From assembly GCA_017462565.1 (NCBI GenBank), contig JAFTQW010000015.1, positions 16,109 through 80,108 of the forward strand: 64,000 nt of DNA, written 5' to 3'. The notes beneath the pieces are model-generated. The model did no database searches. It was given only the letters and a program-made list of their open reading frames with translations, and had not been told where the DNA came from. Positions 1 through 64,000 of the stretch are shown here, in pieces. The translations under genes were made by a program, and so were the position numbers. Each line of letters starts with the position of its first letter. Position 1 is the first letter of the stretch. Origin of the DNA: Ruminococcus sp. (GTDB lineage: Bacteria; Bacillota; Clostridia; Oscillospirales; Ruminococcaceae).

Positions 1-13
1 GATGAACTCCTTT

Positions 14-56
14 CAAAAAAATCTGTATCCGGAAATTAATTGCTCCGGATACAGAT
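14..56 (-). terminator. Rho-independent terminator after the 62..2599 gene
   Basis: Inverted repeat ATCTGTATCCGGA (21-33) / TCCGGATACAGAT (44-56). On the minus strand it is followed by a T7 run (A-run 14-20 on +). Confidence 0.7.
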
Positions 57-61
57 TAAAA

Positions 62-2599
62 TCAAAGTTTTTTAATACTTACAGCTATATAGGTTAAAAC
101 AGAGCAAACCAAATTATATACGATAAGAGCCGTTGCCGACATATAGACGTAATTTGTTTCAAATGCTTTTGAAAGAATCATCAGCATTCCAAGACCGAAT
201 CCAAGGATGATCGAAACGGTCTGAAAAATAAGTCCGATTATAACAGCGGAATGAACAACCTTTGTTCCTATAATAAGCTGTGCAAATGAAGTGAATTTTC
301 CTGTCGTTGCCATAGAAGCGCTTAAACGGACGGCTTTTTTCGATTCTTCATCAAAATCATCGTGAAGTCTTTTCGGAAGAATTCTTATCATTTCTTCAGG
401 AACTCCGAAAAGCAAACTGATTTTTTTAAGAGAAATACAAGGGTCAACGCTTTTCAGTATCATACAAACCTTGCTTTTGCAAAGTCTTTTCGCCCATTTT
501 TTAACATTCTTATCGGCAGTGATATCAACAATGAACATAGCCGCAAGATTGCCTGATAACGAAAGATAAAGAGCTTCCTGATTAGCGGAAGTTATCTCCG
601 CCTCTTTGGTTTTGGTGGGAATGCCTTCGATATTATGACTGGTCATGAGTTCCCGGTTTCCGAAAAGAAGACGCTTATTGTTTATCCAGCCGCAGATTCC
701 CATAGATTCCTCAAAGGAGTAGTTATCGATCTGGTAAAGATATTCTTCTCTTCCTTCGGTTACATCCTTGAAAAGCATACGCATAATACTTCCGGCATGA
801 TAAGTAAGGCTGGCGGCTTCGAGAAGAGCTTCATCAATTTTAGTATTTGAAAATACCTTTATTCCTGCAAGTTTGACTGTTCCGTCAGGGAAGAGCGAAT
901 CTGCATTGACAAGTACTGAATTTGTATCGTAAAAATCATCTACGCTCTGATAGCCGAGCATAATTCCCTTATTCGGAAAAACCGCAGCGGCAGTATTCTC
1001 AAGGGGAATGTTAACGACAAAAGGCATGGCGATACATGAAGTTGCGCATATAAGCATACTGAATATCGAAAAACCGAAAGCGGCAGATTCAAGCGTAGCA
1101 AGAGTTCCCTTAGTGAAAAATGTAAGGAAGCAGGATACGATTACAGAAACGATAAGGCAGAACGGTGTCGCCTTGTGACAGTATGTATCCGCCATATCTG
1201 ATGAATAAGTATAACGCAGAAAATCGGTAAGAAAATCGGTTTTTCTTGTTGAGGCAAGAATTGGAAAATCTCCGAGTGTTCCTCGTGTGAGCCGTTCCGC
1301 ACGTTCTTCGTCTGTTACATAAACAACGCCTGTCCGGTCGAAATTTTTTGAAACAAACTTAAAGTTTCTTGCGGCACGCCGTACGATAAGAAGCTTTCCC
1401 AGCGAATTGATAAGCAAAGCCATTATTCCGACTGGCATATAGATATGAATGTTACCCTGAGAAGCCATTTCTGGTTTGAGTAAAGCCGGAATCAAAGCTA
1501 TAATGCATGAAAGAGCCGTTACAGCAGTCATTGAATCGGTATCGGCTGAAAGAGTTAAAACCTTTTTCAATCCCTTTGAAATAACAGGCATGGAAGAGAT
1601 GACTGCAATTATGCCAAGCAGCAGATGAACTGCGATATATGCTTTTGTATTGCTTTTTTCAAGAATATTTATCAAGGGCAGACCAAATTGGTTGGCGACC
1701 GTTATAAAAATACTGAGGAATGCGGTCATTGCAAGAATGCAGACACGCACATTTATAGTGCTTTTCAGTTCGTAGATATCACGTCCGACATCCTCGACGT
1801 CGCCGTAATAATTAAAGTCAACGATACGCTTTGTACGTTTTTTCCTTGATTTTGCAGAAAGATATTCATCCTGTTCCTGAGTTATGTGAACATCAAGAGC
1901 GCCGGCGTCTACTTCCGCTTTTTCGCTTAGATTAATGCTTGTCTTTTCTGCTCTTGGAGCGGGTTCAACAGGTTTTGCAGCTTCAACGGCAGCAGGAGAG
2001 GGGACGATATCGGTGATCTGTTTTCTTCCTTCGGGACTGTCGTATTCCGCTTCGATTTGCGCACGGCTGCGCTTTTTCTTTTTGAAGGACGGTGGAGTGT
2101 ATATATATTCTCCGTCAAGGCTTTCATAATTATAAGTGTAATCTGCTTTTTTCTTTCTCTTTTTTTTCTTGCTCTTTTTCAGATTTTCGATTTCCTTGGC
2201 ACGGGTAGAATCGCTCATACGTCTGATTTGCGGAGCTGAGCCGGGGGATAGCTGAGTAGGTGGGATAGTTCCGGTGTTGGCAGAAGCTGATTTCTGATGA
2301 GTTACAGTGCGTATACTTCCGATATTGTCTTTATCAACGACAGAGATTCGTTTTTTTGAAAGATCCTCCGGCTTGAATTCGTCCGCCGGAGTCTGCTGAC
2401 GAAGAGCTCCGTCAAAAAGATTTGATTTTTTATGTGAATGAATAGGTGAAGAAGCTTGTTCAACGCTTGTTTCCGAAGCTTTTAGCGTTGAATTGAGAAT
2501 TTTCTGAGCGTCAACACGTCCCACCTGAGTTTTCGGCGATTGATTTTCGGGAGAATACTCGTTCAGAATATCCTCCAAAGATAATTTCTGATCCGGCAT
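62..2599 (-). CDS. Membrane protein with a long Lys/Ser/Glu-rich N-terminal region and a degenerate P-type-ATPase-like C-terminal half
   Basis: ORF 62..2644. The internal ATG at 2599 has AAGGAG 7 nt upstream and avoids overlap with rlmB. The first ~290 aa are low complexity (KKSKKKKRKKK), followed by several hydrophobic helices. The C-terminal half resembles P/N domains, but DKTGT is replaced by VNADSLFPDGTVK and no TGES or GDGxND is visible. Confidence 0.55.
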   Translation of the reverse strand: MPDQKLSLEDILNEYSPENQSPKTQVGRVDAQKILNSTLKASETSVEQASSPIHSHKKSNLFDGALRQQTPADEFKPEDLSKKRISVVDKDNIGSIRTVTHQKSASANTGTIPPTQLSPGSAPQIRRMSDSTRAKEIENLKKSKKKKRKKKADYTYNYESLDGEYIYTPPSFKKKKRSRAQIEAEYDSPEGRKQITDIVPSPAAVEAAKPVEPAPRAEKTSINLSEKAEVDAGALDVHITQEQDEYLSAKSRKKRTKRIVDFNYYGDVEDVGRDIYELKSTINVRVCILAMTAFLSIFITVANQFGLPLINILEKSNTKAYIAVHLLLGIIAVISSMPVISKGLKKVLTLSADTDSMTAVTALSCIIALIPALLKPEMASQGNIHIYMPVGIMALLINSLGKLLIVRRAARNFKFVSKNFDRTGVVYVTDEERAERLTRGTLGDFPILASTRKTDFLTDFLRYTYSSDMADTYCHKATPFCLIVSVIVSCFLTFFTKGTLATLESAAFGFSIFSMLICATSCIAMPFVVNIPLENTAAAVFPNKGIMLGYQSVDDFYDTNSVLVNADSLFPDGTVKLAGIKVFSNTKIDEALLEAASLTYHAGSIMRMLFKDVTEGREEYLYQIDNYSFEESMGICGWINNKRLLFGNRELMTSHNIEGIPTKTKEAEITSANQEALYLSLSGNLAAMFIVDITADKNVKKWAKRLCKSKVCMILKSVDPCISLKKISLLFGVPEEMIRILPKRLHDDFDEESKKAVRLSASMATTGKFTSFAQLIIGTKVVHSAVIIGLIFQTVSIILGFGLGMLMILSKAFETNYVYMSATALIVYNLVCSVLTYIAVSIKKL

Positions 2600-2612
2600 A
2601 TTGATTCTCCTT

Positions 2613-3377
2613 TTATGAGATTCTGCGCTGTCTGAGCGCCTCATACATAAAAATTCCGGCGGCTACAGAAGCGTTAAGGGAGTTTATTTTGCCCATCATA
2701 GGCAGTTTTATCATAAAATCGCATTTTTTCTGAATTAGTTTGCTTATTCCGAATCCTTCTGAACCGATAACGAGAGCACAGCTTCCGGTTAAATCTGTTT
2801 CGGAATAATCGCTTCCGGATGCGTCTGTTCCGTAAATCCAGACTCCGTTTTCTTTAAGAGTGTCGATACAGGAGGCAAGATTTGAAACTCTTGCAACGGG
2901 AACATAGCTTGCCGCTCCGGCAGAGGTTTTAAAAACAGTCGAATTCAGCGAAGCGCTGCGGCGTTTAGGAATTATAACACCGTCTGCACCGGAAGTTTCA
3001 GCTGTTCTTATAATTGCGCCGAGGTTATGCGGATCTTCGATCTCATCGCAGATAATAATGAAAGGCTTAGTACCTTTTTTTTGCGAAACGGCGAGAATAT
3101 CCTCAACTGAGACATACTGTCCGCAGGCTCCGAAAGCTACAACTCCCTGATGGGAAGCTCCGCCGGATAGCTGAGATAGTTTTTTATCCTGAGCGTCTTT
3201 AACCACAATATTATTTTCTTTTGCAAGACGACGGATAAGATTAAGGCTTCCGCCTGTTCCGTTTATGTAAATAGTGTCAAGCTGAGCGCCTGATTTAATA
3301 GCTTCAATAACGGGATTTCTGCCGCATATTATGTTATCGGCATCATTGTTTAAATTTTTTTCTTTTTCCATTTGCAT
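2613..3377 (-). CDS. rlmB: 23S rRNA (guanosine-2'-O)-methyltransferase, SpoU/TrmH family (RlmB-like)
   Basis: 254 aa. N-terminal substrate-binding region (GRNPVIEA), then SpoU motifs (DPHNLGAIIRTA, LVIGSEGFGIS, SLNASVAAGI). Confidence 0.85.
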   Translation of the reverse strand: MQMEKEKNLNNDADNIICGRNPVIEAIKSGAQLDTIYINGTGGSLNLIRRLAKENNIVVKDAQDKKLSQLSGGASHQGVVAFGACGQYVSVEDILAVSQKKGTKPFIIICDEIEDPHNLGAIIRTAETSGADGVIIPKRRSASLNSTVFKTSAGAASYVPVARVSNLASCIDTLKENGVWIYGTDASGSDYSETDLTGSCALVIGSEGFGISKLIQKKCDFMIKLPMMGKINSLNASVAAGIFMYEALRQRRIS

Positions 3378-3516
3378 CCTTTCAGAGGAATCCTCCTCTT
3401 CTCCTTTTGTTCTTTTTTACGCAGTATTACGCTATGTATCATTATATCATCTATAAGCCAAAAATACAAGTATTTTTTTAGATGTTTCTTTTGTATTTTT
3501 CTGGAAAATAATGGGA

Positions 3517-4359
3517 TTAACTGTCAATTTCAATCACGGTAAATTCCGGACGGTTAAAAATTCTCGGAATGAAAATCATTCTCAGCGGCTTGGCAAGTCC
3601 CTTGCTTATTATATGAACTGATTTGCCATTATTGTAATCGAACATTCCGTTGGTATAGTCGGGGAATAAGCCCTGATCGGGAGCATAGAGTCCTTGTTCG
3701 AGAATAAAAGGTATGCGCCATTGTCCTCCATGAGCGTGACCGGAGAGAATAAGATCAAATTTAACATCCCCGCTGTCGAGATATCTTTCATATTGTTCCG
3801 GCTGATGGGCGATAAGGATATTGTAAAAGTCGTTATCGAGGGTTTTAAAGGAATTTTTCAGCTGATCGTCCTTGTAAGCATTTATTACGCCGTAAATTCG
3901 GATCGGTTGATTTTTTATATCCAGCTCGAAATAATCTCCCATTGGAACGGAAATCCCAAGCAATTTTACCTCTTCGATAAAGCTTTCTTCATCGTCCCGC
4001 ATTCCCTCATGATTTCCGGGAGTGTAGAAGCAGCGGTAATTTTCCGCAGCCCATTTCATTAGAGTAAGCACGTGTTTAGTGCCGCCCCATTGGTCAACAA
4101 CGTCGCCGCCGAAAATTACGATATCGGGTTCAGCGCTTTCGATTTCCTCGATAAGACCGGACTGATCTGTTCCACCGAAAAAGCAGTTATGAAGGTCTGA
4201 AATAAAGACGATTTTCAAGCCGTTCGGGATTTTATCAGATTTTATTTTATAGTTAACTGTTTGAAGCATAAATCCCCATATATAGAGCAAAATTATGACG
4301 GCGGCAGTTATTCCGATAAAAATAAGCCGTCCTCGGAGCTTTTTGCGTTTTTCAGTCAT
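3517..4359 (-). CDS. Membrane-anchored calcineurin-like metallophosphoesterase
   Basis: N-terminal TM helix. Metallophosphoesterase motifs in order: SDLHN, GGDVVD, GNHE, IAHQP, GHAHGG. Confidence 0.85.
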   Translation of the reverse strand: MTEKRKKLRGRLIFIGITAAVIILLYIWGFMLQTVNYKIKSDKIPNGLKIVFISDLHNCFFGGTDQSGLIEEIESAEPDIVIFGGDVVDQWGGTKHVLTLMKWAAENYRCFYTPGNHEGMRDDEESFIEEVKLLGISVPMGDYFELDIKNQPIRIYGVINAYKDDQLKNSFKTLDNDFYNILIAHQPEQYERYLDSGDVKFDLILSGHAHGGQWRIPFILEQGLYAPDQGLFPDYTNGMFDYNNGKSVHIISKGLAKPLRMIFIPRIFNRPEFTVIEIDS

Positions 4360-4451
4360 TCTATTTTCTCCTTTTAGGATTATTTATAATATATTATACA
4401 CCCTGAAATATTTAATTGCAATAGACAGAGATAATGTTTTACAAATTTTTT

Positions 4452-4501
4452 GCAAAAGCTAAGAACCTGTCCGCATAATTTTTATGTAGACAGGTTCTTA
4501 G
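4452..4501 (-). terminator. Terminator of the ychF/ttcA-like transcription unit
   Basis: 13-bp inverted repeat CTAAGAACCTGTC (4459-4471) / GACAGGTTCTTAG (4489-4501). It overlaps the 3' end of the CDS and is followed on the minus strand by CTTTTGCAAAAAATTT. Confidence 0.55.
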
Positions 4502-5393
4502 GACTGCTTATATATTTTTTATTTCGAGTGCCTTTAACAGTGATTCCTTCATCGTAATCATCAAGAAAACTGTGATAGTTTTCACCGTCATGATATGAAA
4601 TAAGCGTTCGCAGATTGACATTTTCGGCGCTTCTGAAAATATTCATATCGACTGCCGGATTTGATTTGCGAAGCTCGTTAAGAAGTTTTTTTATCTCATA
4701 ACGCTTAGAGCCGTTTCCGCCGGAAGAATTTTTTTCCGTAATACGGCAGGCGCACTGAGAAAAACTCAATCCGCAGTATTTCTGCCATTTTATAATATCC
4801 TCTTCACGAACGAGATACAGCGGGCGGATAACCTGCATTCCGCTGTAATTTTCACTGTGAAGTTTTGGCATCATAGTCTGCATCTGCGAGCCGTAAAGCA
4901 TTCCCATGAGAATTGTTTCGATAACGTCGTCGAAATGGTGACCGAGTGCAATTTTATTGCATCCAAGCTGCATAGCAGTTTTATAAAGCCAGCCTCTTCT
5001 CAGCCTTGAACAGAGAAAGCATGGATTGCCGCTGCTTTTTTGAACGGAATCGAAAATTTTTGTATTATGCATTTCAACAGGAATATGCAGTCTGCGGCAG
5101 TTATCAAGAATATTTTCACGGACTTCATCGGTGAATCCAGCGTCCATAGCGAGAAAAACGGCTTCAAAGGACGTTTTTCCAAAGCGTTCAAGTCTTTGCA
5201 TACACTTAGCTAAGAGCATGGAATCCTTGCCTCCGGAAATGCAGACCGCAATCCTGTCGCCGTTATTTATGAGCGAATATTCACGGATTCCTTTATTAAA
5301 CTTAGTCCAGATAGCTTTGTTGAAAACTCCGGCGATCGCTTCTTCAGCGTCATCCGGAATTGACTTGAAGCTGCTATTCATCAGATCAGACAT
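4482..5393 (-). CDS. ttcA: PP-loop ATPase, TtcA-family tRNA 2-thiolation protein
   Basis: SGGKDS PP-loop. Cys motifs CFLCSRLRRG and CACR are typical of TtcA-type Fe-S tRNA thiolases. The start overlaps the ychF stop by 8 nt. Confidence 0.7.
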   Translation of the reverse strand: MSDLMNSSFKSIPDDAEEAIAGVFNKAIWTKFNKGIREYSLINNGDRIAVCISGGKDSMLLAKCMQRLERFGKTSFEAVFLAMDAGFTDEVRENILDNCRRLHIPVEMHNTKIFDSVQKSSGNPCFLCSRLRRGWLYKTAMQLGCNKIALGHHFDDVIETILMGMLYGSQMQTMMPKLHSENYSGMQVIRPLYLVREEDIIKWQKYCGLSFSQCACRITEKNSSGGNGSKRYEIKKLLNELRKSNPAVDMNIFRSAENVNLRTLISYHDGENYHSFLDDYDEGITVKGTRNKKYISSPKNLST

Positions 5394-6480
5394 TGAAGCG
5401 GAAAAGAACTATATCGCCGTCCTGCATAACGTATTCTTTACCCTCAAGGCGAACAAGACCTTTTTCCTTTGCAGCAGCCATAGAACCGCATTCCATAAGA
5501 TCGTTAAATGAGATAACCTCGGCACGGATGAAGCCTTTTTCAAAGTCTGTATGTATCTTTCCGGCAGCCTGAGGAGCTTTTGTGCCGTTAGTAATAGTCC
5601 ATGCACGAACCTCCTGCTTTCCGGCTGTGAGATAAGAAATGAGTCCGAGCAGAGCGTATCCTTCTTTTATAATACGATTAAGACCAGAAACCTCAAGACC
5701 GAGTTCGCTGAGGAACATAGCCTTATCTTCGGCTTCCATATCGGAAATTTCAGCTTCTATCTGAGCGCAGATAGGAAGAACAGCCGAGTGTTCTTCAGCG
5801 GCAAGCTCCTTGACCTTTTTGTAGTTTTCATTCGTTTCAATGTTATTAACGAAGTCATCCTCGCTGAGATTAGCGGCATAAATAACTGGTTTTGCCGAAA
5901 GCAGGGGAGTGGATTTTATAAGTTCACGTTCGTCATCGGTGAAATCAAATCCTCTTGCAGATTTTCCGTTTTCGAGATGAGCTTTGAGACGTTCAAGAAA
6001 ATCAATTTCGATAAGATATTTTTTATCGCCCTTAACAGCTTTTTTAGCACGGTCAATACGTCTGTCGATCATTTCGATATCGGAGAAGATAAGTTCAAGA
6101 TTTATGGTTTCGATATCACGCAACGGATTAATGCTTCCGTCAACGTGGATAATATTTGCGTCCTCGAAGCATCTTACGACGTGAACGATAGCGTCAACCT
6201 CTCTTATATCGGCGAGAAATTTATTTCCAAGACCTTCGCCCTTTGAAGCGCCTTTTACAAGACCGGCGATATCCACAAACTCCAGCGTTGCGGGAGTAAA
6301 TTTATCCGGTTCATACATTTCTGCAAGCTTATCAAGACGTTCATCGGGGACGGAAACGATTCCGACATTTTTCTCGATAGTGCAGAAAGGGTAATTTGCG
6401 GATTCTGCTCCTGCGTTTGTAAGTGCGTTAAAAAGAGTACTTTTGCCGACATTCGGCAGACCAACCATTCCAAGCTTCAT
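5386..6480 (-). CDS. ychF: Ribosome-binding ATPase YchF
   Basis: MKLGMVGLPNVGKSTLFNALT P-loop, YPFCTIEKNVG, and a TGS-like C-terminus (DFEKGFIRAEV). Length 364 aa. Confidence 0.95.
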   Translation of the reverse strand: MKLGMVGLPNVGKSTLFNALTNAGAESANYPFCTIEKNVGIVSVPDERLDKLAEMYEPDKFTPATLEFVDIAGLVKGASKGEGLGNKFLADIREVDAIVHVVRCFEDANIIHVDGSINPLRDIETINLELIFSDIEMIDRRIDRAKKAVKGDKKYLIEIDFLERLKAHLENGKSARGFDFTDDERELIKSTPLLSAKPVIYAANLSEDDFVNNIETNENYKKVKELAAEEHSAVLPICAQIEAEISDMEAEDKAMFLSELGLEVSGLNRIIKEGYALLGLISYLTAGKQEVRAWTITNGTKAPQAAGKIHTDFEKGFIRAEVISFNDLMECGSMAAAKEKGLVRLEGKEYVMQDGDIVLFRFNV

Positions 6481-6499
6481 TTAATTAACATATCCTTTC

Positions 6500-9238
6500 T
6501 TATTGCTCTTCGTGAACAATTCTTTTATTATTGACAAGTGAATTCACAGTAGAATTCTGAATTTTAAGTTCTCCTCCGGCAGTTCCGATATCAAGAGGCT
6601 GAGCCGCAAGAACGTTCAAAGTAACGGCAGAATCTATTACAGAAACATTTCCCGAACCGGATGAATCGCCGATGCCGGTAATTTCATCGCCTTCGGAATC
6701 AATAATTATCTCGGCATTTTCGATAATTGCATTAACGCTTCCGCCGATCGCTCCTATGCATGAATGCTTAGCGGAACGCATTTTCATACTGATTTTGCCT
6801 TTTTTGATGTAAACGCTGCCCTCACCGTCTTCAAGAACTCCGATTCCGACTGCCTGTGCGCCTGTACATGACATACTTATATCGGCAGAGGACGTAATAG
6901 TTGCGATACCGTTTGTACTTCCGATTCCGGTAACTTTAATTCCCGAAATGGTAATATCAAGACTGCATTTTTCAGAGATCTCAATATTTGCGTCACCGTT
7001 AAAGCTTCCGACAGCAAGTCCGTTATGCGAATACATATAAATCCGGATTTTTCCTGACATCAGGTTTATCTCCGATTCACTGTCGTTATAGCCGCCTCCG
7101 ATGCAGAGACATTCGATGCTGTTGCATATAATTTCCAACGAACCAGTAGTATTGATGGAAATATCGCCGTAACCATGATCGTAGTCGTTTCCGATACCGA
7201 TACCGTCAGCAGCATAGCAGTCGATAGTGAGAGAACCTGTTCCGGTAAGCTCAAACTGCGAGCCCATCGGTACATAGATTCCGGAATAGCCGAGTTTATT
7301 TGTTTTAACTACATTAAGCGAAAGACGGGCGTATTCTCCTACTGATATAGTAGGCTTGCTGTTTCCGCTTGTTATATTAACGTTTTTAAGGGTAAGATCG
7401 CAGCTATGATTATCCATAATGGAGATGTTCATTTTAACCGATTTTTCAGGATCTCCGATAATAGTGAGCTGACTTTGATAAACATGGATATCGGTATATT
7501 TTTCAAGGGCAAGCTTAAGTATATCAAGTTCTGAATCATTTCTTGCCGCATAAATTTTCTTTATGCCGTCGGGACGTATTTCAAGATTAGTTTTGATTAT
7601 TTCATCTTTGACGTCTGCGGCAATGCTGTTAAGGAAAAGCGGCTTTGGTTTAGAGGCATAATATCCCTGAATAAGGTCAACTCCGAGTCTGATAAGCGTT
7701 TTTAGTTCCTGAACGGTTTCAACGCCTTCAGCAAGGGATTGAAGCTGATTATCATGACAAAATTCGATAATAGAAGTAACGAGCTGCTGCTTTTTCAGAT
7801 CGTTCTGAATATCGCTGATAAGCGAACGATCAATTTTTATATAGTCAGGAGCGTAATTCAGAAGATTTGAGCTGTTGGAATATCCTGAACCGTAATCGTC
7901 GATAGCGAGCTGGGCATGAGTAAAGCTGCATCTTTTTTTCAGAGCTTCCATTTCTTTAGCGGAAACATCACTGTATTCTACAATTTCAATAACAGTTTTT
8001 TCGATAAGCTCACCATATGTGAGATAAAGTTCGTTGTAATCATCGTCAGTGAGCAGAGAATTCGGAAGACAGTTTATAAAAAGCTTTTTATTTTCAAAAA
8101 CCTTCTGATTATCGCTGAGCATTTTCAGAGTATTGAAGAAAGTCAGCTTTTCAATTGCGTAGAGATTGTTCTGATTTCCGGCAATTTTCAATATCTGCTT
8201 CGGAGTCATTTTAATATCGCCGGTTGTACGCATAAGAGCTTCATAAGCGACGATTTCACCCGTATTTGTTTCAACAATAGGCTGAAAATAATATGTAAGA
8301 AGATTTTCACGTATTATCCGTGAGAAAAGCAGAGCGTTTCTATACGAATCCTTTTCACGGATATAGCTTTCCTCTGAGAACCAGTTTATAACGCCTCTGC
8401 GGCCGTTTCTGGCTTCGTAAAGAGCGAATTCCGAATAATTCACCAGCATATTGAAGTCAGAAGCTTCATCCGGATAAGATGAACAGCCAATAGAAAGACT
8501 AAGACGGCTTTTATCGGAAATATCAATAATTTCTCCGAAATTATCGGTAAGAACGCAGTTCTGAACAGCTTCATCCATACTGTTGAGAATATTATAGATG
8601 GTCATTCTGTCACAGTTGCGGAAGAATGCGCAGATCTCATAATTGGATTTCGAGCCGATTATAATATTTTCACCGGCGAATCCTTTAAGAGTTTCCGCAA
8701 CGGAAGTCAGACAGTTGTTGGTGCTGTCCACAGTCAGGTAAGAACCAAGCTTGTCCATGCCGTTGATGTAAAGAGTTGCAAGGCAGCAATTCTGAACTTC
8801 GGGCAGAAGGTTTTTTATTTTCTGAGAAAAAGACGGATAAGAGGGTAGACGTGTTATCGGATCATACTCAATAAATCCGTCCGACTTTTTCGTTTCGGTT
8901 ATCTGGCGTGTAAAATCCTGAATAAATCCGAGCCATTCATCGCTGCTTTCATAGATATTCATTTTAATAAATTTTGTAACATTATTTCTGCAAAATTTGT
9001 ATATATGCTTCTGACCTTCAACCGGATTTTTTGAAATTATTTCAAGAAGATTAAAAAATTCAAATTCATTAAGCTTATTAGAATTGCAGGCGAGCATACG
9101 GCATGAAGCATCGTCAAGGTAAGCCGCCTTATCCTTTGCAATATATGTAAAGGCTCCTATATTGCCTATAAACTGCTGAAAAACTTTCCAATCATGGCTT
9201 AGTTCCGGAGTTTTTTGCTCAAAATTAAAAATACTCAT
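6500..9238 (-). CDS. Cytoplasmic c-di-GMP phosphodiesterase: PAS-like N-terminus, degenerate GGDEF, intact EAL, and a ~350-aa GIG-repeat C-terminal module
   Basis: EAL signature residues are present (YEALMRT, NCLPN, EIVE, DDYGSGYS, KIDRS, AEGVET, QGYY). The GGDEF position reads GSKSNYE. The C-terminal aa ~555-905 carry about 8 Gly-Ile-Gly-type motifs spaced 27-33 aa apart. No signal peptide or TM helix is visible. Confidence 0.75.
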   Translation of the reverse strand: MSIFNFEQKTPELSHDWKVFQQFIGNIGAFTYIAKDKAAYLDDASCRMLACNSNKLNEFEFFNLLEIISKNPVEGQKHIYKFCRNNVTKFIKMNIYESSDEWLGFIQDFTRQITETKKSDGFIEYDPITRLPSYPSFSQKIKNLLPEVQNCCLATLYINGMDKLGSYLTVDSTNNCLTSVAETLKGFAGENIIIGSKSNYEICAFFRNCDRMTIYNILNSMDEAVQNCVLTDNFGEIIDISDKSRLSLSIGCSSYPDEASDFNMLVNYSEFALYEARNGRRGVINWFSEESYIREKDSYRNALLFSRIIRENLLTYYFQPIVETNTGEIVAYEALMRTTGDIKMTPKQILKIAGNQNNLYAIEKLTFFNTLKMLSDNQKVFENKKLFINCLPNSLLTDDDYNELYLTYGELIEKTVIEIVEYSDVSAKEMEALKKRCSFTHAQLAIDDYGSGYSNSSNLLNYAPDYIKIDRSLISDIQNDLKKQQLVTSIIEFCHDNQLQSLAEGVETVQELKTLIRLGVDLIQGYYASKPKPLFLNSIAADVKDEIIKTNLEIRPDGIKKIYAARNDSELDILKLALEKYTDIHVYQSQLTIIGDPEKSVKMNISIMDNHSCDLTLKNVNITSGNSKPTISVGEYARLSLNVVKTNKLGYSGIYVPMGSQFELTGTGSLTIDCYAADGIGIGNDYDHGYGDISINTTGSLEIICNSIECLCIGGGYNDSESEINLMSGKIRIYMYSHNGLAVGSFNGDANIEISEKCSLDITISGIKVTGIGSTNGIATITSSADISMSCTGAQAVGIGVLEDGEGSVYIKKGKISMKMRSAKHSCIGAIGGSVNAIIENAEIIIDSEGDEITGIGDSSGSGNVSVIDSAVTLNVLAAQPLDIGTAGGELKIQNSTVNSLVNNKRIVHEEQ

Positions 9239-9441
9239 AATTACTCCAATTACCGCATAATAATTTATGGAAGCACTGATTAAATCTGGTATGCAGGGTG
9301 CGCAGTCAGATTTTTCGTCGGATTATACAGAGACGATACAGACACGATTTATTCAGTGATTCCTTAGAAAAGAGACGAGGCTGCGGTTCTGCATTAAACG
9401 GTATGCAGACAACCGTGATTTCCGAACTTTATACATACATT
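9239..9441 (-). promoter_or_regulatory. Long (~200 nt) structured 5' leader of the EAL gene
   Basis: Lies between a consensus promoter and the start codon. Contains an 11-bp bulged stem CGGTTgTCTGCA...TGCAGAACCG and a 7-bp stem AAATCTG...CAGATTT. No coding potential. Confidence 0.45.
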
Positions 9442-9470
9442 ATTATACAGTAAAATCCATTCAAAGTCAA
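9442..9470 (-). promoter_or_regulatory. Sigma-A type promoter (TTGACT-17-TATAAT)
   Basis: Minus-strand TTGACT (9470-9465), a 17-nt spacer, then TATAAT (9447-9442). Confidence 0.7.
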
Positions 9471-9498
9471 TAAAAAACCAAAAAGTAAATGCAGCTTT

Positions 9499-9529
9499 CA
9501 AAAAAAATAAGCCGCCCTGACGGACGGCT
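9499..9529 (-). terminator. Terminator after rpoD
   Basis: GC-rich hairpin AGCCGTCC-GTCA-GGGCGGCT on the minus strand, followed by TATTTTTTTT. Confidence 0.75.
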
Positions 9530-9543
9530 GGTATGTACGGGTA

Positions 9544-10626
9544 TCAGTCAAGGAAATCCTTGACCTTTTTGCTGCGGCTTGGATGACGAAGCTTTCTGAG
9601 AGCTTTTGCTTCAATCTGGCGGATACGTTCACGAGTAACGTCAAAACGCTGTCCGACCTCTTCAAGAGTACGTGATTTGCCGTCCTCAAGACCGAAACGC
9701 AGTTTAAGAACCTTTGCCTCACGTTCGGTAAGAGTTGAAAGAACCTCGTTAAGCTGTTCTTTAAGAAGCGTATGCGAAGCGGCTTCTGCCGGAGCAGGTG
9801 CATCATTATCCGGTATAAAATCTCCGAGATGACTATCCTCTTCTTCACCGATAGGAGTTTCAAGAGAAACGGGATCCTGTGCCACACGCATTATCTCACG
9901 AACCTTGTCCACGTGCATATTAAGCTTATCGGCAATTTCCTCCGGACTTGGATCATGACCGTTTTCGTGAAGAAGCTGGCTTGAAACCTTTTTAACTTTA
10001 GTTATGGTTTCAACCATATGAACCGGGATTCTGATAGTTCTTGCCTGATCTGCAATTGCTCTTGTTATAGCCTGACGAATCCACCATGTAGCATAAGTTG
10101 AGAATTTAAATCCCTTTGTGTAATCAAATTTTTCAACGGCCTTGATAAGACCGAGGTTGCCCTCCTGAATAAGATCAAGGAACTGCATTCCTCTTCCGAC
10201 ATATTTTTTTGCAATACTTACAACGAGACGGAGATTAGCCTCAGAAAGTCTCTTTTTAGCGTATGGATCGCCTGTTGCCATTCTCTGGGCAAGCTCAATT
10301 TCCTCTTCGGTTGTAAGAAGCGGAACTCTTCCGATCTCTTTAAGATAAATCTTAACGGGATCGTCAATAGAGATGCCTTCGGTTGAAAGAGCCATTTCAA
10401 GGTCGTCGGTCAGGTTTGAATCCATGCCGATTTTAAGGTCGGTGTCAATATTAAGATCCTCAACGATTTCGATATTCAGATTTTCACAGTTATCATAGAA
10501 GGTATTTATCTGGTCAACGTCAAAATCCATTTCTTCAAGAGCGTCGGTGATTTCTTTTGTAGTGAGTTTGCCGTTGGTCTTTCCCTGTTCCATAAGGGCA
10601 TCGATAGTGGTTTTTTTGTGTTCCAT
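9544..10626 (-). CDS. rpoD: Primary RNA polymerase sigma factor (sigma-70/SigA)
   Basis: Regions 1.2-4 are recognisable: [73 protein letters not shown]. Confidence 0.97.
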
Positions 10627-10637
10627 AAGATTTCCTC

Positions 10638-12380
10638 CTATTTTTTGCTTTTGGATTTAAAAAGGTTTTTCAGATCATCATCGCTGAGATTATCTGATTT
10701 GACTGATTTATGATTTTTCAGAACCTGAACGCAGTCGTTGAAAACGTTCCGATTAATCGAATGTTCACGGTTTAAAGCCTCTATTCCGCTTATTCTTCCC
10801 ATTTCTTCGGCTGAAAATTCATCAGCAAGAAGTGAAAGCGAGAATTTTTCACTTGATTTCATACGTTCAAGCAGAGCAGAATAAACTTTTTTATTAAATG
10901 ATGTTAAAAAAATTTCCGGCGGCGCTTCCTTTTCGAGCAATTCAGCTTCTTCGGGATGCTTTATCAGGAAATAAATTATATACTCCTCAGCCTTTGCTTC
11001 CTTACGCATTGCTGCGGCTTCGGGATTTATATCATCACGCTGAAAAGCGGTTTTAGTTGTGATATTCCGCCATTCGTTTTTCTGAGCAGAACGGCGGCTC
11101 TTTTTGAGCAGATCATCTATGTGGCTTTTCAAAACCTGCGTCGGAATATCGCATTTTTTTGAGGTTCTTGAAATATAAACCTCACGTTCGAGGGGCGATT
11201 CTATATCGGCAAGAATTTTGGCGGTACGTTTAAGCAGTTCAACTCGTCCCATTTCGGAAGAGATATCGATTCCGTCCTCGCATTTATCCAGCATAAACGC
11301 AACAGCGTCGTTCGAGCCGTCCAAAAGCATTTTAAAGCGGTCACGTCCGAACTTTTTTATGTATTCATCGGGATCTTTTGCGCCTTCCATGTGGATAATT
11401 TTTGTTTTCAAACCGACGTCTGCGAAATGATTTATCGCTTTCTGCGTAGCCTTCTGACCTGCGCCGTCGCTGTCGTAAGCAACTATAACTTCTTCTGCGT
11501 AATGGCTGATAAGTCTTGCCTGATCGGGAGTAATAGCCGTTCCGAGAGTAGCGACAACGTTTTCAAATCCTGCCTGATTCACGGCAATAACGTCCATATA
11601 ACCTTCGCAAAGGATAATTCGTTTTGTGTCGGCATTTTTGGCAAAATTCATTGAAAAGAGGTTAGAGCCTTTATCGAATACCGGAGTAGCTCCCGTATTG
11701 AGATATTTTGGCTGGGAATCATCAAGCACACGTCCTCCGAATCCGATAATGTTTCCACGGAGATCAATTATAGGAAACATGACTCTTTTGCGGAACATAT
11801 CGAAAACCGTACCCTTTTTTGATCTTCCCCCAAGCCACGCGTCAACGATCTCATCGTCGGAATATCCCTTTGAGCGCAGAAATTTTGTAAGTTCATCCCA
11901 TGAATCGGAAGAATAGCCGAGACCGTATTTTTTGATGGTTTGCGGCAGGAGTTTCCGCTGTGCAAAATATTGAAGTCCTGTTTTGTCAGAACCTTTAAAA
12001 AGATTTGTGTAGAAGAAGTTTGCGGCAAGACGATTCATCTCATAGATCCGAGTTTTCCGTTTAGCAAGCTTACTGTCCTGAGAGTTATTCTGAGGAATCT
12101 CTAATCCCGAACGCTGGGCGAGAAGCTTGACGGCTTCTGTAAAATCGAGATTTTCAATTTTCATCGTAAAGGTTATAACGTCGCCGCCTGCGCCGCAGCC
12201 AAAGCAATAAAAGCTCTGCGTATCGGTAAAAACTGTGCATGACGGAGTTTTTTCCGAATGAAACGGACACGAACAGACGTAATTTCGTCCACGGCGTATC
12301 AGCTGTATATAAGTGCCCATAACAGTGTCGATAGGATTTGCGGCACGAAGCCGGAAAAGAAATTCATCGTTTCTTTGCAT
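10638..12380 (-). CDS. dnaG: DNA primase
   Basis: Zinc ribbon [13 protein letters not shown]...CFGCGAGGD and a Toprim region ([22 protein letters not shown]). Located upstream of rpoD, as in the classic MMS operon. Confidence 0.95.
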
Positions 12381-12393
12381 GGAATTCTCCTTG

Positions 12394-13389
12394 TTATTTC
12401 CAGAATTTCGGGACGAAAAGTTCGGTATAAAGGTCTACTGCGTAACCGTCGCTCATTCCGGAAATATAATCGCATACGGCTCTGTCTGCATCAGTTTTTT
12501 TCATGATGATGCGGTATTCATCGGGAAGCTTATCGGTATGTTCGATGAAGTAGGAATAAAGCTTTTTCAGCAGAAGTTCCGCTTTAGCTTCCTCTTGTTT
12601 TGCAGCCGGATTCAGATAAACTTTATCGAACATAAACTGTCGCAGGTCATCATGAGCTTTTCGTATTTGCGGAGCAAAATCTATCTCATAAGCTCCGTGT
12701 TCAATAACGGAAGCTATAAGCGTCGTAATTCGCTTGGCTTTGGTATTACCAAGTATTTTTACGCAGTCAATGGGTAAATCGCTGTTTTGGAGAATACCGG
12801 CACGGATAGAATCTTCGATATCGTGGTTTATGTAAGCGATTGTATCCGCAAGCCGGACTATATTGCCTTCTTTTGTATCGGCAACTTTATTTGTATGGCA
12901 TTCGATGCCGTTGCGCACGGCATAAGTGAGGTTCAGACCTTCGCCGTTTTTTTCAATTTCATCAACAACACGAACGCTCTGACAATAGTGCTTGAATCCG
13001 TGCGGACATATTTCGTTTAGTATGCTTTCGCCGCAGTGACCGAAAGGCGAGTGACCGAGATCGTGACCAAGGGCGATTGCTTCTGTCAGATCTTCGTTCA
13101 TGCGCATACCTCTGGAAATAGTACGGGCAATCTGTGAAACCTCAAGAGTATGAGTAAGGCGGGTTCTGTAGTGATCTCCGACAGGCGAAAGAAAAACCTG
13201 AGTTTTACGTTTAAGACGTCGGAATGAATTACAGTGAAGAATCCGGTCACGGTCACGCTGAAATTCAGTCCGATAAGGACATTTTTCTTCATATCTAAGA
13301 CGCTTTGTATTAGTCTCATCAGTACTTGTGCAGGCGTATTGGCTTAAAATTCCTGCTTCTGTCATTTCAGTCTGTTCACGAACATTCAC
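12394..13389 (-). CDS. dGTP triphosphohydrolase-like HD-domain protein
   Basis: FQRDRDRILH, RTRLTHTLEVSQIA and LGHDLGHSPFGH motifs. First gene of the dnaG/rpoD unit. Confidence 0.85.
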   Translation of the reverse strand: MNVREQTEMTEAGILSQYACTSTDETNTKRLRYEEKCPYRTEFQRDRDRILHCNSFRRLKRKTQVFLSPVGDHYRTRLTHTLEVSQIARTISRGMRMNEDLTEAIALGHDLGHSPFGHCGESILNEICPHGFKHYCQSVRVVDEIEKNGEGLNLTYAVRNGIECHTNKVADTKEGNIVRLADTIAYINHDIEDSIRAGILQNSDLPIDCVKILGNTKAKRITTLIASVIEHGAYEIDFAPQIRKAHDDLRQFMFDKVYLNPAAKQEEAKAELLLKKLYSYFIEHTDKLPDEYRIIMKKTDADRAVCDYISGMSDGYAVDLYTELFVPKFWK

Positions 13390-13454
13390 AAAATCCCTCC
13401 TAAAAACAACTTCTACAATACTTATACTTTAAAAACTGTGAAAATCCTTTATTT

Positions 13455-14093
13455 TTAAGAAATATTTTTCACAGAGGAAAAATCCTCGAAAAGCTCCTCT
13501 AATTCATTAATATCAGCCGAACCGTTGGTTATTTCGGTAATATTTTTTAAAAGGGCGTCTTTTTTTTCTGAAAGAACGAGAATTTCAAGAATAACTTCTG
13601 TTCCAAAATCGGAATTGACAGTAATGGTATCGTAATTTGGCAGTATATAAGAAATTTTTCCATACATTCCATAATCTGTTTTTATTTTTAGACGCCGGCA
13701 AAGGCACATATTCATGATATGAGCTGCGTCGCAGGCAAGTGAAGCTGCATGAGAGTATGCACGAACAAGACCGCCTCCGCCGAGCAGTATTCCTCCGAAA
13801 TAACGGGTTACGACAACGCAGACGTCGGTAAGTCCACGTTTCTGAAGAACATCGAGAACCGGAACTCCGGCAGTGCCCTGCGGTTCTCCGTCATCGGAAT
13901 ATCGGGAAATATTATCATTCCGAAGTATATAAGCATAAACGTTGTGCCTGGCTTTTCTGTGCATTGCCTTTATGGAATTTATGAAATCAACCGCTTCATC
14001 ATTGGTTTTTACGGGAGCAATGTAACCGATAAATTCAGAACGTTTTTCTATAAAAGAATCATTTGCAGGCTTTGAAATAGTGTAATAATTCAT
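13455..14093 (-). CDS. yigZ: YigZ/IMPACT-family protein (UPF0029)
   Basis: EKRSEFIGYIAPV...HRKARHNVYAYIL...DDGEPQGTAGVPVL pattern typical of YigZ. Length 212 aa. Confidence 0.8.
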   Translation of the reverse strand: MNYYTISKPANDSFIEKRSEFIGYIAPVKTNDEAVDFINSIKAMHRKARHNVYAYILRNDNISRYSDDGEPQGTAGVPVLDVLQKRGLTDVCVVVTRYFGGILLGGGGLVRAYSHAASLACDAAHIMNMCLCRRLKIKTDYGMYGKISYILPNYDTITVNSDFGTEVILEILVLSEKKDALLKNITEITNGSADINELEELFEDFSSVKNIS

Positions 14094-14121
14094 AATTTTA
14101 CCTATAGTTTGTTTAAATGAA

Positions 14122-14155
14122 AATAACGCAAAAAGCCGGTCGATGAAGACCGGCT
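14122..14155 (-). terminator. Terminator after rpmE
   Basis: AGCCGGTC / GACCGGCT 8-bp stem (14134-14155), followed on the minus strand by TTTTGCGTTATTTT. Confidence 0.75.
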
Positions 14156-14162
14156 GTGCGAT

Positions 14163-14366
14163 TTACTTATCCATATTGAAACGCTTCTTGAATCTGTCAA
14201 CACGTCCGCCTGTATCAACGAGCTTCTGCTTGCCTGTATAGAACGGATGGCACTTGGAGCAGATTTCAACCTTGATGTTTTCCTTTGTGGACATAGTTTC
14301 AATCACATTACCGCAGTGGCAGGTAATTGTAGTCTTAACAAAGTTAGGATGGATACCCTCTTTCAC
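14163..14366 (-). CDS. rpmE: 50S ribosomal protein L31 (Zn-ribbon type A)
   Basis: KEGIHPNF...CHCG...[12 protein letters not shown]. The ORF track starts at an upstream GTG (14384). The second GTG (14366) is preceded by AAAGAGGTG at a 6-nt spacer and gives the canonical MKEGIHP N-terminus. Confidence 0.93.
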
Positions 14367-14451
14367 GATTGTCACCTCTTTCACAATTTTTGTAAACCAT
14401 GCAGCCCATCAATTCCCTTAGACAGTAGTGCTTCGTTTATTACGGTAATTA

Positions 14452-14480
14452 ATTATAGCATGAATAAAATCAAATGTCAA
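14452..14480 (-). promoter_or_regulatory. Sigma-A promoter of rpmE (TTGACA-17-TATAAT)
   Basis: Perfect -35 (14480-14475) and -10 (14457-14452) hexamers with a 17-nt spacer on the minus strand. Confidence 0.75.
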
Positions 14481-14525
14481 TAGTTGAATAATATATTTTT
14501 TTTATTTAATTTATAGATACAGTGA

Positions 14526-15101
14526 TTAAAATATAGTAAATTTCTTTTCCGGCATCATGAAATAAAATCCATTACGAGGCTTACAGCGTCTTTTTTTGCG
14601 TTCAGCAGTCAATCTTTCGACATATGCCCATATATCCTCACTGAAATTAGATGTCAGTTCCAGCGCCCGTGCATCGTCATAGCTGAGAAAAAGATGTATT
14701 TTGGGACTAAAGTCCTTAAAATGTCCGTTATAATTCTGTCCGGGGAAAATATCCTTTGAAAGAGATTTAGCGCTCGGATATGAATTGGCAGCGGTCAGAC
14801 GCATACCTTCATGGAGATCGTATAATGATACAAGTTCCTTGGGAAATTTCAGAAACAGAACGGCATCCAGCTCGTCGGAATAAGCGGAGATCACAAGAGG
14901 AGATAATGAAACCACAATAGCAGGCTGTGTATCGCCGTAAATGAAATTTTCATTGATAAACGGAAAATTTGTTATCATTTCGTTTTCCTGAAAGACGTTT
15001 AGTTTCAGAAAGTCATGTAGGATCTGTTTGTATTTCTCCTTTGACATGGGGAGCATCCCGGGTATTGAAGCCGAGGAATAGAAAGAAGCTAAATAACTCA
15101 T
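14526..15101 (-). CDS. Hypothetical protein
   Basis: 191-aa ORF 16 nt downstream of the phosphohexomutase gene on the same strand. No motif recognised. The true start may be an internal Met (MLPMSKEKY). Confidence 0.5.
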   Translation of the reverse strand: MSYLASFYSSASIPGMLPMSKEKYKQILHDFLKLNVFQENEMITNFPFINENFIYGDTQPAIVVSLSPLVISAYSDELDAVLFLKFPKELVSLYDLHEGMRLTAANSYPSAKSLSKDIFPGQNYNGHFKDFSPKIHLFLSYDDARALELTSNFSEDIWAYVERLTAERKKRRCKPRNGFYFMMPEKKFTIF

Positions 15102-15117
15102 AAAATCCCTCGGTTTA

Positions 15118-16830
15118 TTATTTCATTACCTTAGTGAAATCAGCAGCCAGTTTTGCTTCCAAAGCCTGAGCTTCTTCGTGAGTGTCAGCCTTGGCAGTGA
15201 AATAAGTCTTGATTTTCGGCTCAGTACCGGAGGGACGAACTATAGCCTTAGAGCCGCCTTCAAGGAAGAATGCAAGAACGTTCGACTTAGGAAGAGTGAG
15301 CTTTGTATCAGTTCTGGAAACAAGATCCTTGGAAATACTTGTCTGATAATCATCGAATTTGACAACCTTGAGACCGCCGATTTCAGCAGGATGATCGTTT
15401 CTTAGAGATGTCATGATCTCAGCCATTTTCTTCATTCCGCTCTCACCCTCGAAAGTGAAGCTGTGGAGCGTCTGGAGAAATACGCCGTATTTTTTATACA
15501 TATTTTCACGAGCCTGGAGCAGTGAAATGCCTTGTGTACGGTAATAAGCAGCCATTTCGCAGATAAGCATAGATGCGTTTACAGCGTCCTTATCACGAAC
15601 ATAGCTTCCGGAAAGGTAGCCGTAGCTCTCTTCAAATCCGAAAATATAACGATTTTCCTCGCCCTTTGCTTCAAGAAGACCGATCTGCTCTCCGATAAAT
15701 TTGAATCCTGTAAGTACGTCGATTATTTCAACACCGTATTCCTTGCCGATAAGATTTACGATATCAGTCGTGACTATAGTTTTAACAGCGATAGGATTTT
15801 CAGGCATAGTACCCTTTGCTATACGCTGCTGGCAGATATATTCAAGCAGCATAGCTCCGACTTCGTTTCCGGAGAAAAGGGCATAACCGTCGCCGTCCGG
15901 AACAGCAATGCCGACACGGTCACAGTCCGGATCAGTAGCGAGGAGAAGATCAGGCTTGACTTCGTTACAGTATTTAAGACCGACTTCAAGAGCCTCACGG
16001 ATCTCAGGATTCGGATACGGGCAGGTAGTGAAGTTTCCGTCAGGATTTTCCTGTTCTTTAACGACGGTAACATCGGTTATGCCGAGTCTTTTAAGTATCT
16101 CACGAACAGGTTTGTTTCCCGTTCCGTTGAGGGGAGTATAAACAACTTTAAGTCCGCTTGAAGCGCAAAGATCAGTATTGATGCCTTCAGCGAGAACATT
16201 TTTGTAGAAGTTTTCGATAACTTCGTCACCGATATACGAAATATTGCCTTTAGCGAGTTCTTCATCAAAGGATGAGGATTTAACGCCGCTGAACATATCG
16301 AGCGAATTTATTTTTTCAAGGATTATCTCGGCTCCCCTGAGAGTGATCTGGCAGCCATCCTCGCCGTATACTTTATATCCGTTATACTTAGCCGGATTAT
16401 GGCTTGCCGTTATCATGATACCGCCCTGACAGTTTAACGCACGAACTGCGAAAGAAAGACAGGGAGTAGGCATGAGATTTTTATAAATATGAACTTTTAT
16501 TCCGTTAGCTGCGAGAACCTCAGCGGCAGCTTTTGAAAAAACGTCAGATTTGATTCTGCTGTCAAATGAAATAGCAACGCTGGGATTTTGATACTCTTGG
16601 TTGAGGTAATCGGCGAAGCCCTGTGTAGCACGTCTTACTGTATAAATATTCATTCGGTTTGTACCTGCGCCGATAACGCCTCTCAGACCGCCCGTACCAA
16701 ATTCCAGGTCACGGTAAAATCTATCGTTTATGGCGTCGTTATCGTCTTTTATATCAGCAAGCTCTGTTTGCAGATCAGCATCCTCCTTGGCGTTTTCACA
16801 CCAGAGATTATAAAGCTCCATTTCTGTCAT
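15118..16830 (-). CDS. Alpha-D-phosphohexomutase (phosphoglucomutase/phosphomannomutase)
   Basis: Active-site loop TASHNPAKYNGYK, metal loop DPDCDR, sugar loop GFEESYGY, and phosphate-binding RPSGTEPKIK. Confidence 0.93.
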   Translation of the reverse strand: MTEMELYNLWCENAKEDADLQTELADIKDDNDAINDRFYRDLEFGTGGLRGVIGAGTNRMNIYTVRRATQGFADYLNQEYQNPSVAISFDSRIKSDVFSKAAAEVLAANGIKVHIYKNLMPTPCLSFAVRALNCQGGIMITASHNPAKYNGYKVYGEDGCQITLRGAEIILEKINSLDMFSGVKSSSFDEELAKGNISYIGDEVIENFYKNVLAEGINTDLCASSGLKVVYTPLNGTGNKPVREILKRLGITDVTVVKEQENPDGNFTTCPYPNPEIREALEVGLKYCNEVKPDLLLATDPDCDRVGIAVPDGDGYALFSGNEVGAMLLEYICQQRIAKGTMPENPIAVKTIVTTDIVNLIGKEYGVEIIDVLTGFKFIGEQIGLLEAKGEENRYIFGFEESYGYLSGSYVRDKDAVNASMLICEMAAYYRTQGISLLQARENMYKKYGVFLQTLHSFTFEGESGMKKMAEIMTSLRNDHPAEIGGLKVVKFDDYQTSISKDLVSRTDTKLTLPKSNVLAFFLEGGSKAIVRPSGTEPKIKTYFTAKADTHEEAQALEAKLAADFTKVMK

Positions 16831-17118
16831 TATAATACCTCCTAATTAGAAATATAGATTATTATATCACATTTTTTCCAATTTGAAAAGAGTTTTTTTC
16901 ACTTTGCGATAAATTTTTATGTTTTTACTATATGAAAAAGTGCAGCCTGATGTGATTGTATTGTAAAAGGGCTGATTTACGGTTGATTTTAAGCTTTTAT
17001 ATTGCATGATATATGATAGTATAGGGAAAAAATAATTGCGGTTTGTGTAGAAATTACTCGGTTGAAAACGTTGCTTTTTGTCATATTTTGAAAATACAAC
17101 AAATAATCTCTTTACATT

Positions 17119-17148
17119 AAAAAGAACTGCCGTAAAAATTTACGGCAG
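17119..17148 (-). terminator. Terminator after pfk
   Basis: CTGCCGTAAA / TTTACGGCAG hairpin (17127-17148), followed on the minus strand by TTCTTTTT. Confidence 0.75.
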
Positions 17149-17173
17149 CTTACTTATAGATTGAGCAATTTTA

Positions 17174-18256
17174 TTAATCTCCGAAAGAAACACCGATATC
17201 ACGGGCAGCGATAACGAGATGATTATCCGTATCGACAAATTTTGTTTTTCCGGCAATGTCCTCAAGCTTGTTTGAAGTGATCTTGTTGCCGATTTTAGCA
17301 ACAGTTCTGCCGTATTTTTCCTTTGCAATAAGATACGCTGCATGAACGCCGAACTGTGTTGAAAGAACACGGTCGTAGGCGCTTGGTGCGCCGCCTCGGA
17401 GCATATGTCCCGGAACGCATACACGAGCCTCGATACCTGTATTGGACTGAATCTGTGCGGCAATACGGCTCGTTGCAGTGATTATACCGGCTTCGGCACG
17501 TTTCTTTGCACGTTCTTTTTTCTTCATTTTAGCTTCTGCAACATCGAATGCTCCCTCGGCAACTGCGAGGATAGAGAAAGTCTTGCCGGAAGCGCTTCTT
17601 GCAATTACGGCATCGCAGATCTTGTCGATATCGTAAGGGATTTCCGGAATAACAATAATATCAGCTCCTCCTGCGATACCTGCATTCAGAGTGAGCCAGC
17701 CGGCTTTGTTTCCCATTATTTCGCAGACGAGTATTCTCGAATGGCTTGCAGCGGTAGTATGCAGACGATCGATAACATCAGTGGCAATGTCAACAGCAGT
17801 ATGGAAACCAAATGTCACGTCCGTACCATAAATATCATTGTCGATAGTCTTAGGAAGACCAATAACATTCAGTCCTTCATCGGCAAGGAGCTTGGAAGTT
17901 TTATGCGTACCGTTTCCGCCGAGAGTAAGGAGACAATCAAGCTTTTGTTTCTTGTATGTTTCCTTCATATTTTTAACTTTATCGACATTATCGTCGCCGA
18001 TGACCTGCATCATCTTGAACGGCTGACGTTTTGTACCGAAAATGGTACCGCCCTGCGTAAGAATACCCGAGAACGAAGAGGGCGACATATCTTTGCAGAG
18101 ATTGTTGATAAGACCGTAATAACCGTTGGAAATTCCTACGATCTCAACATTATCCTCGCCGAAACGTTCATAGCAGGCCTTTGCAACGCCTCTTATCGTA
18201 GCGTTAAGTCCGGGACAGTCTCCGCCGCTTGTAAGAATACCGATTCTTCTTTTCAT
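17174..18256 (-). CDS. pfkA: 6-phosphofructokinase (phosphoryl-donor specificity not decided)
   Basis: IGILTSGGDCPGLNATIRG, LGGNGT, PKTIDNDI, GHMLRGG. The 360-aa length and GGNGT in place of GGDGS place it outside the classic short PfkA group. Confidence 0.9.
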   Translation of the reverse strand: MKRRIGILTSGGDCPGLNATIRGVAKACYERFGEDNVEIVGISNGYYGLINNLCKDMSPSSFSGILTQGGTIFGTKRQPFKMMQVIGDDNVDKVKNMKETYKKQKLDCLLTLGGNGTHKTSKLLADEGLNVIGLPKTIDNDIYGTDVTFGFHTAVDIATDVIDRLHTTAASHSRILVCEIMGNKAGWLTLNAGIAGGADIIVIPEIPYDIDKICDAVIARSASGKTFSILAVAEGAFDVAEAKMKKKERAKKRAEAGIITATSRIAAQIQSNTGIEARVCVPGHMLRGGAPSAYDRVLSTQFGVHAAYLIAKEKYGRTVAKIGNKITSNKLEDIAGKTKFVDTDNHLVIAARDIGVSFGD

Positions 18257-18309
18257 GATTTTATACCTCCGTTATATATTGATAAATTGGTTTTGTTATA
18301 TTTATTGGC

Positions 18310-20529
18310 TCAGCTTCCGAATTCACGTATATTCTGTTCAAAGAATTCCTGAAGCTTTTCCGGCGGCATAGGCTTTCCGTAAAGAAATCCCTGCGCAAAA
18401 TCGCATCCGGCAGATCTCAGAATAGATTCCTGAACTTTATTTTCGATGCCTTCGGCTATAGTTTCAATTTTTTTCGATTTAGCGATTCTGATAACCGCTG
18501 AAACTATTTCATAAGCAATATTGTCGCTTGCAATATCGGTTATAAACGAGCGGTCGAGCTTGAGAAGCGTGATCGGGAGCGTCTGCAAATAGCTCAGTGA
18601 TGAGTAGCCCGTTCCAAAATCGTCCATGGCGAGCTTGACGCCGAGTTCACGGAGTTTGTTCATCTGTGAAACGGCATAGTCGATATCGTTCAGGGCGAGA
18701 CTTTCGGTAAGTTCGACTTCAAGCCACCGGGGCTCAAGATTGGTTTTAGCAAGCGCATCGAAAACCTTTTCTTTCAGGTCGGACTGATAGAAATCGGTCG
18801 AAGTAAAATTGACAGACATAACAATGTTTGGATATCCCATTTTCTGCCAGAGCTTATTCTGACGGCATCCCTCGTTGAGAACGAATTCGCTGATTTTTCC
18901 GATGAGATGACTGCGTTCGGCGAGAGGCACGAACGCATCGGGAGCAATAATAGTTCCATCCGGCTTTATCCAGCGGATAAGAGCTTCAACACCCATTATT
19001 CTTCCGGTAGAAAGATCAATTTTGGGCTGATAAAAGAGCTGGAGCTCGTTGTTGTCAATAGCAATTGCAAGCGCTTTTTCCATTTCACTGCTTACGATTA
19101 TGGAATCGTGCATACTTGATTCGTAGGCACAAATGCTTCCCTGACTTCCGCCGCTTGATTTAAGCGCAAATTCAGCGTGTTCCATAACGTCGAGAAAAGA
19201 ACTGCCGTCTTCGGGAAGCCTTGAATATCCGGCGGAACAGCTCAGATTAAGCGAAGCAAGCTCGTCGACGGCAAGCTTGGCAAATTCATCCTGAATAGAT
19301 TTTATGGTTCTAACGGGAAGTTCGTTATCTCCGTAATCACGAAGAATGAGAGCAAAGTTATCGCCGCTTATTCTTGCGGCAAGTCCTCCCGGAGTTACGA
19401 ATTTATAAAGAATATGAGCAAAATTTCTGAGCACATAATTTCCGTTAGTATAGCCGCAGGTATCGTTGATGATATGAAAACGGTCTATATCCAGGACGAT
19501 TATCCAATAGGAATAATTGAGAAGACGGCAGGTATCGTAAATTTCCTGACCGCTTCCAACGAGTTTATTTCTGTTTGCGATTTCCGTAACCTCGTCAATA
19601 TATGCAAGACGCTCGATAAGGAAATCCTTTTCATGCTCCTGAGTTGTATCGAGTATCGCTCCGCCGAAAAGCGGGAGAGTATTGTCTGTTCCCTCTATTG
19701 ATTTATAGCGGTAGGAGTACCAGCGGTAAACTCCGTCGGAGGATTTTATTCTAAGCTCAATGCTTTTAACTTCGGTCGTATCGTTGGATTTTATAGCGCT
19801 GTCGAACTGAAGTCTGTCGTTAGGGTGTACGAGCGATCGAAATTCATTCAGCGAAATTATGCTGCTTTTCAGACCGAGCATCCTTACCATTTCGGAAGAA
19901 GCACGGTATTTTTTCTTATCAGAGCTCATAATAACGCCGATTTCGGCAAGCTCCATTGAGGAATTGAAGAAGTCGTTTGCGCTTGCAAGATTTACTCTCA
20001 TTTTTTTTATCTCGGTAAGATTGAAACCTGTGCTGAGGTAAATACATCTTCTTTTGGATTTTTTTACAAGGGACGTACTCCAAGCAATGCTTGTTACAGA
20101 TCCGTCGGCATTTTTAAATCTTGATTCATAAGAATTATTGCTTATGATCTTTTCAAATTCTTCGCTGTCCGGAGCATTTATGCCGAATGCTTTCCAGACA
20201 GAAGCCTTCTGATTGGAATCGTTTTCAGATATACCAAGGAGGTCACGAAGCTTTTTATTCAGAAAAACATATGAAAAATCGTCGCTCCAGATAATCATTT
20301 CAGTGTTAAGATCTTCTGCGACTTCCGGTTTAATGAGCGTGCTTATACGGTTTTTATGAGTCCATGTAAGCAGAAAGAGAAACAGCGGCAGAAATATTAT
20401 TGTTGAAAGATATATTATCATTGTGATATGAGCGAGTTCCGGAAAAAAACAGCAGTATGTTCCTACTGCGGCAGTAGCGGCAGTGATTATAAGCACTGCT
20501 GCGAGCAGATTAAAATTACCTTTTTTCAT
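18310..20529 (-). CDS. Membrane-anchored PAS-like / degenerate-GGDEF / EAL c-di-GMP phosphodiesterase
   Basis: The ORF track starts at 20592, but the ATG at 20529 has GGAGAGGAGG 8 nt upstream. Two N-terminal TM helices. The GGDEF site reads SGDNF. The EAL domain is intact (VEALIRW, ELTES, DDFGTGYSS, KLDRS, AEGIEN, QGFLYGKP). Confidence 0.85.
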   Translation of the reverse strand: MKKGNFNLLAAVLIITAATAAVGTYCCFFPELAHITMIIYLSTIIFLPLFLFLLTWTHKNRISTLIKPEVAEDLNTEMIIWSDDFSYVFLNKKLRDLLGISENDSNQKASVWKAFGINAPDSEEFEKIISNNSYESRFKNADGSVTSIAWSTSLVKKSKRRCIYLSTGFNLTEIKKMRVNLASANDFFNSSMELAEIGVIMSSDKKKYRASSEMVRMLGLKSSIISLNEFRSLVHPNDRLQFDSAIKSNDTTEVKSIELRIKSSDGVYRWYSYRYKSIEGTDNTLPLFGGAILDTTQEHEKDFLIERLAYIDEVTEIANRNKLVGSGQEIYDTCRLLNYSYWIIVLDIDRFHIINDTCGYTNGNYVLRNFAHILYKFVTPGGLAARISGDNFALILRDYGDNELPVRTIKSIQDEFAKLAVDELASLNLSCSAGYSRLPEDGSSFLDVMEHAEFALKSSGGSQGSICAYESSMHDSIIVSSEMEKALAIAIDNNELQLFYQPKIDLSTGRIMGVEALIRWIKPDGTIIAPDAFVPLAERSHLIGKISEFVLNEGCRQNKLWQKMGYPNIVMSVNFTSTDFYQSDLKEKVFDALAKTNLEPRWLEVELTESLALNDIDYAVSQMNKLRELGVKLAMDDFGTGYSSLSYLQTLPITLLKLDRSFITDIASDNIAYEIVSAVIRIAKSKKIETIAEGIENKVQESILRSAGCDFAQGFLYGKPMPPEKLQEFFEQNIREFGS

Positions 20530-20735
20530 TAAGACCGCCTCCTCTCCAAATAATACCAAATTTATTATAGCAAAAATAACTGAAAATGTCAACTAAAAAA
20601 TTGCCGCTCTGATACAAATTTGATAAAATTGCCGGAAAATTACAAGAAAATTTCACATAATATACACTTTTGTCTGTTAAGATGGTATAATGTAAAAGAA
20701 AAAATACAAGCGCTGAAATAAACGGAGGTAATTCT

Positions 20736-21413
20736 ATGGCACATATTTTAGTTGTAGACGATGAAATGAATATCAGAAGAGTAGTTCGTGAGTATGCTGA
20801 ATTTGAGGGGCATCAGGTCACAGAGGCAGAAAACGGCATTGAAGCGGTAAATCTCTGCCATGATACTGATTTTGATCTTATCATAATGGACGTTATGATG
20901 CCGAGACTTGACGGCTACTCAGCCTGCAAGGAGATTCATAAAACCAAGCAGATACCTGTTATAATGCTTTCGGCAAGAGGTGAGGAATATGATAAGCTTT
21001 TTGGCTTTGAGATAGGCGTTGACGATTATGTTGTAAAGCCGTTTTCGCCGAAAGAGCTTATGGCGAGAGTAAAGGTCGTACTCAAAAGAAATTCAATGGC
21101 TGCCGAAGCGTCTCAGCAGGATAAATATGTTTTTGAGGGACTGGAGGTTGATATTTCCGGCAGAGAGGTTTATGTAAACGGTCAGAAAGCTTCTATGACG
21201 CCAAAGGAATATGATCTTCTGTTTTATCTTGTTAAGAATAAGAATATTGCTCTTTCAAGAGACAAGCTTCTTGAAGAAGTTTGGGGATACGATTTCTTTG
21301 GCGATGACAGAACTGTCGACACTCATATAAAAATGCTGAGAAACAGTCTTGGCGAATACAGAAAATTTATCGTTACTCTGAGAGGAATGGGATATAAATT
21401 TGAATCCAATTAA
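20736..21413 (+). CDS. OmpR-family response regulator
   Basis: Receiver domain (ILVVDDE...DLIIMDVMMP...KPF) plus winged-helix output (LTPKEYDLL...RTVDTHIKMLR...GYKF). Confidence 0.93.
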   Translation: MAHILVVDDEMNIRRVVREYAEFEGHQVTEAENGIEAVNLCHDTDFDLIIMDVMMPRLDGYSACKEIHKTKQIPVIMLSARGEEYDKLFGFEIGVDDYVVKPFSPKELMARVKVVLKRNSMAAEASQQDKYVFEGLEVDISGREVYVNGQKASMTPKEYDLLFYLVKNKNIALSRDKLLEEVWGYDFFGDDRTVDTHIKMLRNSLGEYRKFIVTLRGMGYKFESN

Positions 21414-22830
21414 AAAACTGCAAAACGCAAACAGCAGGATTCCTCTTAAATTCAAGATATGGATGTATTTTATTGTATTTACAGTTGCGGTATTTGTGCT
21501 CCTCTGGATTTTTCAGATATTGTTTCTTGAAAAATTTTATGAAAGCATGAAAACTCAGGACGCTTCTGAAAGCATGGATGCGATCTCAGAAGCATATGAT
21601 AAAATGGATAAGACGGAATTCAACAGCTTTATCAGTAAAGTTGCGGTTGATAATGACTTATGTATAGAAGTTCTTGACAGATACGGACGTTCAATTTTTT
21701 CAAAGGATGTTCTCGGTGATTGTCTCATACATGGAAAGGAAAACAGAACAAGAGTGTACATTGTTAACATTCTGCAAAGTGAAGATAAGATCATCCGTTA
21801 TAAAATCAAAAATACCCGAACCAACTATGATATGCTGCTTTTTGGCTGTACTCTGGGAGATCCTGAAAATCCGAGCGGATTTATACTTATAAATTCGGCG
21901 CTTGTTCCGGTCGGCTCAACAGCTTCTATTATAAAGCGTCAGCTTATGCTTATTACGGCTATACTTATTATTGTGGCGTTTGTGATTTCACTGTTTCTAT
22001 CCAAAAGAATTGCAAGACCTATAACCGGAATAACAAGATCTGCTGAAAGACTGGCTAAAGGCGATTTTGATACCAGATTTGAAGGAAAAGGTTATCTTGA
22101 AGCGAAACAGCTTGCCGATACGCTTACATATGCTGAGAAAGAGCTTTCAAGAGTTGATACAATGCAGCGTGATCTTATCGCTAATGTTTCACACGATCTG
22201 CGAACTCCGCTTACAATGCTAAAAGCTTATGCGGAGATGATTCGTGATCTTTCCGGTGACAATCCTGTTAAGCGAAATGAGCATCTTGAAATAATCATCA
22301 ACGAAACTGATCGTTTATCGCTTCTTGTAAACGATATTCTCGATCTTTCCAAGCTTGAAAGCGGTAAGCAGAAGCTTAATCCATCAGAATTTGAAATAAA
22401 AGGCAAAATGATGGAGATCATAGATCGTTTCAGCGGAATATCTGAGAAAAAAGGCTATCATATCAACTTTGAACCGGATGAAGAAAGAATGGTTGTCTGC
22501 GACGTTGTTAAAATTGAACAGGTTATTTATAATCTTATCAACAATGCGATCAATTATACCGGAGCGGATAAACAGGTTTATGTAAGACAGAAAAACCTTG
22601 AGGACGGCGTTCTTATTGAAATAGAAGATACCGGCGACGGTATCGAGGAAGATAAGATAAAGCTGATTTTTGATAAATACTACCGTTCAGAGAACCATAA
22701 ACGGGAAGTAGTAGGAACAGGACTCGGACTTTCAATCGTTAAGGCAGTTCTGAAGATGCATAATTATGATTACGGTGTAAGAAGCGTGATTGGAAAAGGT
22801 TCGATTTTCTGGTTTAAGATCAAAACCTGA
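21400..22830 (+). CDS. Sensor histidine kinase (2 TM, HAMP, HisKA, HATPase_c)
   Basis: H-box SHDLRTPLT, N-box NLINNAINYT, G-boxes EDTGDGI and GTGLGLSIV. TTG start overlaps the regulator gene by 14 nt. Confidence 0.9.
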   Translation: MNPIKKLQNANSRIPLKFKIWMYFIVFTVAVFVLLWIFQILFLEKFYESMKTQDASESMDAISEAYDKMDKTEFNSFISKVAVDNDLCIEVLDRYGRSIFSKDVLGDCLIHGKENRTRVYIVNILQSEDKIIRYKIKNTRTNYDMLLFGCTLGDPENPSGFILINSALVPVGSTASIIKRQLMLITAILIIVAFVISLFLSKRIARPITGITRSAERLAKGDFDTRFEGKGYLEAKQLADTLTYAEKELSRVDTMQRDLIANVSHDLRTPLTMLKAYAEMIRDLSGDNPVKRNEHLEIIINETDRLSLLVNDILDLSKLESGKQKLNPSEFEIKGKMMEIIDRFSGISEKKGYHINFEPDEERMVVCDVVKIEQVIYNLINNAINYTGADKQVYVRQKNLEDGVLIEIEDTGDGIEEDKIKLIFDKYYRSENHKREVVGTGLGLSIVKAVLKMHNYDYGVRSVIGKGSIFWFKIKT

Positions 22831-22896
22831 TAATGATAAAAATTAATTGAAGTTTTACAAATTTATCACAAAAATTTCACAATAGCCTTCTATAAT

Positions 22897-23041
22897 AATA
22901 ATTGCTGAGGGAGAAATCCCGAAGCTGATTTTCATGGTAGTGTAATGTTTACCCCAACATTGCATTATTAAATCCCCAATAATCCCTATATCATGGCAGG
23001 TGAGCTTCCTTTCGAGGAGGCTCATTTGTTTTCTGCTTTTT
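22897..23041 (+). ncRNA. Candidate C-rich small RNA or processed 3' UTR of the two-component operon
   Basis: Non-coding. A TATAAT lies at 22891-22896, but no good -35 is present. Hairpin AATGTT-TACCCC-AACATT displays CCCC in its loop, and TCCCCA and TCCCT motifs follow. Ends at an intrinsic terminator. Confidence 0.25.
23001..23041 (+). terminator. Rho-independent terminator
   Basis: TGAGCTTCC-TTTCGA-GGAGGCTCA hairpin followed by TTTGTTTTCTGCTTTTT. Confidence 0.8.
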
Positions 23042-23077
23042 AAGACGGAGCATCTGTATTTATTATGTTATATATTT

Positions 23078-23109
23078 AAACAGGCACTGATTTAATCAGT
23101 GCCTGTTTA
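23078..23109. terminator. Hairpin terminator downstream of the FemAB-family gene (bidirectional geometry)
   Basis: AAACAGGCACTGA / TCAGTGCCTGTTT 13-bp perfect stem with A/T runs on both flanks. Confidence 0.65.
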
Positions 23110-23112
23110 ATT

Positions 23113-24171
23113 TCAGATATTTTTGGAATTATGCTGCCTCAGACGTTTTATTATTCTTATTACAAAATTTGACACGGCGGACAGGACACGATTATAAGAA
23201 CGGTCAAATTCTCCGGCATATGTAACAACTTCTCCGTTGAATCCTTTTTTAAAACGATACACGCCGTAATTGGGATGATTTTCGTTCTTATAGAAAGGAA
23301 TTCCCTGAAAATCGTGAACGAAGCATCCGTTGTCAACAGCGTCGCTTATCATAGTCCACTGCATGAGATAATTCGGCATAACGTTTCTCATATGTGAAGA
23401 CGAAGCTCCGTAAACGTAATGTGATTTTCCGGCATATCTGACGCAGATTGCTCCGGATAACGGCATTCCCTGACAGTAGCACATATAAAGACTGCAATCA
23501 TCGCCAAGCTTATCGAGCATATCTGCAAAATAACTTTTTCCTCTGATAAGAAAATCGTCCCTTACGCCTGTTTCAGTCATAAGAGCATAGAAATCATCGA
23601 GCGCTTCTTTTCCGCAAACGGAACATTTTACGCCGTGACGCTCGGCAACTCTTATATTGTATCTCCATTTCTTGTGAAACGAAGCAAAAAGCTCCTCTTT
23701 GCTTCTTCCGTAGAAATAAAGCATATAATTATCCCGAACCTGTATTGTTGAAAGTTCGGAAGCGTTTTCCTTGTGGTCAAAGCCGAAAGATTTTATAAAT
23801 TGTATGTATTCCGTATTTTTTTCGGAAATACACGGGTCGATTTTAAGCTGATACGCATGACGTTCTTTTGCAAGCTCATCAATAGCATCAATAAGCTCCC
23901 TGAACGTTTTCTCATCGTCATAATCGCAGATCGGTCCATGGGGACAATAAAACAAAGACCTTCTTATAAGAGGAATCTTTTTAATAAGAATAAGAGCCGT
24001 TCCCTTTATTTCGTCGTTTTCATTTCTTACTGCAATAATTTCACAATTCCAGTTTTCTTTAAGATTCGCCCATTTTACAGACTGTGTAAAGAATCCGTTT
24101 TTATGTGATCTCACGAAGTTTTCATACTCTTTAACTTTATTTTCATCTTGCAAATTAATTATTTCACTCAT
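23113..24171 (-). CDS. FemAB-family peptidoglycan interpeptide-bridge aminoacyltransferase
   Basis: 352 aa. The N-terminus (FVRSHKNGFFTQSVKWANLKENW) and the overall pattern are typical of FemX/MurM-like tRNA-dependent transferases. Confidence 0.75.
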   Translation of the reverse strand: MSEIINLQDENKVKEYENFVRSHKNGFFTQSVKWANLKENWNCEIIAVRNENDEIKGTALILIKKIPLIRRSLFYCPHGPICDYDDEKTFRELIDAIDELAKERHAYQLKIDPCISEKNTEYIQFIKSFGFDHKENASELSTIQVRDNYMLYFYGRSKEELFASFHKKWRYNIRVAERHGVKCSVCGKEALDDFYALMTETGVRDDFLIRGKSYFADMLDKLGDDCSLYMCYCQGMPLSGAICVRYAGKSHYVYGASSSHMRNVMPNYLMQWTMISDAVDNGCFVHDFQGIPFYKNENHPNYGVYRFKKGFNGEVVTYAGEFDRSYNRVLSAVSNFVIRIIKRLRQHNSKNI

Positions 24172-24279
24172 GATAAAACTCCTTCATTTATTGTTCTGAT
24201 ACAAAAAATATATCATACAATAAGCGAAGGAGTCCTCATAAAAATGCAAAAGAAATGAATATTTTAAGCAAAATCGTTT

Positions 24280-24459
24280 TCAATAAGCAGTAATAATATT
24301 TTGAACATACTGCTGCATTTCTTTTCTTGATTCAACAGCATGAGTTCCGCTTACAACTTCCCACTTCTGCTTGTCGGTAAGCGACGAAAATTTCTGCATG
24401 GCCTCGGGATTTTGTGCAAGAGCCATTCCTAATCCAACAGGCATTTCAAATTTGTCCAT
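24280..24459 (-). CDS. Small hypothetical protein (59 aa)
   Basis: The ORF track starts at 24540. The ATG at 24459 is preceded by AAAGGAG at an 8-nt spacer. Product MDKFEMPVGLGMALAQNPEAMQKF... has no motif I recognise. Confidence 0.5.
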   Translation of the reverse strand: MDKFEMPVGLGMALAQNPEAMQKFSSLTDKQKWEVVSGTHAVESRKEMQQYVQNIITAY

Positions 24460-24618
24460 AAAATCAACTCCTTTAGACTTATTATTTCTCATATCATAAA
24501 ATTTATACTCATAATTCAGCGAAAAGCATTGTAAGCGCACTATTTTTGTGATATAATAAATTATGAATGGAAAGCTGCGCTACAGCAAAAACTGCACATT
24601 ACCCGACGGAGGCTTATT

Positions 24619-26187
24619 ATGGAACAAAACGAAAAAATCATAAGACTGATAAAAAATAAAAAGAAAGGCATTTTCCATCTGATTTTCAGCCGATTATTCT
24701 TTATGATAATCCTGATAGCTTTTCAGCTGCTTCTGTTTGTTTCAATTTATGACATTATAAGAGAAAACATTCCGTTTTTTCCGATACTGCAAACCATTTT
24801 CTTCCTTGTCATGATATTCTATCTTTTCCGGTGCGATATGGATTCAACTGCTAAACTGACATGGCTTGCTATTATAGTATTGTTTCCCATTCCGGGAAGT
24901 ATTTTTCTATGGTACACACGAAACAGTATCGGTCATAAGGCTAACAAAAACAGGATTGAATATCTCATAAATGAAACCAAAAATAAGCTTGTTCAGAGCA
25001 GAGAAACATTTGAAAATCCGGTTCTGGCAAATTCAGGTATAGACGATTTATGCCGATATATCAACAGAACCGGGTGTTTTCCTATTTACGAACATACTGA
25101 AACAACTTTTTTCCCTTTGGGAGAAAATAAATTTGAAGCTATGCTGGAAGAGTTGAAAAAAGCCGAAAAATTCATCTTCATGGAGTATTTTATCATTAGC
25201 GAGGGCTATATGTGGGGAAAGGTTCTTGAAATACTTATCGAGAAGGTAAAACAGGGAGTCGATGTTCGTGTAATGTACGACGGAATGTGCGAAATTTCAT
25301 CACTCAGCTTTGACTACGCTTCAAGAGTTTCCAAACTGGGTATAAAATGCAAAGCTTTCGCTCCTATAATGCCGTTCATCTCAACTCACTACAATTACCG
25401 TGATCACCGCAAGATACTCGTTATAGACGGAAATGTCGCCTTCAACGGCGGAATAAATCTTGCCGATGAATATATCAATAAAACCGTCCGCTTTGGTCAC
25501 TGGAAGGATACTGCGGTTATGCTTAAAGGCGACGCTGTTCAAAGTTTTACCCTCATGTTTCTTCAGATGTGGAATATCAGCGAAAAAAATCCCAAGTGGG
25601 ACGAGTTTCTGACGCTTCCGGAGAAAAAATCCAGAACCGACGGTTTCATAATGCCCTATGCCGATTGTCCTCTGGACGATGACAAAGTCGGTGAAAACGT
25701 TTATATGGATATTCTCAACCGTGCGACAAAATATGTTCACATTATGACTCCTTACCTGATTCTCGACGGCGAACTTGAAACTGCGATAAAATTTGCAGCC
25801 GAGAGGGGAATAGACGTTAAAATAATCCTTCCGGGAATTCCCGATAAAAAGGGCGCTTATGCCCTTGCGAAAACTCATTACAGCTCGCTTATCAAGGCTG
25901 GAGTAAAAATTTATGAGTATACTCCCGGATTCGTTCATGCGAAAGTCTGCGTCTGCGATGATGAAAAAGCTGTTATCGGAACGATAAATCTCGATTACCG
26001 CAGTCTTTATCATCACTATGAATGCGCAACCTATATGTACAAGGCAAGCTGCATTGAAAGTATCGAAAACGATTTTACGGATACTCTTGCCAAATGCCGC
26101 AGTATAACTCCGGAAACTATCAAAAAAGAAAAATTGTATTACAAAATAGTTGGAAGCGTTCTTAAAATTTTAGCTCCCCTTATGTAA
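24619..26187 (+). CDS. cls: Cardiolipin synthase (PLD superfamily)
   Basis: N-terminal TM helices and two HKD motifs (HRKILVIDGNVAFNGGINL and HAKVCVCDDEKAVIGTINLD). Confidence 0.92.
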   Translation: MEQNEKIIRLIKNKKKGIFHLIFSRLFFMIILIAFQLLLFVSIYDIIRENIPFFPILQTIFFLVMIFYLFRCDMDSTAKLTWLAIIVLFPIPGSIFLWYTRNSIGHKANKNRIEYLINETKNKLVQSRETFENPVLANSGIDDLCRYINRTGCFPIYEHTETTFFPLGENKFEAMLEELKKAEKFIFMEYFIISEGYMWGKVLEILIEKVKQGVDVRVMYDGMCEISSLSFDYASRVSKLGIKCKAFAPIMPFISTHYNYRDHRKILVIDGNVAFNGGINLADEYINKTVRFGHWKDTAVMLKGDAVQSFTLMFLQMWNISEKNPKWDEFLTLPEKKSRTDGFIMPYADCPLDDDKVGENVYMDILNRATKYVHIMTPYLILDGELETAIKFAAERGIDVKIILPGIPDKKGAYALAKTHYSSLIKAGVKIYEYTPGFVHAKVCVCDDEKAVIGTINLDYRSLYHHYECATYMYKASCIESIENDFTDTLAKCRSITPETIKKEKLYYKIVGSVLKILAPLM

Positions 26188-26293
26188 AAATTACAAATTA
26201 GATATAATCATAAAAATCTCTTGTAATAAAAAAATTTTTATGGTATAATACTAATGTATTTTAGAACTTGTTTTTATTCAAGGAGGTCACAGC

Positions 26294-26866
26294 TTGGAAG
26301 AATATATTTACATAATCATCGCTCAAACCGGTACAAGACCGGCAAGATTCTTCAGATTCTTCACGAAAAAACCATATAATCACGTTTCTCTTTCCGGCGA
26401 TGTAACTCTTTCTGAAATGTACAGCTTTTGCAGAACTTATCGCCGCTTTCCTCTTCCTGCAACTTTCAATAAGGAAACTGTCGGAAAAGGTACGCTCGGA
26501 AACTTTGATTTCATTCCCTGTGAAATTTACAGGATACCTGTAACGCATGAGCAAAAAGAAGAATATAATCGTACTATACGTCATTTTGTAAATCACAGAA
26601 GAGTGTATTCATACAATCTGCTCGGTCTGCTTGCCATTTACTTCAATATTGAACTGAAAAGAGAAAACAGCTTTGTCTGTTCACAGTTTGTTGCCTATAC
26701 TATGAGCAAGATCGGTATTAAGCTCGACAAGCCGATTTACCTCTACCGTCCTGATGATTTCCGTAATTTTCCGGGAGCAACGCTTATTTATTCAGGCGAG
26801 CTTAATGATTTTTACTATAATATTCATTCAAAAAAGCTCACAAAGCGAAATCAGGTAGCACATTGA
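26294..26866 (+). CDS. Possible permuted papain-like (YiiX/YaeF-type NlpC/P60) hydrolase
   Basis: TTG start with AAGGAGG upstream. His (PYNHVSL) precedes Cys (CSQFVAYTM), as in permuted NlpC/P60 enzymes. The assignment is tentative. Confidence 0.4.
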   Translation: MEEYIYIIIAQTGTRPARFFRFFTKKPYNHVSLSGDVTLSEMYSFCRTYRRFPLPATFNKETVGKGTLGNFDFIPCEIYRIPVTHEQKEEYNRTIRHFVNHRRVYSYNLLGLLAIYFNIELKRENSFVCSQFVAYTMSKIGIKLDKPIYLYRPDDFRNFPGATLIYSGELNDFYYNIHSKKLTKRNQVAH

Positions 26867-27133
26867 ACGTAATTCGTCAGGTGAAAGCAGATATGCGGCG
26901 CAGTATAATCTGCTGTCGGGAGCTATTTCCGACAAATTGAAGCTTATCTCATGGTCAAGAAGCTCAAAATGAGCGGTATTCCCGCTGAGATTAAGACTTG
27001 CGGGAGCTATTTTTTCATCCGAAAGTCTATTGTATGAATTTGAATATGAATTTAAAAACATCCATGAACCTATCATCAGGAGCATATAAACAAAAATTGC
27101 TCTGAGTAAGGTTCTTTTTCTTTTTCTACGCAT
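26828..27133 (-). CDS. Small membrane-anchored hypothetical protein downstream of spoIIP
   Basis: AGGAG RBS. Starts 8 nt after the spoIIP stop. Positively charged N-terminus (MRRKRKRT) followed by a TM helix. The 3' end overlaps the convergent 26294 gene by 39 nt. Confidence 0.5.
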   Translation of the reverse strand: MRRKRKRTLLRAIFVYMLLMIGSWMFLNSYSNSYNRLSDEKIAPASLNLSGNTAHFELLDHEISFNLSEIAPDSRLYCAAYLLSPDELRSMCYLISLCELF

Positions 27134-27141
27134 TATTTCTC

Positions 27142-28311
27142 CTATTTCATTGAATTAAGAAGCTCTCCGAGAGATCTTCCTATAAGCTGCCCTGAATACT
27201 GAACCTGATCGAGAGTGTTTCCGTGCGAACCAACCTCGATAAGCAGACTTCCTGTCGTAAGATCCTGATTGTAATGGCGGTAATCAAATAAAATCGGTCT
27301 TGTCAATCCCGGATTATCACCCTCCAGCTTCTGCTGAAGATTACAGGCGAAGTGAAAATTTTTCATGTAATTAGGCATTCCGAGAGTTCCGTCATCACAG
27401 CCTGAGATTATCATTATCTGAGCAGCCTCTTTTCCGTCTATTTCCACATATGGCTGATAAGCGTAATTTTCTCCGGCTATGGCGTCACGATGAATGTCGA
27501 GAGCGACTTTAATTGTCGGATACTGCTCCAGAATCGGAACGATTGACGCTCTGCTCCGATCGTACGAACCGTTATAAGACGGATAGTCGTGAATCGTTCT
27601 TACATGAATAACGCCTATTCCCTGTGCTTCAAGCTCTGCCTGTATTGCATCGCCTATCATAACGACATTTTTTGTTTCATCAGTTGTACGATAATTAAAA
27701 TTGGCGTCAAGTTTTTCCCGGACGTACGGCTCGAAGCTTTCGGTCGTGTGAGTATGATATATAAGAACCTGCGGTTCGGAAGTATCGCTTATGGTAAAAT
27801 TCGGGAGGTATCTGCTCTCCTCCATAAGCTTTTCATTAGGTATCGAAGTTTTATTGTTGACCTGTCCGCATTTTTCCAGGTCAAAGAAAGCTGTTCCGCT
27901 GTATGGAGTATAGGTATTGCGGATAATATCTCCTCCGGCAACCCATTCGCTCTCCGAAGGATAAGGTTTTTCTCCGGGAGCTGAAGATACCATTTCAAGC
28001 GGACTGACGAGTTTTACTCCTTTTTCGGCGACCTCTTCATTAAATCCGTAACCCTCGGATAAAATCACGCTTTCGCTGAGAATATCATCCTGTTCGTTTG
28101 AAAAATCACGGCTGATAACGGACGTTTCTTCATTGTTCTCAGCGGAAACGGCTGCGGACGGAGTTTTTTCTGCGCTGAATCCGCTGGTTTGTGAAAGAAC
28201 AGACTTTAATCCGGACGCTCCCTTAAAAGTTGCTGCAACCGCAACCGGAAGCGTCAGAAGTACGCAGAATTTTACTATTCCTATAACTTTACGACGTTTG
28301 TGACGTGTCAT
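27142..28311 (-). CDS. spoIIP: Stage II sporulation protein P (SpoIIP-family amidase)
   Basis: N-terminal anchor, IYHTHTTESF motif, LDIHRDA, and a C-terminal LIEVGSHGNT pattern typical of SpoIIP. Confidence 0.85.
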   Translation of the reverse strand: MTRHKRRKVIGIVKFCVLLTLPVAVAATFKGASGLKSVLSQTSGFSAEKTPSAAVSAENNEETSVISRDFSNEQDDILSESVILSEGYGFNEEVAEKGVKLVSPLEMVSSAPGEKPYPSESEWVAGGDIIRNTYTPYSGTAFFDLEKCGQVNNKTSIPNEKLMEESRYLPNFTISDTSEPQVLIYHTHTTESFEPYVREKLDANFNYRTTDETKNVVMIGDAIQAELEAQGIGVIHVRTIHDYPSYNGSYDRSRASIVPILEQYPTIKVALDIHRDAIAGENYAYQPYVEIDGKEAAQIMIISGCDDGTLGMPNYMKNFHFACNLQQKLEGDNPGLTRPILFDYRHYNQDLTTGSLLIEVGSHGNTLDQVQYSGQLIGRSLGELLNSMK

Positions 28312-28427
28312 ATCCTCACCTCATTATTATAACCTTTTATTTGATTATATTCATGAGAAAGCTCTGATATTTCTTAGATGACATTTTTCTTGCTTTTCTC
28401 TCATAATGTTTTATCGAGGTGATTTAT

Positions 28428-29318
28428 ATGTATGAAACTTACAGTGCGAAAAGATTTTTATGGCTTCTTGCCCTGGATGTTGTTATTTTCTCGATATGCA
28501 GTGTTTTTTTCCTGATAGCAAAGGAAATGTTTTTCTCTTCCGCTCAGGAAAAAAACGATGAAGCCCCTATTTCTCTGCCTGTAATAATGTACCACAGTGT
28601 GTACGGCGAGCAGCCGTCTGAATATATCGTGACTCCGAATCAGCTTGAAAGCGATCTTAAATGGCTGAAATCCAACGGTTATACATCCGTTTCGGCAAAA
28701 GAGCTTATTGATTATACTCAAAATGACGGTGAACTTCCGGAAAAACCGGTACTAATAACTCTTGATGACGGACACTATAATAATCTTTCGGTTCTGCTGC
28801 CCCTGCTTGAAAAATATGATATGTGCGCTGTTGTTTCGGTGGTCGGAAGCTACACGGAAAGGCTTGCATATAACGATTCTCATAACGATAAATATTCCTA
28901 TCTTACATGGGAAGATATTTCAGCCCTTATTGACTCCGAAAGAATAGAGATCGGTAATCATACATACGATATGCATTCTTTTAACGGAGTAAGGAAAGGC
29001 TGTTCAAAACTTGCCGGAGAAAGCGAAGAGGAATACCGCAATATTTTAATGAGCGATCTGTTGCTTCTTCAGAATGAAATAAAGAACAAAACCGGAATTT
29101 CTCCCTATATTTTTGCATATCCGTTTGGCTATATAAGCAGAGAAAGTCTGCCGGTAATAAGAGAATGCGGATTTCTGGTCACTCTGACCTGCTATGAGAA
29201 AATGAACTATATAACCCGTAATCCAGATTCGCTCCTCGGACTGAATCGTTACAACCGCAGCGGATTTTATTCAACCGAGGAATATATGCGAATGCTCACA
29301 CGTGAAAAAGAAGCATAA
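28428..29318 (+). CDS. Membrane-anchored polysaccharide deacetylase (NodB homology domain)
   Basis: ITLDDGH, HTYDMH and the other NodB motifs. ATG 28428 has GAGGTGA 5 nt upstream; GTG 28419 is the alternative start. Confidence 0.8.
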   Translation: MYETYSAKRFLWLLALDVVIFSICSVFFLIAKEMFFSSAQEKNDEAPISLPVIMYHSVYGEQPSEYIVTPNQLESDLKWLKSNGYTSVSAKELIDYTQNDGELPEKPVLITLDDGHYNNLSVLLPLLEKYDMCAVVSVVGSYTERLAYNDSHNDKYSYLTWEDISALIDSERIEIGNHTYDMHSFNGVRKGCSKLAGESEEEYRNILMSDLLLLQNEIKNKTGISPYIFAYPFGYISRESLPVIRECGFLVTLTCYEKMNYITRNPDSLLGLNRYNRSGFYSTEEYMRMLTREKEA

Positions 29319-29362
29319 AAAAGTTCACATCAAGCATTTTCTGCTTGATGTGAACAAAATAA

Positions 29363-29959
29363 TTATCCAAGAACTACGAGTTCTTCACCGCTGTGGTCGT
29401 AATCGGAAGCATCTGTCGTTACCGTTGAGGAGGATTCCTGCGTCGTTGCAGAAGTGCCGTCATTGGGGGAAGTTTCAGCTGCACTTTTTTCGTGGGTAAC
29501 ATTGAATTGTTTCATTATATATTCAAAAAACTCATCAAACGAATTAACTCCGAGCTGTTTCCAGTAATCGTCGTATTTCGGATCACGATATTTATCATAA
29601 TATTCCGGAATTGCTCCGGTTTTCTCATATTCTGACGTAATAGAGGTAAAATTATCAGTTAAATATTTCATATCCGGATAAATTTTCACCATTATCACAG
29701 CATAAAACACAAACAAAATCGTTGAAAGAGATGAAACTACAATTGCAATTATCGAAAACGGTTTTCCTCCACGTCTCTTTTTAAGCGAAACGATTGCCAT
29801 TATAAGCGCTATCGGTACGGCAATAAAGCTCAAAACGCTTCTGAAAATGATAAAATTTATAAGACTTATGCAAAATGCTGCAATAGCAAGACCCGTTCTC
29901 TGTGAGTCAGGAAGAACTTGTCCGTTCGGATAACCGATGTAATTATTTTCATTTTCCAT
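29363..29959 (-). CDS. Hypothetical integral membrane protein
   Basis: 198 aa. Three hydrophobic helices followed by a Ser/Thr-rich acidic tail. No catalytic motif. Confidence 0.55.
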   Translation of the reverse strand: MENENNYIGYPNGQVLPDSQRTGLAIAAFCISLINFIIFRSVLSFIAVPIALIMAIVSLKKRRGGKPFSIIAIVVSSLSTILFVFYAVIMVKIYPDMKYLTDNFTSITSEYEKTGAIPEYYDKYRDPKYDDYWKQLGVNSFDEFFEYIMKQFNVTHEKSAAETSPNDGTSATTQESSSTVTTDASDYDHSGEELVVLG

Positions 29960-29969
29960 AAATTTCTCC

Positions 29970-30917
29970 TTAAAGGCTTGTCTCCCAGTTCCAGCTTCTT
30001 ATCTCAAGCTCGTCAAGATTATAGGGCGTTTTCTGGTATACGCAGTAATTCAGCCAGTTTGAAAACATAAGATTTGCCGTACATTTCCATGAAAACAGCG
30101 GCATTTTATCCGGATCGTCATCAGGGAAATAATTATACGGTATCTGAATATCGATTCCCTTCTCTACATCACGCCGATACTCGTTGGCGATAGTATCTCT
30201 GTCGTATTCTGAATGTCCGGTAATAAAATACTGCCGTCCGTTTTTGTTTGCGACGATATGGATTCCGGAAATATCGGATGAAGTCAAGATCTCAAGCTGA
30301 GGAATTTTCTCGATATCTTCTCGTCTTACTTCTGTATTTCTTGAATGCGGAACGAGAAAAACATCGTCGAATCCTCTTAAAAGCTGGCAGTTGCTCACTT
30401 CTGCCCTATGCGGAAAAATTCCGAACATTTTCTTTTCAAGAGGATATTTAGGGATTCCGAAATGATAATAGAGTCCTGCCTGAGCCGCCCAGCAGATATA
30501 AAGAGTTGAGAAAACGTGAGTTTTAGACCACTCCATAATCTTTGTGATCTCTTCCCAGTAGTCAACCTGTTCATATTCAAGAAGCTCGACAGGAGCGCCG
30601 GTTATTATCATCCCGTCATAGCGGTTTCCTGCAATCTCATCAAAGGTTTTGTAAAACGACTCAAGATGACGCTGAGAAGTATTCCTCGAAGTATGCGAAG
30701 CCATCTGCAAAAGGTCTATATCAACCTGTATCGGCGTATTGCTGAGAAGCCTTAAAAGCTGACTTTCAGTTTCAATTTTTTTTGGCATGATATTGAGGAT
30801 AACGACCTTCAGCGGACGAATATCCTGATGCTCTGCCCTGTCACGGGACATTACGAAGATATTTTCTTCTCCAAGCGTTTTGAATGCCGGAAGTTCAGAT
30901 GGTATTCTTATTGGCAT
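29970..30917 (-). CDS. metA: Homoserine O-acyltransferase MetA
   Basis: [24 protein letters not shown]-terminus, [15 protein letters not shown] active-site Cys region, PHSR. Confidence 0.93.
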
Positions 30918-30934
30918 TTCAAATCGCTCCTTTC

Positions 30935-31312
30935 TTATTTATTGTGTTTGCAATTTTGACAGCCGTTCATAAATCTGTCGATATTTTCTGCAGTTTTGCT
31001 GTTTTCCGGCAGAAATTTCAGTTTGCGGAGATTTGCGTATTTTTTTTCGTCGGAAATCTGGAATTCCATTGTTTCAACAGCTTTAATGCAGCTTTTGAAT
31101 ATAACCGAGCGGACAAGTCCGTCGCAGAGCATAAGATCTCCGCCGTCGTCATAATCGTAAACGACAGTCTTGTCCTTTTCGTATGAATATGCGATAAAGC
31201 CGATCACCTCGTCTTTATCAACAGCTTCCGTTATGTGAAACGAATCTGATGCTGCCGATCCGGAAAGCTCTTCATAGCCGTCTGCGGTAAACTTTTCCCG
31301 AATTTCGAGCAT
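30935..31312 (-). CDS. Hypothetical protein (125 aa)
   Basis: ATG 31312 lies 1 nt after the rluB stop and has AAGGAG at a 7-nt spacer. The ORF-track start (31330) would overlap rluB. No motif recognised. Confidence 0.5.
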
Positions 31313-31313
31313 A

Positions 31314-32045
31314 TCAGTTCTCCTTACCAATAGCGTTTCTGAGCGCTCTCAGTTCGTCTGCGGTTAGCTCACGATAGCTTCCCGGTTTAAGCATTCCCAG
31401 TTTCAGCGGACCTATACTGATTCGGCGCAGACGTGCAACCTCCAGTCCGACAGCTTCGCACATTTTTCTTATCTGACGATTTCTGCCCTCTTTAATAGTG
31501 ATAAGAATAACGACTCTTCCCGCTTCTTTATCCTTGACGACAACGCTTGCCGGAAGAGTTTTCTTTCCGTCAATAACAACTCCCTCCGACAAAGCTACAA
31601 GCTGATCGTCATTTATGTCCGGACGAACTGTAACACGGTATGTTTTTGAAATATGACGGCTTGGATGCATAATGCTGTTTGCAAATTCGCCGTCGTTGGT
31701 GAAGAGGAGAAGTCCCTCAGAATTTCGGTCGAGACGTCCAACGGGATAAACTCTCTCCTCAACATCTTCAAGCAGATCCATAACGCAGCGTCTGTCAAGC
31801 TCATCCGAAACGGTTGTAACGTATCCTCTCGGCTTATTCATCATTATATAAATGAAATTCTTTTTTTTCGGTATCATTATGCGTTCGCCGTCTATCGTGA
31901 TAAGATCTTTATATCCGCACTTGTCGCCGAGCTTAACAGGATGACCGTTTATCTTTACTCTGCCCTGGGAGATCATCTGCTCTGCCTTTCTTCTTGAACA
32001 TACGCCGCTGTCGGCAATCATTTTCTGAATTCTTATTTTTTCCAC
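31314..32045 (-). CDS. rluB: rRNA pseudouridine synthase, RsuA/RluB family
   Basis: S4 domain (RIQKMIADSGVCSRRKAEQMI) and catalytic VGRLDRNSEGLLLFTNDG. Confidence 0.9.
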   Translation of the reverse strand: MEKIRIQKMIADSGVCSRRKAEQMISQGRVKINGHPVKLGDKCGYKDLITIDGERIMIPKKKNFIYIMMNKPRGYVTTVSDELDRRCVMDLLEDVEERVYPVGRLDRNSEGLLLFTNDGEFANSIMHPSRHISKTYRVTVRPDINDDQLVALSEGVVIDGKKTLPASVVVKDKEAGRVVILITIKEGRNRQIRKMCEAVGLEVARLRRISIGPLKLGMLKPGSYRELTADELRALRNAIGKEN

Positions 32046-32062
32046 TTTATCAACCTTTTCTA

Positions 32063-33226
32063 TCAGGAAAAATATTTTCCAATTTTTGTAATAAATTTTT
32101 CAAACCAATTTTTTTCATCTTTTTCACAAGAACTCTCGATCTGCTTAACGTCTGCCTCTTCAGCGGAATACAGAGGAATTCTCCGTACTTCTCTGCCCTT
32201 GAAGCTTATTTTAAGCTCGGCAAGCTCTTCGCCCTTTTCAACGGGAGCATATACAAAGGGAGATGCGACAATCTGAATTTCAAAATCCTCCTGCGATGCA
32301 GCAAGAGTAGTTATATTTATAGGCTCGTCTCCGGCTGTAACAGTAATTTTGTCGTTTTCGCCTCCGGCAAGCTCAAGCTCAAAAAGCTCCGGTATTTTCA
32401 GTTCAAGATTATGTGCCGCTTCAAAACCGTAATCATACATTGCCGCATGATCGCTCCAGTCGTTCCGGTCGTTAAGAGTAACGCAGATGAGATTAAGTCC
32501 GTCCCGTTCACACGAAGAAACGAGACATCTTCCCGCTTCGTCCGTGAAGCCGGTTTTTACTCCGTAAACTCCGTCGTACATATTCAGGAGCTTATTTGTA
32601 TTTTTCAGCCAGCGTCTGTAAGGAGGATTGCCGAATTCAAGCTCTATGCTCGATTGAGAACAGATATCACGGAAAATCTCGTTTTTCAAAGCTTCTCTTG
32701 CAAGCATAGCCATATCGCAGGCAGAAGAACCGTGCCCCTCGCCTTCAAGTCCTGACGGAGTAACAAAAAAAGTTCTCGAAAGCCCTAATTCCTTTGCTTT
32801 ATCGTTCATAAGAACGGCAAAATTTTCTATACTTCCGGCAATTTTTACGGCAGCAGCATTTGCAGCGTCATTTCCGGATGGAAGAAGCATTCCGCAGCAA
32901 AGAGCATATTTGGTAACGATATCGCCCTCTTGGAGTCCCATTGAAGAGCCTTCAACCTTTATCGCATCGCTGTCCACGATAAATTCGTCATATAGATCGC
33001 CGCTTTCGAGGCAAAGCAAAGTGGTCATAATTTTAGTGGTGCTTGCCATAGGAAGCTTCTGAGAACTGTTGGATTCAAAAATTATTTCTCCGGTATCAGC
33101 CGAAATCAGAACAGCTCCTTTAGCGGTAATTTCCGGTTTTTCCGCCGAATTTGCATAAAAACCTCCAAGCGGAAGCGTTTTCAAAAGAATAAACGCCGCC
33201 GCAAATGAAACGCAAAGCTTTTTCAT
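32063..33226 (-). CDS. D-alanyl-D-alanine carboxypeptidase (PBP5-type, S11)
   Basis: Signal peptide, SxxK (ASTTK), SGN (PSGND), KTG (KTGFT), and a C-terminal beta-sandwich domain. Confidence 0.88.
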   Translation of the reverse strand: MKKLCVSFAAAFILLKTLPLGGFYANSAEKPEITAKGAVLISADTGEIIFESNSSQKLPMASTTKIMTTLLCLESGDLYDEFIVDSDAIKVEGSSMGLQEGDIVTKYALCCGMLLPSGNDAANAAAVKIAGSIENFAVLMNDKAKELGLSRTFFVTPSGLEGEGHGSSACDMAMLAREALKNEIFRDICSQSSIELEFGNPPYRRWLKNTNKLLNMYDGVYGVKTGFTDEAGRCLVSSCERDGLNLICVTLNDRNDWSDHAAMYDYGFEAAHNLELKIPELFELELAGGENDKITVTAGDEPINITTLAASQEDFEIQIVASPFVYAPVEKGEELAELKISFKGREVRRIPLYSAEEADVKQIESSCEKDEKNWFEKFITKIGKYFS

Positions 33227-33313
33227 TCTTAAACCTCCGTAACAACGGTGCAGACCTGCACCCGATTTGTTACAGAATATGCAGATTTATGCTGTTTTAT
33301 GATTTTTTTTGGA

Positions 33314-33715
33314 TTATTCCTCAGAGGATTCTTCACCGGATTTTTTCTTGCCGATAAAACCTGATACTTTGTCTATAATTCCGGGAACTTTTTCGATAGC
33401 AGTGCTTATCGGATCGCTTGAAACAGTCATGGGAACCATTTTTGCCGTTCCGTCAGGAGAAACAACGAGAAAGCCCTCCGGCTTTATAGAAACTCCGGCG
33501 CCTGCGCCTCCGCCGAAAAGGTTTTTGTCATATTTAGACGGAAGATCAGAACCGCCTGAAGCAAATCCGTAAGAAACCTTTGAAATAGGAATTATCGTTG
33601 TACCGTCGTCAAGCTTGATAGGTTCGCCGATAATAGCGTTTACATCCGCCATTTCCTTAACCTTTTCCATCGATATTCCTAAAAGCTCGCTGACTGATGT
33701 TTTACCTGTATTCAT
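33314..33715 (-). CDS. ytfJ: Sporulation protein YtfJ (GerW family)
   Basis: VNAIIGEPIKLDDGTTIIPISKVSYGFASGGSD... and GGGAGAGVSIKP are typical of YtfJ/GerW. Confidence 0.85.
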   Translation of the reverse strand: MNTGKTSVSELLGISMEKVKEMADVNAIIGEPIKLDDGTTIIPISKVSYGFASGGSDLPSKYDKNLFGGGAGAGVSIKPEGFLVVSPDGTAKMVPMTVSSDPISTAIEKVPGIIDKVSGFIGKKKSGEESSEE

Positions 33716-33736
33716 ATTATAAACCTCGCTTCTGTA

Positions 33737-34633
33737 TTATTTCTGCTTTTGGGCAGATTTTTTTAGTTTAATTTTATTTGGAAGAAATACTCTGAAAATA
33801 TATGTTATCAGGAACCATACACCTGCTATAACAAATGTGCCAAGTCTTAAACTAAGCCTGAACGAAATATCCCAGCGGCTCTTGTTCAAACCAAATCCGG
33901 GCTGTATATCGACAGTTTTCAGCCTTATCGTGAAAAGACGGCTCATCTGTGCAAGAATCCTGTAAAACGCTGCGCTGATTCTTCCGTAATTCAATGCGCA
34001 TTTATATGCGTCCTCGTTTGCAATCACAAAATCGACGTAAAAATCGCTGAATTTAAATCCCTTGAAGATCTTGTGAACAGGTCTTTTGGCGCTGTTCCAT
34101 ATATCAAGTAGCTTATTAAATTTCTTTTCAAGCGAATCTTTTTCTTCGTTGTCGGCATACGATTTTTTTGTTTTTTTCCTTTTTGAAGTTTTTTCCGATC
34201 TCTCTTTTATTTCCGGAACAGAATCATCCGTTTCCTTCTCTTCAGACAAAGAGGTCTGCGATTCTGCATCATCCGTTTCATCTTCAAATTCTGACTCCAT
34301 TCCGTCGGAATCATCGGGTATCGCAGTAGTTTCCGCAGATTCAGAAGATTCGGATAATTCATTTTCTTCCAGATCTCTTTCAATTAAAACAGATTCCGGC
34401 TTCTGAGCTCTCTTTTTTGGCGGCTTAACTTTTTTTCGTGATTTTTTTCTTTTGAGCCAATTAAACACTCCGCCTCCGTCAGAATCCATAATATTTATTA
34501 CCCAAAGATTTACTCTGTATTTCAGTTTGCCGTCAATATAACTCAGCTCTCCGCCCATTGGAATAATTAAAATCAGAAGAATTATTCCCAAAACGGCGAG
34601 GAGAATAATTAATAATATTTTTAAAACAATCAT
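33737..34633 (-). CDS. DUF2953-like (YtfI-like) membrane protein with an acidic low-complexity insert
   Basis: N-terminal TM helix, Glu/Ser/Asp-rich middle, and a position immediately upstream of ytfJ, as in other spore formers. Confidence 0.55.
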   Translation of the reverse strand: MIVLKILLIILLAVLGIILLILIIPMGGELSYIDGKLKYRVNLWVINIMDSDGGGVFNWLKRKKSRKKVKPPKKRAQKPESVLIERDLEENELSESSESAETTAIPDDSDGMESEFEDETDDAESQTSLSEEKETDDSVPEIKERSEKTSKRKKTKKSYADNEEKDSLEKKFNKLLDIWNSAKRPVHKIFKGFKFSDFYVDFVIANEDAYKCALNYGRISAAFYRILAQMSRLFTIRLKTVDIQPGFGLNKSRWDISFRLSLRLGTFVIAGVWFLITYIFRVFLPNKIKLKKSAQKQK

Positions 34634-34661
34634 TTCCCGCCGCTCCTTTCATAATGGCAAT

Positions 34662-35219
34662 TTAAATCATTTCATCAATTACAAGCTGTTTTTCTTCGGA
34701 AATACCGCTGCTTGCTGCGAGAGGCGGAAGTTCTGAAACGGAGCTTAAACCAAAGCTCCTCAGAAAAACTGCCGTTGTACGGTAAACAAGCGGTTTTCCT
34801 GGAATATCAAGCCGTCCGGCTTCCTCAATAAGACCTTTTTCAATAAGATTATTTATAACCGACGAACTGTCTATTCCTCTTACATTTTCAACAAAGCCCT
34901 TTGAAACGGGCTGATTATAGGCAATTATCGTAAGCGTTTCCATGGCTGCATTTGAAAGAGGAGCGGAACGTTTGGTTTCAAGAGCGGCACGTATCTGCGG
35001 GGCAAATTCACTTCGTGTACACATCTGGTAACTGCTGTCGAACTTTTTTATACAGATGCCGCTTCCGCAGTCGTCATAACGTTCGTTGAGAAGCTTTATC
35101 ATTGCGGACAGAGAACCGACTTCGATTCCGCAGGCTTCCGAGATACGATATGTTTCAACCGGTTCTCCGCTTGCGAAAAGAACCGCCTCTATTGCTCCGA
35201 GTTTCTCTTTGATGTCCAA
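34662..35219 (-). CDS. scpB: Segregation and condensation protein B
   Basis: IEAVLFASGEPV, TIIAYNQPVSKGFVENVRGIDSS, GKPLVYRTT. Confidence 0.92.
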   Translation of the reverse strand: MDIKEKLGAIEAVLFASGEPVETYRISEACGIEVGSLSAMIKLLNERYDDCGSGICIKKFDSSYQMCTRSEFAPQIRAALETKRSAPLSNAAMETLTIIAYNQPVSKGFVENVRGIDSSSVINNLIEKGLIEEAGRLDIPGKPLVYRTTAVFLRSFGLSSVSELPPLAASSGISEEKQLVIDEMI

Positions 35220-35944
35220 GTTTTCTTCACTCCGTTCCTTCTTCCTTTAAAAAATACAATCATATTGTCATCGCTGATAGATATCCGTCCCGATTTTGTA
35301 AGCTCAAGAACAGCAAGAAAGGTCGCAACTCTTGCCGAACGCTCGGTAACGCCCTCGTAAAGCTTGTCCATGTAAACCTCTCCTGTTGAATAAAGCTCCC
35401 TTAAGATATGAACCACTTTCGACATAACGGATACTATTCTTCTTTTTACAACAGAATTGATTTTGTTTTCAACTTTCTGCTTTGTCATTTCAGTTTTGAC
35501 ATTTTTAAAAGAAATGGCTCTGTAAGCCTCGGCAAGCCTTTCAGCTTCGTGGACGAGGGTATAGGTCATATCAGATTTTATCTTCATTGGCTTTCTGACG
35601 AAAATATTTCCGCCAACGTAAGATTCAGCCAACTTTGCCGCAGCAATTTTGCAGAGGGAATACTCAATAAGCGTTCCCTCCAGCTCTTTTTTCATCTGTT
35701 CGGCAACCTCAGGCTGAGGAAGAAGCGACGCTGTTTTGATATAGATAAGCCTTGCCGCCATTTCAAGAAACTCTCCGGCAAGCTCTAAATTCTGTTCATG
35801 CGCTTCATTGATATACAAAAGATACTGTTCAAGAAGCTTTGATATTTCGATATCGCAGATATCAAGTTTATGCTTTGAAATAAGGTTAAGGAGCAGATCA
35901 AGAGGTCCTTCAAAAACCTCAAGTTTGAATGAAATGGTTTCCAT
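35189..35944 (-). CDS. scpA: Segregation and condensation protein A
   Basis: FEGPLDLLLNLISKHKLDICDIEISKL kleisin N-terminus. Overlaps scpB. Confidence 0.92.
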   Translation of the reverse strand: METISFKLEVFEGPLDLLLNLISKHKLDICDIEISKLLEQYLLYINEAHEQNLELAGEFLEMAARLIYIKTASLLPQPEVAEQMKKELEGTLIEYSLCKIAAAKLAESYVGGNIFVRKPMKIKSDMTYTLVHEAERLAEAYRAISFKNVKTEMTKQKVENKINSVVKRRIVSVMSKVVHILRELYSTGEVYMDKLYEGVTERSARVATFLAVLELTKSGRISISDDNMIVFFKGRRNGVKKTWTSKRNSEQ

Positions 35945-35954
35945 TATCTGCCTC

Positions 35955-36635
35955 TTACTTAGTATAAACCGGAATCCATGAAACCGATTTCCAGATAAGA
36001 TCGCTTATAAAGCTTCTTGCATAGTAAAGAGGATTATACTGTGCAGGGATATAACTCAAACCAACGATAACAATGAGAAAACCAATCTGTATCTCTCTCT
36101 GATGCATATAAAACCAACGGTCGAATTTCTCGCTTGTGAAATAACGGAGCACGTTGAATCCGTCAAGCGGAGGAAGCGGAATAAGGTTGAATATCGCAAG
36201 TCCGACATTTACTTCGACCAGATAGATCATAAGCAGCAAAACGCAGAACACAGGAGTTATCTCATAGGTGTGAAGAGCATTATACCCTGCTTCCGTTGCC
36301 CTGATCACGCTGTATATAACGGCTGCTGCAAATGCTGCGAGCAAATTTGAAACAGGGCCGGCAAGCGCCGTAAGAGCGATTCCGGCACGGTACTTTTTCA
36401 TTCTCATAGGATTTATCGGAACAGGCTTTGCCCAGCCGAATCCCGTTAAAACTATCAGCAGCGAACCGATAGGATCAAGATGCGCAAACGGATTAACTGT
36501 TAATCTTCCCTGTCTTGCGGCAGTATCGTCTCCGAATCGATACGCAACAAAAGCGTGAGCCGCCTCGTGAAGCGGAAGGACGAGAAGAAGCGTTACGATT
36601 CGTGAGAAATATTTAAGAAAAAATTCAATATCCAT
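35955..36635 (-). CDS. Site-2 protease family (M50) membrane metalloprotease
   Basis: HEAAHAF zinc motif in the first TM region, NLIPLPPLDG motif, polytopic. Confidence 0.85.
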   Translation of the reverse strand: MDIEFFLKYFSRIVTLLLVLPLHEAAHAFVAYRFGDDTAARQGRLTVNPFAHLDPIGSLLIVLTGFGWAKPVPINPMRMKKYRAGIALTALAGPVSNLLAAFAAAVIYSVIRATEAGYNALHTYEITPVFCVLLLMIYLVEVNVGLAIFNLIPLPPLDGFNVLRYFTSEKFDRWFYMHQREIQIGFLIVIVGLSYIPAQYNPLYYARSFISDLIWKSVSWIPVYTK

Positions 36636-36783
36636 AATATCCCTTTCATTTCTTATTCATAGTTACATGAATATTATTATACTACATTTTCTCAGATATT
36701 TCAAGTAATATGTGAAAATTTTCATTTCCTCTTCATATAAAAATTAATTTTGAAAAAAATTTCCGTTTTTTTTAAAAAAACTC

Positions 36784-36812
36784 TTGCATTTTTTTTCAAG
36801 ATATGTTATAGT
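36784..36812 (+). promoter_or_regulatory. Sigma-A promoter of rpmB (TTGCAT-17-TATAGT)
   Basis: Hexamers at 36784-36789 and 36807-36812 with a 17-nt spacer. Confidence 0.55.
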
Positions 36813-36873
36813 ATTAATGTTGTAATTTTATAAGCAATGTTTCTATATGAATTTTTTAAGGAGGTGCAACCTA

Positions 36874-37059
36874 ATGGCAAAATGTGATATCTGCGGAAAG
36901 GGCGTAACTTTTGGAATTAAAGTTTCCCACTCACACAGACGTACAAACAGAACATGGAAGCCAAATGTAAAGCGTGTTAAGGCTATCGTCAAGGGTACTC
37001 CTTGTCATATCTACGCTTGCTCAAGATGCCTGCGTTCTGGTAAGGTTGAGAGAGCTTAA
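36874..37059 (+). CDS. rpmB: 50S ribosomal protein L28
   Basis: MAKCDICGKGVTFGIKVSHSHRRTNRTWKPNV. TAAGGAGG RBS 7 nt upstream of ATG 36874; the ORF track starts earlier, at 36847. Confidence 0.95.
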   Translation: MAKCDICGKGVTFGIKVSHSHRRTNRTWKPNVKRVKAIVKGTPCHIYACSRCLRSGKVERA

Positions 37060-37085
37060 TTTTAAGCATACATTCCGGAAATATC

Positions 37086-37115
37086 GAGTGTCCTTCGGGG
37101 ACGCTCTTTATTTTT
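37086..37115 (+). terminator. Terminator after rpmB
   Basis: GAGTGTCC-TTCG-GGGACGCTC hairpin followed by TTTATTTTT. Confidence 0.8.
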
Positions 37116-37131
37116 GCCTTATAGACGAATA

Positions 37132-37166
37132 AAATCAGTCCCCAGATATTTTCCGAGGACTGATTT
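37132..37166. terminator. Bidirectional hairpin terminator (serves the esterase gene on the minus strand)
   Basis: AAATCAGTCC / GGACTGATTT 10-bp stem with T-runs on both strands. Confidence 0.7.
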
Positions 37167-37188
37167 TTCAGATTATTAGAACAAGTTC

Positions 37189-40100
37189 TTACTTAACGTA
37201 TTTATCAAGACCGTCGATTTTCTGATCCTTAACAGCCTTTGCTACAAGTGCAGCAACATTATTTGCGCCCTCTTCACAGAAATGCGTTCCGTCCGTAGAG
37301 CCTTCTACCACTCCCATAAGATGATATTTAAGCGCGGAATCATAACCGATAGAGTTATAATGAGATACCATAAGAGAATTTAGATCAATGCACGGAATAT
37401 TATATTTTGCAGCAAGTTTTTTGCAGGCGTCACAGTAATTTGTGTAGCTTCCTGCAAACTTCCCGCCTGAATACGCTTTCATTCCGATAACAGTTGTTAC
37501 AAGAATCGGAGTTGCACCTTTTTCTGTTGTCGATTTAATAAACTGAGTTAAATACCATTCATAAGAGCCTTCTGACGGATTATCAACATTTCCGCATACC
37601 GGAGCATATCTCTCGGCATTGCTTGCAGCCGAATCATTGATAGCGAACTGTATCATTACATAATCGCCCTCTTTAAGGCTGTCGGCTATGGTTTGGAATC
37701 TTCCCTGATCGTAGAAACTCTTGGAGCTTCTTCCGGCGATTGCGTGATTTGAGACTGTAACGTTGTCTGCAAAATAATTCTGGAGGTAATATCCCCAGCC
37801 CTGCTGCGGAGCGTAGCTTGCTCTGTAGCTTTGAACCGTTGAATCTCCGGCAATGTAGATAACCGGCTTATCAGTTTCAATTAGAGGATCATCCTTGTTT
37901 GGATCATAGATCTCGGCGATAGGTTCATCGGTTTTCATGAGCGTAAGGCAGTCAAAGTTCGGACCGCCCCCGGCTGTTGCCGAAACAAGCTTAATAGTAT
38001 TCTTTCCTGCTTTCAGAGGCAGAACTATTCCTCTTTCACCCCATGCTGTCCAGCTTCCTGTTCCTGTAAACGGCTGCATCCAGTATTCCTGAGTGTTTCC
38101 GTTAACGAAAATTTTCATCTGTCTGTCAGCGTCAGTACCGTTTGCTACTCTGAATGTTACAAGATAATTTCCATCGGATTCAGCGTCAACAGTCCATGTG
38201 ATGCTGCTGTCAACAACATTATCAAGATTAACATAGCCGTCTTTAATAAAACCTGCGTTGCTTGACTCCTCAACGCCCAATTCCCATGTCTGATTAAGGG
38301 CGAAATAATATCCGGCAAAAATATCGGCTGTAGTTGTCGTAATTGGCTCTTCGGGAGGATAATACTCGATTTCCGGCAAAGTATCAAGCTCAAGTATACA
38401 GCGCTGAATAAAAAGCGCATCCTCATTGGTAATGCCGTCATTATTGACGATATCCGCATTAACAGCGCCTTGTGCAGTTAATCCCTTTGGCGCGCCAAGA
38501 CCGTAAACTCCGGGATTTGAAAGGCTTTGCATTATAAATACAGCGTCCGACATATCGACCTTTCCATCAACATTAACGTCGCCCGGATGCTTTTTTATAA
38601 CAAGGCTTGTTGAAGTCGTTGCAGTTGAAGTTGTGGCAGAAGTAGTGGTTGTTGTGGTGGTGGTAGTTGTAGTCGTCGTTGTTGTTACAGGAGGGTATTC
38701 AACAGCTTCCAGTATCCAGTTCTGACAGCTGTGTCCGTTAATTTCCCACTGCTGAACGTTTGCTCCGCTTGTTGTCATTGCGTTTACTATCTCAACAGCT
38801 CCCTTATCTTTAGAGCATCTTGAAACCATTGTATAGCTTCCGTCGGAATTCTCAAAAAATCTGAACCACTGTTCTCCGTTGTTAGTATTTGTATTCAAAG
38901 CAATATTTGCTCCGTTTTCAGCGCTTCCGGAATCAACATTGAGAAGATAAGTCGAACCGCCGTCAAGATATGTATATACCTCGTAATAATTATATCCCTT
39001 GTGTTTCAGCCGCCATGTGTTATGAGCGGCAGGCTCTGAAGCTCCCCACTGCTGAACATTTGCGCCCGTCTGAGCGGAAGCGTCGGCAACCTCCATATAA
39101 AGTCCGCTGTTTACATTGCGGAACATATATGTTTTGCTTGTATCCATCACAGCAGGTTCTTTTCCGATAGTTACAAGACCGGACATAAGCTCGGCAAGCT
39201 TCTGCGATCCGGTTTTACTTTGATGAAGATCATCGTCTGCGGCATAATAGGCTTCCATAGCGTCAAAGCCGACAGAAAGACCAAATTCCTGCCAAGGGGT
39301 GAAAAGATCAACGACCTGAACTCCCTGTTCCTGACCGATAGTATCAAGCTGACCGCCGAACCAGCGTCCGCCAAGCAGGGGATTGCGGTTAAGATCGCTT
39401 CTTCTTCCTTGCTGCTTAACAAGAATGACTTCCATGCCCTTAGCCTTTGTTTTCTTGACCATATCGGTAACTGTTTCATAATATTCTGTTGCATTTGAAT
39501 AATTGGTATCGTTGATACCTATTGAAATAATATAGTAATCGCCGGCTTTTCCATATGCTTCTATGGGAGCAAACTGTCCCGCATCAACAAAGCCTTTTGC
39601 ATACTGACCGCTCGCAGCCATATTTCTTACCTGATATCCGCTTTCGGAAATATAACTCCCGAAATACTGTCCCCAGCCGTGCTGAGCAGTATCGGGGGTA
39701 TTGTAATAATTTGCGACAGTTGAGTCGCCGCAGAGCCATACGGTCGGATTTGTTGTTCCGGTAGTGTTAAGCTGAGTTATTTCAAGCGTACTCAGCGTAA
39801 ACGGAGTATTTGCTCTTCCCTCTGTCGCCTGAATATTCAGCTGACCGTCGGTAACGGGAATCTGGAACGTTTCAACCGCATTATTTCCGGTCAGGTTCAT
39901 AAGCTGGAGCATTCCCTCCGCTTTTATGCTCGTTCTGGAGGTATTTCCCGTTGTAACTGTTATCTGATACAAGCCGTTGGGCAAATCAACGTTAAATGTA
40001 TTGCTGACGTCCGTACTAATAAACTGCACTGCGTCGCTGAGTGCGCCCGAACCTGCCGCATCAACATCCTTGACGCTGCCTGTTTGCGCAAAACCGTATC

Positions 40101-40302
40101 CCTTTCCGGAATCATATCCCTCGGAAGCGGAAACCCCTGTATATTCGCTTGCCGCACCCTTGCCTCCGAAATCAAATTTCCAGTTTGCAGAAGCCGCCTC
40201 AGCTCCTGAATTTTTCAAAGCTCCGGAAAAACCTATCCCGCTGAAAGCGGTAATTGAGAGTGCAAGTGAAGTTAAACCGCTCACTATTTTCTTTAGATTC
40301 AT
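37189..40302 (-). CDS. Secreted multidomain carbohydrate esterase: beta-sandwich + SGNH/GDSL (rhamnogalacturonan-acetylesterase-like) + ricin-type lectin + poly-Thr linker + type I dockerin + CBM-like module + second SGNH
   Basis: ATG 40302 follows GGAGG. Signal peptide present. Two GDS-containing SGNH blocks (LCGDSTVANY, YIAGDSTVQSY) with matching downstream INDxxxS-type blocks. QxW-type ricin repeats (QQWG, EQWF, QQWE). T16 linker. Dockerin duplicated Ca-binding segments DVNVDGKVDMSDAV and DIVNNDGITNEDAL. Confidence 0.8.
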   Translation of the reverse strand: MNLKKIVSGLTSLALSITAFSGIGFSGALKNSGAEAASANWKFDFGGKGAASEYTGVSASEGYDSGKGYGFAQTGSVKDVDAAGSGALSDAVQFISTDVSNTFNVDLPNGLYQITVTTGNTSRTSIKAEGMLQLMNLTGNNAVETFQIPVTDGQLNIQATEGRANTPFTLSTLEITQLNTTGTTNPTVWLCGDSTVANYYNTPDTAQHGWGQYFGSYISESGYQVRNMAASGQYAKGFVDAGQFAPIEAYGKAGDYYIISIGINDTNYSNATEYYETVTDMVKKTKAKGMEVILVKQQGRRSDLNRNPLLGGRWFGGQLDTIGQEQGVQVVDLFTPWQEFGLSVGFDAMEAYYAADDDLHQSKTGSQKLAELMSGLVTIGKEPAVMDTSKTYMFRNVNSGLYMEVADASAQTGANVQQWGASEPAAHNTWRLKHKGYNYYEVYTYLDGGSTYLLNVDSGSAENGANIALNTNTNNGEQWFRFFENSDGSYTMVSRCSKDKGAVEIVNAMTTSGANVQQWEINGHSCQNWILEAVEYPPVTTTTTTTTTTTTTTTSATTSTATTSTSLVIKKHPGDVNVDGKVDMSDAVFIMQSLSNPGVYGLGAPKGLTAQGAVNADIVNNDGITNEDALFIQRCILELDTLPEIEYYPPEEPITTTTADIFAGYYFALNQTWELGVEESSNAGFIKDGYVNLDNVVDSSITWTVDAESDGNYLVTFRVANGTDADRQMKIFVNGNTQEYWMQPFTGTGSWTAWGERGIVLPLKAGKNTIKLVSATAGGGPNFDCLTLMKTDEPIAEIYDPNKDDPLIETDKPVIYIAGDSTVQSYRASYAPQQGWGYYLQNYFADNVTVSNHAIAGRSSKSFYDQGRFQTIADSLKEGDYVMIQFAINDSAASNAERYAPVCGNVDNPSEGSYEWYLTQFIKSTTEKGATPILVTTVIGMKAYSGGKFAGSYTNYCDACKKLAAKYNIPCIDLNSLMVSHYNSIGYDSALKYHLMGVVEGSTDGTHFCEEGANNVAALVAKAVKDQKIDGLDKYVK

Positions 40303-40401
40303 AAGAAACCTCCAAATCAATGTAAATCAGAGTGTTTTTACATAAATCCGTTCTTGATATTGTAATGTAAAGACACTCTGTGTACTATTTATCTGATTTA
40401 A

Positions 40402-40430
40402 TTTTATCACAATTTATTATTGAAGTCAAT
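40402..40430 (-). promoter_or_regulatory. Sigma-A promoter of the esterase gene (TTGACT-17-TAAAAT, TG-extended)
   Basis: Minus-strand TTGACT (40430-40425), a 17-nt spacer ending in TGA, then TAAAAT (40407-40402). Confidence 0.55.
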
Positions 40431-40644
40431 AATTTTTTTATGAAGTTTTGAATCATTTTTATTACATTTTGCTCTATCTTTGCTTTTTACTATGCACAAT
40501 TATTTACTTTTAAAAAAATAAATGACTCAAAAATATACAGATAAAAAACTCAATATCATATTGTTTTATACGCAAACTTGTGGTATTATATTTATATAGA
40601 CCGATTTATTCGCTTCACAATTTAATAAAAGGAAATGTTACATA

Positions 40645-41337
40645 ATGCAAAAAGATGACACACACAACAATCACAGAAAACGTATGCGTAAAAAATTTCT
40701 CGAAACAGGATCAAACGGATTCTACGAACATGAATTTCTTGAAATGATCTTATTTTATGCAATTCCAAGAATTAATACAAATCCCCATGCTCACAGACTT
40801 ATCAAGCATTTCGGAAGTCTTGAAAAAGTTCTTGCCGCCGATCTTCATGAACTGATGGAGGTGGACGGTATCGGTGCTTCCAGCGCCTGTATTATAAGCG
40901 CCCTGGCTGAAGCGGCACGGAGATATTTGAATTCGTCCGAGTTTCAGCTCAAATTTACGAACAGGGATGAAGTTAAAAATTTTTTTATTGAAAAAACTAA
41001 AAATATCACCTGCGATACTTGCTTGATTATTTCCGTAAGCGCACAGCTTGAACTTACTGGAATAAGCCGTCTTCCTCTTGAACAGCTCCTTTTCAGTAAA
41101 AATTCTTCGAGAGAATTCATTGAAAATGTTATCAAGGGCGGAGCAGACAGAATAATTGTTGGATTATGCCGCCCGAAAAGTCTTCCTATTCCGACGCAAA
41201 GCGATTTTAATCTTACAAAAACTATGGCGGAAGCTCTTGACTCCATAAAAGCAGAGCTTATAGACGTATTTATTTGCGGTCGTGGAAATGCTTTTTCTAT
41301 GCGAAGCAGCGGAGCGTTCAGCTTCAAAAAAATATAA
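40645..41337 (+). CDS. RadC-like protein, JAMM motif lost
   Basis: The N-terminal RadC pattern (HRKRMRKKFLE...EHEFLEMILFYAIPR...A..L...FGSL..VL.A...EL..V.GIG) is conserved. The HNHPSG position reads GLCRPKS, so both metal-binding His residues are absent. Confidence 0.7.
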   Translation: MQKDDTHNNHRKRMRKKFLETGSNGFYEHEFLEMILFYAIPRINTNPHAHRLIKHFGSLEKVLAADLHELMEVDGIGASSACIISALAEAARRYLNSSEFQLKFTNRDEVKNFFIEKTKNITCDTCLIISVSAQLELTGISRLPLEQLLFSKNSSREFIENVIKGGADRIIVGLCRPKSLPIPTQSDFNLTKTMAEALDSIKAELIDVFICGRGNAFSMRSSGAFSFKKI

Positions 41338-41367
41338 GGCAGCACCGCACAAAGGAGTCAGAAAATT

Positions 41368-42078
41368 ATGTCAAAATCCGAAAAACAGATTCTTATGGAT
41401 AAAGTCTTTGAAAACGGCATCGGTTCATTGAACGATCATGAATTGCTTCGGCTTATTCTCTCTTACGCTCAGAAAAGCCAAACGGCGGAAACTGCCGATA
41501 CGCTTATGAATAACTTCATTGGGATCAGATCTATCGTCGATGCCGATACACGAATTCTCGTCAATAAATTTGGAATAAGCGAAAATTCAGCCGTTCTTCT
41601 GAAAATGATCTGCGCATTATCTCAGGAATCAAGCCTTGGGAAAAATAGTATAACTTATCTTAAAACATCAGGTGATGCAAAGGAATTTTTCCGGAAAAAT
41701 TTTATCGGCGCTTCGCAGGAGTATTTTATGGTGATTGCGGTTGACGATAATTTCAAAAAAACTGACATTTTTCGTTCCTCTTCCGGCAGTGATCTCAGCG
41801 TTCAGACAAGCAGCCGTGAAATAGTAAAATTTGCCGTAAAAAGCAATTGCAGCCGTTTGTTTATATCACACAATCACCTGAATGAAAACACATCGCCATC
41901 GGAAGACGATATTATTTCAACAAAAAGAATAATTTCTCTGCTCGAAGCTCTCGGAATCACGGTTATCGACCATATTATAGCCGGAAGAAACTCGGCGGAA
42001 TCAATGCGTGAAAATCCGTCGCTTGATATTTTTGATAATGTTCCTGCTTTTGATTATAAATTCAGAGGTCGCCTTTAA
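41368..42078 (+). CDS. RadC-like JAB/JAMM-domain protein, metal-binding motif retained
   Basis: N-terminal RadC HhH-like region (DHELLRLILSY...). C-terminal HNHLNENTSPSEDD keeps HxH and the Asp 10-11 residues downstream. Confidence 0.7.
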   Translation: MSKSEKQILMDKVFENGIGSLNDHELLRLILSYAQKSQTAETADTLMNNFIGIRSIVDADTRILVNKFGISENSAVLLKMICALSQESSLGKNSITYLKTSGDAKEFFRKNFIGASQEYFMVIAVDDNFKKTDIFRSSSGSDLSVQTSSREIVKFAVKSNCSRLFISHNHLNENTSPSEDDIISTKRIISLLEALGITVIDHIIAGRNSAESMRENPSLDIFDNVPAFDYKFRGRL

Positions 42079-42128
42079 TAAGAAGCTGTGATAAATGCAA
42101 AAAATTTGCAAAAAATATCTCTGTATAT

Positions 42129-42157
42129 TTGACATCTTTTATTTTAACTGATAAAAT
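42129..42157 (+). promoter_or_regulatory. Sigma-A promoter of the second two-component operon (TTGACA-17-TAAAAT)
   Basis: Hexamers at 42129-42134 and 42152-42157 with a 17-nt spacer. Confidence 0.6.
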
Positions 42158-42199
42158 TATAATAGGTTTGATACATTTAAATTACAGAGGTAAAAAATT

Positions 42200-42865
42200 A
42201 TGATAAATATACTTATTATTGAAGACGATCAGAATATTGCAAAAATGATAAAGGCAACCCTTTCTATTGTAAATTATAACGGATATTGCTGCTATGACGG
42301 CAAAAGCGGTATGCAGGAAGCCTTAAAAGGCTCTTATGATCTGATACTTCTCGATATTATGCTTCCGGAAATGAACGGCTTCGAGGTCATGAATCAGATA
42401 AAAAACTGCGGCACTCCCGTAATTTTCCTTACGGCTGTTCAGGATGTTGCCGATAAGGTGAAGGGACTTCGTCTCGGCGCAGAAGATTATATAGTCAAGC
42501 CCTTTGAGGCTCTGGAACTTCTTGCACGCATTGATGTTGTACTCCGCCGCTCCAACAAAACGCAGAACATAATCTCTTACGGTTCGATCACGGTCGATAT
42601 CGCAAGCCACATCATTACCGATAATAATGTTCCGGTTCAGCTTACCCCAAAAGAATTTGACGTTATCGTGTATTTCCTCCAGCATCAGGATATCGCCGTT
42701 TCAAGAGAACGGCTTCTTTCCAATATATGGGGATACGAATTCGAGGGCGAAAGCCGTACTGTTGACATCCATGTTCAGCAGGTCAGAAGAAAGCTTAATC
42801 TGAAAGACAAGCTCATTACTATCCCGAAACTCGGCTACCGACTTGAGAGTCAGGAAAAAACATGA
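42200..42865 (+). CDS. OmpR-family response regulator
   Basis: ILIIEDD...DLILLDIMLP...KPF receiver domain, and an LTPKEFDV...RTVDIHVQQVRRKL...GYRL winged helix. Confidence 0.93.
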   Translation: MINILIIEDDQNIAKMIKATLSIVNYNGYCCYDGKSGMQEALKGSYDLILLDIMLPEMNGFEVMNQIKNCGTPVIFLTAVQDVADKVKGLRLGAEDYIVKPFEALELLARIDVVLRRSNKTQNIISYGSITVDIASHIITDNNVPVQLTPKEFDVIVYFLQHQDIAVSRERLLSNIWGYEFEGESRTVDIHVQQVRRKLNLKDKLITIPKLGYRLESQEKT

Positions 42866-44307
42866 AGCTCTGGCAAAAAATATTCCTCAGTTCTCTGTGC
42901 CTGATAATAGCTGCCGTAAATGTAATTTCAATAGTCCTTCTCAACAACAGTCACAAGCTGCTTATCGAACGTGAACGCTCGCACGCTATCAATGAATACG
43001 AATATTTTGCGGCTTCTTTTGCAAATACGGTCGTTTATGAACGTCTTAAAGCCGATAAGATAATGATGACCGAAGAGGATATTAAAAAAATTGCCGCCGA
43101 TATAGTAAGCTCACGTTCTCAGGGACAATCTGCCGCCGCTGTTTATGACAGCAATAAGACTCTTATCGAAAGCAGCGCTCTCCCGGAACTTTTCGGTCTT
43201 GATGAGTTTTTATCATATATTTCCGGCATTGGAACTTCGGTCGGCGATTACTATATAAAAATCTTCAAATGCGGAGACATCCACTATATGACCGTATGTT
43301 CAACGCTTAAAATAGAGGATAATTTATATCTTATCCTTACGGCGTCGGACGTTTCCGAAATATATGCTCTCAGAAGTCAGCAAACTGATTTTGTAAGAAA
43401 AGTCAGTCTTATTTCCGCAGCCATAATTTCGCTTATTCTTCTTGTTACAATTATATTTCTTCTTCGTCCGCTCAGTAAGCTAAATACCTACACAAAAGCT
43501 ATTGCCAAAGGAAATTATAAGATAAGAATCCGTAAAAAGGGAAGCCACGAGTTCCGTGAACTTGCTGAAAATATGAACATTATGGCTGATTCTATCCAAA
43601 GCCACGCCGCCCGACTTGAAAAAATCGCCGAGGACAGACAAACTTTTATTGCCAATCTTGCGCACGAAATGAAAACTCCGCTAACATCTATTCTCGGATT
43701 TGCAGATCTGCTCAGAATAAAAAGAAATGTCAGCGACAAGGAACGTTTTGAATACGCCAACGTTATAGTTGAAGAAACCAAGCGTCTGCGCTCGCTTTCA
43801 GGAAAGCTTATGGAGCTTATCGCTCTCGGAGGAACCGAAACCGATAAAAAGCCCGTCAGTCTGCCTTCCATGATAAAGGAAACCGAAGCGGCGCTTACTC
43901 CGATACTCCAGAAAAATTCACTGTCGCTCGCCTGCGTTTCAGAGGATATAACGATTTATGCCGACGAGGAGCTTTTCAAATCGCTCCTTTACAATATTAT
44001 TGAAAACGCCATAAAAGCTTCGTCTATAGGACAGCAGATAACTCTTCGTGCCGCTATGACCAGCGGAAGCGCAGTTATCGCTATAAGCGATCAGGGAATC
44101 GGTATGAGTCAGGAGGACGCAAAAAAGGTTTTCGAGCCGTTTTATATGGTCGATAAATCACGAAGCCGAAAAGCCGGAGGCGCAGGTCTCGGACTTGCTC
44201 TCTGCGTGAAGATCGCCGAACTGCATAACGCTGTCCTCACTATCGACAGTCATCTCGGTCAGGGAACGACGGTTTATATCATTGTTTCCGGGGAGGAGTG
44301 CCTGTGA
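42862..44307 (+). CDS. Sensor histidine kinase
   Basis: Two TM helices flanking a ~150-aa extracytoplasmic loop, HAMP, H-box AHEMKTPLTS, N-box NIIENAIKAS, G-boxes DQGIGM and GGAGLGLALC. Overlaps the regulator by 4 nt. Confidence 0.9.
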   Translation: MKLWQKIFLSSLCLIIAAVNVISIVLLNNSHKLLIERERSHAINEYEYFAASFANTVVYERLKADKIMMTEEDIKKIAADIVSSRSQGQSAAAVYDSNKTLIESSALPELFGLDEFLSYISGIGTSVGDYYIKIFKCGDIHYMTVCSTLKIEDNLYLILTASDVSEIYALRSQQTDFVRKVSLISAAIISLILLVTIIFLLRPLSKLNTYTKAIAKGNYKIRIRKKGSHEFRELAENMNIMADSIQSHAARLEKIAEDRQTFIANLAHEMKTPLTSILGFADLLRIKRNVSDKERFEYANVIVEETKRLRSLSGKLMELIALGGTETDKKPVSLPSMIKETEAALTPILQKNSLSLACVSEDITIYADEELFKSLLYNIIENAIKASSIGQQITLRAAMTSGSAVIAISDQGIGMSQEDAKKVFEPFYMVDKSRSRKAGGAGLGLALCVKIAELHNAVLTIDSHLGQGTTVYIIVSGEECL

Positions 44308-45293
44308 AACATACGATAGCTTTTATTCTGTTTCTTGCGGTTATCCTCGCTTTAGGATATTACAGCGTAGACCTGGCAGATCTGTTTTCTCAGAACTCGC
44401 AGCTTGAACAAACTCATATCCCATACAGTCAGAATCATAATAACGCTGTTTATATAGCAGGCGAGGAAACAGGCTTTAGACCTATGGATATTCTTGAAGA
44501 GCCAGACTTACCCTTGGATAATAAGACTATCCGAAATATCTGTACTGCAATTATACTTGTTTTAAGCTGTTATGATGAAAATACGGAATGTCCGGATTCT
44601 TTTGCCGAAGCTTTCAGTAATTCCCTGAACTATAGCAATAACGGATATGTATATACTGAAAAATTTGAGTATGAAAACTTTAACGGTCAGACAAGATATA
44701 TCGACTGTATTTTCAAAAATGATAATTATCGTCTGGTATATCTGCGGTTCTATTCGCCGGAAACCTATGAGCTTTCATCTGATGAGGCGGAAGCTGCTCT
44801 GGAGGCATTCGATAAGGATTCAACATCGTTTTATTCATCCACAGAAGATGAAATTAAAAATTTAATAGCCATAAACGAACCCGATCCCTATTATGACTAT
44901 GAAAGCGATTATGATAAGACTGTCGGTTCATACAATGATTTTGAATTTGATTACAATATCGGCAAGGATGACAGCTTCGACTATGTTTACGAACACTTGA
45001 AATATGTCTATGATTCAACTGAAATCTATTCCGATTCTGAAACTGTTAACTTCTGGATAAAGTCATGTTTGCTTTCAAGATATATTGTAAACGAAGGTTC
45101 ATACTATTTATCATGCGTTTCACATATCGTTGAGGGAATTATGATAAGCGACGGCTATTCCGAACCGGAATACACCATACATCAAGGCAGAATATATCAG
45201 ACGGTTCAATTCAAGGGCAACCAGCTTATAACTATATATAACATCGCAGAAAACCGTATAGAGGGATTTTTTGCTCCTTCATATTATGATTGA
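44303..45293 (+). CDS. Membrane-anchored protein of unknown function, paralog A
   Basis: GTG 44303 lies 6 nt after GGAGG and overlaps the kinase stop; GTG 44298 is the alternative. One N-terminal TM helix, then a Tyr/Asp/Glu/Asn-rich ectodomain. Shares blocks with the next ORF (RYIDCIFKNDNYRLVYLRFY, GRIYQT...IYNI..N.IEGF). Confidence 0.6.
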
Positions 45294-45301
45294 CGGGAGG
45301 A

Positions 45302-46453
45302 ATGAAATTGAAATCAAAAATTCTTTTTACTTTCCTGCTCGTTGCCATTGCTATTATCGGATTTAACGGTACGGATATCGCAAACCGTATTTTCGGGATC
45401 AGCGATGCCGAACAGACTGCCGTTTCCAAAAATTCGATAAAAACCGACGCTGTTTATATATCCTCGTATGATGAAATATCCTTTGATCCTATGAAAATAA
45501 TAGACTATCCAAGCAGAAAATCTACATTTATTAACCAAAGCGAAGATATCGTGTTTGGCTTCTCAAGCTCATCGCCTTTTACAATGAGCGATATGATAGA
45601 AATACTCATCCGGAATATCAGTCTTTACAGTGACAAAACCGCTTATGCTGAACCTGCTGACATGGATATTTCAAAAATGATATATGTCGATTCAAACGGT
45701 TATTTTTTCATTGAAAAACATAAGTATTATAATACCAAACATGAAGAAAGATACGTTGATATGATTTTTGACAGCAATAGTTTTGATATTATCTATCTAA
45801 ATTTTTACGATGATAAAGAATATAATCCAACGTCTGCTCAGGTTCAGAAAGGTATCAGCAGACTTCAGGAATACAGCAATGCGTATTTTGATTCTATAAA
45901 CGAATACCGTGATATTGATAATTGGATATTCCATTCTTATAACGTTCAGCATGGATATGATGAGGAGCCTGTTTTTCATTTCAATGCAACACTTTATGAA
46001 TCAAAGGAAATACTTGCTGCCTATATATCATCAGTTTGCGGAAACGCTAACACTGCCTCTAAAGTATCGGGAGGAAGCAATCCTGTAATCAAATTCTTCA
46101 TGAACGTTACAGCTCCGGCGCTCGTCACTTTTGAGGACGACATAGCCTATGGTGAAAAATATAATGGAAATATTAATTATGATGAACCTTTTATTGCAAC
46201 AATCCAGGTATTGAATCCGTATAATATATTTTATGATGTTATAGACAGCGGTGCGTCATCATATGCAAATGGAGAATATGATATAAAATACGGAAGTTCA
46301 TCGCCATATGACGATGCGGAATACGCTCCTTATAACGGACGTATCTATCAGACAATAAAAACAAACTATTCAGAAAAGTATGTTATCATTTATAATATCG
46401 TGACAAATGAGATAGAGGGATTTTACATCAAACCTGTTGAAAAACTCTGGTAA
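45302..46453 (+). CDS. Membrane-anchored protein of unknown function, paralog B
   Basis: The start is ambiguous (TTG 45290, ATG 45302 or TTG 45308) around a GGGAGG site. N-terminal TM helix. Blocks RYVDMIFDSNSFDIIYLNFY and GRIYQTIK...IIYNIVTNEIEGFY match paralog A. Confidence 0.6.
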   Translation: MKLKSKILFTFLLVAIAIIGFNGTDIANRIFGISDAEQTAVSKNSIKTDAVYISSYDEISFDPMKIIDYPSRKSTFINQSEDIVFGFSSSSPFTMSDMIEILIRNISLYSDKTAYAEPADMDISKMIYVDSNGYFFIEKHKYYNTKHEERYVDMIFDSNSFDIIYLNFYDDKEYNPTSAQVQKGISRLQEYSNAYFDSINEYRDIDNWIFHSYNVQHGYDEEPVFHFNATLYESKEILAAYISSVCGNANTASKVSGGSNPVIKFFMNVTAPALVTFEDDIAYGEKYNGNINYDEPFIATIQVLNPYNIFYDVIDSGASSYANGEYDIKYGSSSPYDDAEYAPYNGRIYQTIKTNYSEKYVIIYNIVTNEIEGFYIKPVEKLW

Positions 46454-46455
46454 GA

Positions 46456-46495
46456 TAAAAAACGGCGAACCGTTATTGGTTCGCCGTTTAATTTA
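46456..46495. terminator. Bidirectional terminator between convergent genes
   Basis: AACGGCGAACC / GGTTCGCCGTT 11-bp perfect stem (46461-46488), flanked by an A-run and a T-run. Confidence 0.8.
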
Positions 46496-46921
46496 TTATT
46501 TATTTTCAACTGCTGTAGATCTGCTCCTTGAAAGAGTAAATTCAGTGTGCTTAGAAACCTCTGCCTCCGGATTATTTTCGTCCGGAAGAGTTGTATGTAT
46601 AATTATTTTCATATTGCTGAAACCGTCCATGAGCTTTGAGAGTCCGAATACGACGTCACGGAGGATATCTTTCTGATTTGCAAGGTAAATTTTCCCGATA
46701 GTAGTATCAGGATTCTGCTCGATAACAGTAAACATAAAGCTTATTGCCTGTTCGCAGTCGGACGGTATATCAACAGGCGGAGTCAGGCTTAATTTAAGAT
46801 TTATCGAACCGTCCTCTGCAACAAACTCCGCAAGATCTGAATTTTCGGCATATCTGCTTAAAATGTCGATGAGAACGGCGTTTGTCGTATGTATTTCGGT
46901 ATAATTTCTGAGTTCATCCAT
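46496..46921 (-). CDS. Hypothetical protein (141 aa) co-transcribed with metK
   Basis: The ORF track extends to 47026, which would overlap metK by 92 nt. ATG 46921 lies 13 nt after the metK stop. No motif recognised. Confidence 0.45.
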   Translation of the reverse strand: MDELRNYTEIHTTNAVLIDILSRYAENSDLAEFVAEDGSINLKLSLTPPVDIPSDCEQAISFMFTVIEQNPDTTIGKIYLANQKDILRDVVFGLSKLMDGFSNMKIIIHTTLPDENNPEAEVSKHTEFTLSRSRSTAVENK

Positions 46922-46934
46922 ATCGTTCGCCGCC

Positions 46935-48119
46935 TTATCCGAGAATAGCTTTAAGAGCGTCGATTCTGTCAGTTTTCTCCCATGCAACGCCGAGATCCTC
47001 TCTTCCCATATGACCGTATGCAGCAAGCTGTCTGTACTGAGGCTTTCTTAAATCGAGCATTTCGATAATTGCAGCCGGTCTGAGATCGAATACCTTTGAA
47101 ACTGCGTCCGAGAGCTTGTCCTCGTCAATCCTGCCCGTACCGAATGTGTCAACGAGAACAGAGATAGGCTTTGCAACTCCGATAGCGTAAGAAAGCTGTA
47201 CCTCGCACTTATCGGCATATCCTGCGGCAACGATATTTTTAGCAATATAACGAGCCGCATAAGCAGCGCTTCTGTCAACCTTAGTCGGATCCTTTCCGCT
47301 GAATGCTCCGCCGCCGTGGCGTGAATATCCGCCGTATGTATCAACAATTATCTTTCTTCCCGTAAGACCGCTGTCACCCTGCGGACCGCCGACAACGAAA
47401 CGTCCTGTAGGGTTAATGAAAATTTTTGTATTGCCGTCCATAAGCTCTTCCGGAATTATCGGACGGATAACGAATTCCTCAATGTCCTTGCGGAGCTGTT
47501 CAAGGCTGATATCAGCCGAATGCTGTGAGGAAACGACAACAGCGTCGATTCTTGAAGGCTTTCCGTCATCATACTCAACAGTGACCTGAGTTTTTCCGTC
47601 GGGACGAAGATAACGGAGAGTGCCGTCCTTTCTGACCTCTGTAAGGCGCATAGCAAGCTTGTGCGCAAGAGAAATAGGAAGCGGCATAAGCTCCGGAGTT
47701 TCATTGCAGGCATAGCCGAACATGATTCCCTGATCGCCGGCGCCGTTTGAAAGACCGTCGCTCTCATTATTTTCTTCTCTGTATTCAAAAGCCTCGTTTA
47801 CACCCATTGCGATATCCGGGGACTGTTCGTCAATAGAAGTAAGAACAGCGCAGGTGTGAGCGTCAAAGCCGTATTTTGCTCTGTCGTAACCGATATCTGC
47901 AACGACCTTTCTTGCAATTTTAGGAATGTCGATATCTGCTGAAGTCGATATTTCACCCATACAAAGAATCATGCCTGTTGTTACGGCTGTTTCACAGGCA
48001 ACTCTTCCGAGCTTGTCCTGCTCTAAAATAGCGTCGAGCACTGCGTCAGAGATCTGATCGCATATCTTATCGGGATGACCTTCTGTAACTGATTCCGAAG
48101 TAAAAAAACATTTGCTCAT
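46935..48119 (-). CDS. metK: S-adenosylmethionine synthetase
   Basis: [55 protein letters not shown] 48119 follows AGGAGG; the ORF track starts upstream, at 48179. Confidence 0.97.
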
Positions 48120-48140
48120 ATTAAAACCTCCTGTAAAAAT

Positions 48141-48285
48141 AAAGAGCATTCCATTCCGGAACGCTCTGGTTTTTCTCAAAACTCCTCATCTTCCGGATAA
48201 ACCGCAGGATTTAGCACCTTGTCTGATTAAACAGTCAGGTTGCCGGGCTTCACAGGACCTGTTTCCTCCGCCGCTCTTGATAAGG
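48141..48285 (-). promoter_or_regulatory. SAM-I (S-box) riboswitch with terminator expression platform
   Basis: The minus strand reads CTTATCAAGAGCGGCGGAGGAAACAGGTCCTGTGAAGCCCGGCAACC...AAGGTGCTAAATCCTGC...GAAGATGAGGAG, matching the S-box core. It is followed by the hairpin AGAGCGTTCCGGAATGGAATGCTCT plus TTTATTTTT. Confidence 0.9.
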
Positions 48286-48295
48286 TTATATTTTT

Positions 48296-48324
48296 ATTAT
48301 ACACCATTGCGCACAATTTGTCAA
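48296..48324 (-). promoter_or_regulatory. Sigma-A promoter of the metK leader (TTGACA-17-TATAAT)
   Basis: Perfect hexamers on the minus strand (48324-48319 and 48301-48296) with a 17-nt spacer. Confidence 0.8.
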
Positions 48325-48374
48325 TAGAAGTCGTAAGATTTTTTAGAGCAACAGCATTTACTTTTTGTTGATAA

Positions 48375-48510
48375 TTAAGGGGACGCTGTCACCTTAAACC
48401 CCTGCCAAAGGGATATCATCCCTTTGGAAATCCAATATTAAATTATTACAAATACCCCAAAAAGGGGTATTTGTAATAATTAGGGTGGATATTCTATGGA
48501 ATATCCTTTT
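48375..48510. repeat. Cluster of consecutive perfect hairpins in the metK/alaS divergent spacer
   Basis: 9-bp stem CCAAAGGGA/TCCCTTTGG (48405-48427). 18-bp stem AATTATTACAAATACCCC/GGGGTATTTGTAATAATT (48441-48481). 8-bp stem GGATATTC/GAATATCC (48487-48506) followed by TTTT. Also a weaker GGGG...CCCC pairing at 48379-48402. Confidence 0.6.
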
Positions 48511-48590
48511 GCAGGAATTAAGAGAAAAACATCCCCTTAAAAATGTAGAAAAAGTAAATACGGCTGTTATAGAAAAAATTGTGAAAACTA

Positions 48591-48618
48591 TTGACATTCA
48601 GAAAAAAAATGATATAAT
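48591..48618 (+). promoter_or_regulatory. Sigma-A promoter of the alaS leader (TTGACA-16-TGaTATAAT)
   Basis: TTGACA at 48591-48596 and extended -10 TGATATAAT at 48610-48618. Confidence 0.75.
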
Positions 48619-48624
48619 ATATTT

Positions 48625-48845
48625 GTATGGCAATGATGGGATTGACTGTTTACAGCGTGTTTGCAGAGAGAAAGCGGCTGGTGTGAGCTTTTACATGAAA
48701 AACAGGTGCTGCCCCTGAGCTTCCGTGGGAAACTTCGGCGTATTTCTGCGTTAAGGATAACGAGAAAAGAACGTGTTTCTTTTGAATTTGGGTGGTACCA
48801 CGAGAGCCTTCGTCCCATGCGGCGAGGCTTTTTTGCGTTTTTATG
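48625..48845 (+). promoter_or_regulatory. T-box leader (alanine specifier) controlling alaS
   Basis: Stem I AGAGAG/GGTG elements. Candidate GCT specifier at 48708-48710. T-box sequence AATTTGGGTGGTACCACG (48785-48802), whose UGGU matches an A73 discriminator. Terminator AGCCT...AGGCT plus TTTTTTGCGTTTTT. Confidence 0.85.
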
Positions 48846-48887
48846 CCCGATATACTTAATGATTTTTATTAAAGGAGATAAATTTTT

Positions 48888-51518
48888 ATGCAATGGACCG
48901 GACTTAACGAGCTTCGTGAGAAATATCTTTCTTTCTTTGAAAGCAAGAATCATACAAGAATGGCAAGCGCATCGCTTGTTCCGCAGGGGGATAAAAGCCT
49001 TCTCCTGATAAATTCGGGAATGGCTCCTTTGAAGAAATATTTCCTCGGACAGGCTGTTCCTCCTAATAAAAGAGTTACAACCTGTCAGAAATGTATCAGA
49101 ACTCCCGATATTGAAAGCGTTGGAAAAACAGCTCGCCACGGTACATATTTTGAAATGCTCGGAAATTTCTCTTTCGGCGATTATTTCAAAACAGAAGCTA
49201 TCGAGTGGGCATGGGAATTCCTCACAAAAACTCTTGAAATTCCTGCTGAAAGGCTTTGGATAACTATTTTTGAAAGCGATGACGAGGCTGAGCAGATCTG
49301 GGAGAAGCATATCGGAATCCCTCATGAAAGAATTATAAGACTTGGCAAAAAGGATAATTTCTGGGAGCATGGTTCAGGTCCATGCGGTCCTTGCTCGGAG
49401 ATTCATTTCGACAGAGGAGAAGCTTACGGTCCGTTTGAAAGCTTTGAACAGGCAAGCGACTGCGACCGTGTTATCGAAATATGGAATCTCGTTTTCAGTC
49501 AGTTCGACAGCGACGGAAACGGAAACTATGCTGAAATGAAAAACAAGAATATCGATACCGGAATGGGACTCGAAAGACTTGCCTGCGCAATGCAGGGAGT
49601 TGATAATATTTTCGAGGTAGATACCGTTCAGAATATTATGAAGCATATCTCGAAAATAGCCGGAGTTGAATATAAAACCAACGCTAAAACCGACGTTTCG
49701 CTCCGTGTTATCACAGACCATATCAGAAGTACAACTTTCATGGTCGGCGACGGAATCATGCCTTCAAATGAGGGCAGAGGATACGTTCTCAGACGTCTCC
49801 TCAGAAGAGCTGCACGTCACGGCAGACTCTTAGGAATCACAAAGCCGTTTCTCTGCGATGTATGCGATACCGTGATAAACGAAAATGCCGGTGCTTATCC
49901 GGAGCTTGCCGAAAAGAGGGAATATATCAAGAAAATTATCGGTGTTGAGGAAGAAGCTTTCGCTAAAACTATCGACAAGGGAACAGAACTTCTTAACCAG
50001 TTCACAGAGAAACTTGCTTCGGAAAATAAGACTGTTCTTTCAGGTGACGACGCATTTAAGCTTGCCGATACATACGGATTTCCGATAGATCTTACTATTG
50101 AAATTTGCGAAGAAAAGGGACTTACTGTCGATACCGAACGCTTTAAGGAACTTTCTCTTGAACAGCGTAATAAGGCTAAGGCTGACCACCTTGCAAAGGC
50201 TGGTTCTTCATGGGCTGATAACAGCATAAAGGTCGAAGCTCCCGCAACTGTATTCAAGGGTTATACTGATTTTGAAACAGCCGGAGCAGAGATTCTTGCT
50301 ATTTATAAAAACGGCGAGGAAATCGAAACTGCCGTTGAGGGCGAAAACGTTGTGATCGTTCTTGACGCTACACCGTTCTATGCCGAAAGCGGCGGACAGG
50401 TCGGCGATACGGGCGTTATTCTCATGGGTGAAAATATCGTTTCAGTTGTTGATACTATTAAATCAGAGGGACATTTCCTCCATATTGCCGAAATCGAACA
50501 GGGAAGCATTTCTAAGGGGGACAAGGTTCTTGCTAAGATTGATAAGGAGCGCAGACTTGCTGTAATGCGCAATCATACGACGGCTCATCTTCTTCAGTAC
50601 GCTCTTCGTCAGGTTCTCGGCGAACACGTTCATCAGGCTGGTCAGCTTGTAAACGAGAAAGCCTGCCGTTTCGACTTTAATCACTTCAGCGCAATGACCG
50701 ACAGCGAGATCGCCGAAGTTGAAGCGCTTGTAAACGCTGAGATAATGAGCGCTGTTGACGTTACAATGCAGGAAATGCCTATCGAAGAGGCTAAAAAGCT
50801 CGGAGCCATGGCTTTATTCGGCGAGAAATACGGCAATACCGTAAGAGTTGTAACGGCAGATAAGTCGGTTGAATTCTGTGGCGGTACTCATATTTCAAAT
50901 ACCTCCCAGATCGGATTGTTCAAAATCATTTCCGAAAGCTCGGTAGCTGCCGGAGTAAGAAGAATCGAAGCTGTAACAGGTCTTGGCGTTCTTTCTCTTC
51001 TCAACGATTACAAGAATACGATCGCAAGATCCGCAAAGGCTCTCAAACTTGCAAATGTAAGCGAACTCCCCGAAAAATGCGCTTCTATGGCTGCTGAATC
51101 AAAGGAAAAGGACAAAAAGCTTGAAAGGCTTAATCAGCAGATAGCTAATGAAAAAATTGCTGCAATTTCTGACGGAGCAGAGGAGATAAACGGCGTTAAG
51201 GTTGTTTCCGCTATGCTTACGGGAGTATCTCCGGACGCTCTCAGAAAGCTCGGCGACAGCATTAAGTGCAAATCGGAAGATGTTATAGCTCTCTTTGCCG
51301 GAGTTGACGGTGAAAATGGTACATTCTACTGCGTATGTACTGCCGGAGCTGTGAAGAAGGGCGCAAATGCAGGAAAAATCGTTCAGAGGATATCTGCAAT
51401 AACAGGCGGAAAGGGCGGCGGACGTCCTGACAGCGCTATGGCAGGCATCGGAAAGACTTATATGGTTGATGAAGCGCTCATGGCGTTCAAGTCTATCGTG
51501 ACCGAATTTATAAGCTGA
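48888..51518 (+). CDS. alaS: Alanine--tRNA ligase
   Basis: 876 aa. FFESKNH, LLINSGMAPLK, RHGTYFEMLGNFSFGDYFK, editing-domain HTTAHLL and CGGTH, and a C-terminal DHHA1-like domain (GGKGGGRPD). Confidence 0.98.
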   Translation: MQWTGLNELREKYLSFFESKNHTRMASASLVPQGDKSLLLINSGMAPLKKYFLGQAVPPNKRVTTCQKCIRTPDIESVGKTARHGTYFEMLGNFSFGDYFKTEAIEWAWEFLTKTLEIPAERLWITIFESDDEAEQIWEKHIGIPHERIIRLGKKDNFWEHGSGPCGPCSEIHFDRGEAYGPFESFEQASDCDRVIEIWNLVFSQFDSDGNGNYAEMKNKNIDTGMGLERLACAMQGVDNIFEVDTVQNIMKHISKIAGVEYKTNAKTDVSLRVITDHIRSTTFMVGDGIMPSNEGRGYVLRRLLRRAARHGRLLGITKPFLCDVCDTVINENAGAYPELAEKREYIKKIIGVEEEAFAKTIDKGTELLNQFTEKLASENKTVLSGDDAFKLADTYGFPIDLTIEICEEKGLTVDTERFKELSLEQRNKAKADHLAKAGSSWADNSIKVEAPATVFKGYTDFETAGAEILAIYKNGEEIETAVEGENVVIVLDATPFYAESGGQVGDTGVILMGENIVSVVDTIKSEGHFLHIAEIEQGSISKGDKVLAKIDKERRLAVMRNHTTAHLLQYALRQVLGEHVHQAGQLVNEKACRFDFNHFSAMTDSEIAEVEALVNAEIMSAVDVTMQEMPIEEAKKLGAMALFGEKYGNTVRVVTADKSVEFCGGTHISNTSQIGLFKIISESSVAAGVRRIEAVTGLGVLSLLNDYKNTIARSAKALKLANVSELPEKCASMAAESKEKDKKLERLNQQIANEKIAAISDGAEEINGVKVVSAMLTGVSPDALRKLGDSIKCKSEDVIALFAGVDGENGTFYCVCTAGAVKKGANAGKIVQRISAITGGKGGGRPDSAMAGIGKTYMVDEALMAFKSIVTEFIS

Positions 51519-51533
51519 AAAAGGAGAATTACT

Positions 51534-51887
51534 ATGGATTGTTTATTTTGTAAAATCGTAAACGGTGAAATTCCGAGCACAAAGGTTTATGAGGATGAAT
51601 ACGTTTACTGCTTCAAGGATATCGCTCCTATTGCTCCGGTTCATTACCTTATTATCCCGAAAGAGCATATAAGCGGCGCTGACATGATCAGCGAAGAGAA
51701 TTCCGGACTTGTTGCCAAGGTTTTTGAGGCGGCTGCAAAAATTGCCAAAAACGAGGGCATTGAGAGCTTCAGAATCATCAATAACTGCGGCGACGATGCC
51801 GGACAGACTGTAAAGCATCTCCATTTCCACCTCCTCGCAGGAGTTAAAATGGGATGGGGTTCGGAATCTCTCGGTAAAACTGAATGA
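51534..51887 (+). CDS. HIT-family (histidine triad) nucleotide hydrolase
   Basis: CLFCKI...AP.H.LIIPK...HLHFHLL histidine triad. Confidence 0.9.
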   Translation: MDCLFCKIVNGEIPSTKVYEDEYVYCFKDIAPIAPVHYLIIPKEHISGADMISEENSGLVAKVFEAAAKIAKNEGIESFRIINNCGDDAGQTVKHLHFHLLAGVKMGWGSESLGKTE

Positions 51888-51902
51888 TCGGGAGGAATAA
51901 GC

Positions 51903-52442
51903 TTGGCAGGAACATATAAAATGACAATTGCCGGTCTTGAAAGGGAACTTGTGCGTTGTCCTTTGAACGATAAAATAGACATCGCCGCATTTATAATGTT
52001 CTCCGATGTTGAACTTACAGTTGCTTCGGCTTCGGAGCTTCTTAAGAAATGTCCGGATTTCGATGTTATTCTTACAGCTGAATCAAAGGGAATTCCTCTT
52101 GCTTATGAAATGTCAAGGCAGTGCGGAAAACCTTATGTTGTCGCAAGAAAATCCGTTAAGCTTTACATGACCGCTCCTGTTGCGGTCACTGTAAAATCAA
52201 TAACGACCGCAGCAGAGCAGACGCTTTATCTTTCACAGGAAAAGGCTGCTATGCTTAAAGGCAAAAGAGTGCTTCTCGTTGACGACGTTATCAGCACAGG
52301 CGAATCCATTTCCGCTCTTGAAAAACTCACATTGGCGGCAGAGGGCGAAATTGCCGGAAAAGCAGCCGTTCTCGCAGAGGATACAGCTGCGGACAGAGAC
52401 GATATAATTTTCCTGGAAAAGCTTCCGCTTTTCTTCAAGTAA
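51903..52442 (+). CDS. Phosphoribosyltransferase-family protein
   Basis: PRPP-binding loop VLLVDDVISTGESI. TTG start 7 nt after GGGAGGA; ATG 51921 is the alternative. Confidence 0.7.
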   Translation: MAGTYKMTIAGLERELVRCPLNDKIDIAAFIMFSDVELTVASASELLKKCPDFDVILTAESKGIPLAYEMSRQCGKPYVVARKSVKLYMTAPVAVTVKSITTAAEQTLYLSQEKAAMLKGKRVLLVDDVISTGESISALEKLTLAAEGEIAGKAAVLAEDTAADRDDIIFLEKLPLFFK

Positions 52443-52448
52443 CATATT

Positions 52449-54512
52449 ATGAAGCGAAAAATGATTGGAGCTGCGGCAGCGTATATGGCGGGATTATTTT
52501 TCGCTTCATTTTTTCATAATGCAAAAATAGTTCTTATTTTTGCTGCCGTCGCTGCGATTCTTGCGCTTATATACATAAGAAAAGGTTTCAAACTGTGTGA
52601 TTTTGCAGTTATTGCCCTGTTTTTCGCAGTTTCTTTCAGTGCAGAACAATTGTATACGCATTTTTATTATGACAGAATAATCGTTTACGACGGACAGAAC
52701 GGAAGCTTTGAGGGTGAAGTTGCGGATGTAAAATATTACTCCGGAGATAATGCCCTGTATACTCTTAAAGGAAAGATAAACGGAGTTCAGCCGGCGAAAA
52801 TAAATTATTACGGAAATGTTCTGAATGCTGATTACGGCGATATCGTAAGACTTGAGGATTGCAAATTCTCTGTTCCCGAAAGTACATATCTTTTCGACAG
52901 CGAGAGTTATTACAAAGCTGATGGGATTTTTCTTGATGCCGGTTATTGCAGCAGCGTTTCAACTGAAAAAATGAAACGAAAAATTTTCAGGAAAGCTCTT
53001 ATGAGTTATCGTGAGAAAATGATCTCTAAATTCAAAATTTCTCTTGGCGATAGCAGCGGAGATTTTCTTGCCGGAATGGTTTTTGGTGAGAAACAGGGGA
53101 TGAGCGATAATCTTAAAACATCACTGTATCGCTGCGGCATAGGTCACATCCTTGCGGTTTCAGGACTTCATATTTCAATAATCGCTATGGCTGTTATGGG
53201 ATTTCTGAAAAGACTCAGGGTAAACAAATATGTTTCATTTGGCTTGGTTAATGCGGTTATGCTCCTGTTTATTTCAATGGCAAATTATCCTGTTTCAGCC
53301 GTAAGAGCTGCGATTATGATGAATTTTCTTTGCTCCGCAAAGCTTTTCAGACGACAGAACGATACGTTCAATTCTCTTGCAGGAGCCATTCTTTTAATCT
53401 GTATTTTCAATCCTTATGCAATATACAGCAGCGGCTTTCTTCTTTCAATTACAGCAACTTTCGGTATCGGCGTTTTCGGTCCGTATATGTCGAGAAATTT
53501 TCCAAAAGATTCATTATTTGGAAAATTCCGCAGAAGCTTTGTGGTGTTGCTATGCACATCGATTTGTATTTTGCCTTTGAACATGAAATTTTTCGGTGAA
53601 ACGTCGCTTATTTCTCCAATCACGAATCTTATTATAGTTCCTCTTTGTTCGGCTGCGCTGATCATTGGATTTATCTTTGTAATAACAGGGGGAATCATTC
53701 ATGTTCTTGGCTTTGCGGACGGCATCATCCGATTAGTTCTTTACATTTCAGATAAAGTATCAAGGGAAGATATGGTCTATTTCTCCTGTGCAAGCGATAC
53801 GGCTATATATCTTGCGTTTGGTTTGGCTTTTGCTGTGATTTTGATTCAGATTATTTTTGGAAACAGAAAAGCTACGGCAGCTGGACTTGCAGTTTCCTGC
53901 GGAATCATCTGCATTTTTTCATCAGTATACAGCAGAATCAGATTCAACAGCTTTAATATAGCGGTTCTCGGCAGGGGAAGTAACGCTGCTTTTGTCGTAT
54001 CATATCAGGGCGAGGCTATCGTTATAGATCTCAGCGGACATTATCGTGCTTCGGAATATGTAAGGAAATACCTGTCTGAAAACAGTATAAAAGATGTGGA
54101 TAAAATGATACTCACAAGAAATATTCCTTCGCAGTATGCCGCCTTTTCATACGATCTTGAAATGCTTCCGATTGATTCATGGATAGCGGTCGGAAATGAA
54201 TGCTTGCTTGAAGCAGAAGCGGCAGAGTATATGCAAAACGGCTTTGAATTGTCAGGCAACGGTTACAGTATTGAATATTATGACGGTTTGCTGTCGGTCG
54301 ACTGCAGAGGGAATGAGGTCGTTTTCTCAAAGGCAAAATCAGGATTTATTTATGAAAATTCCTTTAATGTATATTACGGAAGAAAACAGTCCGACGCAGA
54401 AAAACTCAGCGGAAGCAATATAATTTATGTCGGTGAAAGCAGCGGCGACGAACTTAATAATTTTGAAATAGAACTGTCGGAAAACGGCAGATATAATATA
54501 AGGAGGCTGTAA
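52449..54512 (+). CDS. comEC: ComEC/Rec2-family DNA internalisation channel protein with a degenerate metallo-beta-lactamase domain
   Basis: Competence-domain motif GIGHILAVSGLHISII within a polytopic core. The C-terminal region keeps the fold-like pattern (AIVIDLSG..., DKMILT), but the HxHxDH site reads TRNIPSQY. Confidence 0.8.
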   Translation: MKRKMIGAAAAYMAGLFFASFFHNAKIVLIFAAVAAILALIYIRKGFKLCDFAVIALFFAVSFSAEQLYTHFYYDRIIVYDGQNGSFEGEVADVKYYSGDNALYTLKGKINGVQPAKINYYGNVLNADYGDIVRLEDCKFSVPESTYLFDSESYYKADGIFLDAGYCSSVSTEKMKRKIFRKALMSYREKMISKFKISLGDSSGDFLAGMVFGEKQGMSDNLKTSLYRCGIGHILAVSGLHISIIAMAVMGFLKRLRVNKYVSFGLVNAVMLLFISMANYPVSAVRAAIMMNFLCSAKLFRRQNDTFNSLAGAILLICIFNPYAIYSSGFLLSITATFGIGVFGPYMSRNFPKDSLFGKFRRSFVVLLCTSICILPLNMKFFGETSLISPITNLIIVPLCSAALIIGFIFVITGGIIHVLGFADGIIRLVLYISDKVSREDMVYFSCASDTAIYLAFGLAFAVILIQIIFGNRKATAAGLAVSCGIICIFSSVYSRIRFNSFNIAVLGRGSNAAFVVSYQGEAIVIDLSGHYRASEYVRKYLSENSIKDVDKMILTRNIPSQYAAFSYDLEMLPIDSWIAVGNECLLEAEAAEYMQNGFELSGNGYSIEYYDGLLSVDCRGNEVVFSKAKSGFIYENSFNVYYGRKQSDAEKLSGSNIIYVGESSGDELNNFEIELSENGRYNIRRL

Positions 54513-55571
54513 ATGCCTAATACTGATCCTAAAACGATAAAATCCTTAATTAAAAAGGGAGAGCTTCAGAATCTTTATTATCTCTATGGAGAGGATGTCG
54601 GCGGAGTAGAAAAGCTTACGAAGCAGATAATCAAGGCTGCTGTAGGCGATAATGAGGATTTTGCTCTTAACCGTATAAACGGAAAAAATATTGATGCATC
54701 TGAATTTCGTGATATTTCTGAAATGATGCCGATGATGTCGGATTATAACTGCCTGCTGGTGAACGATTACAACTGCGAGGAGCAGCGTGAAGAAACGACA
54801 AAACAGATCATTGAAACGCTGAAAAACGTTCCGCCGCAAACGGTTATCATTTTTAATGTAACGGGATTTGAGATAAAAACTAAATTCGACTACAAAAAAA
54901 AGTGTCGTGTTATTACTGATAAAAATAAAAAAATTGCCGATATTATATCTAAAAACGGTTCGGTAGTTGAATTTTCTTTAAAAACTCCGCAGGAGCTTTC
55001 AAAAGAAATCGCAGCAGCAGTTTCAGTAAAGGGATGTTCTATCTCAATTGAAAATGCGAGAGATCTTGCAGAAAGGTGTCTTTCTGATCCCCTTGCTATA
55101 GAAAATGAAATAAATAAACTCTGCTCTTATGCCAATGGAGCGGAGATAAACCGAAAAATGCTTGATGACATGGTTCATCGTCAGAGCGGAGTAACTGTTT
55201 TCAAGCTTGCGGATTCGGTTGCGGCATTCAACGGGAAACAGGCGTTTGAGGCTCTTGATGAGCTTATGGAAAATAAGGATAACCGTGGTTCTGTTCTGGC
55301 AAGTATAACTAATTCTTTTCTTGATATGTACAGAGTTCAGCTTGCGAAAAAGTCCGGACGGAGCGCAAATGATGTTATTCGGGATTTCGGATATTTTAAT
55401 CGTGGATTTATTATTGAAAAAATGTTCAGGAGCGGTTCGGGAATCGCCATAAGCAGGCTTCGATCATGCATCTCGATACTTTGTGAAACGGCGGTTCTTC
55501 TTAATTCAACAGGCGGCGATGAGAAAATCGTTCTGGAACAGGCGGTTGCAAAAATGCTTACAACGAAATAA
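54513..55571 (+). CDS. holA: DNA polymerase III delta subunit
   Basis: Position directly after comEC. Length 352 aa. N-terminal LYYLYGED pattern typical of HolA. Confidence 0.8.
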   Translation: MPNTDPKTIKSLIKKGELQNLYYLYGEDVGGVEKLTKQIIKAAVGDNEDFALNRINGKNIDASEFRDISEMMPMMSDYNCLLVNDYNCEEQREETTKQIIETLKNVPPQTVIIFNVTGFEIKTKFDYKKKCRVITDKNKKIADIISKNGSVVEFSLKTPQELSKEIAAAVSVKGCSISIENARDLAERCLSDPLAIENEINKLCSYANGAEINRKMLDDMVHRQSGVTVFKLADSVAAFNGKQAFEALDELMENKDNRGSVLASITNSFLDMYRVQLAKKSGRSANDVIRDFGYFNRGFIIEKMFRSGSGIAISRLRSCISILCETAVLLNSTGGDEKIVLEQAVAKMLTTK

Positions 55572-55583
55572 AACGGTGATAAA

Positions 55584-56183
55584 ATGATAAAAATAGATCA
55601 GGCAATAATTGTTGAGGGAAAATATGATAAAATCAAGCTTTCCTCGGTTGTGGACGGAATTATAATCGTGACAAATGGATTCAGGATATTCAAGGATAAA
55701 GAAAAATTAGAGCTTATCCGCTATTACGCCCGAACGACCGGAATAATTATCCTTACTGATTCCGACAGCGCAGGACGCAAAATACGAGGCTATATTAAGG
55801 GGGCAGTTCATGATGGGAGTATAAAAAATGTCTATATCCCCGATATTTTCGGTAAGGAAAAACGCAAGGATAAGCCGTCCGCCGAGGGAAAGCTCGGAGT
55901 TGAGGGAATAGATTCCGATATTCTTATAGAGGCATTTGAAAAAGCCGGAATAACAGCTTCCGAAAGCGATAGTGTTCACGATATAACAAATATGACTTTA
56001 TTTGAAAACGGTCTTAGCGGCGGTCAGAACAGTAAACTTCTTCGTGAAAGGCTTCAGATGAAGCTTGGACTGCCTTCGCTTATGTCATCATCTTCACTGA
56101 TCGAGGTTCTTAATACAATGATGAACGGAGAAGAGCTTGCTGAGGAGGTTCGTCTTATCAAGGAGGAATTGAATGGTATATAG
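55584..56183 (+). CDS. Toprim-domain protein (DUF4093 / RNase M5-like)
   Basis: IIVEGKYDKIKL and ILTDSDSAGRKIR Toprim acidic motifs. Confidence 0.65.
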   Translation: MIKIDQAIIVEGKYDKIKLSSVVDGIIIVTNGFRIFKDKEKLELIRYYARTTGIIILTDSDSAGRKIRGYIKGAVHDGSIKNVYIPDIFGKEKRKDKPSAEGKLGVEGIDSDILIEAFEKAGITASESDSVHDITNMTLFENGLSGGQNSKLLRERLQMKLGLPSLMSSSSLIEVLNTMMNGEELAEEVRLIKEELNGI

Positions 56184-57552
56184 CAGTCTGCTGTTTATTT
56201 ATGGCTTTTTTCCGCTGTCGATCATGATTTATTATATTTTCAGAAGGAAATTTCCTAACGGTGTGCTTTTGATTTTAAGTATGATTTTCTGCGGAATAAT
56301 AAGCGTTTATTTTCTGATGTTTATGATTTTATATACGGCTGTCAATTTCGCCGCCTGCAATTTTATTGAGAAAAAACGCTCGAGCAAATCAGTTTCGGGA
56401 ATTATTTTTTACTCAGCAGTTATTTTTGATATTGCAGCTATATTTACGTTTAGAACAGATTTCTTCTCAGGTTTTAAGGAGCTTATTTACGTTCCGGATG
56501 GATTTTTCCCGATTGGAATTTCATTTTTTACCCTTTCTGCTGTGGGAACGCTTATAGACGTTTACTTCGGAAGGCTGAAAGCGGAAAAAAATATAGTAAA
56601 ATTCGGACTTTACATTATGTTCTTCCCCAGACTTCTCATGGGACCTGTTTTACGGTATTCGAGTTTTATAAAAATGCTGAAAAACCGTCGAGACGGTCTT
56701 AATGAAATCGGAATTGGATTTACTGTTTTCGTTAAAGGACTGGCAAAAAAAGTAATTGCTGCCGACAGTCTTTATATGCTTTATTCCGCAGTTCATGGCA
56801 TTGATATAGAAAATATGACCGCTCTTACTGCATGGATAGGAATAACGGCTTATCTTCTTTGTCTTTATTTTACTCTTTCAGGTTTTTCCGATATGGGAAT
56901 AGGGATAGGATACTGCTTTGGTTTTAGATTTCCTCAAAGTTTCAATTATCCGCTTTTCAGTACGAAAATACGCTATTTTACTACGAGGTGGCATATTCAG
57001 ATAATTCAGTGGTTCAGACGGTATATTACCAAACCTCTTTCATCACGATTCAATAATAAAATTATTAAGAAGCTGATTTTCATTGCTGTATGGGGACTTT
57101 TTGGATTCTGGTATACTTTTAGTATAAATGGCGTTGTATGGGGAGCTATTATAGGCAGTGCTGTTACTATTGAAAATCATTTCAGCAATGAAAAAATACT
57201 AAATATAACAGGCATTATTTACACTTTTTTAGCGGTTGTTATTGCTTCTGTTTTTTTATCAGGTAGCGATCTTTCATATTCACTGAAATATCTGCTTGTT
57301 ATGCTCGGCGGAAACCGTGCTTTTGCTGATTCGCTTTCATTCTATTTTATTAAGTCATATATCGTAATATTGCTGATAAGCGTTTATGCAGCAACAAGTC
57401 TTTTCCGTAATTTGATGATACGTTCCGGAAGAACGTGGATACGCAATGCAGTTGTGATCGTTTCTCCAGCAATTGTGATGGCTTTTATGATTATCTGTAC
57501 CATTATGATCTCTTACAGCGGAAGCTCGGAAATGATTCTTTTGCGATTATAG
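56173..57552 (+). CDS. MBOAT-family membrane O-acyltransferase (AlgI/DltB-like)
   Basis: Polytopic. Conserved region FNYPLFSTKIRYFTTRWHIQIIQWFRRYI contains the MBOAT His (RWH). Confidence 0.85.
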   Translation: MVYSSLLFIYGFFPLSIMIYYIFRRKFPNGVLLILSMIFCGIISVYFLMFMILYTAVNFAACNFIEKKRSSKSVSGIIFYSAVIFDIAAIFTFRTDFFSGFKELIYVPDGFFPIGISFFTLSAVGTLIDVYFGRLKAEKNIVKFGLYIMFFPRLLMGPVLRYSSFIKMLKNRRDGLNEIGIGFTVFVKGLAKKVIAADSLYMLYSAVHGIDIENMTALTAWIGITAYLLCLYFTLSGFSDMGIGIGYCFGFRFPQSFNYPLFSTKIRYFTTRWHIQIIQWFRRYITKPLSSRFNNKIIKKLIFIAVWGLFGFWYTFSINGVVWGAIIGSAVTIENHFSNEKILNITGIIYTFLAVVIASVFLSGSDLSYSLKYLLVMLGGNRAFADSLSFYFIKSYIVILLISVYAATSLFRNLMIRSGRTWIRNAVVIVSPAIVMAFMIICTIMISYSGSSEMILLRL

Positions 57553-57564
57553 GAGGATGATGAA

Positions 57565-58695
57565 ATGAAAAATACTGCGAGTAAAGTTACAGCTATCGTT
57601 ATGCTGGCTTTTGTTTCGTTTTTTCTCGTTTTTACAATTATCGGTCATAAAACCAATTCCTCATCCTATGAACAGGATTCATCGGAACATATCACTGAAC
57701 TTTCATTTGAAACGCTTATTGACGGCAGATTTTCAGATACACTTAATACTCTGATCACCAGAAATTTTCCGGCAAGGAATAGCTGGATAGCTGCTAATTC
57801 GGCATTTCAGGCACAGTTCAATGAAAGCATTGTAAACGGAGTATATGTTGATGAAAAGATGCTTCTGAATGCTGAAATCTCGTTAAGACCTTCTTCTGAA
57901 AAAAGTGCGCAGGAAATAAAAAAATTCCGATCATTATACAGCGGAGCAATGTATTTTGTTGCCGTTCCGACTTCTTCCGGAGTTTATGAGGAGTATCTTC
58001 CTAAGTACCTTCTCTCAAATCCGGAAAGCCGGCAGATAAATACGTTTTACAACAGTCTTGGAGCTGATATACGGCAGATTGATGCGTACAACATACTTAA
58101 AATGCTTAATGAAAATTATATTTATTATCGCAATGATACTAAATGGACAAGTTATGGGGCATACTGTGTTTACAGAACCGTTATCCAGAAGCTGGGATTT
58201 ATTCCGATAGCTTACGATAAATATACTATTGAACACGTCACAAATGAGTTCCGTGGCACTCTTTACAGCAAAACGCTTTATTCCGGAGTTAAGCCTGATA
58301 TGATAGACTCTTACAAATTTTCTTCCGGAGCTGAGATAGCTGAATGTATTGGATTTGATAATAACGGGCAAGCTCAAAAGCAGACTATCTGTGATAAGAA
58401 AAGGCTTGATTCCGGAAATAAGTATGATTTTTATGCCGGAGGAGAACTGCCTTTACTTAAAATAAGTACATCGGTAAATAATGAGAGAAAAATTCTTGTT
58501 ATCAAAGACAGCTTCGGAGATTGTTTTTTGCCGTTTCTTGTTCAGCATTACAGCGAGATAGCCGTTGTTTCTCCTGAAAATCTGGAATGTTCTTTGAGTG
58601 AGCTTATAAATACCGAAGATTACGAGCAGATGTTGTTTATTTTTGGCATTGACAGCATCAGTGACAGCAGTAATTTTGAAAAGCTGAATTTATAA
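57565..58695 (+). CDS. DHHW-family (AlgX/AlgJ-like SGNH) protein with a variant motif
   Basis: N-terminal anchor. The family position reads YYRNDTKWTSYGAY instead of TDHHWT. A downstream VIKDSFG block is present. Genetically paired with the MBOAT gene. Confidence 0.65.
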   Translation: MKNTASKVTAIVMLAFVSFFLVFTIIGHKTNSSSYEQDSSEHITELSFETLIDGRFSDTLNTLITRNFPARNSWIAANSAFQAQFNESIVNGVYVDEKMLLNAEISLRPSSEKSAQEIKKFRSLYSGAMYFVAVPTSSGVYEEYLPKYLLSNPESRQINTFYNSLGADIRQIDAYNILKMLNENYIYYRNDTKWTSYGAYCVYRTVIQKLGFIPIAYDKYTIEHVTNEFRGTLYSKTLYSGVKPDMIDSYKFSSGAEIAECIGFDNNGQAQKQTICDKKRLDSGNKYDFYAGGELPLLKISTSVNNERKILVIKDSFGDCFLPFLVQHYSEIAVVSPENLECSLSELINTEDYEQMLFIFGIDSISDSSNFEKLNL

Positions 58696-58715
58696 TTTTG
58701 AAAGGAAGATTGAAT

Positions 58716-59492
58716 ATGAAAGCATTTATTACAGGAGCAACATCCGGTATCGGAAAAAAAATCGCAGAAAAACTCAGCGAAATGGGCTGGGAGCTTGTTC
58801 TGACGGGAAGGAACAAAGAAGTTCTTGAGGAAATGCAGTCACGTCTTGGAAAAACGGAGATAATTTCTGCCGAGCTTTCTGATAAAAACGAAGTGTTCAG
58901 GGTTTATGAATTCTGCAAAGACAAAAATATAGATATGCTCGTAAACAATGCAGGATACGGTCTTTTTGGACGTTTCGATGAAATTGATCTCGATGATGAG
59001 ATAGATATGATAAACGTTAATATAACTGCTCTTCATATTCTTACGAAGCTTTTTCTGCGTGATTTTAAAAAAAGAAACAAGGGAATCATTCTTAACGTCG
59101 CTTCTGTTGCAGGATTTATGACCGGACCTCTCCTTTCTTCATATTATGCTTCAAAAAACTACGTTTTAAGGCTGTCTCTTGGTATTTATGAAGAGCTCAG
59201 ACGTGACAGATCAAAGGTAAGCATTACTGTTCTTTGTCCCGGACCGGTAGATACCGAATTCAATAACCGTGCAGGAGTCAGTTTCAGCGCAAAACCTATA
59301 ACGGCGGATTTTGCTGCGGAATATGCCATTAAAAAGGCTCTTTCAGGAAAGCTTTTCGCAATTCCCGGTCTGACAGCGAAGTTTTGCGCAGTCGGACAGA
59401 GATTTGTTCCGCAAAAGCTGCTTTCGGCTGTCACATATGAGATCCAGCACGCTAAAAAAACTTCCGGCGGAAAAGAAAGGGCTTTTAAATAA
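58716..59492 (+). CDS. Short-chain dehydrogenase/reductase (SDR)
   Basis: TGATSGIGK Rossmann motif, NNAG, and YASKNY (YxxxK). ATG 58716 follows GAAAGGAAG. Confidence 0.88.
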   Translation: MKAFITGATSGIGKKIAEKLSEMGWELVLTGRNKEVLEEMQSRLGKTEIISAELSDKNEVFRVYEFCKDKNIDMLVNNAGYGLFGRFDEIDLDDEIDMINVNITALHILTKLFLRDFKKRNKGIILNVASVAGFMTGPLLSSYYASKNYVLRLSLGIYEELRRDRSKVSITVLCPGPVDTEFNNRAGVSFSAKPITADFAAEYAIKKALSGKLFAIPGLTAKFCAVGQRFVPQKLLSAVTYEIQHAKKTSGGKERAFK

Positions 59493-60031
59493 TGCGGGAT
59501 ATAAGCTATCGTGTAGCTCTTGGAGGAATTGTTTCGGCATTATGCCTTGTGACGATGTTTCTTGCCGGAATCATTCCGGCACTGTATCTTCTTCTTCCGA
59601 TGATAGCCGGAGTTCTTATGATGATAATTGCCGTTGAAGTCAGCGGCAGCTGGGCGATGCTGACATACATAGCGGTAAGCCTTTTATCAATGATCATAAC
59701 GTTTGATAAGGAAGCGGCTTTGATTTTTATTATGCTTTTCGGTCATTATCCGATTTTACGGATTTATATAGAAAAAATTCAATTGAAAGGAATACGCTGG
59801 CTTATTAAATTTGCTGTTTTCAATATCTGCGTTGTTGCATATTTTTATGTAACAGTGTATATTTTCGGTCTTGATCAGATGCTTGAAGAGTTTGGCGAAT
59901 TTGGCAGATACGGAGCATATATCATGCTTGGAATTGCCAATGTTATTTTTGTTCTTTACGATATCAATCTTGATAATATTTATAGGATATATCGACAAAA
60001 GCTTATGCCCAAATTCAGAAAAACAAGGTGA
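59492..60031 (+). CDS. Hypothetical polytopic membrane protein
   Basis: 179 aa, about 5 hydrophobic helices. The start overlaps the SDR stop. No catalytic motif. Confidence 0.55.
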   Translation: MRDISYRVALGGIVSALCLVTMFLAGIIPALYLLLPMIAGVLMMIIAVEVSGSWAMLTYIAVSLLSMIITFDKEAALIFIMLFGHYPILRIYIEKIQLKGIRWLIKFAVFNICVVAYFYVTVYIFGLDQMLEEFGEFGRYGAYIMLGIANVIFVLYDINLDNIYRIYRQKLMPKFRKTR

Positions 60032-60165
60032 AAATAATTTTTTTAAGGCAACGGCTTTTAAAAAAGTGTATTCTGGCTGATATTGGGATTTAAAAGGAAT
60101 AATTCCATTTTGTAGCAGTCCGGAGTTGCCGACGCATATATGGTCTTCGGACGCTCTTCAGACTG

Positions 60166-60200
60166 AGCCTCTTGATTTTTCGTCAAGAGGCTTTTTATTT
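60166..60200 (+). terminator. Rho-independent terminator
   Basis: AGCCTCTTGA / TCAAGAGGCT 10-bp stem followed by TTTTTATTT. Confidence 0.85.
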
Positions 60201-60210
60201 CAGAAAAATA

Positions 60211-60239
60211 TTGACATTTGTGAAATAATGATGTATACT
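60211..60239 (+). promoter_or_regulatory. Sigma-A promoter P1 (TTGACA-17-TATACT) with no downstream ORF
   Basis: Hexamers at 60211-60216 and 60234-60239. Confidence 0.6.
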
Positions 60240-60546
60240 ATAATCATAGTTATTATAACTAAATGGGTTTCTATATGTGAATAAGAATGACGATGAATAT
60301 ATTTGAGGAATTTCCTTTTTTAAGGAAATGCTGATTAAATCCAGTGTGTTGCTGGCACAGTAAAATTTTTTGTCATATCAAAAAAGCTCCTTGACGGACG
60401 TTGGTCTGCCCGTGAAACTTTTATGTAGTCGGATCATTCGGCTGCTGCACAATCTTTGTGCGGTTCTGCCAAAACTATTCTATAAATTAAAGATAATTAA
60501 AATGATATAATTTTTTGATGCTGATAAAAATTTCGTCGAAAAAGTA

Positions 60547-60575
60547 TTGACAAATTAGATTTTCCGGTGTATAAT
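60547..60575 (+). promoter_or_regulatory. Sigma-A promoter P2 (TTGACA-17-TATAAT) with no downstream ORF
   Basis: Perfect hexamers at 60547-60552 and 60570-60575. Confidence 0.7.
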
Positions 60576-60581
60576 ATAATT

Positions 60582-60706
60582 AAAGCTTTTAAAACTTGAT
60601 TATCTGTCAATATTTCGCTTTGATAATACAAAGTGATTAATGAGTTTTAAACGCTTTTCTTTCTTAATGGATTCAGCCGTTCTTTTTAGAACGGCTGAAT
60701 TTTTTA
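60582..60706 (+). ncRNA. Candidate ~120-nt small RNA (P2 to intrinsic terminator)
   Basis: Bounded by a consensus promoter and the terminator ATTCAGCCGTTC / GAACGGCTGAAT plus TTTTT (60671-60706). Internal 14-bp imperfect stem AAAGCTTTTAAAAC / GTTTTAAACGCTTT. No RBS-preceded ORF. Confidence 0.4.
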
Positions 60707-60825
60707 TATTCCTCGCTATTCTAAAAAGCATCAAATATTATGCGTCAGATGCAAAGCCGGATTTTTTCAGACCATATAAAAACCCTACTGCACAATCTAT
60801 ATACTTAATTTAATCAGTACTTACA

Positions 60826-60988
60826 TAGGGCTTGTTTGAAAAATCCGTACATTCGTCAAAACGCCCATAAATCACTGTCTGTGTCATCGAAAATCTTTGT
60901 CAGGCGACAGCCTGCCTGCGGATTCCTTCCTGACATACATCAATTTCTGTACATTTTCCGAACATAGCTATTTTTCAAACAAGCCCTA
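60826..60988 (+). repeat. 163-nt element closed by a 19-bp perfect inverted repeat, followed by a T-run
   Basis: TAGGGCTTGTTTGAAAAAT (60826-60844) pairs with ATTTTTCAAACAAGCCCTA (60970-60988). Inner 7-bp stem TGTCAGG/CCTGACA (60897-60935). AGTTTTTTTATTTT lies downstream. Confidence 0.5.
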
Positions 60989-61019
60989 AGTTTTTTTATT
61001 TTAAAAACTAAAAAATGCG

Positions 61020-61048
61020 TTGACAAATTTCATGAGTGGTGGTATAAT
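61020..61048 (+). promoter_or_regulatory. Sigma-A promoter P3 (TTGACA-17-TATAAT)
   Basis: Perfect hexamers at 61020-61025 and 61043-61048. Confidence 0.7.
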
Positions 61049-61054
61049 TATTTT

Positions 61055-61311
61055 TATGTAAGCAATGCGCATTTTGTCAATTTAATGCGTAAAAACGTAT
61101 CGTCCTGTTCACAGCAGGTGAATAATTATAAGGACGTATTACAGGTGGTCGATGCTAAGCGGATATGCGGATTTTCTGAGTACGGCTTATTAAATCTGCA
61201 TATGTGATGTCTGACGGAAGCAATGCATAGCTTTTATTTGCCGGCGTTCGTCAGACGTATTAAGCGCAGCATTGATATTTCCATATTTTAACTGAAAGGA
61301 GAAGGCTTACT
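61055..61311 (+). promoter_or_regulatory. ~257-nt structured 5' leader of the HTH-cupin-acyl-CoA synthetase gene
   Basis: 12-bp stem ATATGCGGATTT / AAATCTGCATAT (one G-U). 8-bp stem GTCTGACG / CGTCAGAC. Stem CGTCCT / AGGACG. 10-bp palindrome AATGCGCATT. AAGCAATGC occurs twice. Ends at GAAAGGAGAAGG before ATG 61312. Confidence 0.45.
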
Positions 61312-63618
61312 ATGAGTAATTTAATTAATCCCGAATTTAAGATAAGAGAGGTCGCCGAGCGAATTAGAGCCACTCGTGAATCAGTAGGCTTGACTCCGGA
61401 GGAAATGGCTGAAAAAACCGGTATAACTACCTTCGAGTATCTTGCTTATGAGGGCGGAGCAAAGGATTTCAGCTTTAGCTTTATCTATAAATTTGCTAAT
61501 GTTACAGGCGTTGAAATAACTGACCTTATGGAGGGAGAATCGCCTCACATTAACAGCTTTGATATAACAAGAAAGGGAGAGGGGCTTCCCATTGCCCGAC
61601 GCAAGGGACTCAGCTATCAGCGCCTTGCACCAAATTTCAGAAATAAAATAGGTGAGCCGTTTCTTGTAACTATTCCATATGTTGACGAAAAGTTCAGAGT
61701 TCCGCACGCTCATACTCATGAGGGACAGGAGCTGGATATAATTATAAGCGGTCAGCTCAAAGTTCGTGTCGGCGATAATGTCGAGGTTCTCAGCGAGGGC
61801 GATTCCATTTATTACGACAGCTCCGAACCCCACGATGAATGGGCAATAGGAGGCAAGGAATGTAAATTTTACGCTGTTGTTTTCGGTACTAATCAGTATG
61901 CGGGGGCTATGTCGCATCTTGAACCGGTGACGCTTCCGGGAACGACTAACTTCGATCTCGCAAACGTTGAAAATCCCGTTGCGGATAAATTCGTTGAAGT
62001 TGAAACAAACAGCGAGGGCGCTCTTACCGGAATTAAGTTCAAGAATGAGGAAACTTTCAATTTCAGCTTCGATATCGTGGACGCTCTTGCAGCGAAAGCT
62101 CCCGATAAAACGGCTCTTATTTACGTTTCTGACGATTTTAAGGAACGCCGCTTTTCCTTTGCTGAAATAAAAAAATACTCAAACATGACTGCTAATTATT
62201 TCCTTTCAAAGGGAATCAAAAAGGGCGATAAGGTCATGCTGGTTCTTAAAAGACATTATCAGTTCTGGTTTGCTATTCTTGCTCTTCACAGAATCGGAGC
62301 TATCGTTATTCCGGCTACAAATCAGCTTGTTCAGCATGATTTCACATACCGTTTTAAAGCAGCTGACATTAAAGCTATCGTCTGCACAGGCGATGGTGAC
62401 GTTGCTCATCAGGTTGATCTTGCTATCGAGGAATCCGGAATGGATATAATCAGGATGATGGCTCACGGCGAACGTGAAGGCTGGGCTTCGTTCGATAAGG
62501 AAATGTACGAGTTCAGCGACGTTTTTGAGCGTCCGACAGATCCGGATAAGATCTCATGCGGAAGCGAACCTATGCTCATGTATTTCACATCCGGAACGAC
62601 TGGTTATCCGAAAATCGCTATGCACAGTCATAAATACGCTCTCGGTCACTTTATCACAGCTCGCTACTGGCATAATGTCGATCCTAATGGAATCCACTTG
62701 ACAATTTCAGATACAGGCTGGGGCAAGGCTCTCTGGGGCAAGCTCTACGGTCAGTGGATGAGCGAGACCTGTATTTTCGTTTATGATTTTGACAGATTTG
62801 ACGCTCATAAAATTCTCCCGATGTTCAAAAAGTATAATATTACAACTTTCTGCGCTCCTCCGACCATGTACAGATTCTTCATTAAAGAAGATCTTTCCAA
62901 ATATGACCTTAGTTCAATAAAATATGCTACAGTTGCCGGTGAAGCCCTCAATCCGGAGGTTTACAATCAGTTCCTCAAGGCAACCGGAGTTAAGCTTATG
63001 GAAGGCTTCGGTCAGACTGAAACTACCCTTGCAATCGGCAATTTTGTAGGAATGACCGCAAAGCCCGGTTCTATGGGCAAGCCGAGCGCATTGTATGATA
63101 TTGATATCGTCGACGCTGACGGCAACAGCGTTAAGCCGGGTGAAACAGGCGAGATCGTTGTTCGTCTCGATAAGGGCATTCCGTGCGGACTTTTTCTTGG
63201 ATATTACAAGGACGAAGAAAAAACAAAGGAAGTATGGTACGATAATATCTATCATACAGGCGATACCGCTTGGCGTGACGAGGACGGCTATTTCTGGTAT
63301 GTTGGACGTGTAGACGATGTTATCAAGTCGTCCGGATACAGAATCGGACCGTTTGAGATCGAAAGCGTTATCATGGAACTTCCTTATGTTCTTGAATGCG
63401 GAGTAAGCGCTGCTCCTGATCCGGTAAGAGGACAGGTAGTTAAGGCTTCTATCGTTCTCACAAAGGGAACTGTTGGAACGGACGAACTGAAAAAAGAGAT
63501 TCAGGATTATGTTAAGAAGCATACTGCTCCTTACAAATACCCGAGAATCGTAGAATTCCGTGACGAGCTTCCTAAAACTATCAGCGGAAAGATAAGACGT
63601 GTTGAGCTGAAAGGCTGA
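61312..63618 (+). CDS. Fusion protein: XRE-type HTH + cupin domain + AMP-forming acyl-CoA synthetase
   Basis: N-terminus: IRATRESVGLTPEEMAEKTGITTFEYLAYEGG (HTH_3-like), then a cupin (HAHTHEGQELDIIISGQL...GDSIYYDSSEPH). From aa ~200: YFTSGTTGYPK, GFGQTET, YHTGD, GRVDDVIKSSGYRIGPFEIES, PKTISGKIRR. Confidence 0.8.
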   Translation: MSNLINPEFKIREVAERIRATRESVGLTPEEMAEKTGITTFEYLAYEGGAKDFSFSFIYKFANVTGVEITDLMEGESPHINSFDITRKGEGLPIARRKGLSYQRLAPNFRNKIGEPFLVTIPYVDEKFRVPHAHTHEGQELDIIISGQLKVRVGDNVEVLSEGDSIYYDSSEPHDEWAIGGKECKFYAVVFGTNQYAGAMSHLEPVTLPGTTNFDLANVENPVADKFVEVETNSEGALTGIKFKNEETFNFSFDIVDALAAKAPDKTALIYVSDDFKERRFSFAEIKKYSNMTANYFLSKGIKKGDKVMLVLKRHYQFWFAILALHRIGAIVIPATNQLVQHDFTYRFKAADIKAIVCTGDGDVAHQVDLAIEESGMDIIRMMAHGEREGWASFDKEMYEFSDVFERPTDPDKISCGSEPMLMYFTSGTTGYPKIAMHSHKYALGHFITARYWHNVDPNGIHLTISDTGWGKALWGKLYGQWMSETCIFVYDFDRFDAHKILPMFKKYNITTFCAPPTMYRFFIKEDLSKYDLSSIKYATVAGEALNPEVYNQFLKATGVKLMEGFGQTETTLAIGNFVGMTAKPGSMGKPSALYDIDIVDADGNSVKPGETGEIVVRLDKGIPCGLFLGYYKDEEKTKEVWYDNIYHTGDTAWRDEDGYFWYVGRVDDVIKSSGYRIGPFEIESVIMELPYVLECGVSAAPDPVRGQVVKASIVLTKGTVGTDELKKEIQDYVKKHTAPYKYPRIVEFRDELPKTISGKIRRVELKG

Positions 63619-63630
63619 TATATTTATCAT

Positions 63631-63668
63631 AAAAAGGACGAACTTATTAAAAGTTCGTCCTTTATTTA
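63631..63668. terminator. Bidirectional terminator between convergent genes
   Basis: GGACGAACTT / AAGTTCGTCC 10-bp stem (63636-63660), with AAAAA upstream and TTTATTT downstream. Confidence 0.8.
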
Positions 63669-63672
63669 TGCG

Positions 63673-64000
63673 TCAGGATTTTTCGCTGAGATAAATACCG
63701 ATTCGGCTGTTGAGAATGTTCACGCATTCGTCGACACTCTTTTCGCCGTCAAGAACGCTTTCATATTCTTCTTTTATGATAGAATCGATCTGCTTATCAT
63801 AGTATGGGTAAAATTTAATACTTTTTATGTAATTAAGAGTCTCGTCGATTGCTTTATCAGTCATTGTAAATTCTTCACCTTCATTATAAATGGATTGATA
63901 GACCTCACGAATACTGCCGCTGGTGTATGGGCTTGTTTCATAAGCGAGGTTATGAAGTGCGCTTTCGGTAACAGGAATTCCATGGAAATCGAGGCTGATA
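63673..64000 (-). CDS. 3' part of a gene that continues beyond the window; function unknown
   Basis: The frame stays open from 63864 up to position 63999 (...ISLDFHGIPVTESALHNLAYETSPYTSGSIREVYQSIYNEGEEFTMTDKAIDE...). Only the last ~108 codons are visible. Confidence 0.5.
   Translation of the reverse strand, partial: ISLDFHGIPVTESALHNLAYETSPYTSGSIREVYQSIYNEGEEFTMTDKAIDETLNYIKSIKFYPYYDKQIDSIIKEEYESVLDGEKSVDECVNILNSRIGIYLSEKS

Follow-up and report, generated by a model that had tools for sequence, protein, structure and literature searches.

The 1.28-kb island at positions 60032 to 61311 of the window, the 64-kb stretch of gut Ruminococcus DNA analyzed here, is best explained as a composite junction region at a synteny breakpoint, and we consider this explanation, taken as a whole, moderately probable. 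The gene for an HTH-cupin-acyl-CoA synthetase would have come to adjoin a conserved comEC...SDR-179aa block in the common ancestor of the window's Ruminococcus species and its sister clade, thereby creating the island. The junction contains a candidate small RNA between promoter P2 and terminator T2, the synthetase gene's own promoter (P3) with a partly constrained leader, and much sequence that evolves neutrally or varies among strains (Table 1). The original prediction had described the island as several independently transcribed noncoding RNAs or leaders placed head to tail. This was partly supported, being right in outline and overstated: the P2-T2 unit and the P3 leader stood, and terminator T1, the large hairpin element, and the distal P3 leader did not. 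The island is real but fairly ordinary.

Table 1. Features of the island and their positions in the window
Feature	Position	Strand	Description
3' untranslated tail of upstream operon	60032..60204	+	Ends in T1
Terminator T1	Stem 60165-60193, U-tract to about 60202	+	12 bp, -17.9 kcal/mol; terminator scan
Promoter P1	60211..60239	+	TTGACA-17-TATACT, 11/12; A-rich tract before it
Conserved start region of predicted P1 transcript	60246..60272	+	Perfect palindrome TAGTTAT-T-ATAACTA
Rest of P1-to-P2 interval	60273..60546	+	60304-60470 without sister-clade homologue
Promoter P2	60547..60575	+	TTGACA-17-TATAAT, 12/12
Candidate small RNA, ~125 nt	60582..60706	+	From predicted start after P2 to end of T2
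Terminator T2	Stem 60669-60702 + U7	+	15 bp, -22.4 kcal/mol
Variable spacer	60707..60822	.	Deleted or never present in L085, L107, L108-110
Long imperfect inverted repeat	60823..60991	.	Arms 60823-60860 / 60954-60991
Promoter P3	61020..61048	+	TTGACA-17-TGgTATAAT, 12/12; TG upstream of -10
Constrained 5' part of leader	61055..61144	+	Two hairpins; alternative pairings of GUCCUG
Distal leader	61145..61279	+	Two long hairpins inside a long-range helix; neutral rate
Translation initiation region	61280..61314	+	SD AAGGAG 61296-61301; AUG 61312

As had been claimed, the island has no open reading frame (ORF) of 60 amino acids or more; the longest one overlapping it on either strand has 57. The three same-strand, near-consensus sigma-A promoters P1, P2, and P3 were likewise recovered, with hexamer matches of 11/12, 12/12, and 12/12 and 17-nt spacers, and the two strong intrinsic terminators and the long inverted repeat were present where they had been placed, with counts far above those of shuffled sequences. 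Promoter-like sites with at least 11/12 matches number 12 in the whole window, and 4 of these lie inside the island. Dinucleotide shuffles of the island (n = 2000) had a mean of 0.037 such sites per strand, and 0 of 2000 reached at least 3 on one strand, the real island having 3. The remaining strong promoter matches of the window are also intergenic, and two of them immediately precede the SAM riboswitch and the alaS T-box. These two elements (48183-48286 and 48624-48820) are the only ones in the window to pass the Rfam cutoff, which bears out the riboswitch and the T-box assigned to the metK/alaS spacer; the accompanying remark that other spacers are mostly under 350 bp held only loosely, in that a crude check with ORFs of at least 150 amino acids left several gaps of 430 to 550 bp. 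No family reached its gathering score in the island among 4227 families of Rfam 15, including riboswitches, 6S, SRP, tmRNA, RNase P, and known small RNAs; the sub-threshold matches were to eukaryotic or viral families and terminator look-alikes, and no tRNA or tmRNA gene was found. The reported lack of resemblance to known RNA architectures was thus reproduced. The suggestion of undescribed RNA families stands in that nothing matches Rfam, and only in a narrow sense, since all finds of the conserved pieces come from two sister clades.

The earlier proposal had left room for a frameshifted remnant of a protein gene. When the island was compared by tblastx with all loci and with the remainder of the window, it matched only L085, the six frames scored about alike, and nothing pointed to a decayed gene; a pseudogene remnant was accordingly rejected. 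A mobile or phage origin was rejected as well: blastn in a distant mode returned nothing against plasmids and a single 54-nt match against phages (E = 7e-4), located in the T1 region, outside the inverted repeat. That any of the units codes for a small protein, such as a type I toxin, is extremely improbable. A short ATG frame after P1 (ATGACGATG...) does give hydrophobic peptides of 21 to 26 amino acids in L085 and L108, but its frame, length, and sequence differ with each lineage (15, 21, 35, and 26 amino acids), and it is not preceded by a Shine-Dalgarno (SD) sequence. Only two SD-plus-start combinations occur across the island, both weak small ORFs and neither conserved, and Pfam had no match for ten island peptides. 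No SD-led ORF lies within the candidate small RNA; the frame through it has variable ends (22 versus 57 amino acids) and two nonsynonymous changes to one synonymous change. The combination of a conserved small hydrophobic ORF with an SD and an antisense RNA, which characterizes type I toxin-antitoxin loci, was not found.

Conservation was judged against a neutral yardstick, the identity to the sister clade at 4-fold sites, which is 74 to 78%. Two sister species-level clades were compared, with five lineages in the alignment, including that of the window; the sister-clade lineages include L085, L107, and L108-110, and L100 is a contig of the window's own species. Contigs of this species derive from UOJL01005225, ERZ27244889, ERR11477379, and SRR19185078. 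The blocks that exceed the yardstick are the body of the candidate small RNA, positions +1 to +27 of P1, the first 90 nt of the P3 leader, and the translation initiation region. The rest of the island either matches the neutral level or has no homology to the sister clade, and the parts without a homologue (60032-60204, 60304-60470, and 60707-60992) make up more than half of its length. The conservation in relatives on which the original prediction depended was therefore found for some parts, others being neutral or not homologous. Nothing of the island is conserved in the next-closest species, and its conserved pieces are absent from about 100 other related loci. On the 3' side of the 179-aa gene, the sequence or the genes differ in every lineage, and the genes upstream of the synthetase gene differ in other species.

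The P2-T2 unit is the one good candidate small RNA of the island and, judging from the sequence, is likely a gene of about 125 nt. P2 would start transcription near 60582 and T2 would end it near 60706, and the product would be a stable, highly structured RNA. In the predicted fold, a 5' stem (1-21 with 57-76) encloses an 8-bp hairpin and is followed by a CU-rich single-stranded linker, UUUUCUUUCUU, and then by T2. The minimum free energy (MFE) of the window copy is -42.3 kcal/mol (z = -7.4), and the L085 copy adopts the same fold (z = -6.6). The body is 93 to 95% identical to that of the sister clade (P about 1e-8), and the sequence directly adjoining it is at or below the neutral level; both P2 hexamers are the same in every lineage, whereas the intervening spacer differs. 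Pair 36-53 is G.U, A-U, or G-C depending on the lineage, the remaining changes are in loops, and 98% of the cells of the alignment are paired. A covariation shuffle test was not significant, there being too few changes (5 distinct sequences from two sister clades), and no double-sided compensatory change occurred within any single comparison. The MFEs of the orthologues were better than those of random mutants of the same substitution spectrum, with p values of 0.05 to 0.08 each. Covariance models scored 143 to 152 bits in every lineage of the two clades; two such models found no homologue elsewhere in up to 92 sources (~0.9 Mb), and a 20-mer scan of a metagenome collection returned one additional contig, of the same species, and four chance matches.

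With respect to the claim of independently transcribed noncoding RNAs, P2-T2 thus behaves as a self-contained unit under purifying selection, although its conservation could alternatively reflect a DNA-level or cis-acting role. At the sequence level it has what is expected of small RNAs in general, namely its own promoter and a Rho-independent terminator (both kept in all five lineages), noncoding character, and conservation above the neutral rate. It shares with the terminated regulatory small RNAs of Firmicutes (the RoxS/RsaE-type class) a consensus sigma-A promoter, a strong intrinsic terminator, a length of ~125 nt, an intergenic position, a structured body, and an invariant pyrimidine-rich single strand. 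The single-stranded motifs of RoxS and RsaE are C-rich, whereas that of P2-T2 is a U/C mixture in a predicted RNA found only in two sister clades. Its loops and its invariant linker, rich in C and U, may be the parts through which the RNA acts as a regulator. When simple duplex energies were used to screen 48 start regions of the window, the ranking was uninformative (the adjacent gene came 44th) and yielded no target. We know of little experimental work on small RNAs in Ruminococcus, and a search of the literature on them returned nothing directly relevant. If expressed, the P2-T2 RNA would represent a new, phylogenetically very narrow small-RNA family in this genus.

It is quite unlikely that the whole island is a nonfunctional rearrangement scar in which AT-rich sequence mimics promoters and terminators by chance and low local mutation or recent recombination left the conserved blocks. 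Its position at a synteny breakpoint, the extent of sequence that is not homologous even in the sister clade, the lack of conservation in the next-closest species, and the nonsignificant formal covariation tests would all be in keeping with such a scar, but a scar accounts poorly for three same-strand promoter matches of 11-12/12, where 0.037 would be expected, and for promoter hexamers that stay invariant while intervening spacers change. The sharp difference between the small-RNA body and its flanks, together with the intergenic placement of the window's other strong promoter matches, two of them directly before the SAM riboswitch and the alaS T-box, also speaks against a scar.

P3 is the promoter of the downstream gene, which encodes a 768-aa HTH-cupin-AMP-ligase (acyl-CoA-synthetase) protein. 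An alignable promoter of the same architecture, with TATGTAAGCA after it, is present in the 10 related species L001-L010, where the protein is 77 to 87% identical; the leaders from P3 measure 45 to 190 nt in these species and 257 nt in the window, where the start motif of P3 has no other copies. The proposed leader was thus confirmed as a genuine 5' leader with a promoter that is orthologous in 10 related species. As a functional RNA it did not hold up over its whole length, since its distal two thirds are neutral and its overall stability is not kept in orthologues. The first 90 nt share 90 to 93% of their bases with the sister clade (P from 3e-5 to 2e-3), with helices 12-19/30-37 and 43-52/77-88 kept in all lineages, and the translation initiation region is 94 to 97% conserved. 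The distal leader is 77 to 80% identical, which is not significant; it has one compensatory pair (99-217) and many wobble-compatible changes, with shuffle controls that were not significant. Selection for leader stability was not supported either, because random mutants given the substitution spectrum of the orthologues had MFEs at least as good as theirs. The hexamer GCUUAC (61305-61310) is complementary to GUAAGC near the predicted 5' end (61058-61063), and the first bases of the P3 transcript (UAUGUAAGC) are predicted to be able to pair with GCUUAC-U-AUG and so close the leader, in the manner of stem-loops at the 5' ends of Gram-positive mRNAs. The classic stabilizing examples, such as those of the aprE and ermC leaders, leave the start codon free, whereas the pairing in the P3 leader would occlude it. 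Of 11 related lineages, just 6 have a strong closing stem, and native partners pair no better than swapped ones.

The 257-nt leader appears to occupy the place of an isoleucine-type T-box, and selection probably acts on no more than its first 90 nt and the ribosome-binding region. A T-box signature, mostly Ile specific, lies upstream of 66 of 78 more distant orthologous loci; neither the window nor the 10 species closest to it have one. The Rfam T-box model (RF00230, comprising Stem I with the specifier loop, Stem III, and the antiterminator; gathering threshold, 93 bits) scored 95 to 117 bits directly upstream of the orthologues in L022, L024, L027, L029, L061, and L071, and it had no match at E <= 10 over 59900-61450 or over 61040-61330. 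The T-box sequence (..GGUGGNACCGCG..), searched for as RGTGGNACCRCG, is found upstream of those 66 of 78 orthologues and is absent from 60800-61340; the nearest look-alike in the leader, CAGGUGGUCGAUGC, is not conserved in the sister clade. The T-box of the distant orthologues is gone from the window locus. The P3 leader is comparable to a T-box leader in its place, between a consensus promoter and the same gene where a 240-nt T-box is otherwise found, and in its length, 257 nt versus about 300 to 350 nt in distant orthologues. It differs in that the T-box sequence is missing, nothing matches Stem I or the specifier loop, and a terminator/antiterminator pair is lacking, the terminator scan having detected no terminator-like site between P3 and the start codon. 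A degenerate T-box in the P3 leader was rejected because neither an Rfam signal nor a T-box motif was found and the leader bears no resemblance to the T-boxes of the orthologues. A T-box relic was rejected for P2-T2 also: the small-RNA models miss the T-box leaders, the T-box model misses the small RNA, and the closest species lack the unit.

These results do not overturn current understanding and serve as a useful annotation and a modest generator of hypotheses, of which the more instructive part is evolutionary. The locus is a compact natural example of regulatory turnover, since the same gene has an Ile-type T-box in most of the Oscillospiraceae relatives examined, a bare promoter with a short leader in the closest species, and a long, partly constrained leader plus a small-RNA locus here. 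In addition, the T-box specifier offers a functional clue, open to testing, for an unstudied enzyme fusion: judging from this specifier, the HTH-cupin-AMP-ligase protein may serve to activate branched-chain acids from which isoleucine or valine is made. A literature search for a link between T-boxes and 2-methylbutyrate returned nothing relevant.

Both P1 hexamers are kept in 4 of 4 other lineages, the -10 element reading TATAAT in L107 and L108, and homology between lineages begins immediately upstream of this promoter. The start region of the predicted P1 transcript retains 25 to 27 of 27 bases in the sister clade (93 to 100%; P from 9e-4 to 4e-2). Its palindrome could be an operator or a 5' hairpin and occurs once in the window, with no further copies and hence no regulon signal within the window. 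No terminator was detected between P1 and T2, and the P1-to-P2 interval has a fold z-score of only -2.1. For P1 as the promoter of a noncoding RNA of its own, the promoter itself is therefore conserved but a discrete product is undefinable. Lying ~335 nt upstream of P2, P1 may give a longer, regulated isoform that ends at T2, and its palindromic start site would be operator-like. Positions 60246 to 60441, partly without a sister-clade homologue, have 0 polymorphic sites among three haplotypes of the same species, an observation that the junction model does not explain.

A different arrangement of the same elements has P1, P2, and P3 as tandem promoters of the synthetase gene, with P2-T2, in place of a free-standing small RNA, as a cis-acting attenuator that would be the functional heir of the lost T-box. 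Termination at T2 would be conditional, and transcripts passing it would add to expression from P3. The shared direction of all elements and their joint retention close before the gene in the two clades fit this arrangement, as do the ancestral terminator-based T-box leader of the gene family and the lack of a detected terminator between P1 and T2. We nevertheless regard it as unlikely. T2 is a strong terminator (15 bp, U7) with no competing antiterminator pairing evident in the preceding 85 nt, and no riboswitch or T-box model matches. In addition, ~313 nt of neutral, indel-prone sequence lie between T2 and P3, a full-consensus promoter that is conserved in its own right, and related species use P3 alone, with their short leaders and without the P2-T2 unit. 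A more ambitious proposal is that the Ile-sensing T-box was replaced by a two-part RNA control, in which a 90-nt leader element with mutually exclusive GUCCUG pairings and a neighboring, co-inherited ~125-nt small RNA with an operator-controlled P1 would sense branched-chain amino-acid or fatty-acid status, outside the described riboswitch and small-RNA families; we consider this decidedly improbable.

Under the favored junction explanation, the region between T2 and P3 would hold ~285 nt of neutrally evolving filler in which the window's species gained a long inverted repeat without detectable function. The variable spacer (60707-60822) is highly polymorphic within the species, and the hairpin region as a whole (60707-60991) evolves at the neutral rate within the species and is absent from the sister clade. 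The two arms of the repeat are 38 nt long and 79% complementary (95% in the outer 22 nt), with 93 nt between them, and the fold has a z-score of -6.25. The repeat occurs only in the window's species; the sister clade has ~20 nt resembling the left arm in the same place. The stem-breaking polymorphisms 60838 G>A and 60823 A>C are uncompensated. The element, which had been listed with a 19-bp stem among the signs of noncoding RNAs or leaders, was not sustained as such, being absent from the sister clade and carrying uncompensated stem mutations at the neutral rate. It is unlikely, though consistent with several of these properties, that the repeat, and perhaps the T1 insert too, is a MITE/REP-like mobile or palindromic element inserted in this species. 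Its species-restricted occurrence, long terminal inverted arms, and neutral-level polymorphism with uncompensated stem changes would suit an insertion, but dispersed copies were not found, the repeat being single in the 64-kb window, 110 related loci, and a plasmid collection, and no target-site duplication is visible. Furthermore, the ~20-nt left-arm likeness in the sister clade fits local duplication-inversion or deletion equally well, and the lone phage match lies outside the repeat.

At the other end of the island, the upstream operon, which contains genes for MBOAT, DHHW, SDR, and a 179-aa membrane protein, would be terminated by T1, inside a strain-variable insert. In the sister clade, a different terminator hairpin immediately follows the stop codon and positions 60060 to 60195 are missing, and L100, from the same species as the window, has unrelated sequence to the left of about 60200; as read from these sequences, the 60032-60204 segment is lineage specific and even strain specific. 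T1 was thereby reassigned from a set of separate noncoding RNA units to the upstream operon. In L092-L095, a genuine PyrR site and a pyr operon directly follow the 179-aa gene. The island has a match to the PyrR-binding attenuator (RF00515) at 60035-60200, of 26.2 bits (E = 0.5) against a cutoff of 54 bits, and it is like the real site in L092-L095 in directly following the 179-aa gene. It differs in that AT-rich hairpins and a terminator are aligned while the UCC-G-GAGG loop of L092 is left unaligned, and in that no pyr genes follow in the window. An orphan PyrR attenuator left by a pyr operon that has moved was not supported, there being no homology to the L092 spacer and no aligned binding loop. 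The weak score is carried by the T1 hairpin, and the candidate loop falls in an insert of the alignment, whereas the true PyrR site in L092 aligns its own loop at 35.1 bits.

The ORF-free island at 60032-61311 lies between a membrane-protein gene encoding 179 amino acids (aa) and a 768-aa gene, here called the synthetase gene (see table). The former is the final member of a comEC-holA-Toprim-MBOAT-DHHW-SDR block; its product had no match in a Pfam search, and a homologue is labelled an ECF-transporter component in one source. The synthetase gene product is a fusion of an XRE-type HTH, a cupin and an AMP-binding acyl-CoA-synthetase. Proteins identical to both neighbours occur in a Ruminococcus sp. 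MAG (MBQ8348733.1 and MBQ8348734.1). The island is non-coding as originally claimed, with the longest overlapping ORF on either strand reaching 57 aa, and of two SD-plus-start combinations, both weak, neither was conserved. A decayed gene was considered and rejected: tblastx matches, which might have revealed a gene remnant, were confined to the sister lineage and equally strong in all six frames, and 0 of 10 peptides matched Pfam. Comparison with plasmids returned no relative of the island, and comparison with phages returned a single match of 54 nt (E = 7e-4).

The promoter-like sites P1, P2 and P3 were all found exactly where the original prediction had placed them, and both strong intrinsic terminators were confirmed (T1, 12 bp, -17.9 kcal/mol; T2, 15 bp, -22.4 kcal/mol, followed by U7), as was the large hairpin element, an inverted repeat with 38-nt arms and a fold z-score of -6.25. 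Promoter matches of at least 11/12 numbered 12 in the whole 64-kb window, and four of these fell in the island, which makes up 2% of it; dinucleotide-shuffled islands held 0.037 matches per strand, and three on one strand were seen in 0 of 2,000 shuffles. The remaining strong matches of the window were intergenic, and two 12/12 matches immediately preceded the SAM riboswitch and alaS T-box that Rfam detected in the metK/alaS spacer, where both had been proposed; strong matches in this organism thus tend to mark places where promoters are expected. Rfam found 0 families in the island at gathering score; sub-threshold matches were solely terminator look-alikes and eukaryotic families, and a search for tRNA and tmRNA genes found none. 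The finding is real and beyond chance, but the reading that it represents several novel RNA families shrinks considerably. What stands is one credible, lineage-restricted candidate small RNA (sRNA) and one leader with a constrained 5' portion; the remainder comprises the conserved promoter P1, an operon terminator and a non-conserved hairpin.

Features of the island, its surroundings and related loci (window coordinates unless a locus is named)
Feature	Position	Strand	Remarks
179-aa membrane-protein gene	59492-60031		left neighbour of island
T1 segment	60032-60204
P1	60211-60239	+	11/12 promoter match
Promoter-like site	60252-60281	-	TTCACA-18-TATAAT, 11/12
P2	60547-60575	+	12/12 promoter match
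Hairpin region	60707-60991
P3	61020-61048	+	12/12 promoter match, extended -10 TG
TGTCAAT copies	60605-60611; 61075-61081
GUAAGC	61058-61063		possible pairing partner
GCUUAC	61305-61310		possible pairing partner, between SD and AUG
768-aa synthetase gene	61312-63618		right neighbour of island
SAM riboswitch	48183-48286	-	77.7 bits
Promoter-like site just before SAM riboswitch	48296-48324	-	12/12 promoter match
Promoter-like site just before T-box	48591-48618	+	12/12 promoter match
T-box leader (alaS)	48624-48820	+	96.1 bits
T-box leader, locus L024	3640-3882
T-box leader, locus L027	3689-3935
T-box leader, locus L029	3679-3921
T-box leader, locus L071	3675-3909
Second T-box, locus L061	814-1054		AUC specifier

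The island was present in the same-species contigs (L081-L084 and L100) and was compared with a sister clade (L085, L107 and L108-L110) whose proteins are 96-97% identical to those of the window. Identity between the window and this clade at 4-fold degenerate sites, 74-78%, served as the neutral yardstick, and selective constraint was evident on three blocks, the P1 start region, the sRNA and the proximal leader. The 125-nt P2-T2 body was the sole large block far above neutral identity (93-95%; 6-9 differences versus 27-33 expected; P about 1e-8). The hexamers of P2 were invariant across lineages, and its spacer varied. The predicted fold consists of a long 5' stem around an 8-bp hairpin, an invariant linker (UUUUCUUUCUU) and T2, with z-scores of -7.4 in the window and -6.6 in the L085 copy. 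Substitutions lay in loops or preserved pairing, and pair 36-53 was G.U, A-U or G-C according to lineage. The orthologues were more stable than random mutants whose substitution spectrum matched theirs (p 0.05-0.08 each); a shuffle test of covariation was not significant, because there were too few changes. Covariance models scored 143-152 bits in each member of both clades and gave zero matches over up to 92 other sources, and a 20-mer scan of a metagenome collection recovered one further contig with the sRNA, from the same species. Judged from sequence, P2-T2 is a good candidate for a small RNA that is very young or narrow. P2 would direct synthesis of an RNA of about 125 nt with its 3' end at T2, working via its invariant single-stranded segments. 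A naive search for targets of this RNA gave an uninformative result. The main alternative, that P2-T2 is a cis-acting attenuator from which read-through enters the synthetase gene, is opposed by the strength of T2, by the neutrality of the 313-nt gap and by P3, an independent and conserved promoter.

Homology between lineages starts at an A-tract just upstream of P1, both hexamers of which were preserved in all lineages. The first 27 nt of the predicted P1 transcript hold a perfect palindrome (TAGTTAT-T-ATAACTA) and matched the sister clade at 93-100% identity (P from 9e-4 to 4e-2); past about 65 nt the sister clade has other sequence. No terminator was found between P1 and T2. We infer P1 to be a second promoter, subject to regulation, from which a longer RNA extends to its end at T2; this RNA would constitute an additional isoform of the candidate sRNA. 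A minus-strand promoter-like site is directed away from P1 and towards the 179-aa gene; L085 does not share its -35 hexamer. Among three same-species haplotypes (window, L082 and L100), 60246-60441 had 0 polymorphic sites, versus 16 in the hairpin region, though the sister clade contains nothing homologous to 60304-60470. This invariance could reflect recent acquisition, a sweep or species-specific constraint.

The next relatives (L001-L010 and L101-L106; synthetase protein identity 77-88%) have different genes upstream of the synthetase and share with the island only P3 and the ribosome-binding region. Since P3 (ATTGACAAA-N14-TGnTATAAT, then TATGTAAGCA) is alignable across L001-L010, it is the synthetase gene's own promoter. 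The leader is 257 nt long in the window versus 45-190 nt in L001-L010. Its nucleotides 1-90 shared 90-93% identity with the sister clade (P from 3e-5 to 2e-3) and the ribosome-binding region 94-97%, and the middle 135 nt evolved at the neutral rate. In the RNAalifold consensus 70 pairs were kept, 99% of cells were paired and a single pair (99-217) was compensatory; covariation was not significant against shuffle controls, and leader orthologues were no more stable than random mutants. The proximal leader may modulate synthetase expression. At the start codon, GCUUAC-U-AUG could base-pair with the 5' end of the P3 transcript (UAUGUAAGC) in a duplex that would close the whole leader. Among 11 related lineages this duplex reached -9 to -12 kcal/mol in six, and partners swapped among the 11 paired at least as well as native ones. 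The heptamer TGTCAAT, which is the -35 region in reverse complement, recurs 55-58 nt downstream of the -35 hexamers of P2 and P3, and both copies fall in predicted loops of constrained RNAs. About 0.6 such 7-mers common to two 100-nt stretches are expected by chance, and the sharing may be meaningless.

Distant synthetase orthologues (60-69% protein identity) have a full-consensus promoter 300-360 nt upstream and a T-box leader, which scored 95-117 bits in Rfam in the loci tested and lay about 60-400 nt upstream of the match start in L011-L080. Of 78 assessable loci, 66 carried the T-box signature; it was missing from the window and its ten closest species, with no T-box signal at all in the window's P3 leader. 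The P3 leader therefore occupies the place of a lost T-box, and this regulatory turnover, from a T-box to the arrangement in the window, is the most interesting aspect of the locus. In most alignments the specifier was AUC (Ile), as in L029 and L071 and, with a less clean reading, the R. flavefaciens group; L061 had GUA (Val). These specifiers suggest that the synthetase is tied to branched-chain amino-acid supply, which it may serve, for example, by activating branched-chain acids. A second T-box in L061, about 3 kb upstream of the synthetase's own, serves another gene.

T1 does not belong to an RNA gene. In the sister clade a terminator hairpin lies immediately 3' of the 179-aa stop codon; in the window this hairpin is degraded, with a 135-nt insert carrying T1 in its stead. 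From 60195 on, L100 and the window are 98.9% identical; further left the L100 sequence is unrelated (134 bases left of P1). T1 is thus the upstream operon's ordinary terminator within a strain-variable insert. A weak PyrR match in the T1 segment (26 bits) was carried by the terminator hairpin, and the genuine PyrR leader of L092 was not homologous to the segment. The hairpin region is missing in the sister clade save about 20 nt similar to its left arm, and it held 16 of 31 within-species polymorphic sites (about 5.6%, on par with synonymous sites), two of which disrupt stem pairs uncompensated. The hairpin shows no sign of function; its simplest origin is a recent inverted duplication of local sequence or the insertion of a single-copy palindrome.

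Other species have, 3' of the 179-aa gene, a PyrR site with pyrR-pyrC-pyrF-carAB (L092-95), a convergent GDSL lipase gene (L088-91) or 87 unrelated nt and then a contig end at the same base (L086 and L087). Since the island is shared only within two clades and neighbours differ elsewhere, it is the junction left by a rearrangement peculiar to the window's species and the sister clade. At 60031/60032 and the equivalent points in L085-L095 and L100, the 3' sequence differs in every lineage, and the point is a hot spot of recombination or rearrangement. At the 3' end of the synthetase gene (63477-63552), 12 differences between L100 and the window fall within 76 nt, compared to about 1% elsewhere, and this stretch looks like a recombination tract.
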